Origin: Candidatus Omnitrophota bacterium
GTDB taxonomy: Bacteria > Omnitrophota > Gorgyraeia > Gygaellales > UBA12090
Reading direction: 5' to 3'
Assembly (NCBI GenBank): GCA_030674475.1
Contig: JAUSCZ010000014.1
Span: forward strand, 13,938-77,937
Length of the DNA stretch: 64,000 nucleotides
Shown here: piece after piece, positions 1-64,000 of the stretch
Layout of the letters: every line of letters starts with the position of its first letter
Position numbering within the stretch: position 1 is the first letter of the stretch
The notes under the pieces: model-generated
What the model saw: the letters and a program-made list of their open reading frames with translations, nothing else
Databases searched by the model: none
What the model was told of the DNA's origin: nothing
Made by a program: the position numbers and the translations under genes

Positions 1-1
1 A

Positions 2-490
2 TCCGCGAACTCCGAGCGCGGTAAAATCAATGATGAATTGCATAAAACGATGATGAACGAAACTATGCATTGGGGGATTGAGATTGTGCGCACCGAATTA
101 AAAGAGATTGACCCGCCCAAGGATGTCCAGGAGACGATGAATAAGGTAGTCAAGGCCGAGAATGAAAAGATTTCGGCTATTGATTATGCCACCGCCACCG
201 AGACCGTAGCCGACGGTCAGAAAAGGGCGGAAATAAAGAAGGCAGAAGGAATTAAGCAGGCCAGAATATTACAGGCTGAGGGTGAGGCTGAGGCAATAAA
301 GCTGGTAAACGAGGCAGCGGAAAAATATTTTGTCGGCAATGCCCAGGTTTTAAGGAAGCTGGAGATGGTAGAAAAGTCTTTAGAGCATAATACCAAAATA
401 GTTGTTCCTTCCAATGCCGAGCTGGTTAATGTAATCGGTGATATGGCCGGGATATTGCCCTTGAAGCGAGAAGAAAAAACAGAGAAATGA
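2..490 (+). CDS. SPFH/band-7 (stomatin/prohibitin-like) domain protein, 5'-truncated by window edge
   Basis: Frame is open from position 2. C-terminal coiled-coil segment QKRAEIKKAEGIKQARILQAEGEAEAIKL is typical of SPFH proteins. Stop overlaps the purD start (ATGA). Confidence 0.7.
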   Translation, partial: SANSERGKINDELHKTMMNETMHWGIEIVRTELKEIDPPKDVQETMNKVVKAENEKISAIDYATATETVADGQKRAEIKKAEGIKQARILQAEGEAEAIKLVNEAAEKYFVGNAQVLRKLEMVEKSLEHNTKIVVPSNAELVNVIGDMAGILPLKREEKTEK

Positions 491-1827
491 AAATTTTGGT
501 TATTGGTTCAGGCGGCAGGGAGCACGCGATAATCTGGAAGCTTAAGCAGTCCAAGGTTTCTCCTAATATATATTGCGCGCCGGGTAACGGCGGGATATCC
601 CGCGATGCCCGAATTGTGAGCATTCAAGCTGATGACATTAAAGGCTTGCTGGATTTCGCGGTAAAGGAGAAAATAGACTTGACTATTGTAGGGCCTGAAG
701 CGGCCCTGGCCAAGGGAATAGTGGATAGGTTTATGCGTAAAGGCTTAAGTGTTTTTGGGCCAACCAAAGAATTAGCCCTGTTGGAGTCAAGCAAGGCCTA
801 TGCCAAAGAAACTATGCGCAGGTTTAATATTCCCACTGCCGGTTTTGAGATTTTTGATGAACCTGATAAGGCCATAGATTTTACTAATAGACCGCGCCTC
901 TTTGCCGCGCATTATCCGGTAGTGGTTAAGGCTGACGGCCTGGCCGCGGGTAAAGGGGTGGTAATTTGTAAAGACCGTAAAGAGGCCCAGATGGCTATTG
1001 AAGATATGATGGTCAGAAAGGTCTTTGGCCCTGCCGGGACGCGGGTAGTGATTGAGGAGCACTTAGAAGGTGAAGAGGCCTCAATTTTAGTGGTTTCCGA
1101 CGGAATAAATTTTACCGCCTTAGCTTCGGCGCAGGATCATAAGAGGGCCTTTGACCGCGATAAGGGCCCCAATACCGGAGGCATGGGGGCCTATTCTCCG
1201 GCGCCGGTAGTAACCCGGGATATACATAAGCGCGTAATGGATCAGGTTATCGAGCCTTTAATTACCGGCCTGGCCAAGGAAGGTAAGTTTTATAAAGGGA
1301 TTCTTTATGCCGGGATAATGGTTACCAAACAAGGGCCTAAGGTTTTAGAGTTTAATGTTCGTTTTGGCGATCCCGAGACTCAAGCCATTTTGCCGCGATT
1401 GAAAACGGATTTAGCGGATTTATGTTTTGCCTCAATTGAGGATAAAATTGACCGGCTAAAATTAGAGTGGGAAGAAAAATCAGCAGTCTGCGTGGTTTTG
1501 GCCTCCGGAGGCTACCCTGGGGATTGTCAGAAGGGTTTTGAGATCTCCGGGCTGGAGGAGGCTGGCGCCTTAGCTGAGGCAGATGCCCACATCTTTCATG
1601 CCGGCACTGAATTCAAGAACAATAAATTTTTTACCTCTGGCGGCAGGGTTTTGAATGTGGTGGGTTTAGGGGATACCATTCGTCAGGCGGCGGAGAAAAC
1701 CTATAAGGTAGTCAGTAAAATAAAATTTGAGAAGATGCGCTACCGTAAGGACATTGCCCATAGGGCGCTGAAACGTAATTTGGAAGATACATTTGTGGGA
1801 ACAGAAGCAGAACCGCAGAGGCGCTGA
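487..1827 (+). CDS. purD: phosphoribosylamine--glycine ligase
   Basis: Full-length ATP-grasp enzyme. N-terminus MKILVIGSGGREHAIIWKL is the PurD signature. Length 446 aa. Confidence 0.95.
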   Translation: MKILVIGSGGREHAIIWKLKQSKVSPNIYCAPGNGGISRDARIVSIQADDIKGLLDFAVKEKIDLTIVGPEAALAKGIVDRFMRKGLSVFGPTKELALLESSKAYAKETMRRFNIPTAGFEIFDEPDKAIDFTNRPRLFAAHYPVVVKADGLAAGKGVVICKDRKEAQMAIEDMMVRKVFGPAGTRVVIEEHLEGEEASILVVSDGINFTALASAQDHKRAFDRDKGPNTGGMGAYSPAPVVTRDIHKRVMDQVIEPLITGLAKEGKFYKGILYAGIMVTKQGPKVLEFNVRFGDPETQAILPRLKTDLADLCFASIEDKIDRLKLEWEEKSAVCVVLASGGYPGDCQKGFEISGLEEAGALAEADAHIFHAGTEFKNNKFFTSGGRVLNVVGLGDTIRQAAEKTYKVVSKIKFEKMRYRKDIAHRALKRNLEDTFVGTEAEPQRR

Positions 1828-1947
1828 AGATAATGGAAACAAAAGATTCTGCAGAAACGCAGAAGAAGACTTATTGAATTTCCGCGCTTCAGCGAAGAAA
1901 AATTTTACCGTAATCTGTTGTCCTTTTCGACCAGAGGGAGAAAAAAT

Positions 1948-2436
1948 ATGCCTAAAGCCAAAATCGCGATTGTAATGGGAAGCCAATCGGATTTAGAGAC
2001 AATGAGTGAGGCGGTAAATTTATTAAAAGAATTTAACGCGGACTATGAGGTGAGGATTTTATCCGCCCACCGCACCCCTGATAAGGTGGCTAAGTTTGCC
2101 AAGGATGCCCGTAAGGATGGGGTTAAGGTTATTATTGCCGGCGCGGGGGGCGCGGCGGCTCTGGCCGGTTCAATTGCCGCCCATACCACCTTGCCGGTAA
2201 TCGGCGTGCCGATGGAGACCTCCAGCCTTAAGGGGTTGGATTCGCTTTTATCTACCGTGCAGATGCCCGGGGGCGTGCCGGTTGCTTCTATGGCTATCGG
2301 CAGGCCAGGAGCTAAAAATTCCGCTATCTTTGCTTTGGAGATTCTGGGTGTTTCTGATAAAGAAATTGAGAAAAAGTTAAACAATTATAAAAAAGAATTA
2401 GTTAAAAAAGTTACAGAAATCAAACTGAAAGTATAA
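1948..2436 (+). CDS. purE: N5-carboxyaminoimidazole ribonucleotide mutase
   Basis: KIAIVMGSQSDLETM...SAHRTPDK...IIAGAGGAAALAG motifs. ATG at 1948 sits behind GAGGGAGAAAAAAT; the track start 1918 is probably too long. Confidence 0.95.
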   Translation: MPKAKIAIVMGSQSDLETMSEAVNLLKEFNADYEVRILSAHRTPDKVAKFAKDARKDGVKVIIAGAGGAAALAGSIAAHTTLPVIGVPMETSSLKGLDSLLSTVQMPGGVPVASMAIGRPGAKNSAIFALEILGVSDKEIEKKLNNYKKELVKKVTEIKLKV

Positions 2437-2503
2437 AATGATTCAAAAGTGGTTTTTCAGCCATTAGTTGTAAGCTGATAGCCGATAGTTGATAGCTAAA
2501 AAT

Positions 2504-3583
2504 ATGCAGACTGAAGTGTTAAAGGTTGATCCGGTGAGTCCGGATTTCGCGGCAATAGAGAAAGCGGCCGGTTTTATCCGCCAGGGAAAGATTGTGGCGA
2601 TTCCCACGGATACCGTGTATGGATTGGCAGTGGATTTCGGTAATCCCCAGGCCATGAAAAGGCTTTATGAATTGAAGAAGCGTCCTTTGAATAAGCCATT
2701 TACTATCGCGGTCTCCAGTGAAGAATCTTTAGAACGCCTTACGCGGGATGCCGGACCTTTGGCCTATAAGTTGATGGAAAAATTTTGGCCCGGGCCTTTG
2801 ACTCTGGTGTTAAAATCTGCCGAAAATACCGTTGATGAGCCTGATCGAACCATCGGTTTACGTCTTCCCAATAACCGGGTGGCTTTAAGGATTATTGAGG
2901 AATCCGGATGCGCGGTGGCCCTGCCTTCAGCTAATTATTCCGGCCAGAAGCCTGCCCGCGATGCCCGGGAAGTTTTATCCGCCCTTAAGGATAGTATAGA
3001 TTTAATTATGGATGCCGGTAAAGTTGAATTAGGGATAGAGTCAACAGTGGTGGATTTGAGCACAGCTCATTTTAAGATATTGCGCGAGGGCGCGGTGAGT
3101 AAGGCTGAAATAGAAAGGCTGGCTAAACTAAAAAAAGTTCTTTTTGTCTGCACCGGAAATTCCTGCCGTTCAGTAATGGCCGAAGGCCTGCTGAAAAAAG
3201 CTCTTAAAGACAAAAACCGCGTAGATGTGGAGGTGATGTCTGCCGGCATCTCAGCTTTTGGCGGCCAGTCGGCAACGCGGGAAACCTTACATTTGCTCGC
3301 TAAAGCCGGCGTGGACATACAAAAGGTTCATTACTCCCAGAGAATAACCAAGACTATGCTTTATTCTTCGGATTTAATTTTGGTTATGGAAAATATCCAT
3401 GAGGAGTATATTCTGAATATGGCCCCGGCTGTTCGCAGCCGGCTGTATTTATTAAAAGAATTTGCTAAAATTCCAGAGATGGATTTGAATATTCTGGACC
3501 CTATCGGCCAAAGCCCGGCCTTTTATGAAATGACCTTTTCAGCCATCAAAGGAGCAGTGGAGAAGGTAGCAGATTTACTATAA
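2504..3583 (+). CDS. fusion of L-threonylcarbamoyladenylate synthase (Sua5/YrdC/YwlC) and low-molecular-weight protein phosphatase (YwlE-like)
   Basis: N-terminal half has the YrdC fold (IPTDTVYGLAVD, KPFTIAVS). C-terminal half has the LMW-PTP P-loop VLFVCTGNSCRS(V)MAEG (CX5R). Track start 2489 is TTG; ATG at 2504 is more likely. Confidence 0.85.
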   Translation: MQTEVLKVDPVSPDFAAIEKAAGFIRQGKIVAIPTDTVYGLAVDFGNPQAMKRLYELKKRPLNKPFTIAVSSEESLERLTRDAGPLAYKLMEKFWPGPLTLVLKSAENTVDEPDRTIGLRLPNNRVALRIIEESGCAVALPSANYSGQKPARDAREVLSALKDSIDLIMDAGKVELGIESTVVDLSTAHFKILREGAVSKAEIERLAKLKKVLFVCTGNSCRSVMAEGLLKKALKDKNRVDVEVMSAGISAFGGQSATRETLHLLAKAGVDIQKVHYSQRITKTMLYSSDLILVMENIHEEYILNMAPAVRSRLYLLKEFAKIPEMDLNILDPIGQSPAFYEMTFSAIKGAVEKVADLL

Positions 3584-3591
3584 GGAGTGAG

Positions 3592-4077
3592 ATGTCCGGA
3601 AATTATAAAAAGAAAACCCAAGCCGTTGTTATCGGAAGCGACCACGGCGGATTTAGATTAAAAGAGAAGATTAAAAAATTCTTAGGAGATAAGGGTTATC
3701 AGATTAAGGATGTGGGCTGCTTTAACCAAGAGCCTTGCGATTATCCGGTATACGCGTATAAGGCGGCGAAAGAGGTATCTTTAAGGAATTTTTCTAAAGG
3801 TATTTTAATCTGTAAAAGCGGAATCGGGAATTCCATGGTGGCAAATAAACTCCCCGGGGTGCGGGCGGCTTTATGTTATAATCTAAAGGCGGCTAAGCTT
3901 TCCCGTCAGCATAACGACGCCAATGTTTTGGTTTTGGGGGCCTTATTTGTTAACGAGGCCCTAGCCAAGAGAATGGCAAGCCTTTGGCTGAAAACCGAAT
4001 TTGAGGGCGGAAGGCACTTAAGAAGGGTGAAGCAAATAAAAAAGATTGAGGATGAGATAAATCAAGATTATGCTTAA
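3592..4077 (+). CDS. rpiB: ribose-5-phosphate isomerase B
   Basis: VVIGSDHGGFRLKEKI... and the C/H catalytic region (GIGNSMVANK) of the RpiB/LacAB family. The neighbours (sua5, ywlE, glyA) follow the B. subtilis gene order. Confidence 0.9.
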   Translation: MSGNYKKKTQAVVIGSDHGGFRLKEKIKKFLGDKGYQIKDVGCFNQEPCDYPVYAYKAAKEVSLRNFSKGILICKSGIGNSMVANKLPGVRAALCYNLKAAKLSRQHNDANVLVLGALFVNEALAKRMASLWLKTEFEGGRHLRRVKQIKKIEDEINQDYA

Positions 4078-4432
4078 CGCCTTTCTGCTCATCAGGCAGG
4101 TGTCTCCGGAAGACCTGAAAAAACGGGGAGTGGAATGGCATAAGAAAAGTTTTGGAGAAATATTCTGGGTTTCCTTTGGCAGCCGTAGTAAAGAGAAAGA
4201 CATTAGAATAAAAGACTACTGGCTACCCGCATTGATTGGTATTTCTGAACTGTCAGTATTTCCGATCTTGATGACTCAAGGTTTTTGGATTTTTATTGGA
4301 GCATGGATAGGGATCAAAACAGCAAGTTCTTGGGGTGGATGGCAGAAAACCCGCACAGCCTATAATCGGTTTTTATTAGGGAATATTTTATCATTAGGAT
4401 TTTCGGCACTCATTGCTTGGATATGTTTTTAG
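4070..4432 (+). CDS. hypothetical small membrane protein (start uncertain)
   Basis: ORF with a hydrophobic C-terminal half (WIFIGAWIGIK...ALIAWICF). Overlaps the rpiB stop. No recognisable family. Confidence 0.3.
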   Translation: MLNAFLLIRQVSPEDLKKRGVEWHKKSFGEIFWVSFGSRSKEKDIRIKDYWLPALIGISELSVFPILMTQGFWIFIGAWIGIKTASSWGGWQKTRTAYNRFLLGNILSLGFSALIAWICF

Positions 4433-4602
4433 AATATATCATATCACTTTTCGTCAGTAGAACGCCGCAAAAGTGCTACTTTTGCGGCGTTGGGGTGAGG
4501 ATTGAGCACAAAATAGAGGGGATTTTCTGGACTTTTGCGACGTTGAAAAGAGAACCTATCTGTAAATTTTGCATTTTCGAGTAGAATTTGGTCAGAAAAA
4601 CC

Positions 4603-4631
4603 TTGACAAAGGTTAGCAAATATGCTAACTT
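4603..4631 (+). promoter_or_regulatory. promoter (TTGACA-17-TAACTT) with embedded 16-bp palindromic operator TTAGCAAATATGCTAA for the HigB/HigA-like module
   Basis: TTGACA at 4603-4608. Perfect palindrome at 4613-4628 overlaps the spacer and -10. The HTH antitoxin is the likely autorepressor. Confidence 0.5.
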
Positions 4632-4649
4632 ATATATGAGGGGTGCAGT

Positions 4650-5057
4650 GTGGCAATTCCCAAAAAAGAAGAATACATTTTCTATCAGGGAGAGAAGTTT
4701 CAGATAGAGTTTTATTTTACTGAGACAGGAAAGATGCCCGCTAAAGAGTATTTGGAAGAGGTGGCTTTAGATGTAAAAGTAAAACTGGCCGCCCTGGTAA
4801 AATATATAGCAGAGCAGGGCAAGATATTCGATATAACAAAATTTAGAGCGGTAGATTCCCAGGAAAAAATCTACGAGTTTAAGCCTTGGCAATATCGGTT
4901 TTTTAATTTTTTCTATGAAGGAAGAAAAATAATCATTACTAATGGTTATATGAAAAAATCTCAAAAGGTAAACAGGAAAGATTTAGAAAGAGCCAGAGAT
5001 ATAAAAAAAGATTATACTTACAGAGTAAAAGGGGGTAACTATTATGGAGAAGAATAA
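4650..5057 (+). CDS. HigB/Gp49-like (RelE/ParE superfamily) toxin
   Basis: GTG start 5 nt after GAGGGGTG. Pattern ...KIYEFKPWQYRFFNFFYEGRKIIITNGYMKKSQK... matches phage Gp49-like/HigB toxins. Followed by an overlapping HTH antitoxin gene. Confidence 0.65.
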   Translation: MAIPKKEEYIFYQGEKFQIEFYFTETGKMPAKEYLEEVALDVKVKLAALVKYIAEQGKIFDITKFRAVDSQEKIYEFKPWQYRFFNFFYEGRKIIITNGYMKKSQKVNRKDLERARDIKKDYTYRVKGGNYYGEE

Positions 5058-5364
5058 AACATATATGGATAAATTAATGGCCGAAAAAGATTTCCGGGAA
5101 AAGTTTGATCAGGAATACCAGAATCTTTGTATCGCGGAGCAGATTGCCCAAGCGCGTCATCACGCGCATTTAACTCAATCTGACCTGGCTAAACGGATCC
5201 ATACTACTAAATCGGCCATTTCGCGCTATGAAAGCGCTGATTACGATAAATACGGGATTGCGCTCTTAACCAGGATTGCCAAGGCTTGTGGAGCAGATTT
5301 AAAAATAATTTTTGTTACTTCTAAAAGCGCGAAGAATGGCTCTCGTTTTGCTCCCGCATTGTAG
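5044..5364 (+). CDS. XRE-family HTH antitoxin (HigA-like)
   Basis: HTH LTQSDLAKRIHTTKSAISRYES. Overlaps the toxin by 14 nt in a toxin-first arrangement. Confidence 0.65.
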   Translation: MEKNKTYMDKLMAEKDFREKFDQEYQNLCIAEQIAQARHHAHLTQSDLAKRIHTTKSAISRYESADYDKYGIALLTRIAKACGADLKIIFVTSKSAKNGSRFAPAL

Positions 5365-5397
5365 ATAAGATTGTTTCTGAAAGGCCACACGCTACAC

Positions 5398-6630
5398 ATG
5401 AGTTATTTAGAAAAAATAGATCCGCGAATATATAAGATAATCAAGGCGGAAGGCCTGCGCCAGGAAGAAAACTTAGAGTTGATTGCCTCGGAGAACTTTA
5501 CCTCTCGGGGAGTTTTAGAGGCCCAAGGGTCAGTCCTGACCAATAAATACGCTGAAGGCTATCCCCAGCATCGCTGGTATGGCGGCTGTGTTAATGTGGA
5601 TGAGGCGGAGCATCTGGCTATCGAGCGGGCCCGGGAACTTTTTAAGGCCGAGCATGTGAATGTCCAGGCCCATTCCGGAAGCCAGGCCAATATGGCGGTT
5701 TACTTTACCTGCCTTAATGTCGGGGATACTATAATGGCTTTGGATCTTGCCTGCGGAGGGCACCTTACTCACGGTCATCCGCATAATTTCTCCGGCAAGC
5801 TTTATAAAGTGGTTTCCTATGGCGTTGATCCTAAGAGTGAACAATTAGATTATGATAAGATATTAACCTTGGCTAAAGAATGTCATCCCCGCCTGATTTT
5901 AGCCGGGGCCTCGGCTTATCCCCGGATTATTGATTTTAAGAAATTCCGGGCCATTTGTGATAAGGTGGGAGCGTATTTGTTTGTGGATATGGCCCATATC
6001 GCCGGGCTGGTGGCGGCGGGAGTTCACCCCTCTCCGGTTCCTTACGCGGAGTTTGTCAGTTCTACTACCCATAAGACCTTGCGCGGGCCGCGGGGAGGTT
6101 TTGTCCTCTGTAAAAAGGAATTCAGCCGTAAGCTGGATTTAGAGATTTTTCCGGGGATACAGGGCGGGCCTTTGATGCATACCATTGCCGCCAAGGCTGT
6201 GGCTTTTAAAGAAGCCTCAAGCGCCAAGTTTAAAAAGGACCAGAAGCAGACTGTCCGAAATGCCCAGGCCCTTTGCTCGGCCTTAGTCAAAAAAGGATAC
6301 AGGGCGGTTTCCGGAGGAACCGACAATCATCTGTTCTTATTGGATTTAACCTTAAAAGGTGTCAGCGGCAAAGAGGCTCAGGAGAAATTAGACCAGGCTG
6401 GGATTACTGTGAATAAAAACCTGATTCCTTTTGATCCTAAATCTCCAGCCTTAGCCAGCGGAATCCGTATCGGCACGCCCGCGGTTACTACCCGGGGAAT
6501 GAAGGAAAACCAAATGCGCCTCATTGCTGATTTTATTGACCGGGGACTGACCACTTCCGGAGAGAGAAAAATCAGCGAGATTAAAAAAGAGGTTAAGGCC
6601 TTGACGAAGAAATTTCCTTTATATCCTTAA
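5398..6630 (+). CDS. glyA: serine hydroxymethyltransferase
   Basis: SHMT signature throughout (HLTHGHP..., [15 protein letters not shown]-lysine region). ATG at 5398 (MSYLEKIDP) is preferred over the track start. Confidence 0.95.
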
Positions 6631-6654
6631 ATAAGATGAAACAGTTATGTTCCG

Positions 6655-6751
6655 CCGAGGTGTGGCACCAATGAGAATGAAAATAAAGTTTAGATCAGCC
6701 GTGTCGCGTAGCGGTGCGATTTATCGTACCTGTAAGGAGATTCTCAGGTGA
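6655..6751 (+). promoter_or_regulatory. conserved 5' leader with 26-codon uORF (MRMKIKFRSAVSRSGAIYRTCKEILR), copy A, upstream of dCMP deaminase
   Basis: ~80% nt identity to 53225-53321. uORF ATG at 6671, TGA at 6749-6751, overlapping the GTG start (GTGA). Hairpin GTGCGAT-tt-ATCGTAC. Confidence 0.6.
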
Positions 6752-7278
6752 AAAATAAAGAATACAAGCCCAGCCCTTGTAAGCAAGGGCTGGGTAAAGA
6801 TATCCGTCCTGATTGGGATGAATATTTCCTGGGGATAATTCAGGAAATAGCTAAAAGAGCCACCTGTGACCGGGGGAAAGCCGGCTGTGTAATCGTTAAG
6901 GATAAAAGAATCCTGGCTACCGGTTATGTGGGTTCGCCCGCCGGACAGCCGCACTGCGACGAGGCCGGGCATATGATGCGGGATGTGGTCAGCCCTGACG
7001 GCTCAATAAGCAAGCATTGTATCCGGACAATCCACGCCGAGCAGAACGCCATTTGTCAGGCGGCCCGCTTTGGCATACCTTTAGAAGGCTCAACCCTGTA
7101 TTGTAAAATGGAGCCCTGTTTTACCTGCGCCAAGATGATTGTAAACTGTGGAATAAAAAAAGTGGTCTGCTCCGGAAAATACCATGCCGCGCAGTCCAGC
7201 CGCGAATTGTTTAAAAAGGCAAAAGTAGAACTGCGCGTCTTATCTCAAGAGGTAGTAAGATATAAAGATCAGAGATAG
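6748..7278 (+). CDS. dCMP (deoxycytidylate) deaminase, ComEB-like
   Basis: Zinc-binding HAEQNAI ... PCFTCAKMIV cytidine/deoxycytidylate deaminase motifs. GTG start overlaps the stop of the conserved upstream uORF. Confidence 0.85.
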   Translation: MKNKEYKPSPCKQGLGKDIRPDWDEYFLGIIQEIAKRATCDRGKAGCVIVKDKRILATGYVGSPAGQPHCDEAGHMMRDVVSPDGSISKHCIRTIHAEQNAICQAARFGIPLEGSTLYCKMEPCFTCAKMIVNCGIKKVVCSGKYHAAQSSRELFKKAKVELRVLSQEVVRYKDQR

Positions 7279-7300
7279 TGAGGTAGCAGCATGAAAATGT

Positions 7301-7424
7301 CTAATGTCTAAATCCGAATGACGAATGAATACCTAATGCCCAAATTCCTAAATGTCCAATTTAGGAGCTCTTTCGTTATTTGGTCATTTAAGGAATTAGT
7401 CATTCGTTCGGCATTCGTCATTAG
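7301..7424. repeat. ~125-bp heptamer-periodic imperfect inverted repeat between the dCMP deaminase gene and nrdR
   Basis: Left arm CCGAATG ACGAATG AATACCT AATGCCC AAATTCC TAAATGT CCAA. Right arm TTGG TCATTTA AGGAATT AGTCATT CGTTCGG CATTCGT CATTAGG. The inner 17 bp are near-perfectly complementary. Confidence 0.6.
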
Positions 7425-7474
7425 GAATTCGCCATTAACGGTCTACAACACATATTATACGAGGGGATTTTATA

Positions 7475-7984
7475 ATGAAGTGCATTTACTGCGGGCACCT
7501 GGAAGATAAGGTTATAGATTCGCGCTCAAGTTCGGAAGGTAATTCTGTCCGGAGAAGGCGGGAGTGTCTTAAGTGCGAGAGGCGTTTTACTACCTATGAA
7601 TACATTGAGCGGATACCGCTTTTGGTGGTAAAGAAAGACGGCCGCCGCGAGGCCTTTGACCGTAATAAGATTTTAAGTGGTATTGTTAAGGCCTGTGAGA
7701 AACGTTCTATAAGTCTTAAGATGATGGAGGATATGGTGGCTTTCATTGAAAGAAGCGCAATGCGCAAATACGAAAAAGAGATGCCTGCCTCAGTTGTGGG
7801 AGAGCTGGTTATGGAGAAATTAGCTACCGTTGATGAGGTGGCTTATGTGCGCTTTGCCTCGGTATACCGGCAGTTTAAAGATGTAAACCAGTTTATGAGT
7901 GAGCTAAAGGATATATTGGGTAAGGATGTAAAAAGAGAAGGCAAGGCCGCCCCAATTAAGCCTAAAGCTAAATCCCGGAGATAA
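7475..7984 (+). CDS. nrdR: transcriptional repressor NrdR
   Basis: MKCIYCGHLEDKVIDSR...CLKCERRFTTYE zinc ribbon plus ATP-cone. Confidence 0.95.
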   Translation: MKCIYCGHLEDKVIDSRSSSEGNSVRRRRECLKCERRFTTYEYIERIPLLVVKKDGRREAFDRNKILSGIVKACEKRSISLKMMEDMVAFIERSAMRKYEKEMPASVVGELVMEKLATVDEVAYVRFASVYRQFKDVNQFMSELKDILGKDVKREGKAAPIKPKAKSRR

Positions 7985-7986
7985 TT

Positions 7987-8388
7987 ATGATTGAGATGGA
8001 GTTAAATAAAATCATTATTGATGAGAAGCGCCAGGACCAGGTGATTGTGTTAAAGGAAAAAAACGGGATTAAAACCCTTCCTATTGTTATCGGTTTACTT
8101 GAGGCCTCCAGTATCAAGATGAAGCTTTCCGGAATCCAGGCTCCCCGTCCTTTAACTCACGACCTCCTGTATTCCATAATTGAAAGTCTTAAGGTCAAGG
8201 TTGAGAAAATAGTTATTGATAAATTAGAGAATAATACCTTTTACGCCAAGATGTTTATCGCGGCCGAAAACCAGGAAACCAGGATAATTGACGCCCGCCC
8301 TTCAGATTCAATTGCCTTAGCCGTGCGCGCCAAAGCCCCTATTTTCGTTGAGGAGGAGGTTTTGGAGCAGTCCGCCAAATATAAGTAA
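7987..8388 (+). CDS. bifunctional nuclease (BFN) family protein, DUF151
   Basis: DARPSDSIALAVRAKAPIFV motif of the DUF151/BFN family. Confidence 0.75.
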   Translation: MIEMELNKIIIDEKRQDQVIVLKEKNGIKTLPIVIGLLEASSIKMKLSGIQAPRPLTHDLLYSIIESLKVKVEKIVIDKLENNTFYAKMFIAAENQETRIIDARPSDSIALAVRAKAPIFVEEEVLEQSAKYK

Positions 8389-8401
8389 ATCTTTCTTACC
8401 T

Positions 8402-9859
8402 ATGGATGCTATCCTCAAGGAAATTAAGGCGAATCCTTACCTGAAGCTCATTGCCCGCCAGCTTAATAAATATCCTCAAGAATTTTATCTGGTCGGCGGA
8501 TACCCGCGCGACCTATTTCTAAAAAGAAAAAAAGAAGTATTTGATTTTGACTTCGCGCTGTCCGCCAGCGCGATAAAAACCGGCCGGGAAATCGCCAAGA
8601 GTCTTAAAAGCGGGTTTGTGGTTTTGGATGAAGAGCACGGTTCTTGCCGGATAGTGTATAACAAAGGCGGACAATCCTGCAATTTTGATTTTACCGATTT
8701 TCGCGGGCAAGGCATCTTAGAGGATTTACTGCATCGGGATTTTACTGTTAATAGCTTAGGCCTGGATTTAAAGGCATTAGGAAAAGCTAAAAAGAGTGAA
8801 GATATTCTTATTGACCGATACGGAGCGCTAAGGGACATAAAAAATAGGACTATCCGGGTAATCTCGGAATTAAGCTTTACGGAAGACCCTTTAAGGATTT
8901 TGCGCGCCTATTCCTTAAGCGCGGTCCTGGATTTCAGGATTGAGCCGAAAACTAAAATCCTGATCAAGAAGCACAAAGATAAAATTACCTCCTCCGCTTC
9001 TGAGCGCGTAAGCGAAGAATTGTTTAAGATTTTAAATTCTAAAAAAGCATTTGCTACCTTTAAGGCGATGGCTGATACTGGAGTTTTGAATGAGATTATT
9101 CCGGAGGTCAAGGCTATGCGCAAGGTCAGCCAGGGGCCGTATCATCACTTAGATGTTTACCGGCATTGTTTTGAGGCGCTCAAGCAAATAGAGAGGCTTT
9201 TTGAGGAATTAAAAAGATATAAAGATATTCAGCTTTTTCTTAACCGGATTATATCTGGAACTCACACCAAAAGAGCCCTGCTCAAGTTTAGCGCGTTCCT
9301 GCATGATATCGGAAAGCCGGTTTCCAAAGAACATATTAAAGATAAGGTTTGTTTTCATGGCCATGAAAGGACCGGGCGTAATATCGTCAGGGGCATTGCC
9401 GAGCGCTTAAGGCTTTCTAACGATGAAAGAAACGCTTTGGATAAAATCATCTTCTGGCATCTTCGCCCCGGGTATTTGGCTGACCTTAAAGATTTAAGCC
9501 GCCGGGCGGTGTATAGATATTTCCGGGATACCCAGAATGAAGCGGTAAGCGTGGTTTTGCTTTCAATCGCTGACCAGCGCTCAACCCGGGGGCCTTTAAC
9601 CCGAGGGGCAAACCGTAAACATCATGAAGATGTCTGCCTGGGGCTGGCGAAAGATTTTTTCAGGAAGTCCAAAAAAAAGAAATTTATCAAACTGATTAAC
9701 GGGAATGATTTAATGGCGGAATTTAAGCTTGAGTCCGGCCCTTTAATCGGAAAACTCCTGATTGCGATTGAGGAGTCCCAGGCTGTCGGAGACATCCGCG
9801 ACAAAGCCCAGGCTTTTGTTCTGGCCAAAAAGCTCATCAAGAAAGAAAGGCAGAAATGA
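8402..9859 (+). CDS. cca: CCA tRNA nucleotidyltransferase with HD domain
   Basis: PolyA-polymerase head (GGYPRDLFL, DFDF), RNA-binding region and C-terminal HD (HDIGKP...H). ATG at 8402 (MDAILKEIK) is preferred. Confidence 0.85.
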   Translation: MDAILKEIKANPYLKLIARQLNKYPQEFYLVGGYPRDLFLKRKKEVFDFDFALSASAIKTGREIAKSLKSGFVVLDEEHGSCRIVYNKGGQSCNFDFTDFRGQGILEDLLHRDFTVNSLGLDLKALGKAKKSEDILIDRYGALRDIKNRTIRVISELSFTEDPLRILRAYSLSAVLDFRIEPKTKILIKKHKDKITSSASERVSEELFKILNSKKAFATFKAMADTGVLNEIIPEVKAMRKVSQGPYHHLDVYRHCFEALKQIERLFEELKRYKDIQLFLNRIISGTHTKRALLKFSAFLHDIGKPVSKEHIKDKVCFHGHERTGRNIVRGIAERLRLSNDERNALDKIIFWHLRPGYLADLKDLSRRAVYRYFRDTQNEAVSVVLLSIADQRSTRGPLTRGANRKHHEDVCLGLAKDFFRKSKKKKFIKLINGNDLMAEFKLESGPLIGKLLIAIEESQAVGDIRDKAQAFVLAKKLIKKERQK

Positions 9860-10077
9860 GAGCATTTCTTGTAGGGTTAACATTTTTAGCGGCGGTAGTG
9901 ATATTGGCGGGTATTTGGTTTTTATTATTTCCGCTTCTATTATTAATGGGTTTGCTTTTACGGTTTATGCTGGTGTGTGTATTGGTGATAGGAGGAATTT
10001 GGCTTTTGGGTAAGCTGATAATTTTTGTCTGGGGGAAATTGAATCAACAAAAGAATCTACATTCTAAAGAAAGTTAA
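9856..10077 (+). CDS. small hydrophobic membrane protein (hypothetical)
   Basis: 73 aa, two predicted TM helices. ATGA overlap with the cca stop suggests translational coupling. Confidence 0.35.
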
Positions 10078-10081
10078 GCTA

Positions 10082-11047
10082 ATGTTTATAAGAAATACTG
10101 AGATAAAGATAGTTCAGGGCGATATTACTGAAATTGAGGCTGAGGCTATTGTCAACGCCGCCAATAACCAGCTTTTGATGGGAGGAGGGGTGGCCGGAGC
10201 CATTAAGAAAAAAGGCGGAAAGATAATTGAGGATGAGGCAGTTAAAAAAGGGCCGATAGAAATCGGTGAGGCGATATCCAGCCCTGCCGGGAAGCTGAAG
10301 GCGAAATATGTTATCCACGCCGCGACTATGGGAATGGATTTCAAGACCAATGAAGTAAAAATCCGCGCGGCCTGCAATAGTTCCTTAAAAGAGGCTGAAA
10401 AACTAAAAGTTCACTCAATCGCCTTTCCGGCCTTAGGTTGCGGGGTGGGCGGCTTTCCGGAAACCGGCTCAGCCAAAATTATGGCCCAGGAGATATTCCG
10501 GCATTTGTGGTTTGACCATCCGCAGACTTCTTTAAAAGAAATAACCTTTGTCCTTTTTGATAAGCCTGCTTACGATACCTTTAATAAAAATGTGCTAAGC
10601 TATCTGGAATACATCATTCATAAAATTCAACAGGGGCCGTTTATCACCGTGGATATAATAATTGAACTCTCCGCAGGCATTGTTTTGATTGAGCGTTCCA
10701 ATCCCCCTTATGGCTGGGCCATTCCCGGAGGATTCCTGGATTATAATGAGAGCCTGGAGGATTGCGCGGTGAGGGAAGCCAAAGAAGAGACCGCCTTAGA
10801 TATATATGATTTAAAACAACTGCATACTTATTCCCGCCCCGGGCGCGACCCCCGTTTTCAGACCGTAACTACTGTATTCACGGCTAAAGCTAAAGGTAAA
10901 CCCCAGGCCGGCTCCGACGCCGCCAATCTTAAGGTCGTGAAGCCGGAGGAGGCATCGAAACTTAATCTGGCCTTTGACCATAAACAGGTTATTTCAGATT
11001 ATATATCTGCGGCCAGAAAACTTCGCTCTTTTTCGTCTATCATTTAA
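10082..11047 (+). CDS. Macro domain (ADP-ribose/O-acetyl-ADP-ribose processing) fused to NUDIX hydrolase
   Basis: N-terminal [18 protein letters not shown] macro motif. C-terminal Nudix box [24 protein letters not shown]. Confidence 0.8.
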
Positions 11048-11161
11048 TATCAGACGGGATCCCGCAGAATGCGGGAAACAGCGGGGATGAACAATGGCCG
11101 CTTGAGTATTCCGCTTTTGAGAAACCGTTCCGCCGCCGGTGGAAGGTAAAAAGAATATTTG

Positions 11162-11190
11162 TTGACAAAAGGCACACAAGATGTTACAAT
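11162..11190 (+). promoter_or_regulatory. sigma70-type promoter for brnT/brnA: TTGACA-17-TACAAT
   Basis: TTGACA at 11162-11167, a 17-nt spacer, TACAAT at 11185-11190. Lies ~10 nt upstream of the brnT RBS. Confidence 0.6.
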
Positions 11191-11199
11191 TATATTAGA

Positions 11200-11475
11200 A
11201 TGAAGTTATTCGAATGGAATAGCGAAAAAAATGCTCAATTAAAAGATGAACGCGGGGTATCCTTTGAGGATATTGTATTTTACATTGATAGGGGAGATGT
11301 ATTGGATATTGTTCCACACTCCCAGCAAAGTAAATATCCAGGGCAGAGGATGTTTATAATAAACATCGAGAACTACGCGTATTTAGTTCCTTTTATGGAA
11401 AGCCAGGATGTAATCTTTTTAAAGACAATAATTCCAAGCCGTAAGGCAACGAAAAAATACCTGAAGGGGCGATAG
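11200..11475 (+). CDS. brnT: BrnT toxin (DUF497)
   Basis: MKLFEWNSEKNAQLKDERGVSFEDIVFYIDRGDVLDIV... matches the DUF497/BrnT pattern. Confidence 0.7.
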   Translation: MKLFEWNSEKNAQLKDERGVSFEDIVFYIDRGDVLDIVPHSQQSKYPGQRMFIINIENYAYLVPFMESQDVIFLKTIIPSRKATKKYLKGR

Positions 11476-11477
11476 AT

Positions 11478-11750
11478 ATGAAAATAAAGAAAGAGGAAAA
11501 AGAAATTCTTGAGGCTTATGAGCGGGGTACTTTTAAATCCATTCCAAATGTTAAAAAAGAAATCGCGCGGTATCGTGAATACGCGAAGTCTACTTTACGC
11601 AAGAATAAGAGAATAAATATTAGGATATCGGAAACAGATATAGTGCATATTCAACGTAAGGCTGTAGAAAACGGCCTGCCTTATCAAACATTGATATCAA
11701 GCGTGCTACATAAATACGCGAACGGAAATATCATTGAAAGCGCGGCGTAA
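11478..11750 (+). CDS. brnA: BrnA antitoxin (CopG/RHH-like)
   Basis: C-terminal ...INIRISETDIVHIQRKAVENGLPYQTLISSVLHKY is typical of BrnA. Starts 3 nt after brnT. Confidence 0.7.
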   Translation: MKIKKEEKEILEAYERGTFKSIPNVKKEIARYREYAKSTLRKNKRINIRISETDIVHIQRKAVENGLPYQTLISSVLHKYANGNIIESAA

Positions 11751-12243
11751 ATTCATCTGTTTGTTTCTAGGAATAACGCCAGGATCAGCCCGCGCCAGGT
11801 GCAGAGAGATTTTAGACAACGTTAAGGTATTATGGGGAATCGCATTTCATGCTATTATAGACAAAGCGCGAAATCCAGAAATACATTTTGTGCTTGAAAG
11901 ACGAAAGTGCAGAGTGGTGTAAAAACCCATAAAAAGCGAATTCGTATATTAATTGTTAGGCATAAAAATTATGGAAATAAAAATTAAATTTATATTATCA
12001 CAAAAGATCCACCCGAAATTTCAAAATTTAACTATTGGGAAATACACTATTGAACCCTTGCCATCAAGTGGTCCCAATTTACAACAAGCATTCTTATAAC
12101 ATACTGGATTACTTATTTAATTTTCTCAGATAAAAAAACATAACAATTCGCTTCAGCGGATTGTGGCCCGAGCTGGAAGTGAAAAGGGGTCGGAGTGGAA
12201 TTCCCCTAATAAAATGGACACTTTTTAACATAGGAGAGGTAAT

Positions 12244-13287
12244 ATGTTACGCTATTTAACCGCGGGAGAGTCGCATGGGGAGGCCTTGATGGCTATTTTG
12301 GAGGGCCTGCCTGGCGGATTAAGGGTGGATAAGGAAAAAATTGATCAGGATTTAGCCCGCAGGCAGGCTGGTTATGGCCGGGGAGCGCGGATGCAGATTG
12401 AAAGAGATAAGGTTGAGGTCCTCTGCGGCTTGTATAAGGGTAAGACCATTGCCAGCCCTGTGGGGATTTTGATTAGGAATAAGGATTTTAGCTTAGATAA
12501 ACAGGCGGAAATTCTTAATCCCCGCCCCGGGCACGCGGATTTGGCCGGACTTTTAAAATATGGTTTTGAGGACGCGCGTCCGGTTTTAGAAAGGGCATCA
12601 GCCCGCTCAACTGCCGCGGCGGTGGCAGTGGGGGCGATAGGTAAGATTTTCTTGAATGAATTTGCTATTGAGATGAGCTCCCGGGTTTTAAATATCGGCG
12701 GTAAAACTACTGAAAAGGAAAGGCATAAGGCGATAGACGCGGCCAAAAGTAAAGGAGACAGCTTAGGCGGTGTATTTGAGTTAATTATTAAGGGCGTGCC
12801 TTGCGGCTTAGGCAGTTATGTTCAATTTGACCGGCGTTTGAATGCCCGCCTGTCTTACGCGCTGATGTCCATTCCCGGAATCAAGGCAGTTGAATTCGGC
12901 CTGGGTTTTGGTTATGGCTATAAATCCGGTTCTCAGACGCACGATGTAATCTGTTATTCTAAAGACAAAGGCTATTACCGCAAAACCAATAATGCCGGAG
13001 GCATCGAAGGCGGGATTTCTAACGGCGAGGATATAGTTATCCGCTGCTGCATGAAGCCGATTGCCACCTTGGCTAAGCCCTTAGCCTCGGTAGATATAAA
13101 AACCAAAAAGGCCGTTCCCGCCTCTATCCAACGCGCCGATACCTGCGCGGTGGAGGCCGCCGGGGTGGTGGCTGAGGCAGTCTCAGCCTTAGAAATCGCT
13201 AACACCTTATTGGAGAAATTCGGCGGGGATTGTTTAGCGGATATTAAACAAGCCTTTCGTGCTTACCTTAAAAGAATTAGTCAATAG
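12244..13287 (+). CDS. aroC: chorismate synthase
   Basis: MLRYLTAGESHGEALMAILEGLPGG and GGISNGE motifs. Confidence 0.95.
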   Translation: MLRYLTAGESHGEALMAILEGLPGGLRVDKEKIDQDLARRQAGYGRGARMQIERDKVEVLCGLYKGKTIASPVGILIRNKDFSLDKQAEILNPRPGHADLAGLLKYGFEDARPVLERASARSTAAAVAVGAIGKIFLNEFAIEMSSRVLNIGGKTTEKERHKAIDAAKSKGDSLGGVFELIIKGVPCGLGSYVQFDRRLNARLSYALMSIPGIKAVEFGLGFGYGYKSGSQTHDVICYSKDKGYYRKTNNAGGIEGGISNGEDIVIRCCMKPIATLAKPLASVDIKTKKAVPASIQRADTCAVEAAGVVAEAVSALEIANTLLEKFGGDCLADIKQAFRAYLKRISQ

Positions 13288-13855
13288 ATGCGTCAATAAA
13301 GACAAGTCCGCCTGGAGTGAGTTTGTCCCGCGGTTTCGTCCCGTAGTTGAGAAGTCTGTCCGCTCCAGGCTCGCCCGCCATAATTTTCCCCACACTACAG
13401 AAGACCTAAAAGATATTACCCAAGGGATATTTCTGGATATCTGGGAAAAGAATAAATTAGCGTTAGTTAAAGATGAAGATAAAATTACCGGCTGGCTGGT
13501 GGTAGTCGCGCAAAATGCCGCGATTGACTATATCCGCTCACAGGCAAAATTTAACCGCCAGCGCTCGGTGTGCGCTAATGAAGATGGCGGAGTAAATGAT
13601 ATCTTGAATATTCTGCCTTCAGAAACCAATCTTTCCCAGGAATTAGCCAAAGGGGACTTAGCTGAAGCAGTAGATGAGTTGATTAACGCCCTGGAGCCGA
13701 GAGAGAAACTGATTCTAAGGCTGAATATCCAGCACAACCAGACTCATAAGGAAATCGCGATTTTTTTGAATATCCCTATTAACACCGTTTCCAGCATTCT
13801 GCGCCGGACAATGATTAGTTTTAGGGAGGATTTGAATAAAAAGGGATATATTTAA
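13259..13855 (+). CDS. ECF-type RNA polymerase sigma factor
   Basis: Sigma-70 region 2 (IFLDIWEK...AIDYIRSQ) and region 4 (LILRLNIQHNQTHKEIAIFLNIPINTVSSILRR). GTG start overlaps the aroC 3' end. Confidence 0.75.
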   Translation: MLTLKELVNRCVNKDKSAWSEFVPRFRPVVEKSVRSRLARHNFPHTTEDLKDITQGIFLDIWEKNKLALVKDEDKITGWLVVVAQNAAIDYIRSQAKFNRQRSVCANEDGGVNDILNILPSETNLSQELAKGDLAEAVDELINALEPREKLILRLNIQHNQTHKEIAIFLNIPINTVSSILRRTMISFREDLNKKGYI

Positions 13856-13904
13856 AATATTTTTGCACGAAAACAGCCGATTCTTACGTCTTAATAAGTA
13901 GGGA
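13854..13904 (+). promoter_or_regulatory. promoter-like cassette, copy 1 (duplicated upstream of two genes)
   Basis: AAAATATTTTTGCACGAAAACAGCCGATTCTTACGTCTTAATAAGTAGGGA is ~90% identical to 14347-14397. Both copies keep the same TGCAC-N18-CGTCT spacing and the same distance to the ATG. Confidence 0.5.
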
Positions 13905-13910
13905 GGGAAT

Positions 13911-14369
13911 ATGCCGGATTTAACCAGGATAATCAAAAATGGCTTTAGCCGCACCTCATGCGGCCTTAAAAAGACTCCGCAGTGCCCGTCAGAGCTGGAG
14001 CTGGGTAAATATTTGGATAAGTCCGCCTCTGTCAGCCAGAAAGACAGGATTGAAAGACATCTGGCGAACTGCGGCTATTGCTTAGATTTATTGGTTACGG
14101 CTAAAAAGGCGCTGAAAGATTCCCCAAAAAAGCCGAATGTTCTCCAGGCCCTAAATCAGCAGAAGTGGTTTATCTTAAGTATGCTGAGCTTAGGAATGTC
14201 CTTCTTTATCAAAAGGTATTTCTTCCAATTCCTTACCCTGAGCCTCATCTTTGGCCTTAAATGGGCCCTGAGCGCCGAAGGCAGCCGGAACCTGGTAATG
14301 ATTTTCCGTAGTCTGGGCCAAAAAGATACGGCGGATAGCAAAAAAGAAAATATTTTTGCACGAAAATAG
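13911..14369 (+). CDS. zf-HC2 putative anti-sigma factor with TM segment
   Basis: HLANCGYCLDLL zinc-finger anti-sigma motif, then a hydrophobic segment. Immediately downstream of the ECF sigma. Confidence 0.6.
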   Translation: MPDLTRIIKNGFSRTSCGLKKTPQCPSELELGKYLDKSASVSQKDRIERHLANCGYCLDLLVTAKKALKDSPKKPNVLQALNQQKWFILSMLSLGMSFFIKRYFFQFLTLSLIFGLKWALSAEGSRNLVMIFRSLGQKDTADSKKENIFARK

Positions 14370-14397
14370 CCATTTCTTACGTCTATATAAGTAAGGA
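14347..14397 (+). promoter_or_regulatory. promoter-like cassette, copy 2
   Basis: AAAATATTTTTGCACGAAAATAGCCATTTCTTACGTCTATATAAGTAAGGA. Overlaps the 3' end of the anti-sigma ORF and precedes a 28-codon ORF and spoVG. Confidence 0.5.
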
Positions 14398-14503
14398 CAG
14401 AAATTATGGCAGGAAAGGCTGTAATTGGGATGTCCGAAACTTATCCCGCCGCTTTGCTTCGGAAAACGAAGCTGGGGGGTGCATTTGAGTAGGAGGTGGC
14501 AAG

Positions 14504-14767
14504 ATGGTAGAGGCAAGCGATATTCAGGTGGCTCGGCTCTTTAGGGTCGAGAAGGAAGGCAGTAAGCTTAAGGCCTTTGTAGATTTAGCCATAGGCGGCT
14601 GTCTCATTGTCAAAGGGTTTAAGATAATGCAAGGCCAGGAAGGCTTGTTTGTAAGTATGCCCAGCCAGCCAGGCAAAGACGGTAAATGGTATCAAGTGGC
14701 CTTGCCTGCCACTAAAGAAAAAGGACAGGAGATCAGCGAAATAATCCTCTCGGCCTACAGAGAATAA
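14504..14767 (+). CDS. spoVG: SpoVG family protein
   Basis: VARLFRVEKEGSKLKAFVDLAIGGCLIVKGFKIMQGQEGLFVSMPS matches the SpoVG core. Confidence 0.85.
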   Translation: MVEASDIQVARLFRVEKEGSKLKAFVDLAIGGCLIVKGFKIMQGQEGLFVSMPSQPGKDGKWYQVALPATKEKGQEISEIILSAYRE

Positions 14768-14804
14768 ACAACAGTTTGCTTTATTTTAGCGTTAAGGTAA
14801 AATA

Positions 14805-14850
14805 ACCATAAAATAGGGATAGCTTGTTATAGCTACCCCTATTTTATGGT
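14805..14850 (+). terminator. long hairpin after spoVG (ACCATAAAATAGGGATAGCT/AGCTACCCCTATTTTATGGT)
   Basis: 19-20-bp near-perfect stem with a 6-nt loop. T-rich 5' side. Marks the left edge of the AT-rich islet. Confidence 0.5.
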
Positions 14851-14946
14851 GAAGAAAAATGGTAACATTAGTCAGATGGTAATTCTTGTTGTTTAGAGTT
14901 TCCTGTAATATAATTTAAGGTATTATGCGATGTAAATCGCTTCACG

Positions 14947-15171
14947 GTGAGGCAATGGTTAAGCGGTAAGATTGTTAAAATAGCAATAAGATTGTGTTAT
15001 TGCAGGGGGGATTCAATGCTTATGGACAATCAAACTAAACAGAATATCCGTATTGTTTTAGAGTATCTTTGGCGCGATGAAGAACGGCACTATCTTGAAA
15101 GCCGGGAGTGCAAGAAGCATATTTTTCATATTTTAAAGCATTTAGCAAAAGTTGTTAAATATGAACCTTGA
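14947..15171 (+). CDS. small hypothetical protein upstream of the DpnI-like gene (true start possibly 15017)
   Basis: ORF only. RBS GGGGGGATTCA precedes the internal ATG. Overlaps the start of the REase gene. Confidence 0.3.
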   Translation: MRQWLSGKIVKIAIRLCYCRGDSMLMDNQTKQNIRIVLEYLWRDEERHYLESRECKKHIFHILKHLAKVVKYEP

Positions 15172-15931
15172 TTTGGATAAGCGAGCAGTTGAGTCCTATA
15201 AAAGCTCTTCACAAAGGGCGAGAGTTTTAACTGAGGCGTGGGTTAATAAAGAGGCTTATTGCCCTAATTGTGGTAATGCGCGTCTTACTAAATATTCTAA
15301 TAATAAGCCTGTTGCCGACTTCTTTTGTAGAAGTTGCAATGAGGATTTCGAACTTAAAAGCAAAAAGGATTCATTCGGAGCTAAAATTGTCGATGGGGAT
15401 TATCAAGCAATGCTTAAGAGATTAGCTGATGTTCATAATCCAAACTTCTTTTTGTTAAATTACGATTTATGTTCATATCAGGTTTTAAATTTCTTTGTGA
15501 TCCCAAAGCACTTTTTTGTTCCTGAAATCATCGAGGAGAGGAAACCCCTCTCAATTGACGCGGAGAGAGCGGAATGGATAGGGTGCAATATTTTATTAAG
15601 CAGAATGCCTGAAGCAGGCAGGATTTTCTTGGTTAAGGATGGACAGGTCAAACCAAAAGAAGATGTTTGCGCGGTTTGGCAAAAAACTCTATTTTTACGG
15701 GAAAAAAAGAAGGCTGAATCGAGAGGCTGGATTTTGGATGTTATGCGCTGCATTGAAGCGGTTCGCAAGAAGGAGTTTACCCTTGCGGACATTTATAAGT
15801 TTGAGTCTATACTGTTTGAACAACACCCTGACAACAGGCATATAAAAGATAAAATTAGACAGCAGCTTCAAATATTGCGAGACAAAGGCTATTTGGTATT
15901 TTTGGGAAAAGGCAGATATGGATTAGCGTGA
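15152..15931 (+). CDS. DpnI-family (Dam-replacing family) methyl-directed Type IIM restriction endonuclease
   Basis: Aligns along its whole length with R.DpnI as I recall it: YCPNCGN, PVADFFC, FELKSKK, NPNFF, WIGCNI, GRIFLV, KIRQQLQILRDK. PD-(D/E)XK N-domain plus a winged-helix C-domain. Confidence 0.75.
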   Translation: MLNMNLDLDKRAVESYKSSSQRARVLTEAWVNKEAYCPNCGNARLTKYSNNKPVADFFCRSCNEDFELKSKKDSFGAKIVDGDYQAMLKRLADVHNPNFFLLNYDLCSYQVLNFFVIPKHFFVPEIIEERKPLSIDAERAEWIGCNILLSRMPEAGRIFLVKDGQVKPKEDVCAVWQKTLFLREKKKAESRGWILDVMRCIEAVRKKEFTLADIYKFESILFEQHPDNRHIKDKIRQQLQILRDKGYLVFLGKGRYGLA

Positions 15932-16267
15932 TTAAAATTCAGCATAATTGTTCAACGACGAGATACTGGGGCGCGCGTGAGAAAGATTTTTTACTGATTA
16001 TGCATGAACATCTTTTTATATTTAGAAAGATAGGAATTGGGGAGGATAAAGCTATTTTTAGAGATAGCATTATAAGTAATGAATAAAGGCTTAAAGAAGA
16101 AAATTCTTGAAATCGCATTTTGACATTTCAAGTTTTGGTATCGTATTCTGCGATACCAAATTAGAGAGGAAAGGTTTGTGAAACAAAAATAGAAAGCGTC
16201 AATAACATATTTAATTCCACGAGAAGTTATAGAAAACAAAATATTTCTAATCAGGGGTAAAAAAGTA

Positions 16268-16534
16268 ATGCTGGATAGAAATCTGGCAATGCTGTATGAA
16301 GTGCCGCCCAAAAGATTAAATGAACAGGTAAAAAGAAATATTAAAAGATTCCCCAAGGATTTTATGTTCCAATTAACAAAAGAGGAAACAGATTCTTTAA
16401 GGTCGCAAATTGCGACCTTAAAAAGAGGGCAATATTCGAAGTACTCTTTCACTGAGCATGGAATTTTGATGCTCTCAAGCGTCCTTAATAGTGAAAAATT
16501 ATGGCAGAAAAAAGAGCCAGTATTAAAGGCTTAA
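16268..16534 (+). pseudogene. ORF6N-domain (KilA-N-like, phage antirepressor type) fragment
   Basis: LAMLYEVPPKRLNEQVKRNIKRFPKDFMFQLT...FTEHGILMLSSVLNSEKL matches the ORF6N domain. The protein ends after 88 aa, running out-of-frame into the next gene with no ORF6C part. Confidence 0.6.
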
Positions 16535-16950
16535 AGAAGAAAATTCTTAAGGTTATCAAAGGAAGCAAATTGGCCAGCCTGGCTACTGTTGTTAATGGTA
16601 AGCCGTGGGTAAGATATGTGGTTGCTCGTAGTGAAGGGTTAACCCTCTATATCTGCACCTTTAAGGATTCGCGAAAGGTTAAGCAGATTAAGAAAAATCC
16701 CAAGGTGCATATTACTATTGGCGGGAGTATGGAGAATATGGAGGCTCCCTATGTCCAGATTGCGGCTTGTGCCAAGGCGCGCTCTGACGCGGGGATTAGA
16801 AAGAGATTCTGGATGCCGTTTATGAGAAAATACTATACCGGCGTAGATGACCCTCAGTATGTGGTTATTGAGGTTCGGCCAGTGCTAATAGAATATATGA
16901 GCACAGAAACCCATACGCCGCAGATATATAAGGTTGGTAGAAGGAAGTAG
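16501..16950 (+). CDS. pyridoxamine 5'-phosphate oxidase-like FMN-binding protein (general stress protein 26 family)
   Basis: ASLATVVNGKPWVRYV...YICTFKDSRKVKQIKKNPKVHITIG is the typical PNPOx-like split-barrel sequence. Confidence 0.7.
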   Translation: MAEKRASIKGLKKKILKVIKGSKLASLATVVNGKPWVRYVVARSEGLTLYICTFKDSRKVKQIKKNPKVHITIGGSMENMEAPYVQIAACAKARSDAGIRKRFWMPFMRKYYTGVDDPQYVVIEVRPVLIEYMSTETHTPQIYKVGRRK

Positions 16951-17068
16951 CGTTGGTATAAGTAGTGATTTAACCTATTGATTATAAGAGAGTTGCAAAA
17001 ACTCGCCTCACCAAGGGGCGGGTTTTTGTTTTGACAGACCTTCCTATATATGTTAAACTTATGAGGTT

Positions 17069-17572
17069 ATGCGAAATATATACTTAACCGGCTTTATGGG
17101 GACGGGTAAGACTTCAGCCGCCCGGGAAATAGCCGGGATGTTGGGCTTAAAGTTTATAGATTTAGACGAGCTGATTGTTAAAAAAGAAGGCCGTAGCATA
17201 AATGATGTTTTTGCCCAAGACGGCGAGCCGTATTTTCGTAAAGCTGAGAAGGAGGCTTTAAGGGAAGTTTCTCAAGCTAACAGCCAGGTTGTCTCCTGCG
17301 GCGGGGGAATAGTAATTGATCCGGAAAATATTGCCATTATGAAGCAGAGTGGAAGGTTTATCGCTCTTACCGCCTGTCCGGAAGTTATTTTTGAGCGCAT
17401 CAAGAAAGAAACTCAGCGGCCGCTTCTAAATACCGCGGATCCCTTAGCTAAGATAAATGAACTGCTTACTATCCGCAAGCCCTATTATGATCAGGCCGAG
17501 TTTGTAATAGATACCTCGGATATATCTGTCCAAGAGGCGGCAGAGAAGGTAATTAAGCTGATAAATGACTGA
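17069..17572 (+). CDS. aroK: shikimate kinase
   Basis: IYLTGFMGTGKTSAAREIA P-loop and ~165 aa length. Confidence 0.9.
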   Translation: MRNIYLTGFMGTGKTSAAREIAGMLGLKFIDLDELIVKKEGRSINDVFAQDGEPYFRKAEKEALREVSQANSQVVSCGGGIVIDPENIAIMKQSGRFIALTACPEVIFERIKKETQRPLLNTADPLAKINELLTIRKPYYDQAEFVIDTSDISVQEAAEKVIKLIND

Positions 17573-18701
17573 AAGAGAAGCGCTGATAGCTTTGAATTTA
17601 ATTCCGGATATTGGAAGTATCCGCTTAAAGAATCTGCGGGAAGCCTTTGGCAGCGCGCCTAAGATATTTCTTAATTCGAAGGATTCACTTAAAAGGGTGG
17701 ATAAAATCGGAGACAAGATTGCCTCCGCTATTGCCGGGTTCTCCTTTGAGAGCCTGAAAAAAGAATTAGAATTAGCCGACAAGCTAAAGATTCAGGTAAT
17801 AACCCTGCGGGATAAGGATTATCCGCAAAGCCTCAAAGAAATTTATGACCCTCCTCTGTGCCTTTATGTTAAAGGCGGGTTATTGCCGTCGGATGTAGTG
17901 TCTTTGGCGATTGTCGGCAGTCGCCGGGCTTCTTATTACGGATTATCCTGCGCGCAAAATTTTGCTTACTCTTTAGCCGGAGCCGGGATTACCATTGTTT
18001 CCGGCCTGGCCCGGGGTATTGATACCCAGGCTCATAAGGGGGTCTTGAAAGCCAAAGGAAGGACAATAGCGGTTTTAGGCAGCGGCTTGAATTGTATCTA
18101 TCCTCCGGAAAATAAGAATTTGGCCGAGAAAATAGCCGAGAGCGGGGCGGTGGTTTCAGAATTTCCTTTAAACACCGAGCCGCTGGCCAGGAATTTTCCC
18201 CGGCGTAACCGGATCATCAGCGGCCTGTCTTTAGGGACGATTGTGGTTGAGGCCGCCAAAAACAGCGGCGCCCTGATTACCGCGGACTTTGCCCTGGAGC
18301 AGGGAAAAGATGTGTTCGCTATTCCGGGAAGCGTTACTTCCGCGACTTCCTTTGGCACAAACCAGCTGATTAAGCAAGGGGCAAAATTAGTTGACAGCGT
18401 TGAGGATATAATTGAGGAGCTAAGGCCAAGATTAGAAAATCTACTTAAGAATAAACCAATCTGTCCAATATCTGAACCTGAGACAAGAGAGGCGGTAGGT
18501 GTTAAACACAGCGGAAATAAAGCTTTAAGCGAAGAAGAGAAGAAAGTCCATAATCTATTAGAGAGTGAAAAAGCGCGTTATGTAGATGAGATTATTGAAA
18601 ATAGCGGTTTATCCAGCGCGAAGGTGATGAGTATACTCTTGAGGTTAGAAATAAATAAGCTAATCAAACAGCTTCCCGGAAAGATGTTTATAAGACAGTA
18701 A
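17565..18701 (+). CDS. dprA: DNA processing protein DprA (Smf)
   Basis: Rossmann core LAIVGSRRASYYG...GIDTQAHKGVL... plus a C-terminal winged-helix region. Confidence 0.9.
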   Translation: MTEREALIALNLIPDIGSIRLKNLREAFGSAPKIFLNSKDSLKRVDKIGDKIASAIAGFSFESLKKELELADKLKIQVITLRDKDYPQSLKEIYDPPLCLYVKGGLLPSDVVSLAIVGSRRASYYGLSCAQNFAYSLAGAGITIVSGLARGIDTQAHKGVLKAKGRTIAVLGSGLNCIYPPENKNLAEKIAESGAVVSEFPLNTEPLARNFPRRNRIISGLSLGTIVVEAAKNSGALITADFALEQGKDVFAIPGSVTSATSFGTNQLIKQGAKLVDSVEDIIEELRPRLENLLKNKPICPISEPETREAVGVKHSGNKALSEEEKKVHNLLESEKARYVDEIIENSGLSSAKVMSILLRLEINKLIKQLPGKMFIRQ

Positions 18702-18708
18702 GGCAATG

Positions 18709-18757
18709 CCTGCCTGCCGGCAGGCAGGGTTTGGCTTCCTATAGCCAAAGCCATAAG
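18709..18757. repeat. composite REP-like element: CCTGCCTGCCGGCAGGCAGG palindrome plus GGTTTGGCTTCC-N3-AGCCAAAGCCATAAG element
   Basis: Perfect 20-bp palindrome at 18709-18728, with a second palindromic unit directly after it. Both families recur elsewhere in the window. Confidence 0.7.
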
Positions 18758-18818
18758 AAGTGAGGAGTTACGCGCCTCGCCATTTGGCGGCGGCTGACAA
18801 ACTAAAAGGAGTTAAAGA

Positions 18819-20792
18819 GTGGCAAAATCATTAGTAATTGTGGAGTCACCGGCCAAGGCCAAGACTATTTCTAAGATATTAGGCAGTGGTTTTGAGGTTA
18901 TTCCTTCCATGGGCCATGTGGTGGATTTGCCCAAGACCAGGATGGGGGTGGATATTGAGAATAATTTCGCGCCTCATTTTATCGTGGCCGCCAAGCGTAA
19001 AAAGACCTTAAGTGAGATTAAGGCCGCGGCCAAAAAGGCGGATAAAATATATCTGGCTACTGACCCGGACCGGGAAGGCGAGGCGATTGCCTGGAATATC
19101 AAGGAGAAGCTAAGCCAGAATAAGAAATATTTCAGGGTGGTCTTTCATGAGATTACCCCTCAGGCTATAAAAGAGGCTTTTAAACATCCCGCGGATTTAA
19201 ACGTTCAGAAGGTAAATGCCCAGACCGCCCGAAGGGTTTTAGACCGCTTAGTGGGTTATCTATTGAGCCCGCTTCTTTGGCGTAAAATTGCCGGAGGTCT
19301 TTCCGCCGGACGGGTGCAGTCAGTCGCTCTTCGGCTGATTGTGGAGCGGGAAAGGGAGATTCTTAAGTTTATGGCTCAGGAATATTGGGAAATCACCGCC
19401 GAACTTAAGCATAAAGCAGGAACATTTTTGGCGAAGTTGGAGAAGATTGAGGACAAAAAGGCCGAGATTAAGAATGAGCAAGACGCCCAGAGGATAGCAG
19501 AGGACTTAAAAGGAAAACAGTTTGTGGTGGCTGATGTTCGAGAAACCGAGAAAAAGAAGAATCCTCTGCCTCCCTTTATCACCAGCACCTTACAGCAGGA
19601 CGCCTTTTATAAATTAAGGTTTTCCAGCGCCCGCACTATGCTGATAGCTCAACAACTTTATGAAGGAGTTGAACTGGGAAAAGAAGGAGCAGTGGGTTTA
19701 ATTACCTATATGCGCACCGATTCGGTGAATGTGGCCCAATCTGCCATTAAAGAGGTCCGCGGTTTCATTCAGGAAAAGTTCGGCCAGGATTATCTCCCTG
19801 AGTCTCCTAATCTTTATAAATCCAAAAAGCAGGCCCAGGAGGCCCACGAGGCCATCCGTCCGACTTCGGTTTCCCGTGCCCCGGAGTCGGTTAAGGAATC
19901 TCTGGCTACCGAGCAGTTTAAGTTATACACCTTGATTTATAACCGTTTTCTGGCCAGCCAGATGAAGCCGGCTATTTATAATGTTACCAGCATAGATATA
20001 CGCGCCGATAAGTATCTTTTCCGGGCCTCGGGCTCAAAGTTAATCTTTAAGGGATTTACTGCCGTCTATGAACTGCAGGAAGAAAAAGAGGAGAAAAACA
20101 CCCTGCCATCTTTAAAAAAAGAGGAGTTGTTGGAGTTGGTTAAGCTTCTTCCCTCCCAGCATTTTACCAAGCCGCCGCCGAGATTTTCCGAGGCTTCTTT
20201 GGTTAAGACCTTAGAGGAAGAAGGTATCGGCCGGCCCTCTACCTATGCCCCGACCATCCAGACCATAGTTTACCGGGATTATGTCCGCCGGCTTAAAGGG
20301 TATCTTCATCCCACGGAATTAGGGTGTAAGGTCAGTGACCTTTTGGTGGAGTATTTTGCCGAGGTAATAGATATCAAGTTTACCGCCGCTATGGAAAATG
20401 AGCTGGATGAGGTAGAAGAAGGCAACATAGAGTGGGTTAAGGTAATTAATGATTTTTACGCCCCCTTTAAAGTAAAGCTGGATTACGCCAATGAGGTTAT
20501 CCAGAAAGAGGTAATAACTACCGATGAAATTTGCGCCACCTGCGGCAAGCCGATGGTGGTTAAATGGTCAAGAAAGGGTAAGTTTTTGAGTTGTTCGGAT
20601 TTTCCTAATTGCCGCTATGCTAAATCCATAACCACTGGGATAAAATGTCCTCAGGAGGGTTGTTTGGGTGAGTTGATTGAGCGCCGGTCCCGCCGGGGAT
20701 TATTTTACGGTTGTACCAAGTATCCCAACTGTACCTATACCGCCAAGACTCTTCCCGAGGAAAAGACTGAGGAAGAAAAGCAGGAAAAATGA
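18819..20792 (+). CDS. topA: DNA topoisomerase I
   Basis: TOPRIM (LVIVESPAKAKTI), catalytic domain, and C-terminal Cys4 zinc ribbons (CATCGKPM..., CPQEGC...). GTG start. Confidence 0.95.
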   Translation: MAKSLVIVESPAKAKTISKILGSGFEVIPSMGHVVDLPKTRMGVDIENNFAPHFIVAAKRKKTLSEIKAAAKKADKIYLATDPDREGEAIAWNIKEKLSQNKKYFRVVFHEITPQAIKEAFKHPADLNVQKVNAQTARRVLDRLVGYLLSPLLWRKIAGGLSAGRVQSVALRLIVEREREILKFMAQEYWEITAELKHKAGTFLAKLEKIEDKKAEIKNEQDAQRIAEDLKGKQFVVADVRETEKKKNPLPPFITSTLQQDAFYKLRFSSARTMLIAQQLYEGVELGKEGAVGLITYMRTDSVNVAQSAIKEVRGFIQEKFGQDYLPESPNLYKSKKQAQEAHEAIRPTSVSRAPESVKESLATEQFKLYTLIYNRFLASQMKPAIYNVTSIDIRADKYLFRASGSKLIFKGFTAVYELQEEKEEKNTLPSLKKEELLELVKLLPSQHFTKPPPRFSEASLVKTLEEEGIGRPSTYAPTIQTIVYRDYVRRLKGYLHPTELGCKVSDLLVEYFAEVIDIKFTAAMENELDEVEEGNIEWVKVINDFYAPFKVKLDYANEVIQKEVITTDEICATCGKPMVVKWSRKGKFLSCSDFPNCRYAKSITTGIKCPQEGCLGELIERRSRRGLFYGCTKYPNCTYTAKTLPEEKTEEEKQEK

Positions 20793-21661
20793 TTTCGGAA
20801 ACAGATCGGCATATTGAAAAATACATTCGCTATCTGGAAATTGAAAAAAACGCCTCGGAACATACTATTTTGAATTATAAAAAAGACCTGGAAGAATTTA
20901 AGAAATTCCTGGGAGAGGCCCAAATAGAAAACGTCAGTTACCTTACTTTAAGGAAATTCTTAAGCACCTTAAAGGAAAGAAGCCTTAAGAGCCGTTCCAT
21001 ATCCCGAAAGCTTTCCTCTTTGAGGAGTTTTTTCAGATTTCTCAACCGCGAAGGCTTCTTAAAGAATGATCCCACTTCGGCCATATCCAGCCCGAAATTA
21101 GAAAAACATCTGCCGATTTTTCTCACTGAGGATGAAATAACCAGATTAGTGGAATCCCCGGACACCAAAGAGTTGTCGGGATTCAGGGATAGGGCAATTT
21201 TAGAAACCTTTTATTCTACCGGTATGCGGGTGAGCGAGCTGATAGGTTTGAATCAGGAGAATATTGATTTCTTCGGCGGAGTGACTAAGGTTATGGGTAA
21301 AGGCAAGAAAGAACGCCTGACGCCGATTGGGGACAGGGCTCTACAGGCTATCCGGGAGTATTTAGAGCGCCGCGATAACTCTCAGCCGGCGGTTTTCCTG
21401 AATAAGAATGGCCGCAGATTAACTGCCCGGGGAGTGCGCGTGATTCTAGATAAGTATGTGCGAATTCTGGCCTTGCGGGAAAACATCTCGCCGCATAGCT
21501 TGAGACATTCTTTTGCCACCCATCTTCTCAACCGGGGCGCGGACCTGCGCTCGGTCCAGGAGCTCTTGGGACATGCTAACCTTTCAACCACTCAAATTTA
21601 TACCCATCTGACCACCGACAGGTTAAAAAGCGTATACGATAAAGCCCATCCGCGGGCGTAG
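20789..21661 (+). CDS. xerC: tyrosine recombinase XerC/XerD
   Basis: SAM-like N-domain plus catalytic R..HxxR..Y (HSLRHSFATHLL...LGHANLSTTQIYTH). Confidence 0.9.
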   Translation: MISETDRHIEKYIRYLEIEKNASEHTILNYKKDLEEFKKFLGEAQIENVSYLTLRKFLSTLKERSLKSRSISRKLSSLRSFFRFLNREGFLKNDPTSAISSPKLEKHLPIFLTEDEITRLVESPDTKELSGFRDRAILETFYSTGMRVSELIGLNQENIDFFGGVTKVMGKGKKERLTPIGDRALQAIREYLERRDNSQPAVFLNKNGRRLTARGVRVILDKYVRILALRENISPHSLRHSFATHLLNRGADLRSVQELLGHANLSTTQIYTHLTTDRLKSVYDKAHPRA

Positions 21662-21669
21662 AAAATAGT

Positions 21670-21713
21670 TATCAGCTTTCAGCTTTCAGCTGTCAGCCGA
21701 TAGCCGATAGCCG
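21670..21713. repeat. heptanucleotide tandem array abutting the waaA start codon
   Basis: TTCAGCT TTCAGCT GTCAGCC GATAGCC GATAGCC GATG. Ends directly in the ATG with no SD-like sequence. Confidence 0.8.
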
Positions 21714-23003
21714 ATGTTCATCCTTTACGATTTTATTTTTATAATTTTTGTTTTACTGTATTTGCCGGGTTTTATTTTTAGAGGAAAATTTCACCCGGGG
21801 TTTTTGAACCGTTTGGGATTTTTTCCGAAAGATGTCCAAAATAGCTTAGCCGGAAAGCGTCCAATATGGCTGCATATGGTAAGCGTGGGAGAGGCACAGG
21901 CCTTAAGGATTCTTCTGGAGAAACTGCGCAAGGAGTATCCGGACAGAAAAATTGCTCTTTCTACGGTTACCCCGACCGGAAATAAAATTGCCAGGTCAAT
22001 AGCTGTTGAAGGCGATTTAGTCTTTTATCTTCCTTTGGATATAAGTTTTATCGTTAGATCCGTGGTGGATTTGATTAATCCCTGTCTTTTTGTTATTGCC
22101 GAGACCGAAATCTGGCCAAACTTAATAATGTATCTTACTACACGCGACATTCCGATAATCAGCGTAAACAGCCGGATATCCGATAAGTCTTTTAAAAGCT
22201 ATGCACTGATTAAATTCCTGCTCCAGGGTATCTTAAACAAAATAAGCTTTTTTTGCGTCCAAACCCAGACGGATTCCCAGCGCCTGTTGGCTTTAGGGGT
22301 TAATCCAGAGAAGATAAAGCTGACCGGGAATATGAAATTTGATAACGCGGATTTCGCGGAGAAAAAAAACAACGCAGATTCCGCGGATACAAGAAAACGT
22401 ATGCTCGCTTTAAAAGAAAAGGATACTCTTTGGGTGGCGGGAAGCACGCATCCGGGCGAAGAAGAAATCATCCTGGGAGTGTATAAAAACTTATTGCCGG
22501 AATTTCCTTTTTTAAAACTCCTTATCGCCCCTCGCCATCCTGAGCGGGCCAGGGAGATAGAAAAAGTAGTTCTTAATTATGGTTTTGATTCCGTATTTAT
22601 TTCCAAACTGCGACCATCGACTATTGACCATCGACCATCGACTATTTTTATTCTGGATACTATCGGCCAGCTTAAGGATTTTTACGCTGCCTCAGACATT
22701 GTTTTTATAGGCGGCAGCCTGATAAGAAAGGGCGGGCAGAATATTTTAGAACCGGCCCTCTTTTCCAAGCCGATTATCTTTGGGCCGTATATGTTTAACT
22801 TTCGGGATATCGCTGAACTTTTTCTTGTCTCAGGCGCCGCGGTCTTAGTAAAAGATAAAGAGGAATTGAGAGAAAAGATAAAAGATTTGTTGCTTCATCC
22901 GGAGTCTGCCTTAGAACTTGGCCGCCGGGCCAAGGAGTTATTACTGAAGAACCAAGGGGCCAGCGAAAGAAATATGGAAATTATAAAACAAGTTTTGGGT
23001 TAA
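21714..23003 (+). CDS. waaA: 3-deoxy-D-manno-octulosonic acid (KDO) transferase
   Basis: IWLHMVSVGEAQAL and C-terminal GT motifs. N-terminus resembles E. coli WaaA. Contains an in-frame 21-nt heptamer-based duplication at 22611-22652 (RPSTIDH/RPSTIFI). Confidence 0.9.
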   Translation: MFILYDFIFIIFVLLYLPGFIFRGKFHPGFLNRLGFFPKDVQNSLAGKRPIWLHMVSVGEAQALRILLEKLRKEYPDRKIALSTVTPTGNKIARSIAVEGDLVFYLPLDISFIVRSVVDLINPCLFVIAETEIWPNLIMYLTTRDIPIISVNSRISDKSFKSYALIKFLLQGILNKISFFCVQTQTDSQRLLALGVNPEKIKLTGNMKFDNADFAEKKNNADSADTRKRMLALKEKDTLWVAGSTHPGEEEIILGVYKNLLPEFPFLKLLIAPRHPERAREIEKVVLNYGFDSVFISKLRPSTIDHRPSTIFILDTIGQLKDFYAASDIVFIGGSLIRKGGQNILEPALFSKPIIFGPYMFNFRDIAELFLVSGAAVLVKDKEELREKIKDLLLHPESALELGRRAKELLLKNQGASERNMEIIKQVLG

Positions 23004-23005
23004 AA

Positions 23006-24034
23006 TTGATGAAGGATTTTTTTTTAGAGATTGCCCTGAATAGAAAAAAAGGGCTGGCCGCTTTTTTTTTAAGGCCGCTGTTATATCTTCTATCGCTTAT
23101 TTACGGGTTATTGGTCAAAGGGATTTGCTGGGTTTATAAACGCGGAATACTTCCTGGATATAGGCCTCAAGCTAAGGTAATCAGCGTGGGTAATATTACC
23201 CTGGGTGGAACCGGCAAGACCCCTTTGGTTGAATTCTTGGCTGAAGCCTTACTGCGTAAAGGCAAAAGGGTGGTTGTCTTAAGCCGGGGTTATAGCCTGG
23301 ATGAGCCGCGGATGTTAGAGAATAAAATAAAGGGCTTAAGGGTATTTACCGGAAGGGACAGGATAAAGACAGCCAAAGAAGCCCAGGATGCCCTTGATCC
23401 TGAGGTGATGATTCTGGATGACGGCTTTCAGCACTGGCGGCTAAAGAGGGATTTGGATATTGTTTTACTGAACAGCCGTAATTATTTCGGCAATAGAAGT
23501 CTTATCCCCAGGGGTATATTGAGAGAACCGCCTTCTTCTTTGGCCCGCGCGGATGTGATTGTAATTTCTAAGGTAGATTCTGTCAAGGATATATCCCTGA
23601 TAAAAAATGAATTGGGACAAATCAATCCCAGGGCCTTGATTGTGGAATGCGCGTATAAGCCGGAGTGTGTCACGGACGCCCAGGGAAAGGTGTATGCTTG
23701 GGGTATTATTGAGAATAAGAATATTTGTCTTTTAAGCGGTATCGCCGACCCGGATTATTTTAAGAAGACGGCCTCTGATTTAGGCGCGCGGATAGTCTCG
23801 GATCAGCGTTTTCCGGACCACCACCAATACCATAAAGGCGATATTGAAAAGATTGTTCGGGCCTGCCGAAAGAAGAATGTGGACACGATAGTAACTACCG
23901 AAAAAGATCTCACTCGCCTTCCCCTGAGTGAGTTTGCTTCGGATATAAAGATCCTTATTTTAAAGATAAAGTTGGTTATAACCCACAATGAAGAAAGCCT
24001 CTTTAATCGAGTATTTGGCTTATTGGCTGGTTAG
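23006..24034 (+). CDS. lpxK: tetraacyldisaccharide 4'-kinase
   Basis: GNITLGGTGKTP P-loop and ~340 aa length. Confidence 0.9.
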   Translation: MMKDFFLEIALNRKKGLAAFFLRPLLYLLSLIYGLLVKGICWVYKRGILPGYRPQAKVISVGNITLGGTGKTPLVEFLAEALLRKGKRVVVLSRGYSLDEPRMLENKIKGLRVFTGRDRIKTAKEAQDALDPEVMILDDGFQHWRLKRDLDIVLLNSRNYFGNRSLIPRGILREPPSSLARADVIVISKVDSVKDISLIKNELGQINPRALIVECAYKPECVTDAQGKVYAWGIIENKNICLLSGIADPDYFKKTASDLGARIVSDQRFPDHHQYHKGDIEKIVRACRKKNVDTIVTTEKDLTRLPLSEFASDIKILILKIKLVITHNEESLFNRVFGLLAG

Positions 24035-25907
24035 GTTCTTCAGCTTAGTAGTGATTGCCTTGCCGCCCAAGGCTAATTTTATCCTGGGTAGAGCCCTGGG
24101 TGTCTCCGGCTATTATCTGCTTAAGAAAAAAAGAAACCTGGCGCTTAAGAATTTAAAGACTGTTTTCCGGGATGAGTTTGAATATTGGCAGATAGAGCGT
24201 CTCGCTAAGAAGGCGTTTATCAGCCTGGCCCTGAATATCATTGAAGCCTTATATATCCCTAAGATAGACTCTCGTTATATAAACAAGCATATCCGGATAG
24301 AAAACCTTAAATTTCTGGATGAGGCCTTAAAAAAAGGAAAAGGAGCCATTCTTTTGGCCTATCATTTAGGCAACTGGGAGTTGTCTAATATTACCTGTAG
24401 TCTGGAGGGGTATGAGTATAAGGTTATTGTGAATGAGCAAAGGTATCCGCTTTTAAATGAACTTTTAAACCGCTACCGCCAATCTAAAGGCTGTAAAATC
24501 ATTCCCCGGGGAATGGCCTTAAGGGAAATCATTAAGGCTTTAAAAAGTAATCAGGTGGTGGCGATGGCCGGAGACCAGGGTGGCAAGGAAGGTTATCTGA
24601 GTGAGATGTTTGGTTTGCCAATTTCCACGCCTAGCGGTTTTGTCAGGTTTGCCGCAAATACCCACTCCGCGGTAATCCCGGCTATTATTGTCAGAGAACG
24701 CAGGTTTTATCACCGGATTATCCTGGAGGCCCCGCTTGAGCTGGAGGGAAAAGATGAAACAGAGACCTTAGAAAATTGTTTGCGTAAGTCCAACGCGATC
24801 TTAGAGCGGTATATCCGCGAGTATCCCCAGGAATATTTCTGGTTTTATAAAATATGGAAATATTCGCCTTTCAGGAAGGTGATAGTTTTATCCGACGGCA
24901 AGGCCGGACATCTGAGGCAGATGGAAGCTTTACAGAAAATAGCTGATGGTTTAGGATTTAGGGTTTATAGCAAGATTGTAGAAATAAGGTTTAGAAACAG
25001 GTTGGCAAAAATCCTGGCTAATGTGTGCGCCGGGTTTGGCCTGGATATTTTTGAGCTGTGTATAAGCGAAGAATCTTATTTGGCTTTAAGGAGAGCGAGC
25101 GCGGATGTGGTTATTTCCTGCGGCGCGTCTTTGGCCGGGCTTAATTTGGCGATAGCCAGGGACAACCTGGCCCGTTCTGTCTGCGTGATGAATCCGGGCA
25201 TCGCGGGAAGAAGGAGATTTGATTTAGTGATTATGCCTAAGCACGATGGCTCGCGGCATCAGAAAAATACCGTAATTACTGATGGCGCCCTTAATTTAAT
25301 CGATCAGGATTATTTAAGTCAGCAAACCCAGGGCCTTCTTAAAGTGATTACTCCGGATAGAGCCTTGAAAAATTCTATCGGCGTATTAATCGGCGGGGAT
25401 ACCAAAAAATATAAATTAACCCAAAGATTAATCACGGTGGTTTCCTCCCAGATAAAAAAGGCGGCCTCGGACTTAGGGATGGATATATTGCTTACTACTT
25501 CCCGCAGGACGTCCGATAAGGCAGAGGAGATAATTAAAAAAGAATTTGGCGGCTTAAAGGAATGTCCGCTTCTGGTGATTGCCAGGGAAAAAAATATCCC
25601 GCAGGCAGTAGGAGGGATTCTGGGGTTATGCGAATGTGTGGTTGTCTCCGGCGAGAGTATTTCAATGGTCTCGGAGGCGGCGGCTTCCGGTAAGTATGTC
25701 CTGGTTTTCAGGCTTAAAGGCACTTATTTAGGTAAAGAGGGCAGGCACGAGCGATTTTTAAGAAATTTGGAGAGTGAGGGCTATATCCGGATAACCCAAC
25801 CTGAAAATATCGCGGATAAAATTAAAGAGCTTATCCGGGATAAACCACCGATAAAGAAATTGGATGACCGGGCCAAGGTTAAAGAAGCGATGAGGAAGCT
25901 GTTATGA
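23988..25907 (+). CDS. lipid A late acyltransferase (LpxL/HtrB family) fused to a DUF1022/ELM1-like domain
   Basis: N-terminal half has the LpxL-type HX4D region (LAYHLGNWEL). C-terminal half (VIVLSDGKAGHLRQMEAL...) resembles the COG3660/DUF1022 family. Confidence 0.7.
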   Translation: MKKASLIEYLAYWLVRFFSLVVIALPPKANFILGRALGVSGYYLLKKKRNLALKNLKTVFRDEFEYWQIERLAKKAFISLALNIIEALYIPKIDSRYINKHIRIENLKFLDEALKKGKGAILLAYHLGNWELSNITCSLEGYEYKVIVNEQRYPLLNELLNRYRQSKGCKIIPRGMALREIIKALKSNQVVAMAGDQGGKEGYLSEMFGLPISTPSGFVRFAANTHSAVIPAIIVRERRFYHRIILEAPLELEGKDETETLENCLRKSNAILERYIREYPQEYFWFYKIWKYSPFRKVIVLSDGKAGHLRQMEALQKIADGLGFRVYSKIVEIRFRNRLAKILANVCAGFGLDIFELCISEESYLALRRASADVVISCGASLAGLNLAIARDNLARSVCVMNPGIAGRRRFDLVIMPKHDGSRHQKNTVITDGALNLIDQDYLSQQTQGLLKVITPDRALKNSIGVLIGGDTKKYKLTQRLITVVSSQIKKAASDLGMDILLTTSRRTSDKAEEIIKKEFGGLKECPLLVIAREKNIPQAVGGILGLCECVVVSGESISMVSEAAASGKYVLVFRLKGTYLGKEGRHERFLRNLESEGYIRITQPENIADKIKELIRDKPPIKKLDDRAKVKEAMRKLL

Positions 25908-25909
25908 CA

Positions 25910-25977
25910 AGCTATCAGCTATCAGCTATCAGTAATCAGCTGAAAGCCGAAAGCTGAAAGCCGAAAGCTGAAAGCCG
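25910..25977. repeat. heptanucleotide tandem array abutting the start codon of the GT4-GT9 gene
   Basis: AGCTATC x3, AGTAATC, then AGCTGAA/AGCCGAA alternating x5, ending ...AGCCGATG at the ATG. Confidence 0.8.
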
Positions 25978-28065
25978 ATGAATATTCTGCAAATATTGCC
26001 TGAACTTAATTACGGCGGGGTGGAGACCGGAACGGTGGACTTGGCTAAGTACTTAGTCAAGGCTCAGCATAAGGCGGTAGTGGTTTCCGCCGGAGGAGAA
26101 TTAGTAGATAAGCTTAAATGCTTGGGCGCTGTTCATTATTCTCTGGCAGTTAATAAAAAATCCTTATTTTCAATTGTCCGGGCTTGTTTTGAGCTGGTAA
26201 AGATTATTCAAAGAGAAGATATCCGGGTAGTCCATGCCCGTTCCCGGGTTCCGGCCTGGAGCGCTTATTTTGCCGCTAAGCTAACCAATGTCCCTTTTAT
26301 TACCACTTGCCATGGTTATTATTCCCGGCATATTTTAAGCCGGGTGATGGGCTGGGGAAAATTAGTGATTGTGCCCAGTCAGATAATCGGAAGGCGCATG
26401 ATTGATGATTTCGCGGTATCCCCGGAGAGGATAAGGTTGATACCGCGCGGTGTGGATGCCGAAAATTTTACCTTTATCTTACCTGAGGAAAAAAGCCGCA
26501 CCGAGTTCGTGATTGCTTTTATCGCCAGGATTACTCCGATAAAGGGACATCTTTATTTTATCAAGGCAATCCAGCGGGTTTACCGCAGTATTCCTAATAT
26601 TAAGGTCTGGATTATCGGCACCGCCCCCAAATCCAAGTTTCATTATAAAGAGGACCTGGAGATTCTGGTCAAGCGTTTGGGATTGGCGCATATCGTTGAA
26701 TTTTTAGGCAAGAGAAACGATATCCCTCAGCTTTTTTCTAAAATCAATCTTTTGGTTATGGCCTCAACTACCCACGAGGCCTTTGGCCGGGTGATTGTCG
26801 AGGCTCAAATCTCCGGGGTTCCGGTAGTGGCTACCCGGGTAGGAGGGGTGGTAGACATTGTCGAGGATGGCGTGGATGGCCTCCTGTGCGTTCCTAAAGA
26901 TTCTGAAGGTATGGCTGAGGCAATTATCAGGATTTTAAGGGATAATGAGCTAAGCTCTCTATTAGCCAAAAACGGCCATCTTAAAGCGCTTTCAAAATTC
27001 AACTTAGAGAAGATGGCTAAAGACACCCTGGAGGTTTATCAGGAGGCAGTTGGTTTTAAAAGAATTCTGATAATAAAACTGAGCGCTTTGGGCGACCTTA
27101 TCCTTTCGATTCCGGCCTTGAAGGCGATACGTAAGAAATACCATTCTCCTCATAAGATAACCCTGCTTACCGGAAAGGCGATAGCCGCGGTAGTAAGTAA
27201 TTGTCCTTATCTGGATGAGGTAATGGTGTATGATTTTAATGAGAGCGATAAAGGCATCTTCAAGCTTTTTCACCTGGGTAAGGAATTAAGAAGAAAGAAT
27301 TTTGATATGGTCGTTGACCTGCAGAATAATCGCAAGAGCCATATCCTCTGCGCCCTTTCTTTAGCCTCGCTAAGATGCGGCTATCAAAATAAGAAGTTTA
27401 GCTTTTTGCTTAATCGTAAGGTCAAAGAAGATAAATTTATCCTGGGCCCCCTGGAACATCAGTTCCGGGTTTTAAATCTGTTGGATATTGAACTCAAAGA
27501 CAGAAAGATTGAACTTTGGCCTTCAAAAGAGGATGAGAGATATATTGATGATTTTTTAAATTCAGAATGGTTGAGCGGGAGTCAGATTTTGGTGGGGGTC
27601 CACCTTAGTTCTTCCCAGAAATGGCTTACCAAGCGCTGGCCGCTGGAATATGCCGCCCATTTGGTTGAAGAGCTGGCTTTAAGGGATATTCGCGTGGTTT
27701 TAACCGGAGAAAGAATGCCTCAAAATGAGTTGAGAGTTTTTAACGAGATGGCCAAGAAGTCTAAGCCGATTATCGCCTGCGGAAAAACCACCATCAATCA
27801 GCTGGCCTGCCTGATTAAACGTTGTAATGTATTTATCTCAGGCGATACCGCGCCTTTACATATTGCCTCCGGAATCGGCACGCCGGTAATCGCGCTATTC
27901 GGCCCGACTGACCCGCGCCGGCATATCTCCTCGGAGAAAGACGCGTTGATATTAAAAAAAGACTTAGAGTGTCAGCCCTGCTATAAGCCAAAATGCGTAT
28001 CCATAGAGTGCATGAAGAAGATAAGCGTGGATGAGGTCAAAGAGGCGGTATTAAAGCTATTATGA
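25978..28065 (+). CDS. fusion of a GT4 glycosyltransferase (N-terminal) and an ADP-heptose:LPS heptosyltransferase (GT9, C-terminal)
   Basis: GT4 C-terminal motif EAFGRVIVEAQISGVPVVATRVGG. GT9 N-terminus RILIIKLSALGDLILSIPAL and C-terminus LHIASGIGTPVIALFGPTDP. Confidence 0.8.
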   Translation: MNILQILPELNYGGVETGTVDLAKYLVKAQHKAVVVSAGGELVDKLKCLGAVHYSLAVNKKSLFSIVRACFELVKIIQREDIRVVHARSRVPAWSAYFAAKLTNVPFITTCHGYYSRHILSRVMGWGKLVIVPSQIIGRRMIDDFAVSPERIRLIPRGVDAENFTFILPEEKSRTEFVIAFIARITPIKGHLYFIKAIQRVYRSIPNIKVWIIGTAPKSKFHYKEDLEILVKRLGLAHIVEFLGKRNDIPQLFSKINLLVMASTTHEAFGRVIVEAQISGVPVVATRVGGVVDIVEDGVDGLLCVPKDSEGMAEAIIRILRDNELSSLLAKNGHLKALSKFNLEKMAKDTLEVYQEAVGFKRILIIKLSALGDLILSIPALKAIRKKYHSPHKITLLTGKAIAAVVSNCPYLDEVMVYDFNESDKGIFKLFHLGKELRRKNFDMVVDLQNNRKSHILCALSLASLRCGYQNKKFSFLLNRKVKEDKFILGPLEHQFRVLNLLDIELKDRKIELWPSKEDERYIDDFLNSEWLSGSQILVGVHLSSSQKWLTKRWPLEYAAHLVEELALRDIRVVLTGERMPQNELRVFNEMAKKSKPIIACGKTTINQLACLIKRCNVFISGDTAPLHIASGIGTPVIALFGPTDPRRHISSEKDALILKKDLECQPCYKPKCVSIECMKKISVDEVKEAVLKLL

Positions 28066-28082
28066 TAAGCGCTAAGAATAAC

Positions 28083-28222
28083 CAAACACCAAATCCCAAA
28101 TTACAAATAATAATCAATAATCAAATCCCAATAACCAAACCAAGATAGATTCTTCGTTTGGATGATTGGTTATTGATGTTTGGAATTTATTTGGTGCTTG
28201 TTATTTGGTTATTGGTGATTCA
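28083..28222. repeat. heptamer-periodic long imperfect inverted repeat in the 5' leader of the GT4 gene
   Basis: Left arm AATAACC AAACACC AAATCCC AAATTAC.... Right arm GTTTGGA TGATTGG TTATTGA TGTTTGG ... TTGGTTATTGG. The arms are largely complementary. Confidence 0.65.
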
Positions 28223-28223
28223 G

Positions 28224-29336
28224 AATATGAATATTTTAATTCTGGCCAATCATTTTAATCCCGGAGGGATATCCAGCTATATCTTAAATTTGGCTCAAGG
28301 ATTGGCGGTGAAAGGACATCAGGTATCTGTCGGTTCCGCGGGCGGGGAGTGGGTGGAGAGGCTTAAGAAAAATAATATAGAACATATTAATCTGCCTTTA
28401 AAAACCAAATCCATAATCAGCCCTAAGCTTTTGTTTTCTTATTTTATTTTAAAGAAGGAGTTAAGGGATAAACGGATTGATATAATCCACAGCCAGACCC
28501 GGGTTACCAGCGTTTTGGCTTATTGGTTATCCCGAAAGACCCTGGTTCCTTTTATTTCTACCGCCCATGGTTTTTTTAAGCCGCGCTGGGTGAGGTTAAG
28601 ATTTCCCTGTTGGGGGGATTTGGTTATTGCTATCTCAGAGGCAGTCAAAGAGCATTTAATCGCGGATTTTAAGGTTATTCCGAATAAGATACGATTGGTG
28701 CATAATGGAATTAGCCTGAGCAGAGAACAGATAAACACCTGCCTGCCGGCAGGCAGGGATAACAGAGAACAGATAAGGAAAGGGCTTGGATTAAAAGAGG
28801 GGCCGGTGGTGGGAATTATTGCCCGGCTTTCTGAGGTAAAAGGACATATATATTTGATTCAGGCAATGAAGAAGGTTATCGAAGAAATCCCGGAGGCCCA
28901 ACTTTTGAGCGTGGGAGACGGAGCGATAAAAAAAGAATTAGAGAATCTCGCGCGCAGTTTGGGTGTCTTAGGGCGGATAAGTTTTGTTCCCGCGGTCGCG
29001 GACACCCGGGAGGCGCTCTCGGTAATGGATGTCTTTGTGATGCCCTCTTTGCAGGAAGGATTGGGTCTATCTATAATGGAGGCGATGCTTTCCGGACTGG
29101 CGGTAATCGCTTCTTCAGTCGGAGGCATACCGTCTTTGATTAAAGACGGACACACTGGGATATTAGTCGCGCCTAAAGACGCGGAGGCTTTAGCTCAGGC
29201 GATAATCAGCCTGTTGAGGGATAATAAAAAGGCATTCGAATTAGGCAAAAATGCCCGGGAATTGATTGTAAAAGAATTTTCTTTAGAGAGAATGGTTCAG
29301 GAGACAGAAGAGGTTTATCAACAATGCCTAAGGTAA
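28224..29336 (+). CDS. GT4 glycosyltransferase (group 1) carrying a 14-aa in-frame repeat-derived insertion
   Basis: GT4 motifs (EGLGLSIMEAMLSGLAVIASSVGG). Internal ATG at 28224 (MNILILANHFNPGG) is preferred. The track ORF starts at 28158 inside the inverted repeat. Confidence 0.8.
   Translation, partial: NMNILILANHFNPGGISSYILNLAQGLAVKGHQVSVGSAGGEWVERLKKNNIEHINLPLKTKSIISPKLLFSYFILKKELRDKRIDIIHSQTRVTSVLAYWLSRKTLVPFISTAHGFFKPRWVRLRFPCWGDLVIAISEAVKEHLIADFKVIPNKIRLVHNGISLSREQINTCLPAGRDNREQIRKGLGLKEGPVVGIIARLSEVKGHIYLIQAMKKVIEEIPEAQLLSVGDGAIKKELENLARSLGVLGRISFVPAVADTREALSVMDVFVMPSLQEGLGLSIMEAMLSGLAVIASSVGGIPSLIKDGHTGILVAPKDAEALAQAIISLLRDNKKAFELGKNARELIVKEFSLERMVQETEEVYQQCLR
28735..28762. repeat. 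REP-like palindrome CCTGCCTGCCGGCAGGCAGG inserted in-frame inside the GT4 CDS
   Basis: 28-nt insert flanked by 14-nt direct repeats CAGAGAACAGATAA (28721-28734 and 28763-28776). Net +42 nt, read as REQI-NTCLPAGRDN-REQI. Confidence 0.75.
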
Positions 29337-30127
29337 TAAAATTCGGGTTAGTATTTCTTCTTTTTTCTTTCTTTAGCTTTTTAATCTGGCTTAGCACAGT
29401 GCTTAGCCATTATACCGCGCCTATCCTGATGTATCATTACATCAATAATGAGGAGCCGCTCAGAAGCAGGCTGGGGGTGAGTCCGGAGAGCTTTGAAAGG
29501 CAGATGCGTTTTTTAAGAGAGCGTAAATACAATATTGTTTCTCTGGAGGAGTTAACCGATTTGATAAAGAATAAAAAAAGGATACCTTCCGGGACCGTAG
29601 CCATCACCTTTGACGATGGTTATTTGGATAATTATACTAATGCCTATCCGGTGCTGAAAAAATACAATATCCCGGTAACTATTTTCGTGGTAATTAACCG
29701 GATAGGTAAGCATTTAGGAAATGACGATTATATGTCCTGGAGCCAGATAAGAGAGCTTTCCGAAAGCGGCCTGATTACTATCGGAAGCCATAGCATGAAT
29801 CATCCCAACCTAAGCGAAATCAGTTCAGAAGAGCAATTAAAAGAGGAAATCTTTGAGTCAAAAAAAATATTGGAAAAGGAATTGAATCAAGAGGTTAAAT
29901 TTTTCAGTTATCCTTTTGGCGGCCGGAGCCCTGAGGCGCGCCGGATTGTGTCTTTATCCGGCTATAAGGCAGCCGTGGGAACCAATTTTCCTAAAGGTTC
30001 TCCCGGCGACGACATCTACGCCTTGAAGAGACTGCGTATTTCAGAAAACTGCCGGAACCTGTTCATCTTCTGGGTAGAGGCATCCGGTTTTTATACCCAT
30101 ATTAAAGAACAGAGGGATGATTATTAA
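29324..30127 (+). CDS. polysaccharide deacetylase (NodB-homology) with N-terminal TM
   Basis: TFDDGY...NYT, H-x-x-x-H (GSHSMNHPNL) motifs. Confidence 0.8.
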   Translation: MPKVIKFGLVFLLFSFFSFLIWLSTVLSHYTAPILMYHYINNEEPLRSRLGVSPESFERQMRFLRERKYNIVSLEELTDLIKNKKRIPSGTVAITFDDGYLDNYTNAYPVLKKYNIPVTIFVVINRIGKHLGNDDYMSWSQIRELSESGLITIGSHSMNHPNLSEISSEEQLKEEIFESKKILEKELNQEVKFFSYPFGGRSPEARRIVSLSGYKAAVGTNFPKGSPGDDIYALKRLRISENCRNLFIFWVEASGFYTHIKEQRDDY

Positions 30128-30131
30128 ATGA

Positions 30132-30163
30132 GTAGGGGCGAACCTGCGTGTTCGCCCGAATAA
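30132..30163. repeat. GTAG-headed REP-like hairpin (GTAGGGGCGAAC-CTGCGT-GTTCGCCC-GAATAA)
   Basis: Near-identical copy at 42221-42252 (1-nt difference in the loop). Both sit directly after stop codons. Confidence 0.7.
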
Positions 30164-30348
30164 TGACTATGAGAGAGAAGATGACAGAGCCAAATAAACC
30201 TATCGGGAAGATGATCAGAATTGATGATTTTCTGCCGCCGCCAGAGGAGTTAGTCATTCCTCAAGAGACGGTAAAGGTTACGATAGCTCTTAGTAAATTA
30301 AGCATAGGTTTTTTTAAGCATCAAGCCAAGCAACACCGCACGCGCTAA
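30148..30348 (+). pseudogene. truncated BrnA/CopG-like antitoxin fragment (orphan)
   Basis: ...IRIDDFLPPPEELV...VKVTIALSKLSIGFFKHQAK matches the N-terminal two thirds of BrnA-like antitoxins. The C-terminal GxPYQTLI part is missing. No toxin gene nearby. Confidence 0.5.
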
Positions 30349-30463
30349 GACACATCGCAGGGACAAGGCTTCTAACGGGCCAGAGGGCCGTGCCTACCGG
30401 TAAGGAACCGAATAGCCAAAGCCAAGGAATTCTAATCCAGGGGGATATTAAACGAGGTGAGTA

Positions 30464-30853
30464 ATGAGAAAAGAAGTTTTAGATAATGAATTGGCTAAAA
30501 TAGAAAAGATTAGCAAAGAGTTTGATGTGAAAAAAGTATTTTTGTTTGGTTCGTGTCTCGAAAGCGTTGAGACGGCTAATGATATTGATATAGCAGTAGA
30601 GGGAATTAAGGCCAAGGACTTTTTTAAATACTATGGAAGAATCTCTATGGCTACAGATAATGAAGTTGACTTAGTTGATTTGGATGATATTAGAGAGCAT
30701 TTCCAGAAAAGAATTTTATCTAAAGGGAGGATTATATATGAAAGAGCAGTAAGAGCGATACAGGTGGATGATTTTATTTTAGATTCTTTGAAATTTCCAG
30801 TGGGTAAGATAGAAATCCTCCCCTTACCAAGGGGAGGCGGGGAGGGGTTATAA
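30464..30853 (+). CDS. minimal nucleotidyltransferase (MntA/Pol-beta superfamily), orphan
   Basis: FLFGSCLESVETANDIDIAV (GS-X9-DxD) motif. Its C-terminal 12 codons read into palindromic repeat copy 1. No HEPN partner follows. Confidence 0.6.
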   Translation: MRKEVLDNELAKIEKISKEFDVKKVFLFGSCLESVETANDIDIAVEGIKAKDFFKYYGRISMATDNEVDLVDLDDIREHFQKRILSKGRIIYERAVRAIQVDDFILDSLKFPVGKIEILPLPRGGGEGL

Positions 30854-31350
30854 CCAAGGCATTTAATAGACCAGAGCAAAAACTAAAGCGCAAGGCATTG
30901 AGACGCAATATGCCCTTAGCTGAAGTTATTTTATGGAGTAGATTAAAAGGCAAACAATTAGAAGGCTGTAAATTCAGAAGGCAGTATTTGAAATCCTCCC
31001 CTTAACAAGGGGAGGCGGGGTGGGGTCATTAAGCATTTTGTCATAGATTTTTATTCTACTGAATTAAGATTAGCCATAGAACTTGACGGAGAGTCTCACT
31101 ATGTCCAGGACGCGCCGTTGGCGGATAGGGAGAGACAAAACCAAATTAAGGTATTCGATGTTCAATTCCTGAGGTTTACGAACCAGGATATATATGAAAA
31201 TTTAGAAGGGGTATTATTAAAGATAGTTGAACAGATTAAACAAATTACCTCCCCTACCCCTCCTTGGTAAGGAGGGGATAAGAAATCTTTCTATTAACAA
31301 ATGAGGTAAGAAATCCTCCCCTTACCAAGGGGAGGCGGGGAGGGTAAGAA
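30813..31350. repeat. cluster of four ~40-bp palindromic repeats (AAATCCTCCCCTTACCAAGGGGAGGCGGGGAGGG), three direct and one inverted
   Basis: Copies at 30813-30853, 30991-31033, 31247-31286 (inverted) and 31311-31350. Copy 2 splits a DUF559 ORF and brings in a TAA stop. Confidence 0.75.
30868..31270 (+). pseudogene. DUF559 (Vsr-like endonuclease domain) gene disrupted by a palindromic repeat
   Basis: N-part RRNMPLAEVILWSRLKGKQLEGCKFRRQY. C-part VIDFYSTELRLAIELDGESHY...VQFLRFTNQDIYENLEGVL. The two parts match consecutive DUF559 blocks and are separated by the 43-nt repeat at 30991-31033. Confidence 0.65.
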
Positions 31351-31467
31351 AGTAGTTTTGTAGTCAACGAATGAATTTACTCACTCAAAACTTTAAAGGA
31401 CCTAAAATATGCCTGGCCAGGAGATTTTTTGGCTCATTAATGCTTAGATACATGGACTTAACTAAAA

Positions 31468-32544
31468 ATGAAAATACTTATCGTTGAGGTCAATTGGCTG
31501 GGGGATGTGTTGTTTTCTACCCCGGCTATTAAGGCGTTGCGTAATAAATTTCCGGACAGCCGTATCAGTTGTCTGATTGTCCCCAGGGTAAAAGAGGTGT
31601 TAGAGAATAATCCCTCTATCGATGAGCTTATTATTAATGATGAGGAGGGGCTGCATAAAGGATTTTTGGGCGGGTTGAAATTAGTTGAAGCCTTAAGAGG
31701 CAAGAATTTTGATTTGGCGGTTTTTTTTCACCGTTCTTTCTCCCGGGCAGTAATCGCTTATCTGGCCGGAATTCCCCGGAGGCTGGGTTACGTTACCTGG
31801 AAAAGAAGATTCCTGCTGACCGAAGCCATACCAATGCCTAAAAAAGACAGCCTGCATCGGGTGGACCATTATCTAAACATAGTTAAACCCTTAGGATGCG
31901 CTGTGGATGATAGGCAATATGAATTTTTCTTGAGCGAAGAAGATGAAAAGTTCGCTGAGGATTTCTGGAGCAGGGAAGGCTTAAAAAAAGACGATTGGAT
32001 AGTTTGTTTGAATCCGGGAGGAAATTGGGGCCCTAAGCGCTGGCCAAAAGAGAATTTTGCTTTACTTGCTGACTGGCTTATCCGCGAGTATCACGCCAGG
32101 ATTATTTTTAGCGGTTCAAAAGCTGACACTTTGCTGATAGAAGAAATAACCCGGATGATGGAGCAAAAGGAATTTATCATATCCGCCGGATATACCAACC
32201 TTAAAGCTGCCGGGGCTATTTTTAAGAAGGCGAATTTGACGATTTCCGGGGATTCCGGGCCTTTGCATATTGCCGCCAGTGTCGGGGCAAATGTCCTGGC
32301 CTTATTCGGCCCGACCTCGCCCGCGATCACCGGGCCGATTGGTAAAGGCAGGATCGTGGTTATTCACAAGCCAGAGGGCGGTGGTTTGGCTTCCCCCAGC
32401 CAAAGCCATAAGCCGCTGGAGTGCCGGGTTCCTTGTTATGACGCGGCCTGTAATGATAACCGCTGTATGCGGGAAATTAAAGTTGAAGATGTATTGGCAG
32501 AGGTGAAGAAATTAGCGGAGGATGCTCACAGAAATGAAGTTTAG
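31468..32544 (+). CDS. ADP-heptose:LPS heptosyltransferase (GT9) with a 14-aa in-frame repeat insertion
   Basis: MKILIVEVNWLGDVLFSTPAIKAL and LHIAASVGANVLALFGPTSP motifs. The extra EGGGLASPSQSHKP is absent from the two paralogous GT9 C-termini in this window. Confidence 0.85.
   Translation: MKILIVEVNWLGDVLFSTPAIKALRNKFPDSRISCLIVPRVKEVLENNPSIDELIINDEEGLHKGFLGGLKLVEALRGKNFDLAVFFHRSFSRAVIAYLAGIPRRLGYVTWKRRFLLTEAIPMPKKDSLHRVDHYLNIVKPLGCAVDDRQYEFFLSEEDEKFAEDFWSREGLKKDDWIVCLNPGGNWGPKRWPKENFALLADWLIREYHARIIFSGSKADTLLIEEITRMMEQKEFIISAGYTNLKAAGAIFKKANLTISGDSGPLHIAASVGANVLALFGPTSPAITGPIGKGRIVVIHKPEGGGLASPSQSHKPLECRVPCYDAACNDNRCMREIKVEDVLAEVKKLAEDAHRNEV
32365..32415. repeat. GGTTTGGCTTCC-N3-AGCCAAAGCCATAAGCC element inserted in-frame in the heptosyltransferase CDS
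   Basis: 9-nt direct repeats CACAAGCCA / CATAAGCCG lie exactly 42 nt apart (HKP...HKP in protein). The same element occurs intergenically at 18728-18757 and as a tandem at 38721-38825. Confidence 0.65.
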
Positions 32545-33619
32545 GCGGCGGCAAAAAAATTACTTTAACAGAATATTGGTGGTGCGCACGGATAGAATCG
32601 GGGATGTGGTCTTAACCACTCCGGTTTTAAAAGCCTTAAGAGAAAATTATCCTGAAAGCCATATTGCTATGATGGTTAATCCCCAGACCAAAGAACTGCT
32701 TGAGGATAATCCTTATCTTAATGAGGTGATTGTGTATGATAAGGATAAAAAAGATAAAGGGATGCTGGGCTTCTGGAGATTTATCTTGGAATTAAAAAGA
32801 AAAAGATTTGATTTGGCTATAGTATTGCATACTAAAAACCGCCTTAATCTGATTACCTATCTTGCCGATATCAAGCGCCGGGCCGGCTACAAAAATAATA
32901 AATTCGGCTTTTTGCTCACGGATAAACTGATGGATATCCGCCCTCTGGGCCTAAAACACGAGGTTGATTATTGTCTGGACATTCTAAGAAAGCTTGGCCT
33001 GAAAATAAGTGATAAGATTCCTTATATAGCAGTTAAAAAGGAAGATATGGATTCGGTGGGTAATATTCTTGAGGCTGAGGGCATAGGTAGTTCGACTGCG
33101 CTCACCACAGGCCGCGATATTAAGATTGCCGCTATTCATCCCGGCTCAAGCTGTATTTCCAAACGCTGGCCAAGAGAGAGATTTGTGGTTTTGGCTAACC
33201 GGCTGGTTGAGGATTATGGCCTGAAGGTCATTCTGATTGCTTCGGGTGAAGAGAATGAGGCTATTGCTAATGAGATAGCCAAACAGATAAGATATCCGGT
33301 TCTGAATCTATCCGGAAAGTTATCTCTGGGCCAATTATCCGCGCTTTTAAAACGCTGTGTTATTTTTATTTCTAACGATTCCGGCCCGGTGCATATTGCC
33401 AGCGCCGTGGGCACGCCGGTAGTCTCTATCTTTGGCCGCAACCAGGCGGGTTTAAGCCCGGCGCGTTGGGCCCCGGTAGGGAGAAAAGATGCGTATCTGC
33501 ATAAAGAGGTGGGTTGCTCGATATGCCTGGCGCATAACTGTAATATCGGTTTTGACTGTCTGAAGGCCATAACCGTGGAGGATGTGTTAAAGGCAGTTGA
33601 CGATATCCTCAAGGCGTGA
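32522..33619 (+). CDS. ADP-heptose:LPS heptosyltransferase II-like (GT9)
   Basis: RILVVRTDRIGDVVLTTPVLKAL, VHIASAVGTPVVSIFG motifs. Confidence 0.85.
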   Translation: MLTEMKFRRRQKNYFNRILVVRTDRIGDVVLTTPVLKALRENYPESHIAMMVNPQTKELLEDNPYLNEVIVYDKDKKDKGMLGFWRFILELKRKRFDLAIVLHTKNRLNLITYLADIKRRAGYKNNKFGFLLTDKLMDIRPLGLKHEVDYCLDILRKLGLKISDKIPYIAVKKEDMDSVGNILEAEGIGSSTALTTGRDIKIAAIHPGSSCISKRWPRERFVVLANRLVEDYGLKVILIASGEENEAIANEIAKQIRYPVLNLSGKLSLGQLSALLKRCVIFISNDSGPVHIASAVGTPVVSIFGRNQAGLSPARWAPVGRKDAYLHKEVGCSICLAHNCNIGFDCLKAITVEDVLKAVDDILKA

Positions 33620-33684
33620 TATTATACACTGATAACTCAAAGAAGTTTTAGACTTCGTAAGTTAACCATAGAACGAAATGTAAG

Positions 33685-34617
33685 ATGAGTGTAGACCTGA
33701 ATAAAGTTAAAACCTATTCTATAAAAAAGAGATTATCTATGGTGGATAAGAAAGCCTTCGCCGGGGTTTCGGCCAAGGGTGGAAGTTTTCAAGAATTTTA
33801 TGAGTCTCTGCCTGATATTCTTAAAGTCCGCGACCTGAAGGCGGTGGTGAGTGCTATTATCAGGGCCAGGAAGAAGAAAAGGGCGGTAATTTTTATGATG
33901 GGAGCCCATGTGATCAAGTGCGGCCTCAGCCCCTTAGTTATAGATTTAATCCGCAAGAAAATAATCAGCTCTATTGTCTTAAACGGCGCCGGAATAATCC
34001 ATGATTTTGAGATTGCCTATCAGGCCCGGACCTCGGAAGATGTGGCCAGTGCCTTAAGGCTGGGGAGTTTTGGAATGGCCCGGGAAACAGCCGAGTTTGT
34101 TAATAACGCGGTCAACCAGGGTGTCCAAGAAGGATTGGGCCTGGGCGAGGCAGTGGGCAGACAAATAGCCCGGGGAGGATTAAAGTTTAAGGATTGCAGT
34201 ATCTTATATGCTTGCTATAAAGCGAATATTCCGGTAAGCGTGCAGGTGGCTATCGGAACGGATATAATCCATCAGCATCCTTCTTTTGACGGGGCGTTGA
34301 CCGGTGAAGGCTCGCAAAGAGATTTCTTGAAATTAGTTGAAGCTGTTGGCGGTTTAGGAGGCGGTGGGGTAGTTTTGAATTTCGGCTCAAATGTTATTTT
34401 GCCGGAGGTTTTCTTAAAGGCTCTGAACCTGGCCCGGAATTTAGGAAAAAAGATAGACAATTTTACCGCGGCCAATTTTGATATGGTTCATCATTACCGG
34501 CCGCAGATGAATGTGGTGAGTCGGCCCACCCAGGATAGCGGCCACGGCTATTACATTATCGGCCATCACGAGATTATGCTTCCTTTGCTGCATAGGGGAA
34601 TAATTGAATATATGTAA
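33685..34617 (+). CDS. deoxyhypusine synthase-like (DHS-like NAD-binding fold) family protein
   Basis: Blocks FMMGAHVIKCGLSPLVIDLI, IVLNGAGIIHDFE and LGGGGVVLNFGSN align with the DHS TSNLISSG / TTAGGVEEDL / GGGV blocks. The assignment is from memory. Confidence 0.45.
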   Translation: MSVDLNKVKTYSIKKRLSMVDKKAFAGVSAKGGSFQEFYESLPDILKVRDLKAVVSAIIRARKKKRAVIFMMGAHVIKCGLSPLVIDLIRKKIISSIVLNGAGIIHDFEIAYQARTSEDVASALRLGSFGMARETAEFVNNAVNQGVQEGLGLGEAVGRQIARGGLKFKDCSILYACYKANIPVSVQVAIGTDIIHQHPSFDGALTGEGSQRDFLKLVEAVGGLGGGGVVLNFGSNVILPEVFLKALNLARNLGKKIDNFTAANFDMVHHYRPQMNVVSRPTQDSGHGYYIIGHHEIMLPLLHRGIIEYM

Positions 34618-34671
34618 GAAATAGCTTTCAGCGGTCGGCTCTCGGCTTTCAGCTAAAAATTGATTATAATA

Positions 34672-35643
34672 ATGAAGACAAAATTGAAATCTATAATTCA
34701 GAAATTCTCTAAGGCCAAGGTGTTGGTTATCGGAGATTTGATTCTGGATGAGTTTATTTGGGGCAAGGTAGATAGAATTTCACCCGAGGCTCCTGTTCCG
34801 GTGGTATTAGTAAGCTCCGAGTCGTTTATGCCCGGGGGTGCTTCCAATGTGGCCAATAATATCGCTTCTTTAGGAGGGAGTTCCGGAATCTGCGGGGTAA
34901 TCGGCGAAGATAAGTCCGGGCGCATCCTGGTTGAGGAGTTAAAGAAAAAAGGCGTGGATGTCTCGGGAATAGTAATTGACGCGCAGCGGCCGACTACGGT
35001 CAAGACCCGCGTCATTGCCCATCATCAGCAGATGGTCAGGGTGGACCGGGAGAAGATGGGATCTATTGATGACAATCTCCTGGAGCAGGTTTTGTCTTTT
35101 ATCCGCCGCGAGATAAATGAAATTGACGCCCTGATTATTGAAGACTACGGTAAAGGGGTGATTACCCCGCGGCTGTTGGCCGAGATAGTGCCACTGGCCA
35201 AAAAACATAAAAAGATAATCACTGTTGATCCTAAGGTAAGCCATTTTCCTTACTATCAAGGAGTAACCTGCATTACTCCTAATGAAAAAGAGGCCCAGGG
35301 CGGCTCAGGTATTGATATTCAGAATGACGAAGACATTAATAGGGCCGGAAAAAAACTGCTTAAGGATCTAAACTTGGAAGCGGCGCTGATTACTTTGGGG
35401 GAAAACGGGATGCGCTTATTTGAGAAAAGCGGCCCGGTTACCCATATCCCTACAGTGGCCCAGGAGGTTTTTGATGTCTCCGGCGCCGGGGATACGGTTA
35501 TTGCCGCCTTTACTTTGGCCTTAGCCAGCGGAGCCACCAAGCAGGAAGCGGCCTATATTTCCAATTTTGCCGCCGGCATCGTAGTCAGCAAGGTAGGAAC
35601 CGCGGTGGTAACTAAAGAGGAACTGTTAGAAAGAATTAAATGA
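34672..35643 (+). CDS. hldE: D-glycero-beta-D-manno-heptose-7-phosphate kinase (HldE/RfaE domain I only)
   Basis: PfkB carbohydrate kinase: VLVIGDLILDEFIWGKVDRISPEAPVPVV, GGASNVANN, DVSGAGDTV. No adenylyltransferase domain. ATG at 34672. Confidence 0.85.
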   Translation: MKTKLKSIIQKFSKAKVLVIGDLILDEFIWGKVDRISPEAPVPVVLVSSESFMPGGASNVANNIASLGGSSGICGVIGEDKSGRILVEELKKKGVDVSGIVIDAQRPTTVKTRVIAHHQQMVRVDREKMGSIDDNLLEQVLSFIRREINEIDALIIEDYGKGVITPRLLAEIVPLAKKHKKIITVDPKVSHFPYYQGVTCITPNEKEAQGGSGIDIQNDEDINRAGKKLLKDLNLEAALITLGENGMRLFEKSGPVTHIPTVAQEVFDVSGAGDTVIAAFTLALASGATKQEAAYISNFAAGIVVSKVGTAVVTKEELLERIK

Positions 35644-35671
35644 TAGCCTTAATCGAACGAAGTGAGGGAAA

Positions 35672-36394
35672 ATGGATGTAATCGGAGTAATTCCAGCAAG
35701 ATACGGTTCAACCCGTTTTGAAGGCAAGGTATTAGCTGACCTACACGGTAAACCGATGATTCAATGGGTATGGGAAGCGGCAAAAAAAGCCAAGATTTTG
35801 GATGAGGTGATTGTTGCCTGTGATGATAAAAGAATAGAGGAGGCGGTTAAATCCTTCGGGGGCAAGGTAGTTTTTACCTCTAAAGAACATACCTGCGGAA
35901 CGGATAGAATTTGCGAGGTGGTGAATCCCTTAGAGGTTAAAGTGATAGTGAATATCCAGGCTGATGAGCCGTTGTTGGACCCGGTAATGATTGAGAATGT
36001 GGCTCGTCCGCTGTTGGATAACCCCGCGTTAAATATGGCCACCCTGATGAAAAGAATAGATGAACATCGGGAAATTGCCGACCCAAATGTAGTTAAGGTG
36101 CTTACGGATAAAAACGGCCTGGCCCTTTATTTTTCGCGTTCAGCTGTCCCCTATCAACAGGATAAGTCCGTCCGCGCGGTCTATTACAAGCACATCGGCC
36201 TGTATGCCTATACCAAGGATTTTCTTTTTATCTTCAAGAATCTTCCTGAATCTTATTTGGAGAAGATGGAAAAGTTGGAACAGCTGCGGGTTCTGGAGGC
36301 CGGTTTCAGGATAAAAGTGATTGAAACTAAAGTTTCGACTATCGGCGTGGATACCCCTGAGGATTTAGAAAAGGCTAAGAAGATAATTTCTTAA
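35672..36394 (+). CDS. kdsB: 3-deoxy-manno-octulosonate cytidylyltransferase (CMP-KDO synthetase)
   Basis: VIGVIPARYGSTRFEGKVLADLHGKPMIQWV, NIQADEP motifs. Confidence 0.9.
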   Translation: MDVIGVIPARYGSTRFEGKVLADLHGKPMIQWVWEAAKKAKILDEVIVACDDKRIEEAVKSFGGKVVFTSKEHTCGTDRICEVVNPLEVKVIVNIQADEPLLDPVMIENVARPLLDNPALNMATLMKRIDEHREIADPNVVKVLTDKNGLALYFSRSAVPYQQDKSVRAVYYKHIGLYAYTKDFLFIFKNLPESYLEKMEKLEQLRVLEAGFRIKVIETKVSTIGVDTPEDLEKAKKIIS

Positions 36395-36399
36395 AGAAG

Positions 36400-37218
36400 A
36401 TGACCAGAGAGATAAAGATAAAAGATATAAAGATCGGCGCGGGGAATCCGCTGGTGTTAATTGCCGGGCCTTGCGTGATTGAGAATAAAAAGTTGACTCT
36501 GGATACCGCCCGGGCTTTAAAGGATTTAAGCTCGGAAGTTGAAATCCCTTTTATCTTTAAGTCCAGCTATGATAAGGCTAACCGCACCTCTTTGGATTCT
36601 TACCGCGGCCCGGGTTTAAAAAAAGGTTTAGAGATATTGAAAGAAGTTAAAGAAAAATTAGGGCTTCCAATCTTAAGCGATGTGCATTGCCGGCAGGATG
36701 TAAAAGCGGCGGCTAAGGTTTTGGATATAATTCAGATTCCGGCGTTTTTATCCCGTCAGACCGACCTTTTGATTGAGGCGGCGCATACGGGAAAAGTGGT
36801 TAATATCAAAAAGGGCCAATTCCTGGCTCCCTGGGATATGGCACCCAGTATCAAGAAGATAGAAGCCAGCGGAAATAAAAATATCCTGATTACCGAAAGA
36901 GGGGTGAGCTTCGGCTATAATAATCTGGTTTCGGATTTACGGGCTTTAGCCATAATCCGGGATTTTGGTTATCCGGTGATTTATGATGCCACCCACAGCG
37001 TTCAGCTTCCCGGGGGAGGAGGCAGTTGTTCGGGCGGCGAGCGTCGTTTTGTCCCGGGCCTGTCCCGGGCGGCAGTGGCCTTTGGCTGTGACGGATTATT
37101 TCTGGAGGTGCACCCTGACCCTGATAAGGCTCTTTGTGATGGGCCGAACATGGTTTCTTTGAAAGAACTTAAAGCCCTGCTTAAACAGGTTAAAAACATT
37201 GAAAGGGCGTTGAAATGA
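36400..37218 (+). CDS. kdsA: 2-dehydro-3-deoxyphosphooctonate aldolase (KDO-8-P synthase)
   Basis: LIAGPCVIEN..., KSSYDKANRTS, IIRDFGYPVIYDATHSVQ motifs. Confidence 0.9.
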   Translation: MTREIKIKDIKIGAGNPLVLIAGPCVIENKKLTLDTARALKDLSSEVEIPFIFKSSYDKANRTSLDSYRGPGLKKGLEILKEVKEKLGLPILSDVHCRQDVKAAAKVLDIIQIPAFLSRQTDLLIEAAHTGKVVNIKKGQFLAPWDMAPSIKKIEASGNKNILITERGVSFGYNNLVSDLRALAIIRDFGYPVIYDATHSVQLPGGGGSCSGGERRFVPGLSRAAVAFGCDGLFLEVHPDPDKALCDGPNMVSLKELKALLKQVKNIERALK

Positions 37219-38174
37219 TTCTTAGCCGGGCTAAAGAGGTTTTTAAAATAGAAGCTGAGGCGATAGCCAGCCTCTCTTCCAAGTTAGATGATAATTTCGT
37301 CCAGGCGGTAGAGGCGATGTATAATTGCCGGGGGCGGGTGGTGGTCAGCGGAATGGGTAAGACCGGCATCATCGGCCAGAAGATATCCGCGACCCTGTCT
37401 TCTTTGGGAACCCCCAGCATTTGGCTGCATTCCGCGGAGGCCGCGCACGGAGACCTGGGAAGGGTAACTAAGGATGATGTGGTAATTATTCTTTCTCACA
37501 GCGGGGAGACTGAGGAGACAAAAAATTTAGTCCCCGTATTAAAGAAGCTTGGATCCAAGCTTATTGCCATTACCGGAAATAAAAATTCCACCTTAGCCAA
37601 ATATTCGGATATGGTCCTGGATGTTTCGGTTAAAAAAGAGGCCTGCACCTTAGGGTTGGCCCCTACCTCATCCACTACTGCCGCCCTGGCCATGGGAGAT
37701 GCCCTGGCCGTATGTCTGGTGGAAAAAAAAGGTTTTAAAGAAAAAGATTTTGCCCTTTTTCATCCCGGGGGTTTATTAGGGAAGAGACTGCTTTTAAAAG
37801 TTGAAGATATTATGCGTAAAGGAAAAGCCAATCCTATTGTCAGGGAAGAGGCGATTGTTAAAGACGTGCTTTACGCTATTACCGGCGCCCGGGCCGGAGC
37901 GGCCTCGGTTATAGATAAGTCAGGAAGACTAAGCGGTATTTTTACCGACGGAGATCTGAGAAGACATTTAGAGCGAAATACAGATTTAGCTTCACGAAAA
38001 ATAAAAGAGGTGATGACTAAAAATCCCGTTACCATCCAGCCGCAAAGATTAGCGGTGGAGGCCTTAAGAATCCTGGAAGAAAAAAAGATTGATGAGCTTC
38101 CGGTAGTGGATGCGGCGCTTAAGCCGGTGGGCATGCTGGATATCCAGGATGTTTTAAGAGCGGGACTGGTGTAA
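37215..38174 (+). CDS. kpsF: arabinose-5-phosphate isomerase (KpsF/GutQ; SIS plus tandem CBS)
   Basis: SIS domain GRVVVSGMGKTGIIGQKISATLSSLGTP plus two CBS domains. Confidence 0.9.
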   Translation: MILSRAKEVFKIEAEAIASLSSKLDDNFVQAVEAMYNCRGRVVVSGMGKTGIIGQKISATLSSLGTPSIWLHSAEAAHGDLGRVTKDDVVIILSHSGETEETKNLVPVLKKLGSKLIAITGNKNSTLAKYSDMVLDVSVKKEACTLGLAPTSSTTAALAMGDALAVCLVEKKGFKEKDFALFHPGGLLGKRLLLKVEDIMRKGKANPIVREEAIVKDVLYAITGARAGAASVIDKSGRLSGIFTDGDLRRHLERNTDLASRKIKEVMTKNPVTIQPQRLAVEALRILEEKKIDELPVVDAALKPVGMLDIQDVLRAGLV

Positions 38175-38186
38175 AGAAAGTTAACA

Positions 38187-38714
38187 GTGAACAGAGTACA
38201 GATAACAGAAAAAATAAAAAAGATAAAATTGCTTATTCTGGATGTGGATGGAGTGCTTACTGACGGCAGGATAATTTATGATTCTCAGGGCCGGGATTCC
38301 AAGTTTTTTGATGTTCATGACGGCCTGGGGGTGTATCTTTTAAAAATGGCGGGGATTAAAACCATCCTGATTACCGCTAAAGGTTCAAAAACAATTAAAC
38401 CTAGAGCCAAAGATATGCGGGTTGAGGAGTTTTACGAAGACATTTTTCCTAAAACAAAAGTTTTGGCTAAAATTCTTAAAAAACACCGGATAAAAACTGA
38501 GAATATCTGTTTTATCGGTGATGATTTGGTGGATTTAAGCATAATGAAGGCGGTGGGCTTTCCGGTGGCTGTGGCCAACGCCAGCGAGGATATCAAGGCC
38601 GCCGCAAGTTATATTACCCAAAAAAAAGGCGGCCGGGGCGCGGTCCGGGAGACAGCTGAGCTGATTTTAAAGACTCAAGGTAAATGGCGGAAAGCAATTA
38701 GTATATATCAATAG
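38187..38714 (+). CDS. kdsC: KDO-8-phosphate phosphatase (HAD superfamily)
   Basis: LLILDVDGVLTDGRIIYD...GDDLVDL motifs and ~175 aa length. Confidence 0.85.
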   Translation: MNRVQITEKIKKIKLLILDVDGVLTDGRIIYDSQGRDSKFFDVHDGLGVYLLKMAGIKTILITAKGSKTIKPRAKDMRVEEFYEDIFPKTKVLAKILKKHRIKTENICFIGDDLVDLSIMKAVGFPVAVANASEDIKAAASYITQKKGGRGAVRETAELILKTQGKWRKAISIYQ

Positions 38715-38720
38715 AGCCGG

Positions 38721-38825
38721 CAAGCCAAAGCCATAAGCCAGAGGGCGATGGTTTGCATTCCATATAAGCAAAGCCATAAGCCAGAGGGCGATGGTTTGCA
38801 TTCCATATAAGCAAAGCCATAAGCC
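38721..38825. repeat. ~44-bp tandem repeat x2.4 (AAGCAAAGCCATAAGCCAGAGGGCGATGGTTTGCATTCCATAT)
   Basis: Two full units (38721-38765, 38766-38808) and a partial third. The unit contains the AGCCAAAGCCATAAGCC core shared with the in-CDS insertion at 32365-32415. Followed by TTGACA at 38827. Confidence 0.8.
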
Positions 38826-38878
38826 TTGACAAGGTTCTGGGAGTTGTTATTATATAATTTCCGAAAAAACCAAAAATT

Positions 38879-39814
38879 ATGAATAAGACCGTTTTAGCGC
38901 TTATTTTTTTATTCAGTCTGAGTTTTACTCTGGACGCGGCCCAGAAAAGCATGCCTAAGAAAAACCAGACGCAATCCGAGGACTCTGACCAAAGGATAGA
39001 TGATTTCTCCCTTTCCGGCGGCAACCAAAGAGGAAAGAAGGCCTGGGAGGTTAAGGGAAAGTCTGCCGATATCTTTACCGATGTGGTCAAGCTTACCAGC
39101 GTAAACGCTAATGTCTACGGTGAGGAAGAGGATGTGAACTTGGTTGGAGATAAGGGCTCTTACGATAAGGCCAGCGGCAAGATGCACCTGGAGGATAATG
39201 TGGTAATTACTACTACCGGCGGCGGGAAGATGACTACCGATTATTTGGATTGGGATAAGGAGTCGCAAAGGGTGAGTACCGAGGCCATGGTGAATATTGA
39301 AAGACAGAATATTAAGGCCACGGCCAAGGGTTTGGAGGGTGAGCCTAATTTAAAAAGGATTTCTTTAAAAGATAATGTTAAGGTGGAAATTAGGGAGCAG
39401 GCCGAGGCGCTCATCGCGCCGCTGGCGCCTCTCGCTCCTCAGGCGGCCGCGGCGGATGAATCGAAAATTTCCGACCCTCTTTTTTCCGCCAAGGAACCGA
39501 CGATTATTACCTGCGCCGGACCCTTAGAAATAGATTATGAGAAAGAAATAGCGGTTTTCCATAATAATGTTATGGTGGATCAGAAGGACCAAGGGGTTAT
39601 GTATGCCGATAGGATGGACGCCTATTTTGATTTTAAGAACAAAAAGATTTTACGGATAATTTCTAAAGGCAACGTTAAAATTGTCAAGGATGAAAATACT
39701 TCTTACAGCGATGAGGCGTTGTATTCCGCCCAAGACGGTAAATTAACCTTAAGCGGAAATCCACGCTTAGTCATTAATTCCAAGGATAAAATACTCAACG
39801 CGTCGTCAGAGTAG
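38879..39814 (+). CDS. LPS export periplasmic protein with two OstA-like (LptC/LptA-type) beta-jellyroll domains
   Basis: Signal/anchor MNKTVLALIFLFSLSFTL, two OstA-like repeats separated by an Ala/Pro-rich linker. Lies between kdsC and lptB, as lptC-lptA do in E. coli. Confidence 0.55.
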   Translation: MNKTVLALIFLFSLSFTLDAAQKSMPKKNQTQSEDSDQRIDDFSLSGGNQRGKKAWEVKGKSADIFTDVVKLTSVNANVYGEEEDVNLVGDKGSYDKASGKMHLEDNVVITTTGGGKMTTDYLDWDKESQRVSTEAMVNIERQNIKATAKGLEGEPNLKRISLKDNVKVEIREQAEALIAPLAPLAPQAAAADESKISDPLFSAKEPTIITCAGPLEIDYEKEIAVFHNNVMVDQKDQGVMYADRMDAYFDFKNKKILRIISKGNVKIVKDENTSYSDEALYSAQDGKLTLSGNPRLVINSKDKILNASSE

Positions 39815-39832
39815 TTTTTATATAGGTTAAAA

Positions 39833-40555
39833 ATGCATCTACTGGAAACTAAAGGTTTAGAAAAATCTTACGGGGGCAGGAAGGTTGTCTGCGGGGTGGA
39901 CATCTTGGTCAAAAGGGGCGAGGTGGTCGGGCTCCTGGGCCCCAACGGCGCGGGCAAAACCACTACCTTTTATATGGTGGTGGGTATAGTCAAGCCGGAC
40001 AAGGGCAATGTGGTCTTTGACAATGAAGACATCACCGCTCTTCCTATTCATGAACGCAGCCGTTTAGGTATAGGTTACCTGGCTCAGGAAAGGTCGGTTT
40101 TCAGGAAGCTTAGCGTAGCGGAGAATATTATGGCCATACTGGAAACCCTGCCTTTAAGCCCGGGTCAGCGCAAAAAGAGGCTTGAGGAATTGTTAGCCGA
40201 ACTAAATATAGCTCATTTGGCCAAGTCTAAGGCCTATACCTTATCCGGAGGGGAGACCCGGCGCCTGGAGATTACCCGGGCCCTGGTTACCCGGCCGTCG
40301 TTTATCCTTCTGGATGAACCTTTTTCCGGAATTGATCCTATAGTTGTTTCCGAGGCCCAGGCTATAATCCGGGAGCTTAAGGTCAAGGGTTTAGGGGTAT
40401 TGGTTACTGACCATAATGTCCGGGAGACCCTGGCTATTACCGACCGGGCTTATTTAATCTCTGACGGAAAGATTTTGATTTCCGGCGGAGCCGATGACCT
40501 GATTAACAATCCTCAGGCCCGTTCTATTTATCTGGGTGAGAAGTTTAGGATGTGA
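39833..40555 (+). CDS. lptB: LPS export ABC transporter ATP-binding protein
   Basis: Walker A GPNGAGKTT, signature LSGGETRRLEI, Walker B ILLDEP. C-terminal SIYLGEKFRM is typical of LptB. Confidence 0.9.
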   Translation: MHLLETKGLEKSYGGRKVVCGVDILVKRGEVVGLLGPNGAGKTTTFYMVVGIVKPDKGNVVFDNEDITALPIHERSRLGIGYLAQERSVFRKLSVAENIMAILETLPLSPGQRKKRLEELLAELNIAHLAKSKAYTLSGGETRRLEITRALVTRPSFILLDEPFSGIDPIVVSEAQAIIRELKVKGLGVLVTDHNVRETLAITDRAYLISDGKILISGGADDLINNPQARSIYLGEKFRM

Positions 40556-40557
40556 GA

Positions 40558-40650
40558 ACACGGATAGACACGGATAAAAGTACGGATTAACGCGGATAAA
40601 AAATCCGTGTCTATCTGTGTATTAAAAATCCGGGTTAATCCGTGTTTATA
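40558..40650. promoter_or_regulatory. array of ACGGATA direct/inverted half-sites forming an 18-bp-arm inverted repeat upstream of tig
   Basis: ACACGGATAGACACGGAT (40558-40575) pairs with ATCCGTGTCTATCTGTGT (40603-40620). Additional ACGGATT, GCGGATA, ATCCGGG and ATCCGTG half-sites lie in and after the loop. Confidence 0.5.
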
Positions 40651-40665
40651 GTGAAAGGAAAATAA

Positions 40666-41541
40666 ATGAAGGTTGAAGCCAAAAAATTAGACGCGAGTAA
40701 AGTGCAGTTGGATATTGAAGTCCCTCAGGAGACAGTAAAAAAGAAATTTGAAGAGGTGTATGAAAAGGTGGGCAAGGAAGCCAGGATTCCCGGTTTTCGT
40801 CCGGGGAAGGCCCCTAAGGATATATTAGAGAAGCATCACGGCCGGCTGATTCAGGATGAGGTAATCAAAGGCCTTATTCCGGAAGCCTACCGGGGTTCAA
40901 TTGAGAAAGAAAAAATTGACGTGGTGGAAATGCCTGAGATAAGCCAGGTAAAATTAGAATCAAATATCCTCTCTTTCCGGGCGGTGGTTGAGGTAAAGCC
41001 CCAGATAGAGATCAAGGAGTATAAAAACATTAAGCTTAAATATAAAAAGATAGCTGTCGGGCCGCAAGAGATTGATAAGTCTTTAGACAGCTTTAAAGAA
41101 AGCCATAAGATATCCGCTCTTGACGATAAATTTGCCAAAGGCTTAGGCTATAAGACATTAGCTGATATGCGCGCGTCTATCGAGCGCAGGCTCCTGACCC
41201 AAAAAGAGGATGAATTGAGGCGTCAACTTCAAGATGACCTGCTTAAGCAGATTTTAGATAAGGCGCGCTTTAGGGTTCCTCCGTCTTTGATTGCCCAGCG
41301 TTTGGAAGAATTAGTAAAGGATGCCAAGGTTCAGCTGGCCATCAGGCAGGTGCCCAGGGAGCAGATTGCCTCTCACGATGAGAAATTAAGAAAAGAGCTC
41401 TTGCCCGAAGCTGAGACGCAGGTCAAGACATTTTTGGTTTTAGAAGAAATAGCCAAAAAGGAAAACATAACCGATGCCGAGCATTTGACTCAAAGGACAA
41501 TTGAGTTTTTGTTAAGCGAAGCTAATTGGATTGAAGAATAA
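40666..41541 (+). CDS. tig: trigger factor lacking the PPIase (FKBP) domain
   Basis: N-terminal ribosome-binding domain with GFRPGKAP signature. C-terminal arm domain ([10 protein letters not shown]...). The ~100-aa FKBP domain is absent, so the protein is 291 aa rather than ~430. Confidence 0.8.
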
Positions 41542-41606
41542 AAGAGCTTTCAGCCTTCAGCAGAAAGCAGAAAGCAGAAAGCTGTTTAACGGAGGAGGAC
41601 ATTAAG

Positions 41607-42212
41607 ATGTATATAAAAGCGCAGACATTGGTTCCGATGGTGGTAGAGCAGACCTCTAAGGGTTTTGAGCGGGCTTATGATATATTCTCCCGTCTGCTTA
41701 AAGACAGGATTGTGTTTATCGGCACCCCGATTGACGATACCGTGGCTAATTTGGTCATCGCCCAACTGCTTTTTCTGCAGATGGAGGATGTCAATAAAGA
41801 AATCAGTATTTATATTAATTCACCCGGAGGCTCGGTAACCGCGGGTATGGCAATTTATGATACGATACAGTTTGTAAAATGCGATGTGTCTACTTATTGC
41901 GTTGGCCAGGCCGCCAGCATGGCCGCGCTTTTACTTTGCGCCGGAAGCAAGGGGAAACGTTTCTGCCTGCCTAATTCCCGGGTTATGATTCATCAGCCCT
42001 GGGGAGGGGTGCAGGGCCAGGCCTCGGATATTTCAATTCAGGCCAAGGAGATACTCCGCCTTCGGGACCGGATAAATGAGATTTTATCCCACCATACCGG
42101 CCAATCTCTGGAGAAAATCCAAAAAGACACTGATCGGGATTTCTTTATGTCCGGAGAAGAATCTAAGGCCTATGGATTGGTGGATGAAGTGGTTGCCGGA
42201 AAGAAGAAATAA
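41607..42212 (+). CDS. clpP: ATP-dependent Clp protease proteolytic subunit
   Basis: [11 protein letters not shown]..., catalytic GQAASMAA (Ser), MIHQP (His). Confidence 0.95.
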
Positions 42213-42220
42213 ACATCACT

Positions 42221-42283
42221 GTAGGGGCGAACCTGTGTGTTCGCCCGAATAACAGCGGGCAGACACGTAGGTCTGCCCCTACA
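42221..42283. repeat. nested REP-like element: GTAGGGGCGAAC-loop-GTTCGCCC hairpin plus GGGCAGAC-acgtag-GTCTGCCCCTAC hairpin
   Basis: First hairpin is the twin of 30132-30163. The whole unit is bracketed by GTAGGGGC...GCCCCTAC. Confidence 0.7.
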
Positions 42284-42301
42284 CACGAGGTAGAATATCC
42301 T

Positions 42302-43447
42302 ATGAAGAAAAATTATTTGTTGACGCCGGGTCCAACGCCATTACCGCCTCAGGTGCGCGAGGCCCTGGCTAAGCCGATAATCCATCACCGCACCCCGCAA
42401 TTTCAGGCTATCCTCAAGGAAGCGGTAGAGGGATTAAAGTATGTCTTTCAGACTAAGTCCGAGGTGTTTATTTTATCTTCTTCCGGCACCGGGGCAATGG
42501 AGGCGGCTGTGGCCAATCTGTTGACTTGCGGCGATAGCGCGATAATCATTGAGGGCGGTAAATTCGGAGAGAGATGGACGGAGTTGTGTCAGGCTTATGG
42601 AATAAAACCTGAGGTGATTAAGGTTGCCTGGGGCAAGGTTTTTAATATTGAGGAGTTGAAGGATAAATTAAAGTCCTCTCCGGCTAAGGTGGTATTTGCC
42701 ACTCTTTGCGAGACCTCTACCGGAGTTGACTTTGATATAAAGGCAATCGCTCACGCGGTAAAAAATAGCGCCGCGGTTTTGGCGGTGGATGCTATTAGCG
42801 GCTTAGGGGTGGTGGATTTGAAGACCGATGAATGGGGGGTGGATGTAGTAGTAAGCGGCTCGCAAAAGGGCCTGATGCTTCCTCCGGGCCTGGGTTTTAT
42901 CAGCGTGAGTGGTGAAAAAGCCTGGAAGCTGATTAATCAATCCAGGAGTCCGCGCTATTATTTTGACTTGCGTTTAGCTAAAGGCGCCTGGGAGCAAACT
43001 GATACCCCTTTTACTACATCAGTATCCTTGGTGGTGGCTTTAAACGCCGCCTTAAAGATGATTAAGGAAGAAGGCTTAGAGAATGTCTTTAAACGCTGTA
43101 GCAAATTAGCTCAAGGGATAAGAAGCGCGGCTAAGGCCTTGGGATTGAAACTTTTCGCGGATGAGGGGTGTTCTTCGCGCGCCATTACTGCCGTGAATGT
43201 TCCCGCGGGCGTAGACGGTGAAAAATTAGTTAAGACCATGCGCGATGCGCATGGAGTAACCATCGCCGGGGGCCAGGCTGAGCTTAAGGGAAAGGCCTTT
43301 CGGATTGCTTCAATGGGCTATCTTAATGAATTTGATATAATTTTAGCTCTCTCTTGTCTGGAGAAGGTTTTACATCAGATGGGCTATAAATTTGAACTGG
43401 GCTCGGGCCTGAAAGCCGCCCAAGAGGTGTTTCTAATTGAAAATTAA
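42302..43447 (+). CDS. class V aminotransferase (phosphoserine / serine-pyruvate aminotransferase family)
   Basis: PLP-lysine region VVVSGSQKGLMLPPGLG. Adjacent to serA, which suggests phosphoserine aminotransferase. Confidence 0.75.
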   Translation: MKKNYLLTPGPTPLPPQVREALAKPIIHHRTPQFQAILKEAVEGLKYVFQTKSEVFILSSSGTGAMEAAVANLLTCGDSAIIIEGGKFGERWTELCQAYGIKPEVIKVAWGKVFNIEELKDKLKSSPAKVVFATLCETSTGVDFDIKAIAHAVKNSAAVLAVDAISGLGVVDLKTDEWGVDVVVSGSQKGLMLPPGLGFISVSGEKAWKLINQSRSPRYYFDLRLAKGAWEQTDTPFTTSVSLVVALNAALKMIKEEGLENVFKRCSKLAQGIRSAAKALGLKLFADEGCSSRAITAVNVPAGVDGEKLVKTMRDAHGVTIAGGQAELKGKAFRIASMGYLNEFDIILALSCLEKVLHQMGYKFELGSGLKAAQEVFLIEN

Positions 43448-43459
43448 GCGAGGAATAAG

Positions 43460-45046
43460 ATGATTAAGATATTGGTTAGCGACAATTTGTCTGAAGAAGG
43501 ATTAAAGATACTTAAAGAGGTAAAAGGCTTTGAGGTTGAGGTTAAGACTGAACTTAAGCCGGATGAGCTTAAGGCGATAATTAAGGATTACGAGGCTTTG
43601 ATAGTGCGCTCAGCCACCAAAGTTACCAGGGATATTATTCAGTCCGGGACTAAGCTTAAGGTTATCGGCCGGGCCGGAGTAGGTTTGGATAATGTAGATC
43701 TGGAAGCCGCTACCAATAGAGGCATTATCGTGATGAATACTCCGGGAGGAAATACTATCTCTACCGCTGAACATACTATGAGTATGCTTTTGGCTCTTTC
43801 CAGGAATATCCCCACTGCCGACCATTCTTTAAAATCCGGAGAGTGGAAGCGCTCCAAGTTTATGGGGGTTGAGCTTTATGGAAAGACTTTAGGTATTTTG
43901 GGCTTAGGGAGGATTGGCAAAGAGGTTTCTAAGCGGGCGCTTTCTTTCGGGATGAAGGTGATTGCCTATGACCCGTTTTTATCCATAGAGGTAGTTAATC
44001 AATTAGGGATAGAGGTGGTGGATTTAGGGCAGTTATTTAAGGACTCGGATTTTATTAGCGTGCATAGCCCGCTTACTGAGGAGACCCGGCATATCATCTC
44101 GGATAAGGAAATAGCCTTGATGAAGCCCGGGGTGCGTTTGATTAACTGCGCCCGGGGCGGGATAATTGATGAGGCGGCTCTTCTGAGAGGTTTAGAATCC
44201 GGTAAGGTAGCCGGGGCGGCCTTGGATGTTTTTGAACAGGAACCGCCGGATTTTTCTTCGGCCTTGCTCAAGCATAAAAATGTGGTGATCACCCCGCATT
44301 TAGGCGCCTCTACCGAGGAGGCCCAGGTGAATGTGGCGGTTGAGGTAGCTTTGTCAGTGCGGGATGCCCTTTTAAACAAGGGTATCCGTAATGCCGCTAA
44401 CTTTCCCTGCCTGGCAGCGGAAGTCTGTCAGCTCTTACAGCCTTATATAACCTTGAGCGAAAAGCTGGGTATGTTGGCCGGACAGCTCTTTGAAGGCAGG
44501 ATATCCGAGCTTAAAATAAGCTATACCGGTGAGATAATTAAAAACGATCTTAGCCCCCTGACCATGGCCATTATTAAGGGAATTTTGACTCCGGTGCTCC
44601 AGGAGACAGTCAATTATATCAATGCCAAAAATTTAGCTAAAGAGCGGGGGATAAAGGTGTTGGAATCCAAGACTGAGAGGGAAGAGGATTTTACCAATCT
44701 CATTCTTTTAGAGGTAACTATTGAAGGAAAGCGCTATAGCGTTGCCGGTACTCTCTTTACCAATAATGAGCCGCGCATCGTTAATGTGAATGGTTTGTAT
44801 GTGGAAACTATACCCAAGGGCTATATGTTGTTTCTGGAGAATTGGGATAAGCCGGGAGTAATCGGAGGCCTGGGAACACTCTTAGGCGGTAATGGAATTA
44901 ATATCGCCGGAATGACTTTCGGAAGAGATAAGCCGGGCGGAAAGGCAGTCTCGGCCTTAAATATTGACAGCCCGGTCTCAGCTAAGGTCTTAGATGAGAT
45001 AAGAAAGTTAGAAAATATTCTTTCGGTGAAACTGGTGAAGCTGTAG
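43460..45046 (+). CDS. serA: D-3-phosphoglycerate dehydrogenase with ASB and ACT domains
   Basis: NAD-binding GLGRIGKEV, catalytic R/E/H residues, C-terminal ACT domain. 528 aa. Confidence 0.9.
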   Translation: MIKILVSDNLSEEGLKILKEVKGFEVEVKTELKPDELKAIIKDYEALIVRSATKVTRDIIQSGTKLKVIGRAGVGLDNVDLEAATNRGIIVMNTPGGNTISTAEHTMSMLLALSRNIPTADHSLKSGEWKRSKFMGVELYGKTLGILGLGRIGKEVSKRALSFGMKVIAYDPFLSIEVVNQLGIEVVDLGQLFKDSDFISVHSPLTEETRHIISDKEIALMKPGVRLINCARGGIIDEAALLRGLESGKVAGAALDVFEQEPPDFSSALLKHKNVVITPHLGASTEEAQVNVAVEVALSVRDALLNKGIRNAANFPCLAAEVCQLLQPYITLSEKLGMLAGQLFEGRISELKISYTGEIIKNDLSPLTMAIIKGILTPVLQETVNYINAKNLAKERGIKVLESKTEREEDFTNLILLEVTIEGKRYSVAGTLFTNNEPRIVNVNGLYVETIPKGYMLFLENWDKPGVIGGLGTLLGGNGINIAGMTFGRDKPGGKAVSALNIDSPVSAKVLDEIRKLENILSVKLVKL

Positions 45047-45086
45047 ATTAACTTTATATCTTGACTGTCCAAATTAGCCATTACGT

Positions 45087-45181
45087 TGTCATTCCCGCAA
45101 TCTTTTGGCGGGAATCCACGACGATAGAAAAACCTGCCTGCCTGCCGGTAGGCAGGGATGCCCGCCTTCGCGGGCATGACA
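45087..45181. repeat. composite MITE-like palindromic element (TGTCATTCCCGC ... CCTGCCTGCCTGCCGGTAGGCAGGGA ... GCGGGCATGACA)
   Basis: Terminal inverted repeats TGTCATTCCCGC / GCGGGCATGACA. Internal GCGGGAA hairpin and a family-1 palindrome. A related shorter copy is at 48251-48294. Confidence 0.65.
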
Positions 45182-45259
45182 ATTTTGGAATCTCAAAATA
45201 ATTTCGTCGTCGGTATTCATTGGTTAATTTGGACATAAGTGACTTTATATCTTAAATCA

Positions 45260-46414
45260 ATGGCGAAATCCTTAAAAGTTCTTTGGTTCTTCGGTTTTTT
45301 AGTCCTGGGGTTGATTACTACCTCTTACGCCGAGCAGAAAATCAATCTGCCCGCGGGCCGGGAATATGATTTAGGAAATTTAGAGGAGGGTGAACTTTAT
45401 CAGCGCGATTTTACCATAGCCAATTCCGGGGATAAACCATTAGAGGTGAAGGTGGTTCGGGTGGGCTGCGGCTGTACCACTATCCTTTATCCTAAGAAAA
45501 GATTAGAGATTGCTCCGGGTGAGTCCATTGAGGCCAAATTCAGCTATAATACCGAAGGCATGGAAGGTGAGGAGATAAAGTATATCTATATTGAGTCCAA
45601 TGATCCGAATACGCCTTTATTAAAACTTAAATTGATTGCCCAGGTTCAAAGAAAACAGTCCGCGGCAATCAAACGTTTTCTTTCCTGGGGGCTTCTTACA
45701 GTAGTGGGGGCAGGTTTGATTGACGGGATTAATCCTTGCGCCTTTACCGTGTTGGTATTTTTTATCTCTTTCTTAAATTTCGTAGGTTACCGTAAAAGAG
45801 AGCTTTTAGTTCTGGGGATGGTCTTTATCTTCGCGGTATTCCTTACGTATATCCTGCTGGGTTTAGGGTTGTTTAAGTTTATCCAATCCCTGGAAGCGTT
45901 TACCTGGTTCTCTAAGATTATTTATTTAGGCACCGCCTCTTTGGCTATAATTTTAGGGATATACAGTCTTTATGACTGCTATATCTACCGCAAGACTGGT
46001 AATCCCGAAGACGTAAAACTAAGGCTTCCGGATTTTATTAAGCAAAAGATTCATAAAACCATTCAGAGCGCCTCGCGTAACAAGAAGAAGGCGCTGACAG
46101 AGCTGGCCGGGGCGGTATTTTTAAGCGGTTTTATCGTTTCTCTCCTGGAGTCGGTTTGCACCGGGCAGACCTATATCCCGACCATTGCCTACGTGTTCAA
46201 GGAACCGGGTTTAAGGATACACGCGCTGGGATATCTGGTTTTGTATAATCTGATGTTTATTCTGCCCCTGGTAATTATTCTGATCGCGGGATTAGCCGGT
46301 GTCGGCTCAGAGGTATTTTCCAGGTTGGCGCGAAAACATTTAGGGACAGTGAAGCTGTTGACCGCGGTTTTATTTTTTCTCCTGGGAATACTTTTATTTA
46401 TCGCAAAAGGGTAG
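45260..46414 (+). CDS. DUF1573 domain plus DsbD/CcdA-like transmembrane thiol:disulfide transfer protein
   Basis: Signal peptide, LEVKVVRVGCGCTT (DUF1573). C-terminal TM region has the two conserved Cys segments (GINPCAFTVL and LLESVCTGQTYIP). Confidence 0.65.
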   Translation: MAKSLKVLWFFGFLVLGLITTSYAEQKINLPAGREYDLGNLEEGELYQRDFTIANSGDKPLEVKVVRVGCGCTTILYPKKRLEIAPGESIEAKFSYNTEGMEGEEIKYIYIESNDPNTPLLKLKLIAQVQRKQSAAIKRFLSWGLLTVVGAGLIDGINPCAFTVLVFFISFLNFVGYRKRELLVLGMVFIFAVFLTYILLGLGLFKFIQSLEAFTWFSKIIYLGTASLAIILGIYSLYDCYIYRKTGNPEDVKLRLPDFIKQKIHKTIQSASRNKKKALTELAGAVFLSGFIVSLLESVCTGQTYIPTIAYVFKEPGLRIHALGYLVLYNLMFILPLVIILIAGLAGVGSEVFSRLARKHLGTVKLLTAVLFFLLGILLFIAKG

Positions 46415-46422
46415 TTTTAAAA

Positions 46423-48222
46423 ATGACAGCGAGAAATCAGAAGCTAATAAAAATTTCTTTACTGGTTACTGGTTACTGGTTACTTTTCTCCGCGCATTGT
46501 TTCGCTGAAAAGATAACCATCCTTTACACCGGGTCAACCCATGCCGCGCTCTATCATTGTGATTGTCCGGTTCAGCCGGACGGCGGAGTGGGCCGGAGAA
46601 TGGCTAAAGTCAAAGAGCTGCGCGATAAGAATCCTAATGTTATTTTGGTAGACGCGGGAGGATTCTTTGCCGGCGGGGAGCCGGATGAACACAGCCAAGG
46701 CGTCCAATTAGATAAAACGCGCACCGAAATCAACCTGAAGGCCCTTGAGCTTATGGGCTATGACGCCGTGGCTGTCGGTGATGATGAATTTAACTTTGGC
46801 CGGGATTATTTATCCGCTCAAATCAAAAAATCAAAGATTGCCTTTTTATCCTGCAACTTGAAGATGGATGGCCTGAAGCCTTATCTGATTAAAAAAGTGT
46901 CTGGCCTTAACGTCGCTCTTATCGGCTTAACCAATCCTCAAACCAAGGCTAAGTCGGACGGATTGGAAGTAGAGGACCCCTATCAGGCCTTAGCCAGAAC
47001 TATTTCTGAGGTCAAGACAAATAAGGCTGATCTGGTGGTAGTTTTAAGTTATCTGGGGGAAGAAGAAGATACTAAGTTGATTACCCAGATTGACGGTGTG
47101 GATGTTATTGTCTCTGCCAGGCCTCAGGACAGTAAAGAGCCTTTCAGCAAAATCGGCAAAGGTATCCTGGTCCGGGCCTCCTGGCAGGGAAGGCATTTAG
47201 GAAAATTGAATATGGAGTTGGAGAATAAGAAGATAAAAGAAACCAAAGTAGAAGATATCCGTCTATCTAATGAAATAGCCGATTGGCCCCAGCTAAAAAA
47301 ACAAGTGCCGGCCTGTTTTGAGGATTCCGCCTGCCGTAAGGAGGGCTTAATCGGTAAATGCCTTAATCCCGGCAAGATCAACTCTTCTTGCGGTTATGAG
47401 AAACCCAAACAGATTTCTCTTTTGGTTATCCAGCCCAAAGATATAAAAGACGTTCAGCAGGAAAAATTTTTAAGCTTCTTAAGGAAGCTTTTTCCGGGAT
47501 TACAGGTTAATTTTGTTGATTCTGATTCCGCGGCTGGTAAATCCTGGATAGTAAGAACTCAGGCCAAGCTTTTGCCGGTGTATCTGATTGCCAAGGAGGC
47601 GGATACGCAAGGGGAATTCAAGGATATCAAGGATTTTGCCGAGCTAAAAGATGATTATTATTGTCTAAGCCCGCGGCTTTCCGGCGGCCTGATATTCATT
47701 GGCCGGCCCAGGATAGCCCATACCTTAGATGTCTTTATGGGAACTAAAGGCAATAAAGGCTCAGAGGTCTTATCCTTGTTAAGAGACCTCCGGGCCGGGC
47801 ATAAAGAATTAGGTATTAAACTGCATTATCTGGCAATTGAGACTCAAAATGGTTTCGCCGCCCCCGGCGGCATAGCGGAATTAGAAGAAGATATGAGGCA
47901 GGTTTGCCTCGGTAAATATCAGCCGGATAAGCTCTGGGATTACGCTTTGTGCCGTTTCAAAAATCAGGATAGTTCCTGGTGGGAGGTGTGCGCCGAGCAG
48001 TTTGGGATTAACCCGACAGCGATCAAGAAATGCGCTCTTTCCCAGGAAGGGTTGGATTTGTTACGAGAAAACATTGGATTGAATAAAGAGCTGGAAATAT
48101 CCATCGGGCCGGTGTTTTTGGTGAATAATAATGAGGTATACGCGGCTAAAAATTTCAGCCGGGTTGAGGAGTTGGAAAAACTCCTGGGTTTAGTCGGCCA
48201 TATAGAAAAAAATAAGGATTAA
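46423..48222 (+). CDS. secreted 5'-nucleotidase/calcineurin-like metallophosphoesterase with a C-terminal thioredoxin-like region
   Basis: Signal peptide. UshA-like blocks ILYTGSTHAALY, DAGGFFAGG, GYDAVAVGDDEFNFG. Has an in-frame TGGTTAC x3 heptamer triplet at 46464-46484. Confidence 0.55.
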   Translation: MTARNQKLIKISLLVTGYWLLFSAHCFAEKITILYTGSTHAALYHCDCPVQPDGGVGRRMAKVKELRDKNPNVILVDAGGFFAGGEPDEHSQGVQLDKTRTEINLKALELMGYDAVAVGDDEFNFGRDYLSAQIKKSKIAFLSCNLKMDGLKPYLIKKVSGLNVALIGLTNPQTKAKSDGLEVEDPYQALARTISEVKTNKADLVVVLSYLGEEEDTKLITQIDGVDVIVSARPQDSKEPFSKIGKGILVRASWQGRHLGKLNMELENKKIKETKVEDIRLSNEIADWPQLKKQVPACFEDSACRKEGLIGKCLNPGKINSSCGYEKPKQISLLVIQPKDIKDVQQEKFLSFLRKLFPGLQVNFVDSDSAAGKSWIVRTQAKLLPVYLIAKEADTQGEFKDIKDFAELKDDYYCLSPRLSGGLIFIGRPRIAHTLDVFMGTKGNKGSEVLSLLRDLRAGHKELGIKLHYLAIETQNGFAAPGGIAELEEDMRQVCLGKYQPDKLWDYALCRFKNQDSSWWEVCAEQFGINPTAIKKCALSQEGLDLLRENIGLNKELEISIGPVFLVNNNEVYAAKNFSRVEELEKLLGLVGHIEKNKD

Positions 48223-48250
48223 CCTGAGACTGTTGCAAAATGTCTAAAAA

Positions 48251-48294
48251 TGTCATTCCCGCGAAAGCGGCCTGCCTGCCGGTAGGCAGGGAAT
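48251..48294. repeat. REP-like element TGTCATTCCCGC-gaaa-GCGG-CCTGCCTGCCGGTAGGCAGG-GAAT
   Basis: Family-1 palindrome nested in ATTCCC/GGGAAT arms. Shares its 5' end with the 45087 element. Confidence 0.65.
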
Positions 48295-48403
48295 CCATAA
48301 CCCTAATAAAATCAATATGTTTGGATTGCCCAGTCAAGCCGGGCAATGACAAAAATGGAGTTTTGCAACAGCCTGAAGGCGGAATTATTTAAGAGGTGAG
48401 AAA

Positions 48404-49642
48404 ATGAAACAACCGAAGATTTATATTCTGGATGTAACCAATCGCGACGGGGTGCAGACCTCGCGGATATGTCTTTCCAAGTTAGAAAAGACAATGATTA
48501 ATGTGTACTTGAATCAAATGGGAGCGGCTCAATCCGAGTTCGGCTTTCCGGTTACCCGTCATGAAACCAATTACCTGAATGCCAATCTGGAGCTGGCTGA
48601 AGAAGGGTTTTTGTCTCCGATAATCTTGAGCGGCTGGATGCGGGCAACTAAGGAGGATGTAAAGGAGAGCTTTAAGCTTGTTCCCAGGTTAAAGTATGTC
48701 AATCTTTCCATATCAACATCCGACCAGATGATTGTGCATAAGTTTAAAGGAAAGTTAGACCATGCTTCCGTAATCAAGGAGATGATTGAGGCGGTGAAGT
48801 TGGCCAGGAAGCATGGCGCTGAAATTATCGGGGTAAACGCCGAGGATGCCTCCCGAACCCGGATGGATTATTTAATTGAGTTTGCCCTGGCGGCTAAAGA
48901 TGCCGGGGCCGACCGTATTCGCTATTGCGATACCTTAGGCTGTGACAGTCCGTTTACTATGTATGATAGAATAAGGCTTTTAGCCGACGCGGTAAAATTA
49001 CCCATTGAAATTCATTGTCATAATGATTTAGGAATGGTAGTGGCCAATTCCGTCTCCGGAGCCAAGGCCGCTCTTGATGCCGGGGTGGATGCCTATATTA
49101 ATACCTGCGTTAACGGTATGGGCGAGCGGGCCGGGAACGCGGATTTAGTCAGCGTAATCCTGGCCTTAAAATACGCCGGCGGCTTTGAGGGGAAGTATGT
49201 CCTGGATGAAAGGATGAATCTAAAGGAGGCCTGGAAGATATGCAAATATGCCTCTTACGCCTTTGGCGTGCCTATCCCCATAAATCAGCCTGGGATCGGC
49301 TCAAACGCCTTTGCCCATGAATCCGGTATCCATGCTGACGGAGCCCTTAAGGACAGAAAAAACTATGAGCTTTATGATTTTGAAGAGCTGGGCCGGGGCG
49401 AGCCGGAGATTATTGAAACGGGGCGAAAAATTACCGCCGGGGAGTATTCCGGGATCAAGGGTTTTCGTAACGTCTACGAGAAGCTGGAGGTGGAATTTAA
49501 GGATGATGCCCAGGCCACCGAGATCCTGGAGCTGGTGCGTTATGCCAATGTGCACAATCAAAAGCCGCTGGTGGATGATGAGTTGAAATTTATCGCTCAA
49601 CATCCCAAAATAGCCAGGAAGATATTCACGATGATACCGTAG
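48404..49642 (+). CDS. HMGL-like DRE-TIM metallolyase (2-isopropylmalate/homocitrate/citramalate synthase family)
   Basis: DVTNRDGVQT and HCHNDLGMVVANSVSGAKAALDAGVD (HxH metal site) motifs. The LeuA regulatory domain is missing. Confidence 0.65.
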   Translation: MKQPKIYILDVTNRDGVQTSRICLSKLEKTMINVYLNQMGAAQSEFGFPVTRHETNYLNANLELAEEGFLSPIILSGWMRATKEDVKESFKLVPRLKYVNLSISTSDQMIVHKFKGKLDHASVIKEMIEAVKLARKHGAEIIGVNAEDASRTRMDYLIEFALAAKDAGADRIRYCDTLGCDSPFTMYDRIRLLADAVKLPIEIHCHNDLGMVVANSVSGAKAALDAGVDAYINTCVNGMGERAGNADLVSVILALKYAGGFEGKYVLDERMNLKEAWKICKYASYAFGVPIPINQPGIGSNAFAHESGIHADGALKDRKNYELYDFEELGRGEPEIIETGRKITAGEYSGIKGFRNVYEKLEVEFKDDAQATEILELVRYANVHNQKPLVDDELKFIAQHPKIARKIFTMIP

Positions 49643-49766
49643 TGCGCTGTTAATTTGATTTTTAATAAGACAGCGCACAGAGCAATTGAGCAATAGACAA
49701 TAGAACAATAGACAAACAAAAGCTCAATTGCGGTCTAATGCTCTATTGTTCAAAAACTAATTTTAA

Positions 49767-51038
<1,272 letters not shown>

Positions 51039-51040
51039 TG

Positions 51041-51085
51041 GCTTATAGCTAATGGCTTTTCACTATAAGCCATAAGCCATAAGCA
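51041..51085. repeat. palindromic heptamer array ATGGCTT ATAGCTA ATGGCTT ... ATAAGCC ATAAGCC ATAAGCA upstream of hppA
   Basis: GGCTTAT-type heptamers on the left and their reverse complement ATAAGCC repeated on the right. Confidence 0.7.
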
Positions 51086-51103
51086 AAGAGGGGGGTTTAG
51101 AAG

Positions 51104-53200
51104 ATGAATTTATTCTGGCTGGCGCCTTTAGGTTCGTGTTTGGCTTTGGGTTTTGTGGTGTATCTGATTTTTGTGGTGATTTTGCCTAAAGACCCCGGTA
51201 CGGATAAAATGCAGGAGATTGCCCGCTATGTCTCCGAGGGGGCTTATGCCTATTTGAAAAGGCAGTATTCAATAGTGGGGATATTTTTCGCGGTAGTTTT
51301 TTGTATACTTTTGTGGATGGTTCACCAGGGGTATTTGGTTATTTTTGTGCCTTTTGCTTTTTTAAGCGGCGGGTTTTTCTCCGGCCTTTCCGGATTTATC
51401 GGGATGACTATCGCCACTAAGGCCTCCAATCGCACTACCTCAGCCGCCCGGATCAGCTTGAATTCGGCCTTGAGGGTAGCCTTCTCCGCCGGAAGCGTGA
51501 TGGGTTTTACCGTGGTGGGTTTGGGGTTATTAGACTTAGTCATCTGGTATGGTATTTTAGATTGGTATTACGCTACTCATCCTATTGTTATAGGGATGGA
51601 TAAAATTTCCGCCATTACTTCAACTATGCTTTGTTTTGGAATGGGGGCATCCAGCCAGGCCCTTTTTGCCCGGGTAGGGGGAGGAATATTCACTAAGGCC
51701 GCGGATGTGGGGGCCGATCTTGTGGGTAAGGTTGAGGCCGGCATTCCGGAGGATGATCCCAGAAACCCGGCGGTAATTGCCGATAATGTCGGGGATAATG
51801 TGGGAGATGTGGCCGGGATGGGGGCGGACCTTTATGAGTCTTATGTGGGCTCAATTGTGGCTACCAGCGCTCTCGGCGTGGCCGCCGGCCTGGGGCTGGC
51901 CGGGGTAATCGTGCCGATGGCTATGGCCGGATTAGGAGTGGTGGCTTCAATAATCGGAACATTCTTTGTTAATACCAAAGAGGATGCCTCCCAGGGAACA
52001 CTGTTAGCTGCCTTAAGGAGAGGGGTGCTGGTCAGCGCGGGCATCATTGTGGTTACTTCGTTTTTTCTGGTGAAGTGGACCCTGGGCAGCCATAATTTAG
52101 GGTTTTACTGGTCAATTATTTTTGGGCTTTTGGCCGGGATAATCATTGGCATAGTTACTGAATATTATACCTCATCCGGCTTTAAGCCGACCAAACAGAT
52201 TGCCGAGTCGGCCTTAACCGGACCGGCCACGGTAATTATCAGCGGTATTGCCGTGGGTATGCTTTCTACCCTGGTGCCGGTAATAGTGGTGGGTATAGCC
52301 ATATTGGCTTCTTTTTATGTGTCCGGAGGAGCGGTTAATTTTAATTCCGGATTATACGGGATAGCCATATCCGCCGTGGGTATGCTCTCTACCTTGGGGA
52401 TTACCCTGGCTACCGATGCCTATGGCCCGATAGCCGATAATGCCGGAGGGAATGCCCAGATGTCTGGTCAGCCGCCGGAGGTCAGGGCCAGGACCGATGC
52501 CCTGGATGCCTTGGGTAATACTACTGCCGCTACCGGAAAAGGCTTTGCCATCGGTTCAGCCGCTCTTACCGCCCTGGCCTTGATTGCCGCCTATAAGGAT
52601 CAGGTTTTGATTTTAGGCAAAGATTTAAAGTTGGATTTGATGGATCCTAGGATTTTAGTCGGGCTCTTTATCGGCGGGATGCTTCCTTATTTATTCTGCT
52701 CTTTAACTATGCAGGCAGTAGGCCGGGCCGCGGGTAAGATTGTGGTGGAGGTCAGGAGGCAGTTTAAGGAAATTAAGGGTTTATTTGAGGGCACGGCCAA
52801 GGCCGATTATGTCCGCTGTGTGGGCATAGCCACCTCCGCCGCCCAAAAAGAGATGATTCTGCCTTCATTGCTGGCGGTGTTGGCTCCCATCATTGTGGGT
52901 ATGCTTATCGGACTGGAGGCTGAGGTCGGGCTCCTGGTCGGGGCTCTGGTTTCGGGATTTGTCTTGGCAGTGATGATGGCCAATTCCGGGGGAGCCTGGG
53001 ATAACGCCAAGAAATATATTGAGGAAGGAAATCTCGGGGGCAAAGGCTCCCTGCCGCATAAGGCGGCAGTGGTCGGAGATACCGTGGGCGACCCTTTCAA
53101 AGACACCGCCGGCCCTTCTTTAAATATCCTGATTAAACTGATGTCTATGGTCTCTATAGTCTTTGCCGGTTTTATCCTCAAGAACACCTTGATGAAGTAG
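51104..53200 (+). CDS. hppA: membrane-bound proton-translocating pyrophosphatase
   Basis: Multi-TM protein with [14 protein letters not shown] and [15 protein letters not shown] signatures. Confidence 0.9.
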
Positions 53201-53224
53201 TTAAAATTAAACAATCATGCCCGC

Positions 53225-53321
53225 CAAAGGCGTGACACCAATGAACATGAAAATAGAGTTTGGGTTATCCGTATTCCGTAGCGGCGCGATTTATCGCGCT
53301 GGAGAGGAGATTTTCAGGTGA
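53225..53321 (+). promoter_or_regulatory. conserved 5' leader with 26-codon uORF (MNMKIEFGLSVFRSGAIYRAGEEIFR), copy B, upstream of aminotransferase
   Basis: Same 81-nt uORF length. TGA overlaps the GTG start at 53318. Hairpin GCGCGAT-tt-ATCGCGC shows compensatory changes relative to copy A. Confidence 0.6.
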
Positions 53322-54472
53322 AAGATATTATTGCTAAGAAAGTCCGGGATATGCGGCCATCGGGGATAAGGGCGTTTTTTGACCTGGTGCTGGGGATGAA
53401 GGATGTCATATCCTTAGGAGTGGGCGAACCGGATTTTGCCACTCCCTGGAGCATTCGGGAATCGGCGATATTTTCCCTGGAGCAGGGTTGGACTAGTTAT
53501 ACCTCAAATAAAGGTTTGATGAAGTTAAGGATGGGTATCTCGCGTTTTCTTAAAAACCATCACGGCCTTGCTTATAATCCTGAGGATGAAATTTTAGTAA
53601 CCGTGGGGGTGAGCGAGGCCCTGGATTTGGCGGCGCGCTCAATTTTAAATCCCGGGGATAAGGTTTTGATTCCTGAACCCTGTTATGTTTCTTATGGCCC
53701 GGTATGCGCTTTGGCCGGAGGAGAGCCGGTGTATATCTCAACCGCCAAGTCTAATTTTAAGCTCAGGCCGGCGGATATCGAGAAAAACTGTGATGCTAAA
53801 ACTAAGGCTATAATTTTTAATTATCCGGCCAATCCTACGGGAGTTTCTTATACCAAAAAGGAATTAGAGGAAATCAAAAAGGTAATTCTAAAACATAAAC
53901 TGATTATGATTAGTGATGAGGTGTATGATGAGCTGACCTATGATTTTAAACATACGCCTTTCGCCTCGCTATCCGGAGCAAAAAACAATACCCTTTATCT
54001 GAATGGTTTTTCTAAAAGCTACGCCATGACCGGCTGGCGGGTGGGATATGCCTGTGGCCCTCGCGAGATAATCGCGGCAATGACCAAGATTCATCAGTAT
54101 ACCATTATGTGCGTGTCCACAATTAGTCAGATGGCATCCTGCGAGGCTTTGCAAGGCGCCGGTAAAGCGGTTAGTGAAATGAGGCGGGAATATCAGAGGA
54201 GGAGAGAGCTTGTGGTGGATGGCCTAAACCGGATGGGGCTAAAGTGCCTTAAGCCCCAGGGGGCCTTTTACGCCTTCGCCGGCATAGAAAGTACCGGCTT
54301 AAGCTCAATGGATTTTTGCTCCAGGCTCCTTAAGGAGCAGAAGGTGGCGGTGGTTCCGGGAAATGCCTTTGGAGATTCGGGAGAAGGCTATATCCGTATT
54401 TCCTACGCCTCAAGCTTAGAGAATCTGCGCGAGGCCTTAAGTAGAATGGCTGTGTTCTTAAAGAAGTTATAA
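53318..54472 (+). CDS. class I/II PLP-dependent aminotransferase (aspartate aminotransferase-like)
   Basis: NPTG, SFSKSYAMTGWRVGY (PLP lysine) motifs. GTG start overlaps the conserved uORF stop. Confidence 0.85.
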   Translation: MKDIIAKKVRDMRPSGIRAFFDLVLGMKDVISLGVGEPDFATPWSIRESAIFSLEQGWTSYTSNKGLMKLRMGISRFLKNHHGLAYNPEDEILVTVGVSEALDLAARSILNPGDKVLIPEPCYVSYGPVCALAGGEPVYISTAKSNFKLRPADIEKNCDAKTKAIIFNYPANPTGVSYTKKELEEIKKVILKHKLIMISDEVYDELTYDFKHTPFASLSGAKNNTLYLNGFSKSYAMTGWRVGYACGPREIIAAMTKIHQYTIMCVSTISQMASCEALQGAGKAVSEMRREYQRRRELVVDGLNRMGLKCLKPQGAFYAFAGIESTGLSSMDFCSRLLKEQKVAVVPGNAFGDSGEGYIRISYASSLENLREALSRMAVFLKKL

Positions 54473-54562
54473 ATCGGAAGTTATAAGTTGGCATTGTTGT
54501 CCAAATTATTGCAGTGTCTACAGCCCACAGGCAGGATGCCTGTGCCACTGGAAAGGGCATAG

Positions 54563-55015
54563 ATGATGTTAGAAGAAAAAATATTGGAAGATTTTAAGAA
54601 GGCGATGAAAGACAAGGACGCGCCAAGGGTTTCCACCTTAAGTTTTCTGAGGTCAGAACTGAAGAATATCGCTATTGAAAAGAGGGCGGCAAAACTTGAG
54701 GATGCCGATGTCCTCGCGGCCATCAAAAAGCAGATAAAACAGCGTCAGGACTCCATTGAGCAGTTTACAGCCGGGGGACGGGTGGATTTGGCGCAGAAAG
54801 AGAGCAAAGAGCTGGAGATTTTAAAATCCTATTTGCCCGAGCAGTTGTCCGAAGGTAAGATAAAAGAGATAATTGATCAGGTGGTGAGCCTGGTCGGCGC
54901 GAAGCAGCCTCAGGATATGGGGAAGGTGATGAAGGAATTATTGCCTAAGTTGGCAGGAGGGGCGGATAATAAATTGGTCAGCGAGCTGGTAAAGCAAAGG
55001 TTAAGCGGGGTTTAA
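54563..55015 (+). CDS. GatB/YqeY domain protein
   Basis: MMLEEKILEDFKKAMKDKD...LRSELKN... has the YqeY-family architecture. Confidence 0.7.
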   Translation: MMLEEKILEDFKKAMKDKDAPRVSTLSFLRSELKNIAIEKRAAKLEDADVLAAIKKQIKQRQDSIEQFTAGGRVDLAQKESKELEILKSYLPEQLSEGKIKEIIDQVVSLVGAKQPQDMGKVMKELLPKLAGGADNKLVSELVKQRLSGV

Positions 55016-55016
55016 T

Positions 55017-55316
55017 ATGTCTACAGTCAAAAAGTTGGTTGAGGAGTCGCATAAAATCGCCCGGGAAAAAGGCTGGTGGCAGAACGAAAGGAACGATGCC
55101 GAGTTGATCGCTCTTATGCATTCGGAGCTTTCCGAGGCCTTGGAGGCAATGCGCAATCACGCCAAGACCGAAGAGGTTGCCGAGGAGCTGGCAGACTGCT
55201 GTATCCGGATATTTGATTATTGCGGGGCCCGCGGTATAGACCTGCAGGACGCGATTAAAAAGAAGATAGCGAAAAACCGCGCCCGGCCCTATCGCCACGG
55301 GAATAAGAAATTTTAA
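55017..55316 (+). CDS. MazG-like nucleotide pyrophosphohydrolase domain protein
   Basis: EExxELxEA-type helix (MHSELSEALEAMRNH ... EELADCCIRIFDY). Confidence 0.55.
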   Translation: MSTVKKLVEESHKIAREKGWWQNERNDAELIALMHSELSEALEAMRNHAKTEEVAEELADCCIRIFDYCGARGIDLQDAIKKKIAKNRARPYRHGNKKF

Positions 55317-55317
55317 A

Positions 55318-55629
55318 ATGTTTATCCACTCTGTTTTGTTTGAAATTGAGCCCGAGGAAATAATGGCCTATCGTAAGGACTGTAAGATGTGGGCCGGTTA
55401 TGCCGGAAAGGCCAAAGGTTTTATCCGTTATATGACCGTAAAACGACTTGACTATAAGAATCAGTTCGCCTCGGTTTATGAATGGAAGACGAAAAGTTTT
55501 CACGATGCCTTTATGAAAAAATACCACGACTGGCTGGTGTCTAAGTCTGAGGCCAAGGTTAAGGTTTTGGGGTATTATAACCTAAAGTCCCAGCAGGAAA
55601 CGCGCGCTGCGCAGGCGAGGCAGGCGTAA
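55318..55629 (+). CDS. small ABM/Dabb-like (antibiotic biosynthesis monooxygenase fold) protein, tentative
   Basis: ~100 aa. IHSVLFEIEP start and a KGFIRY segment consistent with a ferredoxin-like ABM fold. Weak. Confidence 0.3.
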   Translation: MFIHSVLFEIEPEEIMAYRKDCKMWAGYAGKAKGFIRYMTVKRLDYKNQFASVYEWKTKSFHDAFMKKYHDWLVSKSEAKVKVLGYYNLKSQQETRAAQARQA

Positions 55630-55647
55630 TAAAAAAGGTTATTCTTA

Positions 55648-56478
55648 ATGTCTGACGCAAAATGTCCGGGGCAGAATCCCCAATATTGGAAGCCGGAAGA
55701 TGCCTTTGAGGTTAGCTGTCCTAATTGTAAGGAAATAGTTGAGTTTTTTAAGGATGAGCCCAAGAGGCGATGCCATAACTGTAAGCAAGAGGTAGTTAAT
55801 CCTAAGGTTGACTTTGGCTGCGCCCTTTGGTGCCCTAAGGCAGTTGACTGTATCGGTCAGGAGCGTTATCAACAATTATTGGCCGCGGCCAAGAGTCAGC
55901 CCAAGCCGGATAAATACCGGACTAAAAAAGACCTTCTGCTTTTTGAGATGGAAAAGTATTTCGGAGGTGATGAGCGCCGGATAAACCATGCCAGGAAGGT
56001 TTTGGAGTTTGCTGAGCAACTGCTTGAAAAAGAGCAGGCGGCTTGGGCTATGGGAAGCTCAACCCTGCCTACCGGCCAGGCAGGCACAGCCTGCCGGCCA
56101 GCCGATCCCCTGGTGGTTATTTCCGCGGCCATACTCCATGATATCGGAATACATAAGGCCCAAGAAAAATATAAAAGCAGTGCCGGGAATTACCAGGAGA
56201 TAGAGGGGCCTCCCATTGCCAGGGTTATTATGGAGAAGCTCCAGTTTAAAAAAGAGATAATTGACGAGGTCTGCGAGATTGTTGCCCATCATCATTCTCC
56301 GGGTAAGGTTGATACTCTTAATTTTAAAGTGCTTTATGACGCGGACTGGTTAGTCAATCTCAAGGATGAATTTGATACCAGTAGTAAAGAAAAACTGGCC
56401 AAAACAATTAATAAGGTATTTCTCACCTCTAGCGGGAAAGAATTAGCGAACCAGATTTATAGTAGGGGCGGGTTCTAA
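55648..56478 (+). CDS. zinc-ribbon plus HD-domain phosphohydrolase
   Basis: N-terminal CPxC...CxNC pairs. HD motifs H(N)H...ILHDIG...AHHHSP...YDADWL. Has an internal CCTGCCTACCGGCCAGGCAGG palindrome at 56066-56102. Confidence 0.65.
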   Translation: MSDAKCPGQNPQYWKPEDAFEVSCPNCKEIVEFFKDEPKRRCHNCKQEVVNPKVDFGCALWCPKAVDCIGQERYQQLLAAAKSQPKPDKYRTKKDLLLFEMEKYFGGDERRINHARKVLEFAEQLLEKEQAAWAMGSSTLPTGQAGTACRPADPLVVISAAILHDIGIHKAQEKYKSSAGNYQEIEGPPIARVIMEKLQFKKEIIDEVCEIVAHHHSPGKVDTLNFKVLYDADWLVNLKDEFDTSSKEKLAKTINKVFLTSSGKELANQIYSRGGF

Positions 56479-56490
56479 ACCCGCCCCTAC
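56462..56490. repeat. 29-nt GTAG-headed REP hairpin GTAGGG-GCGGGTT-cta-AACCCGC-CCCTAC
   Basis: Same 6+7+3+7+6 architecture as 60052-60080 and 63458-63486, with a fully covarying inner stem. Lies across the stop codon of the upstream gene. Confidence 0.8.
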
Positions 56491-56502
56491 CAAAGAACCA
56501 CG

Positions 56503-58467
56503 ATGAACAAAGAAGAGGCTTTGTGGGATTTTCTGGCCAGCCTTAAAACCTCGCTGAACAATGCCGCGGTTTATTTTAAAGACCATCCTGTTTTCTTGAA
56601 ATCCGCCGAAGACCTGAAAGCAAAAGCGGATTCACTCCTTGTCTTTCTTAGCCCCATAAAAATCGGCATCAGCCCGAATTCGCTCTTCATAGACGGTAAG
56701 AATTGGGAAAAGTCCGGCCTGTCTAAAGAATTAGCCTCATTTTTTCATTTCCGCAAAGTTGAAACAATAGAGATAAAAAGCGGTGTCAGCTTCAAGGAGC
56801 TGATTTTTTTTATTTCCAAGGTTTCTTTGGCTCCGAAAGAGATTCTTAAAGCAGGTGGAATAGAGGCTATTCTGGGAAAAGAAAATATGCCTTTTATCCT
56901 GGCGAAGGGATTGGATTATTCCCGGCTCTTAGGGATTCAGGGAAAGGAATACAAGGATATCTGGACCCATATGTTTCAGGAGGCCGCCGAGAAGGGGACT
57001 CCTCAGGATATATTCGGCTTAGCGGATAACTTTGGTAAGATTATAGAGAAATTTAAGGTCAATGATCTTTTAGAAAACAAGGATTTACGCGAAAACATCC
57101 ATAATTTTCTCAACTATTTAAAGGATGAAGACAGAGATAAATTCAACGCGTGTTCTAAGGAGATGGCCAATTTGATTTTGAGGGATAAGACTATATTTAA
57201 GGTTGATCAGTTGGGGACACTGCGGGTATTTTTTAAAGACTTAAGCGGTAATGAATTTAGTGATATTTTATGGGAAGCGGCGGTTTCGAATAAAGATTTT
57301 GACGCTCTTAGTTTTGAATTGCTATCCTCATTTTTGGATAAAAATCAGCATGAGCGCGCCGCTTCGTCATTGGCCGATAAAATCAAAACCAAAAATTCTC
57401 CGGAGGTTAATCCCCAGGCGGTAAGAAGGCTTAAGGATCTTTTCTTTGCCGCCAAGGATCAAGCGCACACTTACGACCCCTACCGTAAAAACCTGGAATT
57501 CTTATTTAAAAATACTTTTTTTGAAGAGGCCGGTTCTCGCGGCCTCGACTTAGAATCCACGCGCGCGAGTTATCAGTTTCTTATCCTTAATTCGCTTATA
57601 GGGGAAAAGAATAAAACAAAATTAAGCCTGCTTAAAGATTTGGTTAAGGAGGAGTTTGATTCCGTGATAAAAAACAAAGACACGGAGTTTTTAAGGCATT
57701 TTCTGGAAATCTGCGAGAGGAGGAGGAAGGAATCAAGTTTCTCCGGCATATTCGATCCGATAAAGAATGACGCCCTTTCATCTATTGAAAATATTATTTT
57801 TCAAGGCTCGCCTCGCGGGGAATTTGAAGGTTTCTTAAATCTGCTCAACAGAAGTTTTTTGGGCGCGCAGTATTACCTGAATAAAATGTTTAATGAAAAC
57901 AGAATAAGTCCCGGCATTTTGAAAATGTATTTTAAATTCTTTCCGGATACGCGGAATGTTTTCTACGACAATTTAAAGAAAAAGTCCCCCGACGCCGAAT
58001 TCTTAAAGATTCTAATTGATGCTGTCCAGGAAATCCATTCCGCTTTAAGTTTAGAGATATTAAGAAATATTTTTTCCTTCTCGCATAGCTTGATGAAGTT
58101 GGAAATACTTAAGGCGATGCGGGAGCTGCCGGAGCGGGATGAAAATTTCTTATTCTCCGTTCTTAGGGAAGAAAGTGTTTTCTTAAGGAAAGAAGCGCTT
58201 GGAGTTTTAGTATTTAAGGAAGGCCTGGGAAGCGAAGCCGGCCAAAGTAACACGGCGGCTGAAGCCTTAAAATTGCTTCTGGATATGCCGGATTCCTGGG
58301 GAAAGAAGAACAAGGTTTTAGAAGAGAATATTGATATTGTGGTTGAGGAGGGCCTGACCGAGCCGGCGAGGGATTTTCTGCTTGTCTTAAGCAGGAGGGG
58401 ATTCTTCTGGAATAAGAAGGTTAGGGAAAAGGCGAAGGCCGCTTTGGAGAGTTTATTCGGGGGATAG
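56503..58467 (+). CDS. large all-alpha hypothetical protein sharing a ~110-aa N-terminal domain with the downstream HD-GYP protein
   Basis: N-terminus (L..L..SL..A..Y...HP.F..S.E...L......S..ELS.FI) aligns with the N-terminus of ORF 58523. The remainder has no catalytic motifs and looks helical-repeat-like. Confidence 0.5.
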   Translation: MNKEEALWDFLASLKTSLNNAAVYFKDHPVFLKSAEDLKAKADSLLVFLSPIKIGISPNSLFIDGKNWEKSGLSKELASFFHFRKVETIEIKSGVSFKELIFFISKVSLAPKEILKAGGIEAILGKENMPFILAKGLDYSRLLGIQGKEYKDIWTHMFQEAAEKGTPQDIFGLADNFGKIIEKFKVNDLLENKDLRENIHNFLNYLKDEDRDKFNACSKEMANLILRDKTIFKVDQLGTLRVFFKDLSGNEFSDILWEAAVSNKDFDALSFELLSSFLDKNQHERAASSLADKIKTKNSPEVNPQAVRRLKDLFFAAKDQAHTYDPYRKNLEFLFKNTFFEEAGSRGLDLESTRASYQFLILNSLIGEKNKTKLSLLKDLVKEEFDSVIKNKDTEFLRHFLEICERRRKESSFSGIFDPIKNDALSSIENIIFQGSPRGEFEGFLNLLNRSFLGAQYYLNKMFNENRISPGILKMYFKFFPDTRNVFYDNLKKKSPDAEFLKILIDAVQEIHSALSLEILRNIFSFSHSLMKLEILKAMRELPERDENFLFSVLREESVFLRKEALGVLVFKEGLGSEAGQSNTAAEALKLLLDMPDSWGKKNKVLEENIDIVVEEGLTEPARDFLLVLSRRGFFWNKKVREKAKAALESLFGG

Positions 58468-58522
58468 GCCGGCACATCCTCCGCCTGAATAAGCGGGGCA
58501 GGCTTTCAAGGAAGGGTTAGGC

Positions 58523-59863
58523 ATGGCAGAAGCCATTGAAAATTCATTAAGAAGTTTGATTTCATCTTTGCAGTCAGCCAAGATATACCCTCTAGAACAT
58601 CCTAAGTTTAAGGAGTCTTTGGAGAACGCGCATAACAGTCTGCGGAATCTTCTGGGGGAGAGAAACGAGCTGGTAATCGGAATTATCGGGGAGGAGCTGG
58701 CTTTTGAAAAAGAGATATTCTTTGATTTAAGTAAGTCGGTTAAGCCTTTTATCCAGTATTTAAAGGAAAGAGGGATTGAGAGGATTGCCTTTACCCGCGG
58801 CATTACTAAAGAAGAATTGTCAGCCTTCATCATATTTTTAATAACTCCTAAGGATGAGATCGGCCCCGGCGTCCAGGAGTATTTGTTGAATAAAGGAATA
58901 AAGAATATAGTCATCGGTAAAATAAAGGCCGGGGATAACTCTTTAAGAAAAGAAGCCCTGGATTCGGTAAATTATTTAAGGCAGTATGAAGATTCTTTAA
59001 GCAAGATTTCTGTTTCTTTGGATGCTATTGTAAAAAATGAGGCATTTGATTATCCGCAGTTAAAATATACGCTGGGTAATATGATGGAGAATTTATTCAA
59101 GAGTTATCAGGAATTCCTGAAGCTTGCCGCCTTGAAAAGGCACGATATAGGCACCTTTGTCCATCTTTTGAATACGGCGGTATTGTCTATGTATTTTTCT
59201 TTCCGGCTCGGCTTTAATAAAGACGATGTGTTGAATATCGGCATGGCCGCGTTATTCCATGATATCGGCAAGATTTACGTATCCGGGCAGTTAATCAAAA
59301 GCCCGGATAAGCTTAGCGATGAAGAATTTGAGATGATGAAAAGCCATACCGAGCTGGGCTCGGATATACTTTTAAGGCATACCCGGCAATTAGGAGTCCT
59401 TCCGGCAATAGTCGCCTTTGAGCATCATCTCAGGTATGACCTTAGGGGTTACCCTAAGCTTTATTTCGCCTCCAGGCCGCATATTGCTTCCTTGATTGTT
59501 TCGCTCTGCGATGTCTACGATGCCCTTAACGCCAGAAGAAGCTATAAGAAAAGTTACCCCCCGGAGTTTATTCATAGTCTCATGCTCAAAGAAAAAGGCA
59601 AGATGTTTGAACCTGAACTTTTGGAGAAGCTTTTTATGATAATGGGCGTGTGGCCGGTAGGCACGATTGTTTATTTGACTGATAAAAGCGTGGCCATAGT
59701 CCGGGAAGAGAATGAAGATGATATATTCTCTCCCAAAGTAGAGGTAGTTTTTCCTTTTGATAAAAGCGGGCCCCTGGACTTAAGAATGAAGAAAGAAGAG
59801 TTAAAAATAGAATCCGCCCTTGACGCGCAAGGCGAAGGAAAAAAGTATTATCATCTGGTTTGA
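58523..59863 (+). CDS. HD-GYP domain phosphodiesterase with a novel N-terminal domain
   Basis: HD (LFHDIGK) and GYP (HHLRYDLRGYPK) motifs. N-terminal ~110 aa is paralogous to ORF 56503. Confidence 0.75.
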   Translation: MAEAIENSLRSLISSLQSAKIYPLEHPKFKESLENAHNSLRNLLGERNELVIGIIGEELAFEKEIFFDLSKSVKPFIQYLKERGIERIAFTRGITKEELSAFIIFLITPKDEIGPGVQEYLLNKGIKNIVIGKIKAGDNSLRKEALDSVNYLRQYEDSLSKISVSLDAIVKNEAFDYPQLKYTLGNMMENLFKSYQEFLKLAALKRHDIGTFVHLLNTAVLSMYFSFRLGFNKDDVLNIGMAALFHDIGKIYVSGQLIKSPDKLSDEEFEMMKSHTELGSDILLRHTRQLGVLPAIVAFEHHLRYDLRGYPKLYFASRPHIASLIVSLCDVYDALNARRSYKKSYPPEFIHSLMLKEKGKMFEPELLEKLFMIMGVWPVGTIVYLTDKSVAIVREENEDDIFSPKVEVVFPFDKSGPLDLRMKKEELKIESALDAQGEGKKYYHLV

Positions 59864-60051
59864 CATGAACAAAAAGGGGACAGGCTGATTTTATTCTGAT
59901 TGTTCCCATATAGTAATTTGTAGCGGTTGCCGCCTGCCTGCCGGCAGGTAAGGCAACTAGTGGTGAGCGCAGTCGAACCACGATATCATAAGGTCAGTGG
60001 ACACTGACCCCTACACGCTGACCGCTACAGACTGATTCTTGTAGATTGAAT

Positions 60052-60080
60052 GTAGGGAACGGTTTGAAACCGTTCCCTAC
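60052..60080. repeat. 29-nt GTAG-headed REP hairpin GTAGGG-AACGGTT-tga-AACCGTT-CCCTAC
   Basis: Sits within a 320-bp intergenic region packed with palindromes (59933-59955 family-1 copy, 59990-60008 GGTCAG hairpin). Confidence 0.8.
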
Positions 60081-60186
60081 TGGCGGAGAAAGCGCTTTCT
60101 CGAAAATCGTGTTTTGGCCTTGTTTTTCTATCTTTGTGTGGTATATTTTAATTACACATGATGAATAAACTTATTAAAACAAGGAG

Positions 60187-61263
60187 ATGGCAATGTTCAA
60201 GAAAATATTTTTTACGCTATTACCTTTAATTTTAGTTTTTAGCAGCGATCCCGCCTTTTGCGCCATCACCACTGTGGATACCAAGCGTGACTGGAAAGCC
60301 CAGAATTTTATCGCTAATCAAATCAAGGGAATTGGCTTGGTAGATTCCTACCAGGAGGATGGAGAAAACCGAAGTTATGTTTACGACAATGCCTTGGCCG
60401 CTATGGCTTGTATGGCTGAGGGAAATTTTGGTTTGGCTAAAGAAATCCTGGACACCTTATCTAATGAGGTAAATCATAGTTCGTATGAGGTTCCTTATGA
60501 AAGCTATCTTTATTCTGGCACGAACGGGGCTGGATATGGAATTTCTTACGCCGGAAATTCCGCCTGGCTGCTCCAGGCCTTAAATATCTACCAGAAGTTA
60601 AGAAGCGATAAGACTTACTATGCTGTTCAGAAAAAATTGGCTGATTTTTTATTGTCCCTGCAGGATTCAAGCGATGGAGGAATAAAAGGAAGCAAGAGCG
60701 ATACCTGGAAAAGCACCGAACATAATATCATCGCCTATTGCGCGATCAGGAATTTCGGCAGGCTGAATAATGTGTCCAGCTACACCACTAGCGCTGAGAA
60801 AATAAAGACTTTTCTGACTGGCTCAAGCATATGGACCGGGGAGAGGTTTAACCGGGGTAAGAATGATTCAGCCAAGGTGGTGGATACTCAGGCTTTAGGA
60901 GTATTGCTTTTGGGGAGCAGTTACTCCAAAGCCTTAATCTGGGCGGAGAAAAATCTTAAACTTTCCAAAACCTACAATTACCAGACGGTAACCGGATTTG
61001 ACTTTGACAGTAATCTGGATACGGTTTGGCTGGAGGGAACCCTGCAGATGGCCCTGTCTTTTTATAAAAGCAATAATACTTCTAACGGCGATACCTACTA
61101 CAATGAAGCGCTCAAGACCGTGCAAAGCGACGGTTCGCTAATTTTAGCCACTAATAAAGGCTCAGCCAGCGATTATTGGACTTTACAGGTCTGGCGGGCA
61201 ATTGCTCCCACTAGTTGGCTTATCTTTTATTATCTTAAGTTCAGCCCTCTGGTTTTATATTAA
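60187..61263 (+). CDS. secreted protein, possibly an (alpha/alpha)6-toroid glycoside-hydrolase-like fold
   Basis: Signal peptide (start possibly ATG 60193 after AAGGAG). Recurrent helical hairpin motifs (YDNALAAMA, SAWLLQAL, WLEGTLQMALSF). Family assignment is weak. Confidence 0.35.
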   Translation: MAMFKKIFFTLLPLILVFSSDPAFCAITTVDTKRDWKAQNFIANQIKGIGLVDSYQEDGENRSYVYDNALAAMACMAEGNFGLAKEILDTLSNEVNHSSYEVPYESYLYSGTNGAGYGISYAGNSAWLLQALNIYQKLRSDKTYYAVQKKLADFLLSLQDSSDGGIKGSKSDTWKSTEHNIIAYCAIRNFGRLNNVSSYTTSAEKIKTFLTGSSIWTGERFNRGKNDSAKVVDTQALGVLLLGSSYSKALIWAEKNLKLSKTYNYQTVTGFDFDSNLDTVWLEGTLQMALSFYKSNNTSNGDTYYNEALKTVQSDGSLILATNKGSASDYWTLQVWRAIAPTSWLIFYYLKFSPLVLY

Positions 61264-61307
61264 TCAGAGACAAGGACAACCTAAATAATAATAAATAATA
61301 ATTTTTC

Positions 61308-61335
61308 TTGACAGAATAATTTTATGTGGTATATT
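61308..61335 (+). promoter_or_regulatory. sigma70-type promoter TTGACA-16-TATATT with extended -10 (TGgTATATT)
   Basis: The 19-nt core TGTGGTATATTTAAATTAC (61325-61343) recurs as TGTGGTATATTTTAATTAC at 60136-60154 upstream of the secreted-protein gene. Confidence 0.5.
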
Positions 61336-61382
61336 TAAATTACGAAATTTACAAGGCAGTAATACGCAAAGTAGCGTTTAGA

Positions 61383-61423
61383 TTGAAAGTGCAGTCTGAA
61401 CGCTTTTTTATTGTAACCGCGGA
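61383..61423 (+). terminator. intrinsic terminator-like hairpin AGCGTT-N20-AACGCT followed by TTTTTTATT, ~40-75 nt downstream of the promoter
   Basis: Stem 61383-61388 / 61409-61414 with a T-run at 61415-61423. Lies inside the leader of the sigma-factor gene, so it could be an attenuator or the 3' end of a short RNA. Confidence 0.45.
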
Positions 61424-61494
61424 ACAGGGATAAAGAGGTCCCAAATATAGCTAAGAAAGTAAAAGCTGTGTTTGGGATTTTTTATTTTTAAGAT

Positions 61495-62022
61495 ATGGAT
61501 AAACAGGAATTTACGAAATTAGCCAACGAACTCAAGCCTCACTTAAAGAGAATTTCCGCGAAAAGGAGATTCCTGGGCTTTATAGATGCTGACGACCTCT
61601 GTCAGGAGGCTTTGATAAATCTATGGAAACGTTCTAAGAATGGCGAATTTCAGGACAAAACTGTAAGTTATATTATCCGGAGCTGTTATTTCCACATTCA
61701 AAACTATATCCGCACCCACAAGGTCAGGGCGGATATGCTTAGCCTGGAGGAGCCTGTGGCGTATAATGCTGAGGATTCTTTCTGTCTTAAGGATATTGTG
61801 GTTGATGAAAGCGGATTTTTCTTTGATAAGCTTAACAGCCGTTTGATTGTTAATGAAATGATGAATAACGGGCTTAAAAAGAAGGAAAAAGATGTTTTGC
61901 GTTTTTTATATCAGGGGTTAAGTCTGAGAGAGACAGCCAGGCGCCTGGGTATGTCGCATGTGGGGGTCTTGAAAATCAAGAAAAAGATTAGTTTGAAATA
62001 CGCGGCAAAGTATTACAGATAA
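61495..62022 (+). CDS. sigma-70 family (ECF-like) RNA polymerase sigma factor
   Basis: Region 2 DDLCQEALINLWKR and region 4 HTH LSLRETARRLGMSHVGVLKIKKKI. Confidence 0.6.
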   Translation: MDKQEFTKLANELKPHLKRISAKRRFLGFIDADDLCQEALINLWKRSKNGEFQDKTVSYIIRSCYFHIQNYIRTHKVRADMLSLEEPVAYNAEDSFCLKDIVVDESGFFFDKLNSRLIVNEMMNNGLKKKEKDVLRFLYQGLSLRETARRLGMSHVGVLKIKKKISLKYAAKYYR

Positions 62023-62101
62023 AATTCCCGCTACAAAAATTGGCGGGTCAGCCTGGTCGGATTGAAGTTGTGGTGGTTATTTAGTAGGTTAATTCGCGCT
62101 T

Positions 62102-62138
62102 ATCACTTACGTTACTCAAAAAGCGTAACGTAAGTGAT
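62102..62138. promoter_or_regulatory. perfect 14-bp inverted repeat ATCACTTACGTTAC-N9-GTAACGTAAGTGAT upstream of amtB
   Basis: ~28 nt upstream of the amtB ATG. Candidate operator for a nitrogen regulator, or a stem-loop in the 5' UTR. Confidence 0.4.
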
Positions 62139-62165
62139 GTGCTCATTAAAGAAGGAGGAGTAAAG

Positions 62166-63392
62166 ATGAACTCAGGAGATACAGCGTTTATTTTAATTTC
62201 ATCAGCTTTGGTAATGCTGATGACACCGGGACTGGCCTTTTTCTACGGAGGTATGGTCAGACGGAAGAATATGTTGAGTATTTTGATGCAGTGTTTTATT
62301 GTCCTGTGCGCTTTAAGCCTGCAGTGGGTGCTTTTCGGCTATAGCCTTTCTTTCGCTCCGGGAAGCGGCTTTTGGGGCGGTTTGAGGTGGGCCGGGTTAA
62401 ATGGCGTGGGCTTAGAGCCTTACGCGGATTATTCCGCCACCATACCTCATCAGGCCTTTATGATTTTCCAGGCCATGTTTGCCATAATCACACCGGCTTT
62501 GATTATCGGGGCTTTTGCCGAGAGGATGAAGTTTTCCGCTTTTTTGATCTTTACCCTTCTCTGGGCGACATTTGTGTATGATCCGGTTTGCCATTGGGTC
62601 TGGGGAATCGGCGGATGGCTTAGGAACTTAGGGGCATTGGATTTTGCCGGAGGAACCGTGGTTCATATCAACGCCGGAATCGCCGCCTTGGTCAGCGCCC
62701 TGGTAATCGGAAGGAGAAAAAATTTAGATCATCATGCTCCGGCTCCGCATAACCTGCCCTTTATCGTGTTAGGGACAGGCCTGCTTTGGTTCGGTTGGTT
62801 TGGTTTTAACGCCGGGAGCGCCTTGGCGGCTAACGGATTGGCAGTGAACGCCTTTGTGGTTACCAATACCGCCGCGGCCGCGGCCGGATTGAGCTGGGCC
62901 TTGATAGAGTGGTTTCGTCACGGAAAGCCCACGATGTTCGGAACCGCCAGCGGTGTGGTAGCCGGATTAGTCGCGATTACCCCGGCGGCAGGCTATGTCA
63001 GCGTGATACCGGCGATTATTATCGGAATTTTGGTAAGCGTGATTTGTTTTATCGCGGTAAGCGTGATCAAGCCGAAATTAGGATATGATGATTCTTTGGA
63101 TGCCTTCGGAGTTCACTGCGTAGGCGGCATTTGGGGGGCCTTGGCCACCGGGCTGTTTGCTTCAAAAAGCGTGAATCCGGCCGGCGCCGATGGATTGTTT
63201 TTTGGCAATCCCCAGTTATTTATGATTCAACTGAAGGCAGTGGCAGTAGTCGCGGCCTACTCGTTTATAGTAACATTTGTTATTTATAAATTGGTAGATA
63301 TGATTATCGGGGTGAGGGTAAGCGATAAAGAGGAATCTATGGGGCTTGACCTGACTCAGCATCAGGAGAGGGCGTATACGGTGTTAGAATAA
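62166..63392 (+). CDS. amtB: ammonium transporter
   Basis: NSGDTAFILISSALVMLMTPGLAFFYGG and later Amt signatures. ATG at 62166 after GAAGGAGGAG. Confidence 0.95.
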   Translation: MNSGDTAFILISSALVMLMTPGLAFFYGGMVRRKNMLSILMQCFIVLCALSLQWVLFGYSLSFAPGSGFWGGLRWAGLNGVGLEPYADYSATIPHQAFMIFQAMFAIITPALIIGAFAERMKFSAFLIFTLLWATFVYDPVCHWVWGIGGWLRNLGALDFAGGTVVHINAGIAALVSALVIGRRKNLDHHAPAPHNLPFIVLGTGLLWFGWFGFNAGSALAANGLAVNAFVVTNTAAAAAGLSWALIEWFRHGKPTMFGTASGVVAGLVAITPAAGYVSVIPAIIIGILVSVICFIAVSVIKPKLGYDDSLDAFGVHCVGGIWGALATGLFASKSVNPAGADGLFFGNPQLFMIQLKAVAVVAAYSFIVTFVIYKLVDMIIGVRVSDKEESMGLDLTQHQERAYTVLE

Positions 63393-63457
63393 CATCAATT
63401 TACGCGCTTCAGGCTCAAAGCTCTTAGCGCGCGGCTATTATAAAGGTTAAGGCTAAC

Positions 63458-63486
63458 GTAGGGACAGAACATTGTTCTGTCCCTAC
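63458..63486. repeat. 29-nt GTAG-headed REP hairpin GTAGGG-ACAGAAC-att-GTTCTGT-CCCTAC
   Basis: Lies between amtB and glnK. Third member of the identical-architecture family. Confidence 0.8.
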
Positions 63487-63553
63487 AGAAACCTTGACCT
63501 TAGCCTCAGCCTTTTCATTTAACAATATTGCTGGTTTTAATAGGGAGGACGAT

Positions 63554-63895
63554 ATGAAATTGATAATTGCGATTATTCAGCCTTATAAATTAGATGATGT
63601 TAAGGAGGAGCTTTATAAGGCGGGGGTGAATTTGATTACGGTAAGCGAGGTTTTGGGCCACGGCCGTCAAAAAGGAATTACTGAGGTTTATCGCGGCTCA
63701 AAAGAGAGCGGTAATCTCTTGAGGAAGGTGCGCCTGGAGATCGCGGTGAATGAGGAGTTTGTTGAGCCGACTATTAAGGCCATTACCAACTCAGCCAAGA
63801 CCGGCGAGATAGGCGACGGAAAGATCTTTGTCCTGGACCTGAAAGAATGTATTCGTATCCGCACCGCGGAAAAAGGTCCGGCGGCTATCGGGTAA
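63554..63895 (+). CDS. glnK: nitrogen regulatory protein P-II
   Basis: [20 protein letters not shown]...GHGRQKG... T-loop region. Paired with amtB. Confidence 0.95.
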
Positions 63896-64000
63896 GTAGG
63901 TTAACTAAGGGTAATGCGTCAGTTAATGGGGGCGCTGGTAGCCGCAGGCTTCAGCCTGCGTCCTAAGGCGCAAGCTAAAGCTTGCGACTACCATAGAATT

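Follow-up and report, generated by a model that had tools for sequence, protein, structure and literature searches.

Introduction

The REP/RAYT concept reportedly goes back to Nunvar et al. in 2010, and the complex of E. coli TnpA_REP with its REP is said to have been described by Messing et al. in 2012 (PDB 4ER8). Biochemical evidence for specific binding and cleavage of ssDNA hairpins by a RAYT reportedly exists only for this E. coli enzyme. The RAYT group 4 of Bertels et al. (2017) is said to be the same as TnpA_REP subclass 2.4.

For subclass 2.4, Quentin et al. (2018, BMC Genomics 19:475; PMC6006769) described two types of cognate REPs: 'double foot' REPs, which carry a 5′ GT[AG]G and a 3′ C[TC]AC, and canonical long REPs with three consecutive G–C pairs at the base of the stem. 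The tnpA_REP genes of this subclass hold in-frame REPs between the HuH and Tyr motifs, and some REP-bearing genomes are suspected of having lost tnpA_REP (PMC6006769). REPs tagged by GTAG were found downstream of ORFs, in the PVC superphylum among others and sometimes within genes, by Di Nocera, De Gregorio and Rocco (2013; PMC3733652). Our full-text literature search for the REP sequence strings returned nothing relevant.

In this study, we analysed a 64-kb stretch of DNA from a Candidatus Omnitrophota MAG (the window), in which an earlier note had pointed out a family of GTAG-headed, REP-like hairpins. We conclude that these hairpins are most probably GTAG-superfamily REPs of both types cognate to TnpA_REP/RAYT subclass 2.4 (RAYT group 4).

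Results

Three hairpins with the ends GTAGGG…CCCTAC (3 of 3) are found in the sequence at exactly the coordinates given in the earlier note (Table 1, elements 1–3). All three carry both feet of the double-foot definition (PMC6006769), so that GTAG followed by a hairpin can be read on either strand. Palindromy is perfect (14+1+14) in elements 2 and 3, while element 1 has a single C/A mismatch at the outer position of its 3-nt loop. The layout of 7-nt stems around a 3-nt loop proposed for all copies is thus correct for the stems, but not for the loop of elements 2 and 3, whose outer loop bases (T-G-A and A-T-T) pair. Folded as ssDNA, the elements form a 13-bp stem at −13.5 to −16.5 kcal/mol (z = −6.9 to −8.9), with −16.5 kcal/mol for element 1. 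At the stem base, element 1 reads GTAG-GGG and has three consecutive G–C pairs, from which elements 2 and 3 depart in part, GG being followed there by A–T.

Pairing of the interior within each copy is likewise present, but its description as complete compensatory covariation was overstated, since the three copies are not orthologous. Compensated change was restricted to comparisons of orthologous copies in relatives, such as GTAGGG…CCCTAC versus GTAGAG…CTCTAC, and the outer 6 bp are therefore invariant among the three copies of the window but not beyond it. All three elements are confined to 7 kb of the window and each is a different REP variant. Close variants of element 1 with 1–2 mismatches occur in at least 10 metagenome contigs, one of these variants being recurrent, and elements 2 and 3 had no second copy among all sequences compared.

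Table 1. GTAG-headed hairpins in the 64-kb window.
Feature	Position	Strand	Sequence	Remarks
Element 1, double-foot REP	56462-56490	.	GTAGGGGCGGGTTCTAAACCCGCCCCTAC	variant GCGGGTT-cta-AACCCGC
Element 2, double-foot REP	60052-60080	.	GTAGGGAACGGTTTGAAACCGTTCCCTAC	interior AACGGTTT-g-AAACCGTT
Element 3, double-foot REP	63458-63486	.	GTAGGGACAGAACATTGTTCTGTCCCTAC	interior ACAGAACA-t-TGTTCTGT
Canonical long REP	30132-30157	+	GTAG + GGGCGAAC-ctgcgt-GTTCGCCC	begins 5 nt past stop of ORF 29324-30127
Canonical long REP, GCGAAC arm	42221-42246	+		left half of inverted dimer, clpP/next-gene gap
Canonical long REP, GCAGAC arm	42257-42282	-	GTAG-GGGCAGAC-ctacgt-GTCTGCCC	right half of inverted dimer
Short GTAG-headed hairpin	59992-60014	-	GTAGG-GGTCAGT-gtcc-ACTGACC	38 nt upstream of element 60052-60080
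GTAG-headed hairpin	63938-63960	+	GTAGC-CGCAGGC-ttca-GCCTGCG	left half, inverted dimer downstream of glnB
GTAG-headed hairpin	63969-63991	-	GTAGT-CGCAAGC-ttta-GCTTGCG	right half, inverted dimer downstream of glnB
Possible family member	4457-4491	+	GTAG, 14-bp perfect stem, 3-nt loop: AACGCCGCAAAAGT-gct-ACTTTTGCGGCGTT	downstream of ORF 4070-4432

Beyond these elements, the window contains at least six further GTAG-headed hairpins, mostly with stems of 7–9 bp, which makes about 10 GTAG hairpins in all; in nine of them, 0–2 nt separate GTAG from a perfect stem of 7 bp or more. Further copies with complementary stems therefore exist, on which the earlier note had made the family interpretation depend. 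As in the GTAG superfamily, GT[AG]G lies 0–2 nt 5′ of a fully paired, short-looped stem of 7 bp or more, and the hairpins are extragenic and mostly downstream of ORFs. Members of the superfamily mostly sit between unidirectional or convergent genes and typically number tens to hundreds per genome. The REPs at 30132, 42221 and 42257 read GTAG-GGG and show the three consecutive G–C pairs at the stem base. The copies at 30132 and 42221 differ, as had been noted, by 1 nt, a C/T difference in the loop. The second hairpin near 42221 is not nested, as had been assumed, but is the adjacent inverted partner on the minus strand, resulting in a REPIN/BIME-like dimer with a 10-nt spacer that folds as one long hairpin at −20.5 kcal/mol. 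A second inverted dimer, downstream of glnB, folds at −18.9 kcal/mol, its halves being spaced by 8 nt; the 29-nt elements, in contrast to both dimers, are single hairpins. Element 2 forms a small REP cluster with the short hairpin at 59992-60014. From its sequence, the 4457 hairpin (ΔG −17.2 kcal/mol) is possibly a further member of the REP family.

The number of these structures exceeds what shuffled sequence yields. The pattern GTAGGG-N10-40-CCCTAC was observed 3 times compared to 0.05 expected from 100 dinucleotide shuffles, none of which (0/100) reached 3, and, counted per strand, a GTAG that precedes a perfect stem of 7 bp or more occurs 12 times compared to 0.36 in shuffles (maximum 3). 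GTAG is also the tetramer that most often precedes perfect hairpins in the window. Both ratios argue against chance palindromes. Operators of a dimeric regulator with a common GTAGGG half-site would have the typical dyad symmetry, and the three copies do lie within 7 kb, but interiors that differ wholly between copies and sites downstream of genes instead of at promoters do not fit them. The same architecture moreover occurs in unrelated metagenome contigs: a search of JGI metagenomes with GTAGGGGC-N12/13-GCCCCTAC gave 138 matches, 101 of which (73%) are perfect palindromes, where chance would give about 2e-4 per match, and their interiors take more than 60 different forms. This speaks against chance and operators alike, and we regard either origin as highly improbable. 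Readings as integron attC sites or as operators were rejected in view of the 29-nt size, the missing integrase or cassette structure and the ties to Y1 transposases elsewhere.

These ties became apparent from the surroundings of the metagenomic palindromes, where a Y1 transposase is the most recurrent ORF family (8 loci, tied with one other cluster). In 7 of 9 of these transposase ORFs the palindrome lies in frame, at codons ~75–140, and at three loci an extra copy lies at the margin of the transposase gene or immediately beyond it; in L157 and L227 this copy is of the same variant, in L238 of another one. At L157, two adjacent RAYT genes each contain their own variant. The associated transposases match Pfam Y1_Tnp with 28–35 bits (cut-off 23) and have REP_Tyr_transpos as best NCBIfam match, with 61–63 bits and hence below the 80-bit equivalog cut-off. 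They conserve the HuH, WQR and Y---NP motifs, and many of their more than 8000 homologues are labelled RayT by JGI. The proposed connection of GTAG REP-like hairpins to RAYT, an IS200/IS605-like Y1 enzyme, thus finds support in the presence of the same palindrome class in and beside RAYT genes of other organisms, and in the literature.

Within the 64-kb window no RAYT/Y1 gene was found, and tblastn with six RAYT-like ORFs matched only REP-encoded peptides. Peptides encoded by elements 1–3 or by the variant of relative L122 occur in none of the best 120 RAYT homologues, and Omnitrophota is absent from the names in this list of 120. Mobilisation of the elements in this genome is therefore inferred, as are the presence and activity of a RAYT.

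The canonical 26-mer REP, which occurs twice in the window, recurs letter for letter in at least 120 genome stretches, which belong to more than 10 phyla. Its usual partner elsewhere is GGGCAGAC…GTCTGCCCCTAC, as in the dimer 42221-42282, and this GCGAAC/GCAGAC pairing recurs across phyla and within RAYT ORFs. At 6 of the at least 120 loci, the REP dimer lies in frame within an ORF of the same Y1 transposase as recurs at the double-foot loci, after the HuH motif.

Comparison with close relatives showed that the elements turn over quickly at fixed intergenic hot spots, at strain resolution. Close strains are present in groundwater metagenomes (SRR13727527, ERZ27254756/59 and PRJNA292723). At the junction behind the HD gene, five relatives display five GTAG element states and three others have none; other variants occupy the orthologous site of element 1 in L122, L127, L128 and L131. 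At this hot spot, L131 additionally contains tandem half-copies; a tandem array occurs in L198. Element 2 is missing from relative L122, and element 3 is missing from L122 as well as from L125 and L126, which have an identical P-II protein and 97% identical glnB DNA. The hairpin at 63938-63960 is missing from L124–L126, and the complete dimer 63938-63991 is missing in strains with 97% identical glnB. Gain, loss and swap at the same sites in close relatives therefore indicate turnover rather than a conserved regulatory structure.

All GTAG hairpins reside in the intergenic fraction of the window (~9.5%) between co-directional ORFs, one of them overlapping an ORF end, which agrees with the placement at gene 3′ ends and stop codons given in the earlier note. 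Element 1 covers the last 17 nt of the HD-domain ORF 55648-56478, with the TAA stop inside the hairpin loop and the next ATG (56503) located 12 nt downstream of the element. Element 2 lies in the gap between ORFs 58523-59863 and 60187-61263, element 3 in the amtB–glnB spacer. In-silico excision of element 1 restores an ending …QIYTKEPR* in ATGA, and orthologues without the element terminate directly after …IY(L/I)xx. We do not rely on a reading of element 1 as interrupter of a translationally coupled stop/start overlap, as this may be coincidence.

Discussion

We propose a mechanism modelled on E. coli TnpA_REP and the IS200/IS605 paradigm. The palindrome would fold when the DNA is single-stranded, e.g. 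at the replication fork, and GTAG at the foot of the hairpin would be recognised by a monomeric HuH/Tyr enzyme whose gene lies in another part of the genome. By cleaving and rejoining ssDNA, this enzyme could copy, excise or replace the short elements, preferably beside elements already present and within the non-coding gaps that follow genes. In the double-foot form, each strand would offer a GTAG guide together with a hairpin. The interior of the stem would vary since the cognate hairpin differs from one RAYT lineage to the next, leaving only the GTAG(GG) foot in common.

Between co-transcribed genes, inserted elements would additionally form stable RNA hairpins, and secondary effects on mRNA 3′ ends or on translation are conceivable, especially for element 1, which holds the stop codon of the upstream gene. 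REPs of E. coli stabilise mRNA and, near stop codons, also affect translation. Taken further, the hairpins might have evolved in place as RNA-level elements for termination, mRNA 3′-end protection or the tuning of translational coupling, with GTAGGG/CCCTAC as the ends of an RNA motif. Such an origin would agree with the location of every copy downstream of an ORF and between co-directional genes, with the high stability of the hairpins, with a next start only 12 nt beyond the element that contains the upstream stop, and with the precedent from E. coli. However, the 20 terminator-like sites of the window include no GTAG hairpin, and no T tail follows any of these hairpins, the 3′ tails of elements 1, 2 and 3 being caaagaac, tggcggag and agaaacct, respectively; intrinsic (Rho-independent) termination was rejected on this ground, and with it the option of an RNA terminator that the earlier note had kept. 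Rfam gave 0 matches at gathering threshold over the whole window. Strains whose flanking genes are 97% identical moreover lack the elements at these sites or have others in their place, and the sequences are strand-symmetric and also occur within protein-coding RAYT genes. Strand symmetry and occurrence in RAYT ORFs point to an origin at the DNA level with RNA effects as secondary, and we consider an origin as RNA elements improbable.

Selection on paired structure, which had been deduced from the free-varying interiors, does not by itself explain why symmetry continues through the would-be loop. Among the 28-nt variants, 29 of the 41 distinct ones have a self-complementary central tetranucleotide, compared to 6% expected. 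It is this symmetry across a centre where a hairpin needs no pairing that lends some weight to orphan or self-propagating palindromes, i.e. REP-like sequences that are no longer, or never were, mobilised by a RAYT here and are created and kept symmetrical by replication-linked processes, candidates being slippage, recombination among neighbouring copies and correction templated by the hairpin (quasi-palindrome correction). The lack of a RAYT in the window, the tandem arrangements in L131 and L198 and the suspected loss of tnpA_REP from some REP-bearing genomes (PMC6006769) are in line with this. On the other hand, palindromes of the same class are tightly tied to RAYT genes in other organisms, where individual genes have cognate variants of their own, new sites are occupied in close strains, and retention of the GTAG foot together with a free interior is the prediction of enzyme recognition and not of template correction alone. 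We therefore judge orphan palindromes to be unlikely and favour REPs cognate to subclass 2.4.

For the genesis of such REPs, a strand-symmetric copying step may be considered, in which either a RAYT-nicked hairpin would prime snap-back synthesis or hairpin-templated conversion would take place. We put this forward only as a speculative addition with a small chance of being correct. The published suggestion of a central deletion in a REP dimer does not predict the symmetry of the centre, nor the hot-spot swaps, the half-copies and the compensated foot. As for the distribution over phyla, horizontal transfer of a RAYT gene with a REP inside its ORF would seed the same REP in new phyla, and this would explain the verbatim occurrence of the 26-mer in more than 10 of them.

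It should be noted that this kind of repeat is already described; only the symmetry through the centre and the cross-phylum identity of one REP are mildly new, and the elements do not open a new biological question. Their practical consequences lie in annotation and assembly. REP palindromes can change how a gene ends, altering its final codons and its stop as in 55648-56478, and they yield spurious repeated peptides (VGA…PL/APT) in ORF calls. Assembly from short reads is also interrupted by perfect palindromes: both ends of Logan contig L001 coincide exactly with such elements, its start with one and its end with that at 60052-60080.

Conclusions

The proteins associated with the metagenomic palindromes resemble E. 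coli TnpA_REP and IS200/IS605 TnpA in HuH, the WQR region, Y---NP and the Pfam Y1_Tnp match, but differ from the E. coli enzyme by a variable REP-encoded insert between HuH and Tyr, and their activity on double-foot REPs is extrapolated. With REPINs (Bertels and Rainey 2011) and the BIMEs of E. coli, the window shares short-spacer inverted REP pairs that fold as a single hairpin (42221-42282 and 63938-63991), while its 29-nt elements are not spacer-separated dimers. REPs of Pseudomonas and E. coli are imperfect, bulged and largely species-specific, whereas the 26-mer of the window is identical across phyla.

The GTAG-tagged REP superfamily (PMC3733652) agrees with the window in GTAG at the foot of a 20–40-nt stem-loop, in the position between unidirectional ORFs and downstream of coding regions, in dimers of opposite orientation, in several families per genome and in occasional in-frame intragenic copies. 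The tag of that superfamily is an unpaired motif at one end; in the 29-nt elements it is present at both ends and paired (GTAGGG/CCCTAC).

The closest match are the REPs of subclass 2.4 (PMC6006769), with which the elements share the double-foot ends, the G–C pairs at the stem base and the presence of canonical long REPs alongside, as well as a palindrome class that lies in frame within RAYT genes between HuH and Tyr and is scattered over phyla. They differ in that the cognate RAYT is not seen in the 64 kb here, in GGA instead of GGG after GTAG in elements 2 and 3, and in three variants within 7 kb. While the description of subclass 2.4 highlights Cyanobacteria, Bacteroidetes and scattered others, the host here is Candidatus Omnitrophota, and the described REP/RAYT system with its double-foot REPs is most likely extended thereby to an uncultivated lineage.

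Results

GTAG-headed hairpins of the window

The earlier note had described three 29-nt GTAGGG…CCCTAC palindromes (elements 1 to 3), whose coordinates proved exact, each being confirmed in the sequence. They are the only three matches to GTAGGG-N10-40-CCCTAC in the window, against a mean of 0.05 and never three in dinucleotide-preserving shuffles. Folded as single-stranded DNA, each forms a 13-bp stem (-13.5 to -16.5 kcal/mol, z -6.9 to -8.9). The 3-nt loop assigned to them holds for element 1, with its one C/A mismatch at the outer loop position, and has to be given up for elements 2 and 3, where the outer loop bases also pair, rendering both perfect 14+1+14 palindromes. Over the whole window, GTAG precedes a perfect stem of 7 bp or more in 12 strand-instances versus 0.36 in shuffles, all within the intergenic share of about 9.5%, and GTAG is the commonest tetramer preceding perfect hairpins. 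As an explanation of the elements, chance palindromes or operators are hardly conceivable.

GTAG-headed hairpins of the window and states of the HD-domain gene junction
Feature	Position	Strand	Sequence or state
Element 1, GTAGGG…CCCTAC palindrome	56462-56490		GTAGGGGCGGGTTCTAAACCCGCCCCTAC
Element 2, GTAGGG…CCCTAC palindrome	60052-60080		GTAGGGAACGGTTTGAAACCGTTCCCTAC
Element 3, GTAGGG…CCCTAC palindrome	63458-63486		GTAGGGACAGAACATTGTTCTGTCCCTAC
REP	42257-42282	opposite to 42221 copy	GTAG-GGGCAGAC-ctacgt-GTCTGCCC
Perfect hairpin, systematic scan	59992-60014	-	GTAG-headed
Hairpin dimer, systematic scan	63938-63960 / 63969-63991	+ / -	GTAG-headed
Perfect hairpin, systematic scan	4457-4491	+	GTAG-headed
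Junction, window			GTAGGGGCGGGTTctaAACCCGCCCCTAC
Junction, L122 (86% protein identity)			GTAGGGGCTGTTcgcgAACAGCCCCTAC; TAG of GTAG is the stop codon
Junction, L127 (92%)			degenerate GCGGGT half-copy, then L122 variant
Junction, L128			imperfect chimeric copy, translated through in frame
Junction, L131	~1630-1680		two tandem half-copies, then GTAGAGGCTGTTcgcgAACAGCCTCTAC full palindrome
Junction, L129, L130, L123			without GTAG element

The partner of the 42221 copy, previously taken as nested, is instead an adjacent REP (repetitive extragenic palindrome) on the opposite strand, and the two thus constitute an inverted dimer. The proposed position at gene 3' ends or stop codons was borne out: all elements lie between co-directional genes in this window of 44.9% G+C, whose + strand holds almost all genes. 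Exact matches of its proteins (MDO8747879 and others) assign the window to a contig of 101,596 nt in a Candidatus Omnitrophota MAG. Element 1 overlaps a gene end, covering the last 17 nt of the HD-domain gene (ORF 55648-56478) with the stop codon inside the hairpin loop, and the next start codon follows 12 nt beyond it. Rfam gave no match anywhere in the window, no T tail or terminator-like call was obtained among its GTAG hairpins, and no gene for a RAYT, the REP-linked Y1 transposase, was found within the 64 kb. Second copies of the element 2 and 3 variants were absent among the sequences compared.

The short-read Logan contig L001 corresponds to window 56462-60080, from the first base of element 1 to the last base of element 2; the perfect palindromes of both act as assembly break points. 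Separately, four copies of a ~40-nt unit, GAAATCCTCCCCTTACCAAGGGGAGGCGGGGAGGGG, three direct and one inverted (31245-31279), occur at 30812-31349 in a 614-nt non-coding gap (30854-31467), each holding a perfect 9-bp hairpin, CCTCCCCTT-acc-AAGGGGAGG; lacking the GTAG tag, they represent a second local repeat family. The HD-domain ORF additionally carries at 56040-56105 an in-frame nested insert, AAWAMGS[STLPTGQAG]TACRPA, made of alternating CCTGCC/GGCAGG arms, with an outer layer of ~15 aa in 4 of 18 orthologues and an inner 7 aa in the window alone. This insert is an intragenic palindromic expansion.

Turnover in close relatives

We compared the junction of the HD-domain gene with the next gene between the window and its relatives (see table). 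In L131, the supposedly invariant foot has undergone a compensated substitution in GTAGAGGCTGTTcgcgAACAGCCTCTAC, G→A / C→T. The complete compensatory covariation claimed earlier has to be qualified: the window copies are different REP variants and not diverged orthologues, and truly compensated change is confined to comparisons of orthologous copies. The hairpin at 63458-86 and the dimer at 63938-91 are both missing in strains with 97% identical glnB (DNA; protein identical), which carry unrelated palindromic repeats at these sites. In L122 the amtB-glnB spacer measures only 4 nt, and the second HD gene is not followed by an element. From these differences in presence and variant it follows that elements are acquired, lost and swapped at preferred sites, on time scales between strain and genus. 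This turnover fits mobile or recombinogenic DNA and not conserved regulatory structures; RNA elements evolved in place are very unlikely.

In both L122 (TAG of GTAG, 4684-4687) and the window (TAA in the hairpin loop, 56476-56478), the HD-domain gene takes its stop codon from the REP, so that its C-terminal residues are REP-encoded and strain-variable (…IYG*, …IYSRGGF*, …IYGRGGS*, …LYVGAGLESTPTDDD*). Palindromic repeats of another type, without GTAG, occupy the same intergenic sites in close Omnitrophota relatives (L125 ~95-175; L126 ~60-140 and ~540-690; L129 2225-2260), examples being GGGTCGATGGCCGATGG…CCATAGACCATCGACCC and runs of tatagtctatagttaatag.

Double-headed palindromes in metagenomes

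Scanning JGI metagenome contigs with GTAGGGGC-N12/13-GCCCCTAC gave at least 138 matches in at least 120 loci. The interior is fully palindromic in 101 of the 138 listed matches (73%; chance ~0.02%), with more than 60 distinct interiors among them. One recurrent variant, GGGTTTnAAACCC, is present in at least 10 contigs, and element 1 differs from it by one or two substitutions. Among the matches listed, a Y1 transposase with nine ORFs spread over eight loci showed the top recurrence, tied at 8 loci with one other cluster. In seven of these nine ORFs the palindrome lies in frame at codons ~75-140, and three loci hold a further copy just outside or at the gene edge, its variant being identical in L157 and L227 and different in L238. 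L157 carries two adjacent transposase genes, each with its own cognate variant inside and upstream.

The central tetranucleotide is self-complementary (e.g. CATG, CGCG, GGCC, AATT) in 29 of the 41 distinct 28-nt variants listed (chance 6%), and of the 19 distinct 29-nt variants listed, 15 are fully symmetric apart from one base at the centre. This symmetry through the loop centre speaks for orphan or self-templating palindromes, which we nevertheless regard as unlikely. Tandem amplification occurs around REPs (L198, L131, L035, L110, L117): L198 displays five tandem units of ~105-135 nt at 1380-2010, each ending in GTAGGGGCGGGTCTCAGACCCGCCCCTAC, and the gammaproteobacterial loci L035, L110 and L117 show partial-REP arrays after the 26-mer described below.

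The cross-phylum 26-mer and its transposase

REPs are usually called species-specific. At least 120 stretches of representative genomes, belonging to more than 10 phyla, contain the exact 26-mer GTAGGGGCGAACCTGYGTGTTCGCCC, hosts including Gammaproteobacteria, Chloroflexota, Bacteroidota, Oscillospiraceae, Nitrospirota, Desulfobacterota, WOR-3, TA06, Kiritimatiellia, Phycisphaerae and Acidobacteriota. In many of those listed, GGGCAGACAC..GGTCTGCCCCTAC comes next beyond a short spacer, giving the same dimer as window 42221-42282. When all ORFs of the listed loci were clustered, the same Y1 transposase, of ~160-220 aa (RSIRLKxYDYS…MPNHxHxI…WQRNYYEHIIR…YIxxNP), was one of the three most recurrent families. 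REP sequences lie inside this ORF in six of the six listed loci carrying it, in frame after the HuH motif wherever both gene halves are present, and encode VGADLxVCP and GEHTGSPL. Because its dimer resides inside the RAYT ORF, the 26-mer would move along whenever the gene is horizontally transferred.

The associated proteins pass Pfam Y1_Tnp (28-35 bits, cut-off 23), and their best NCBIfam match is REP_Tyr_transpos at 61-63 bits, under the equivalog cut-off of 80. HuH, WQR and Y---NP motifs are conserved, and a profile search returned more than 8000 relatives, many named "REP element-mobilizing transposase RayT" by JGI.

Discussion

We consider it likely that the window elements are REPs of the subclass-2.4 type. 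The RAYT-linked GTAG reading of the earlier note was essentially right, the same palindrome classes being found inside Y1 transposase ORFs elsewhere. In our model, a RAYT from another part of the genome would recognise the elements as single-stranded DNA hairpins with a GTAG foot and, by analogy with E. coli TnpA_REP and IS200/IS605 TnpA, would cut and religate them. Any effects on RNA would come second, element 1 being the most plausible case. Centre-through symmetry, variant swapping at hot spots and half-copy arrays further lead us to raise, as a doubtful proposal, that REPs arise through a strand-symmetric copying step, together with REPs inside the RAYT ORF as the reason for the verbatim 26-mer across phyla.

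For TnpA_REP subclass 2.4, which corresponds to RAYT group 4 of Bertels et al. 2017, Quentin et al. 2018 (PMC6006769) described two cognate kinds of REP, a double-foot type with GT[AG]G at its 5' and C[TC]AC at its 3' end and a canonical long type with G-C pairs where the stem begins, as well as REPs lying in frame within the transposase gene, between its HuH and Tyr motifs. Di Nocera et al. 2013 (PMC3733652) defined the GTAG-tagged REP superfamily and reported that it lies downstream of ORFs, forms dimers, has intragenic copies and is present in the PVC superphylum. Judged by sequence, the window elements agree with the definitions of both REP types and are a published kind of REP, now in a new host lineage.
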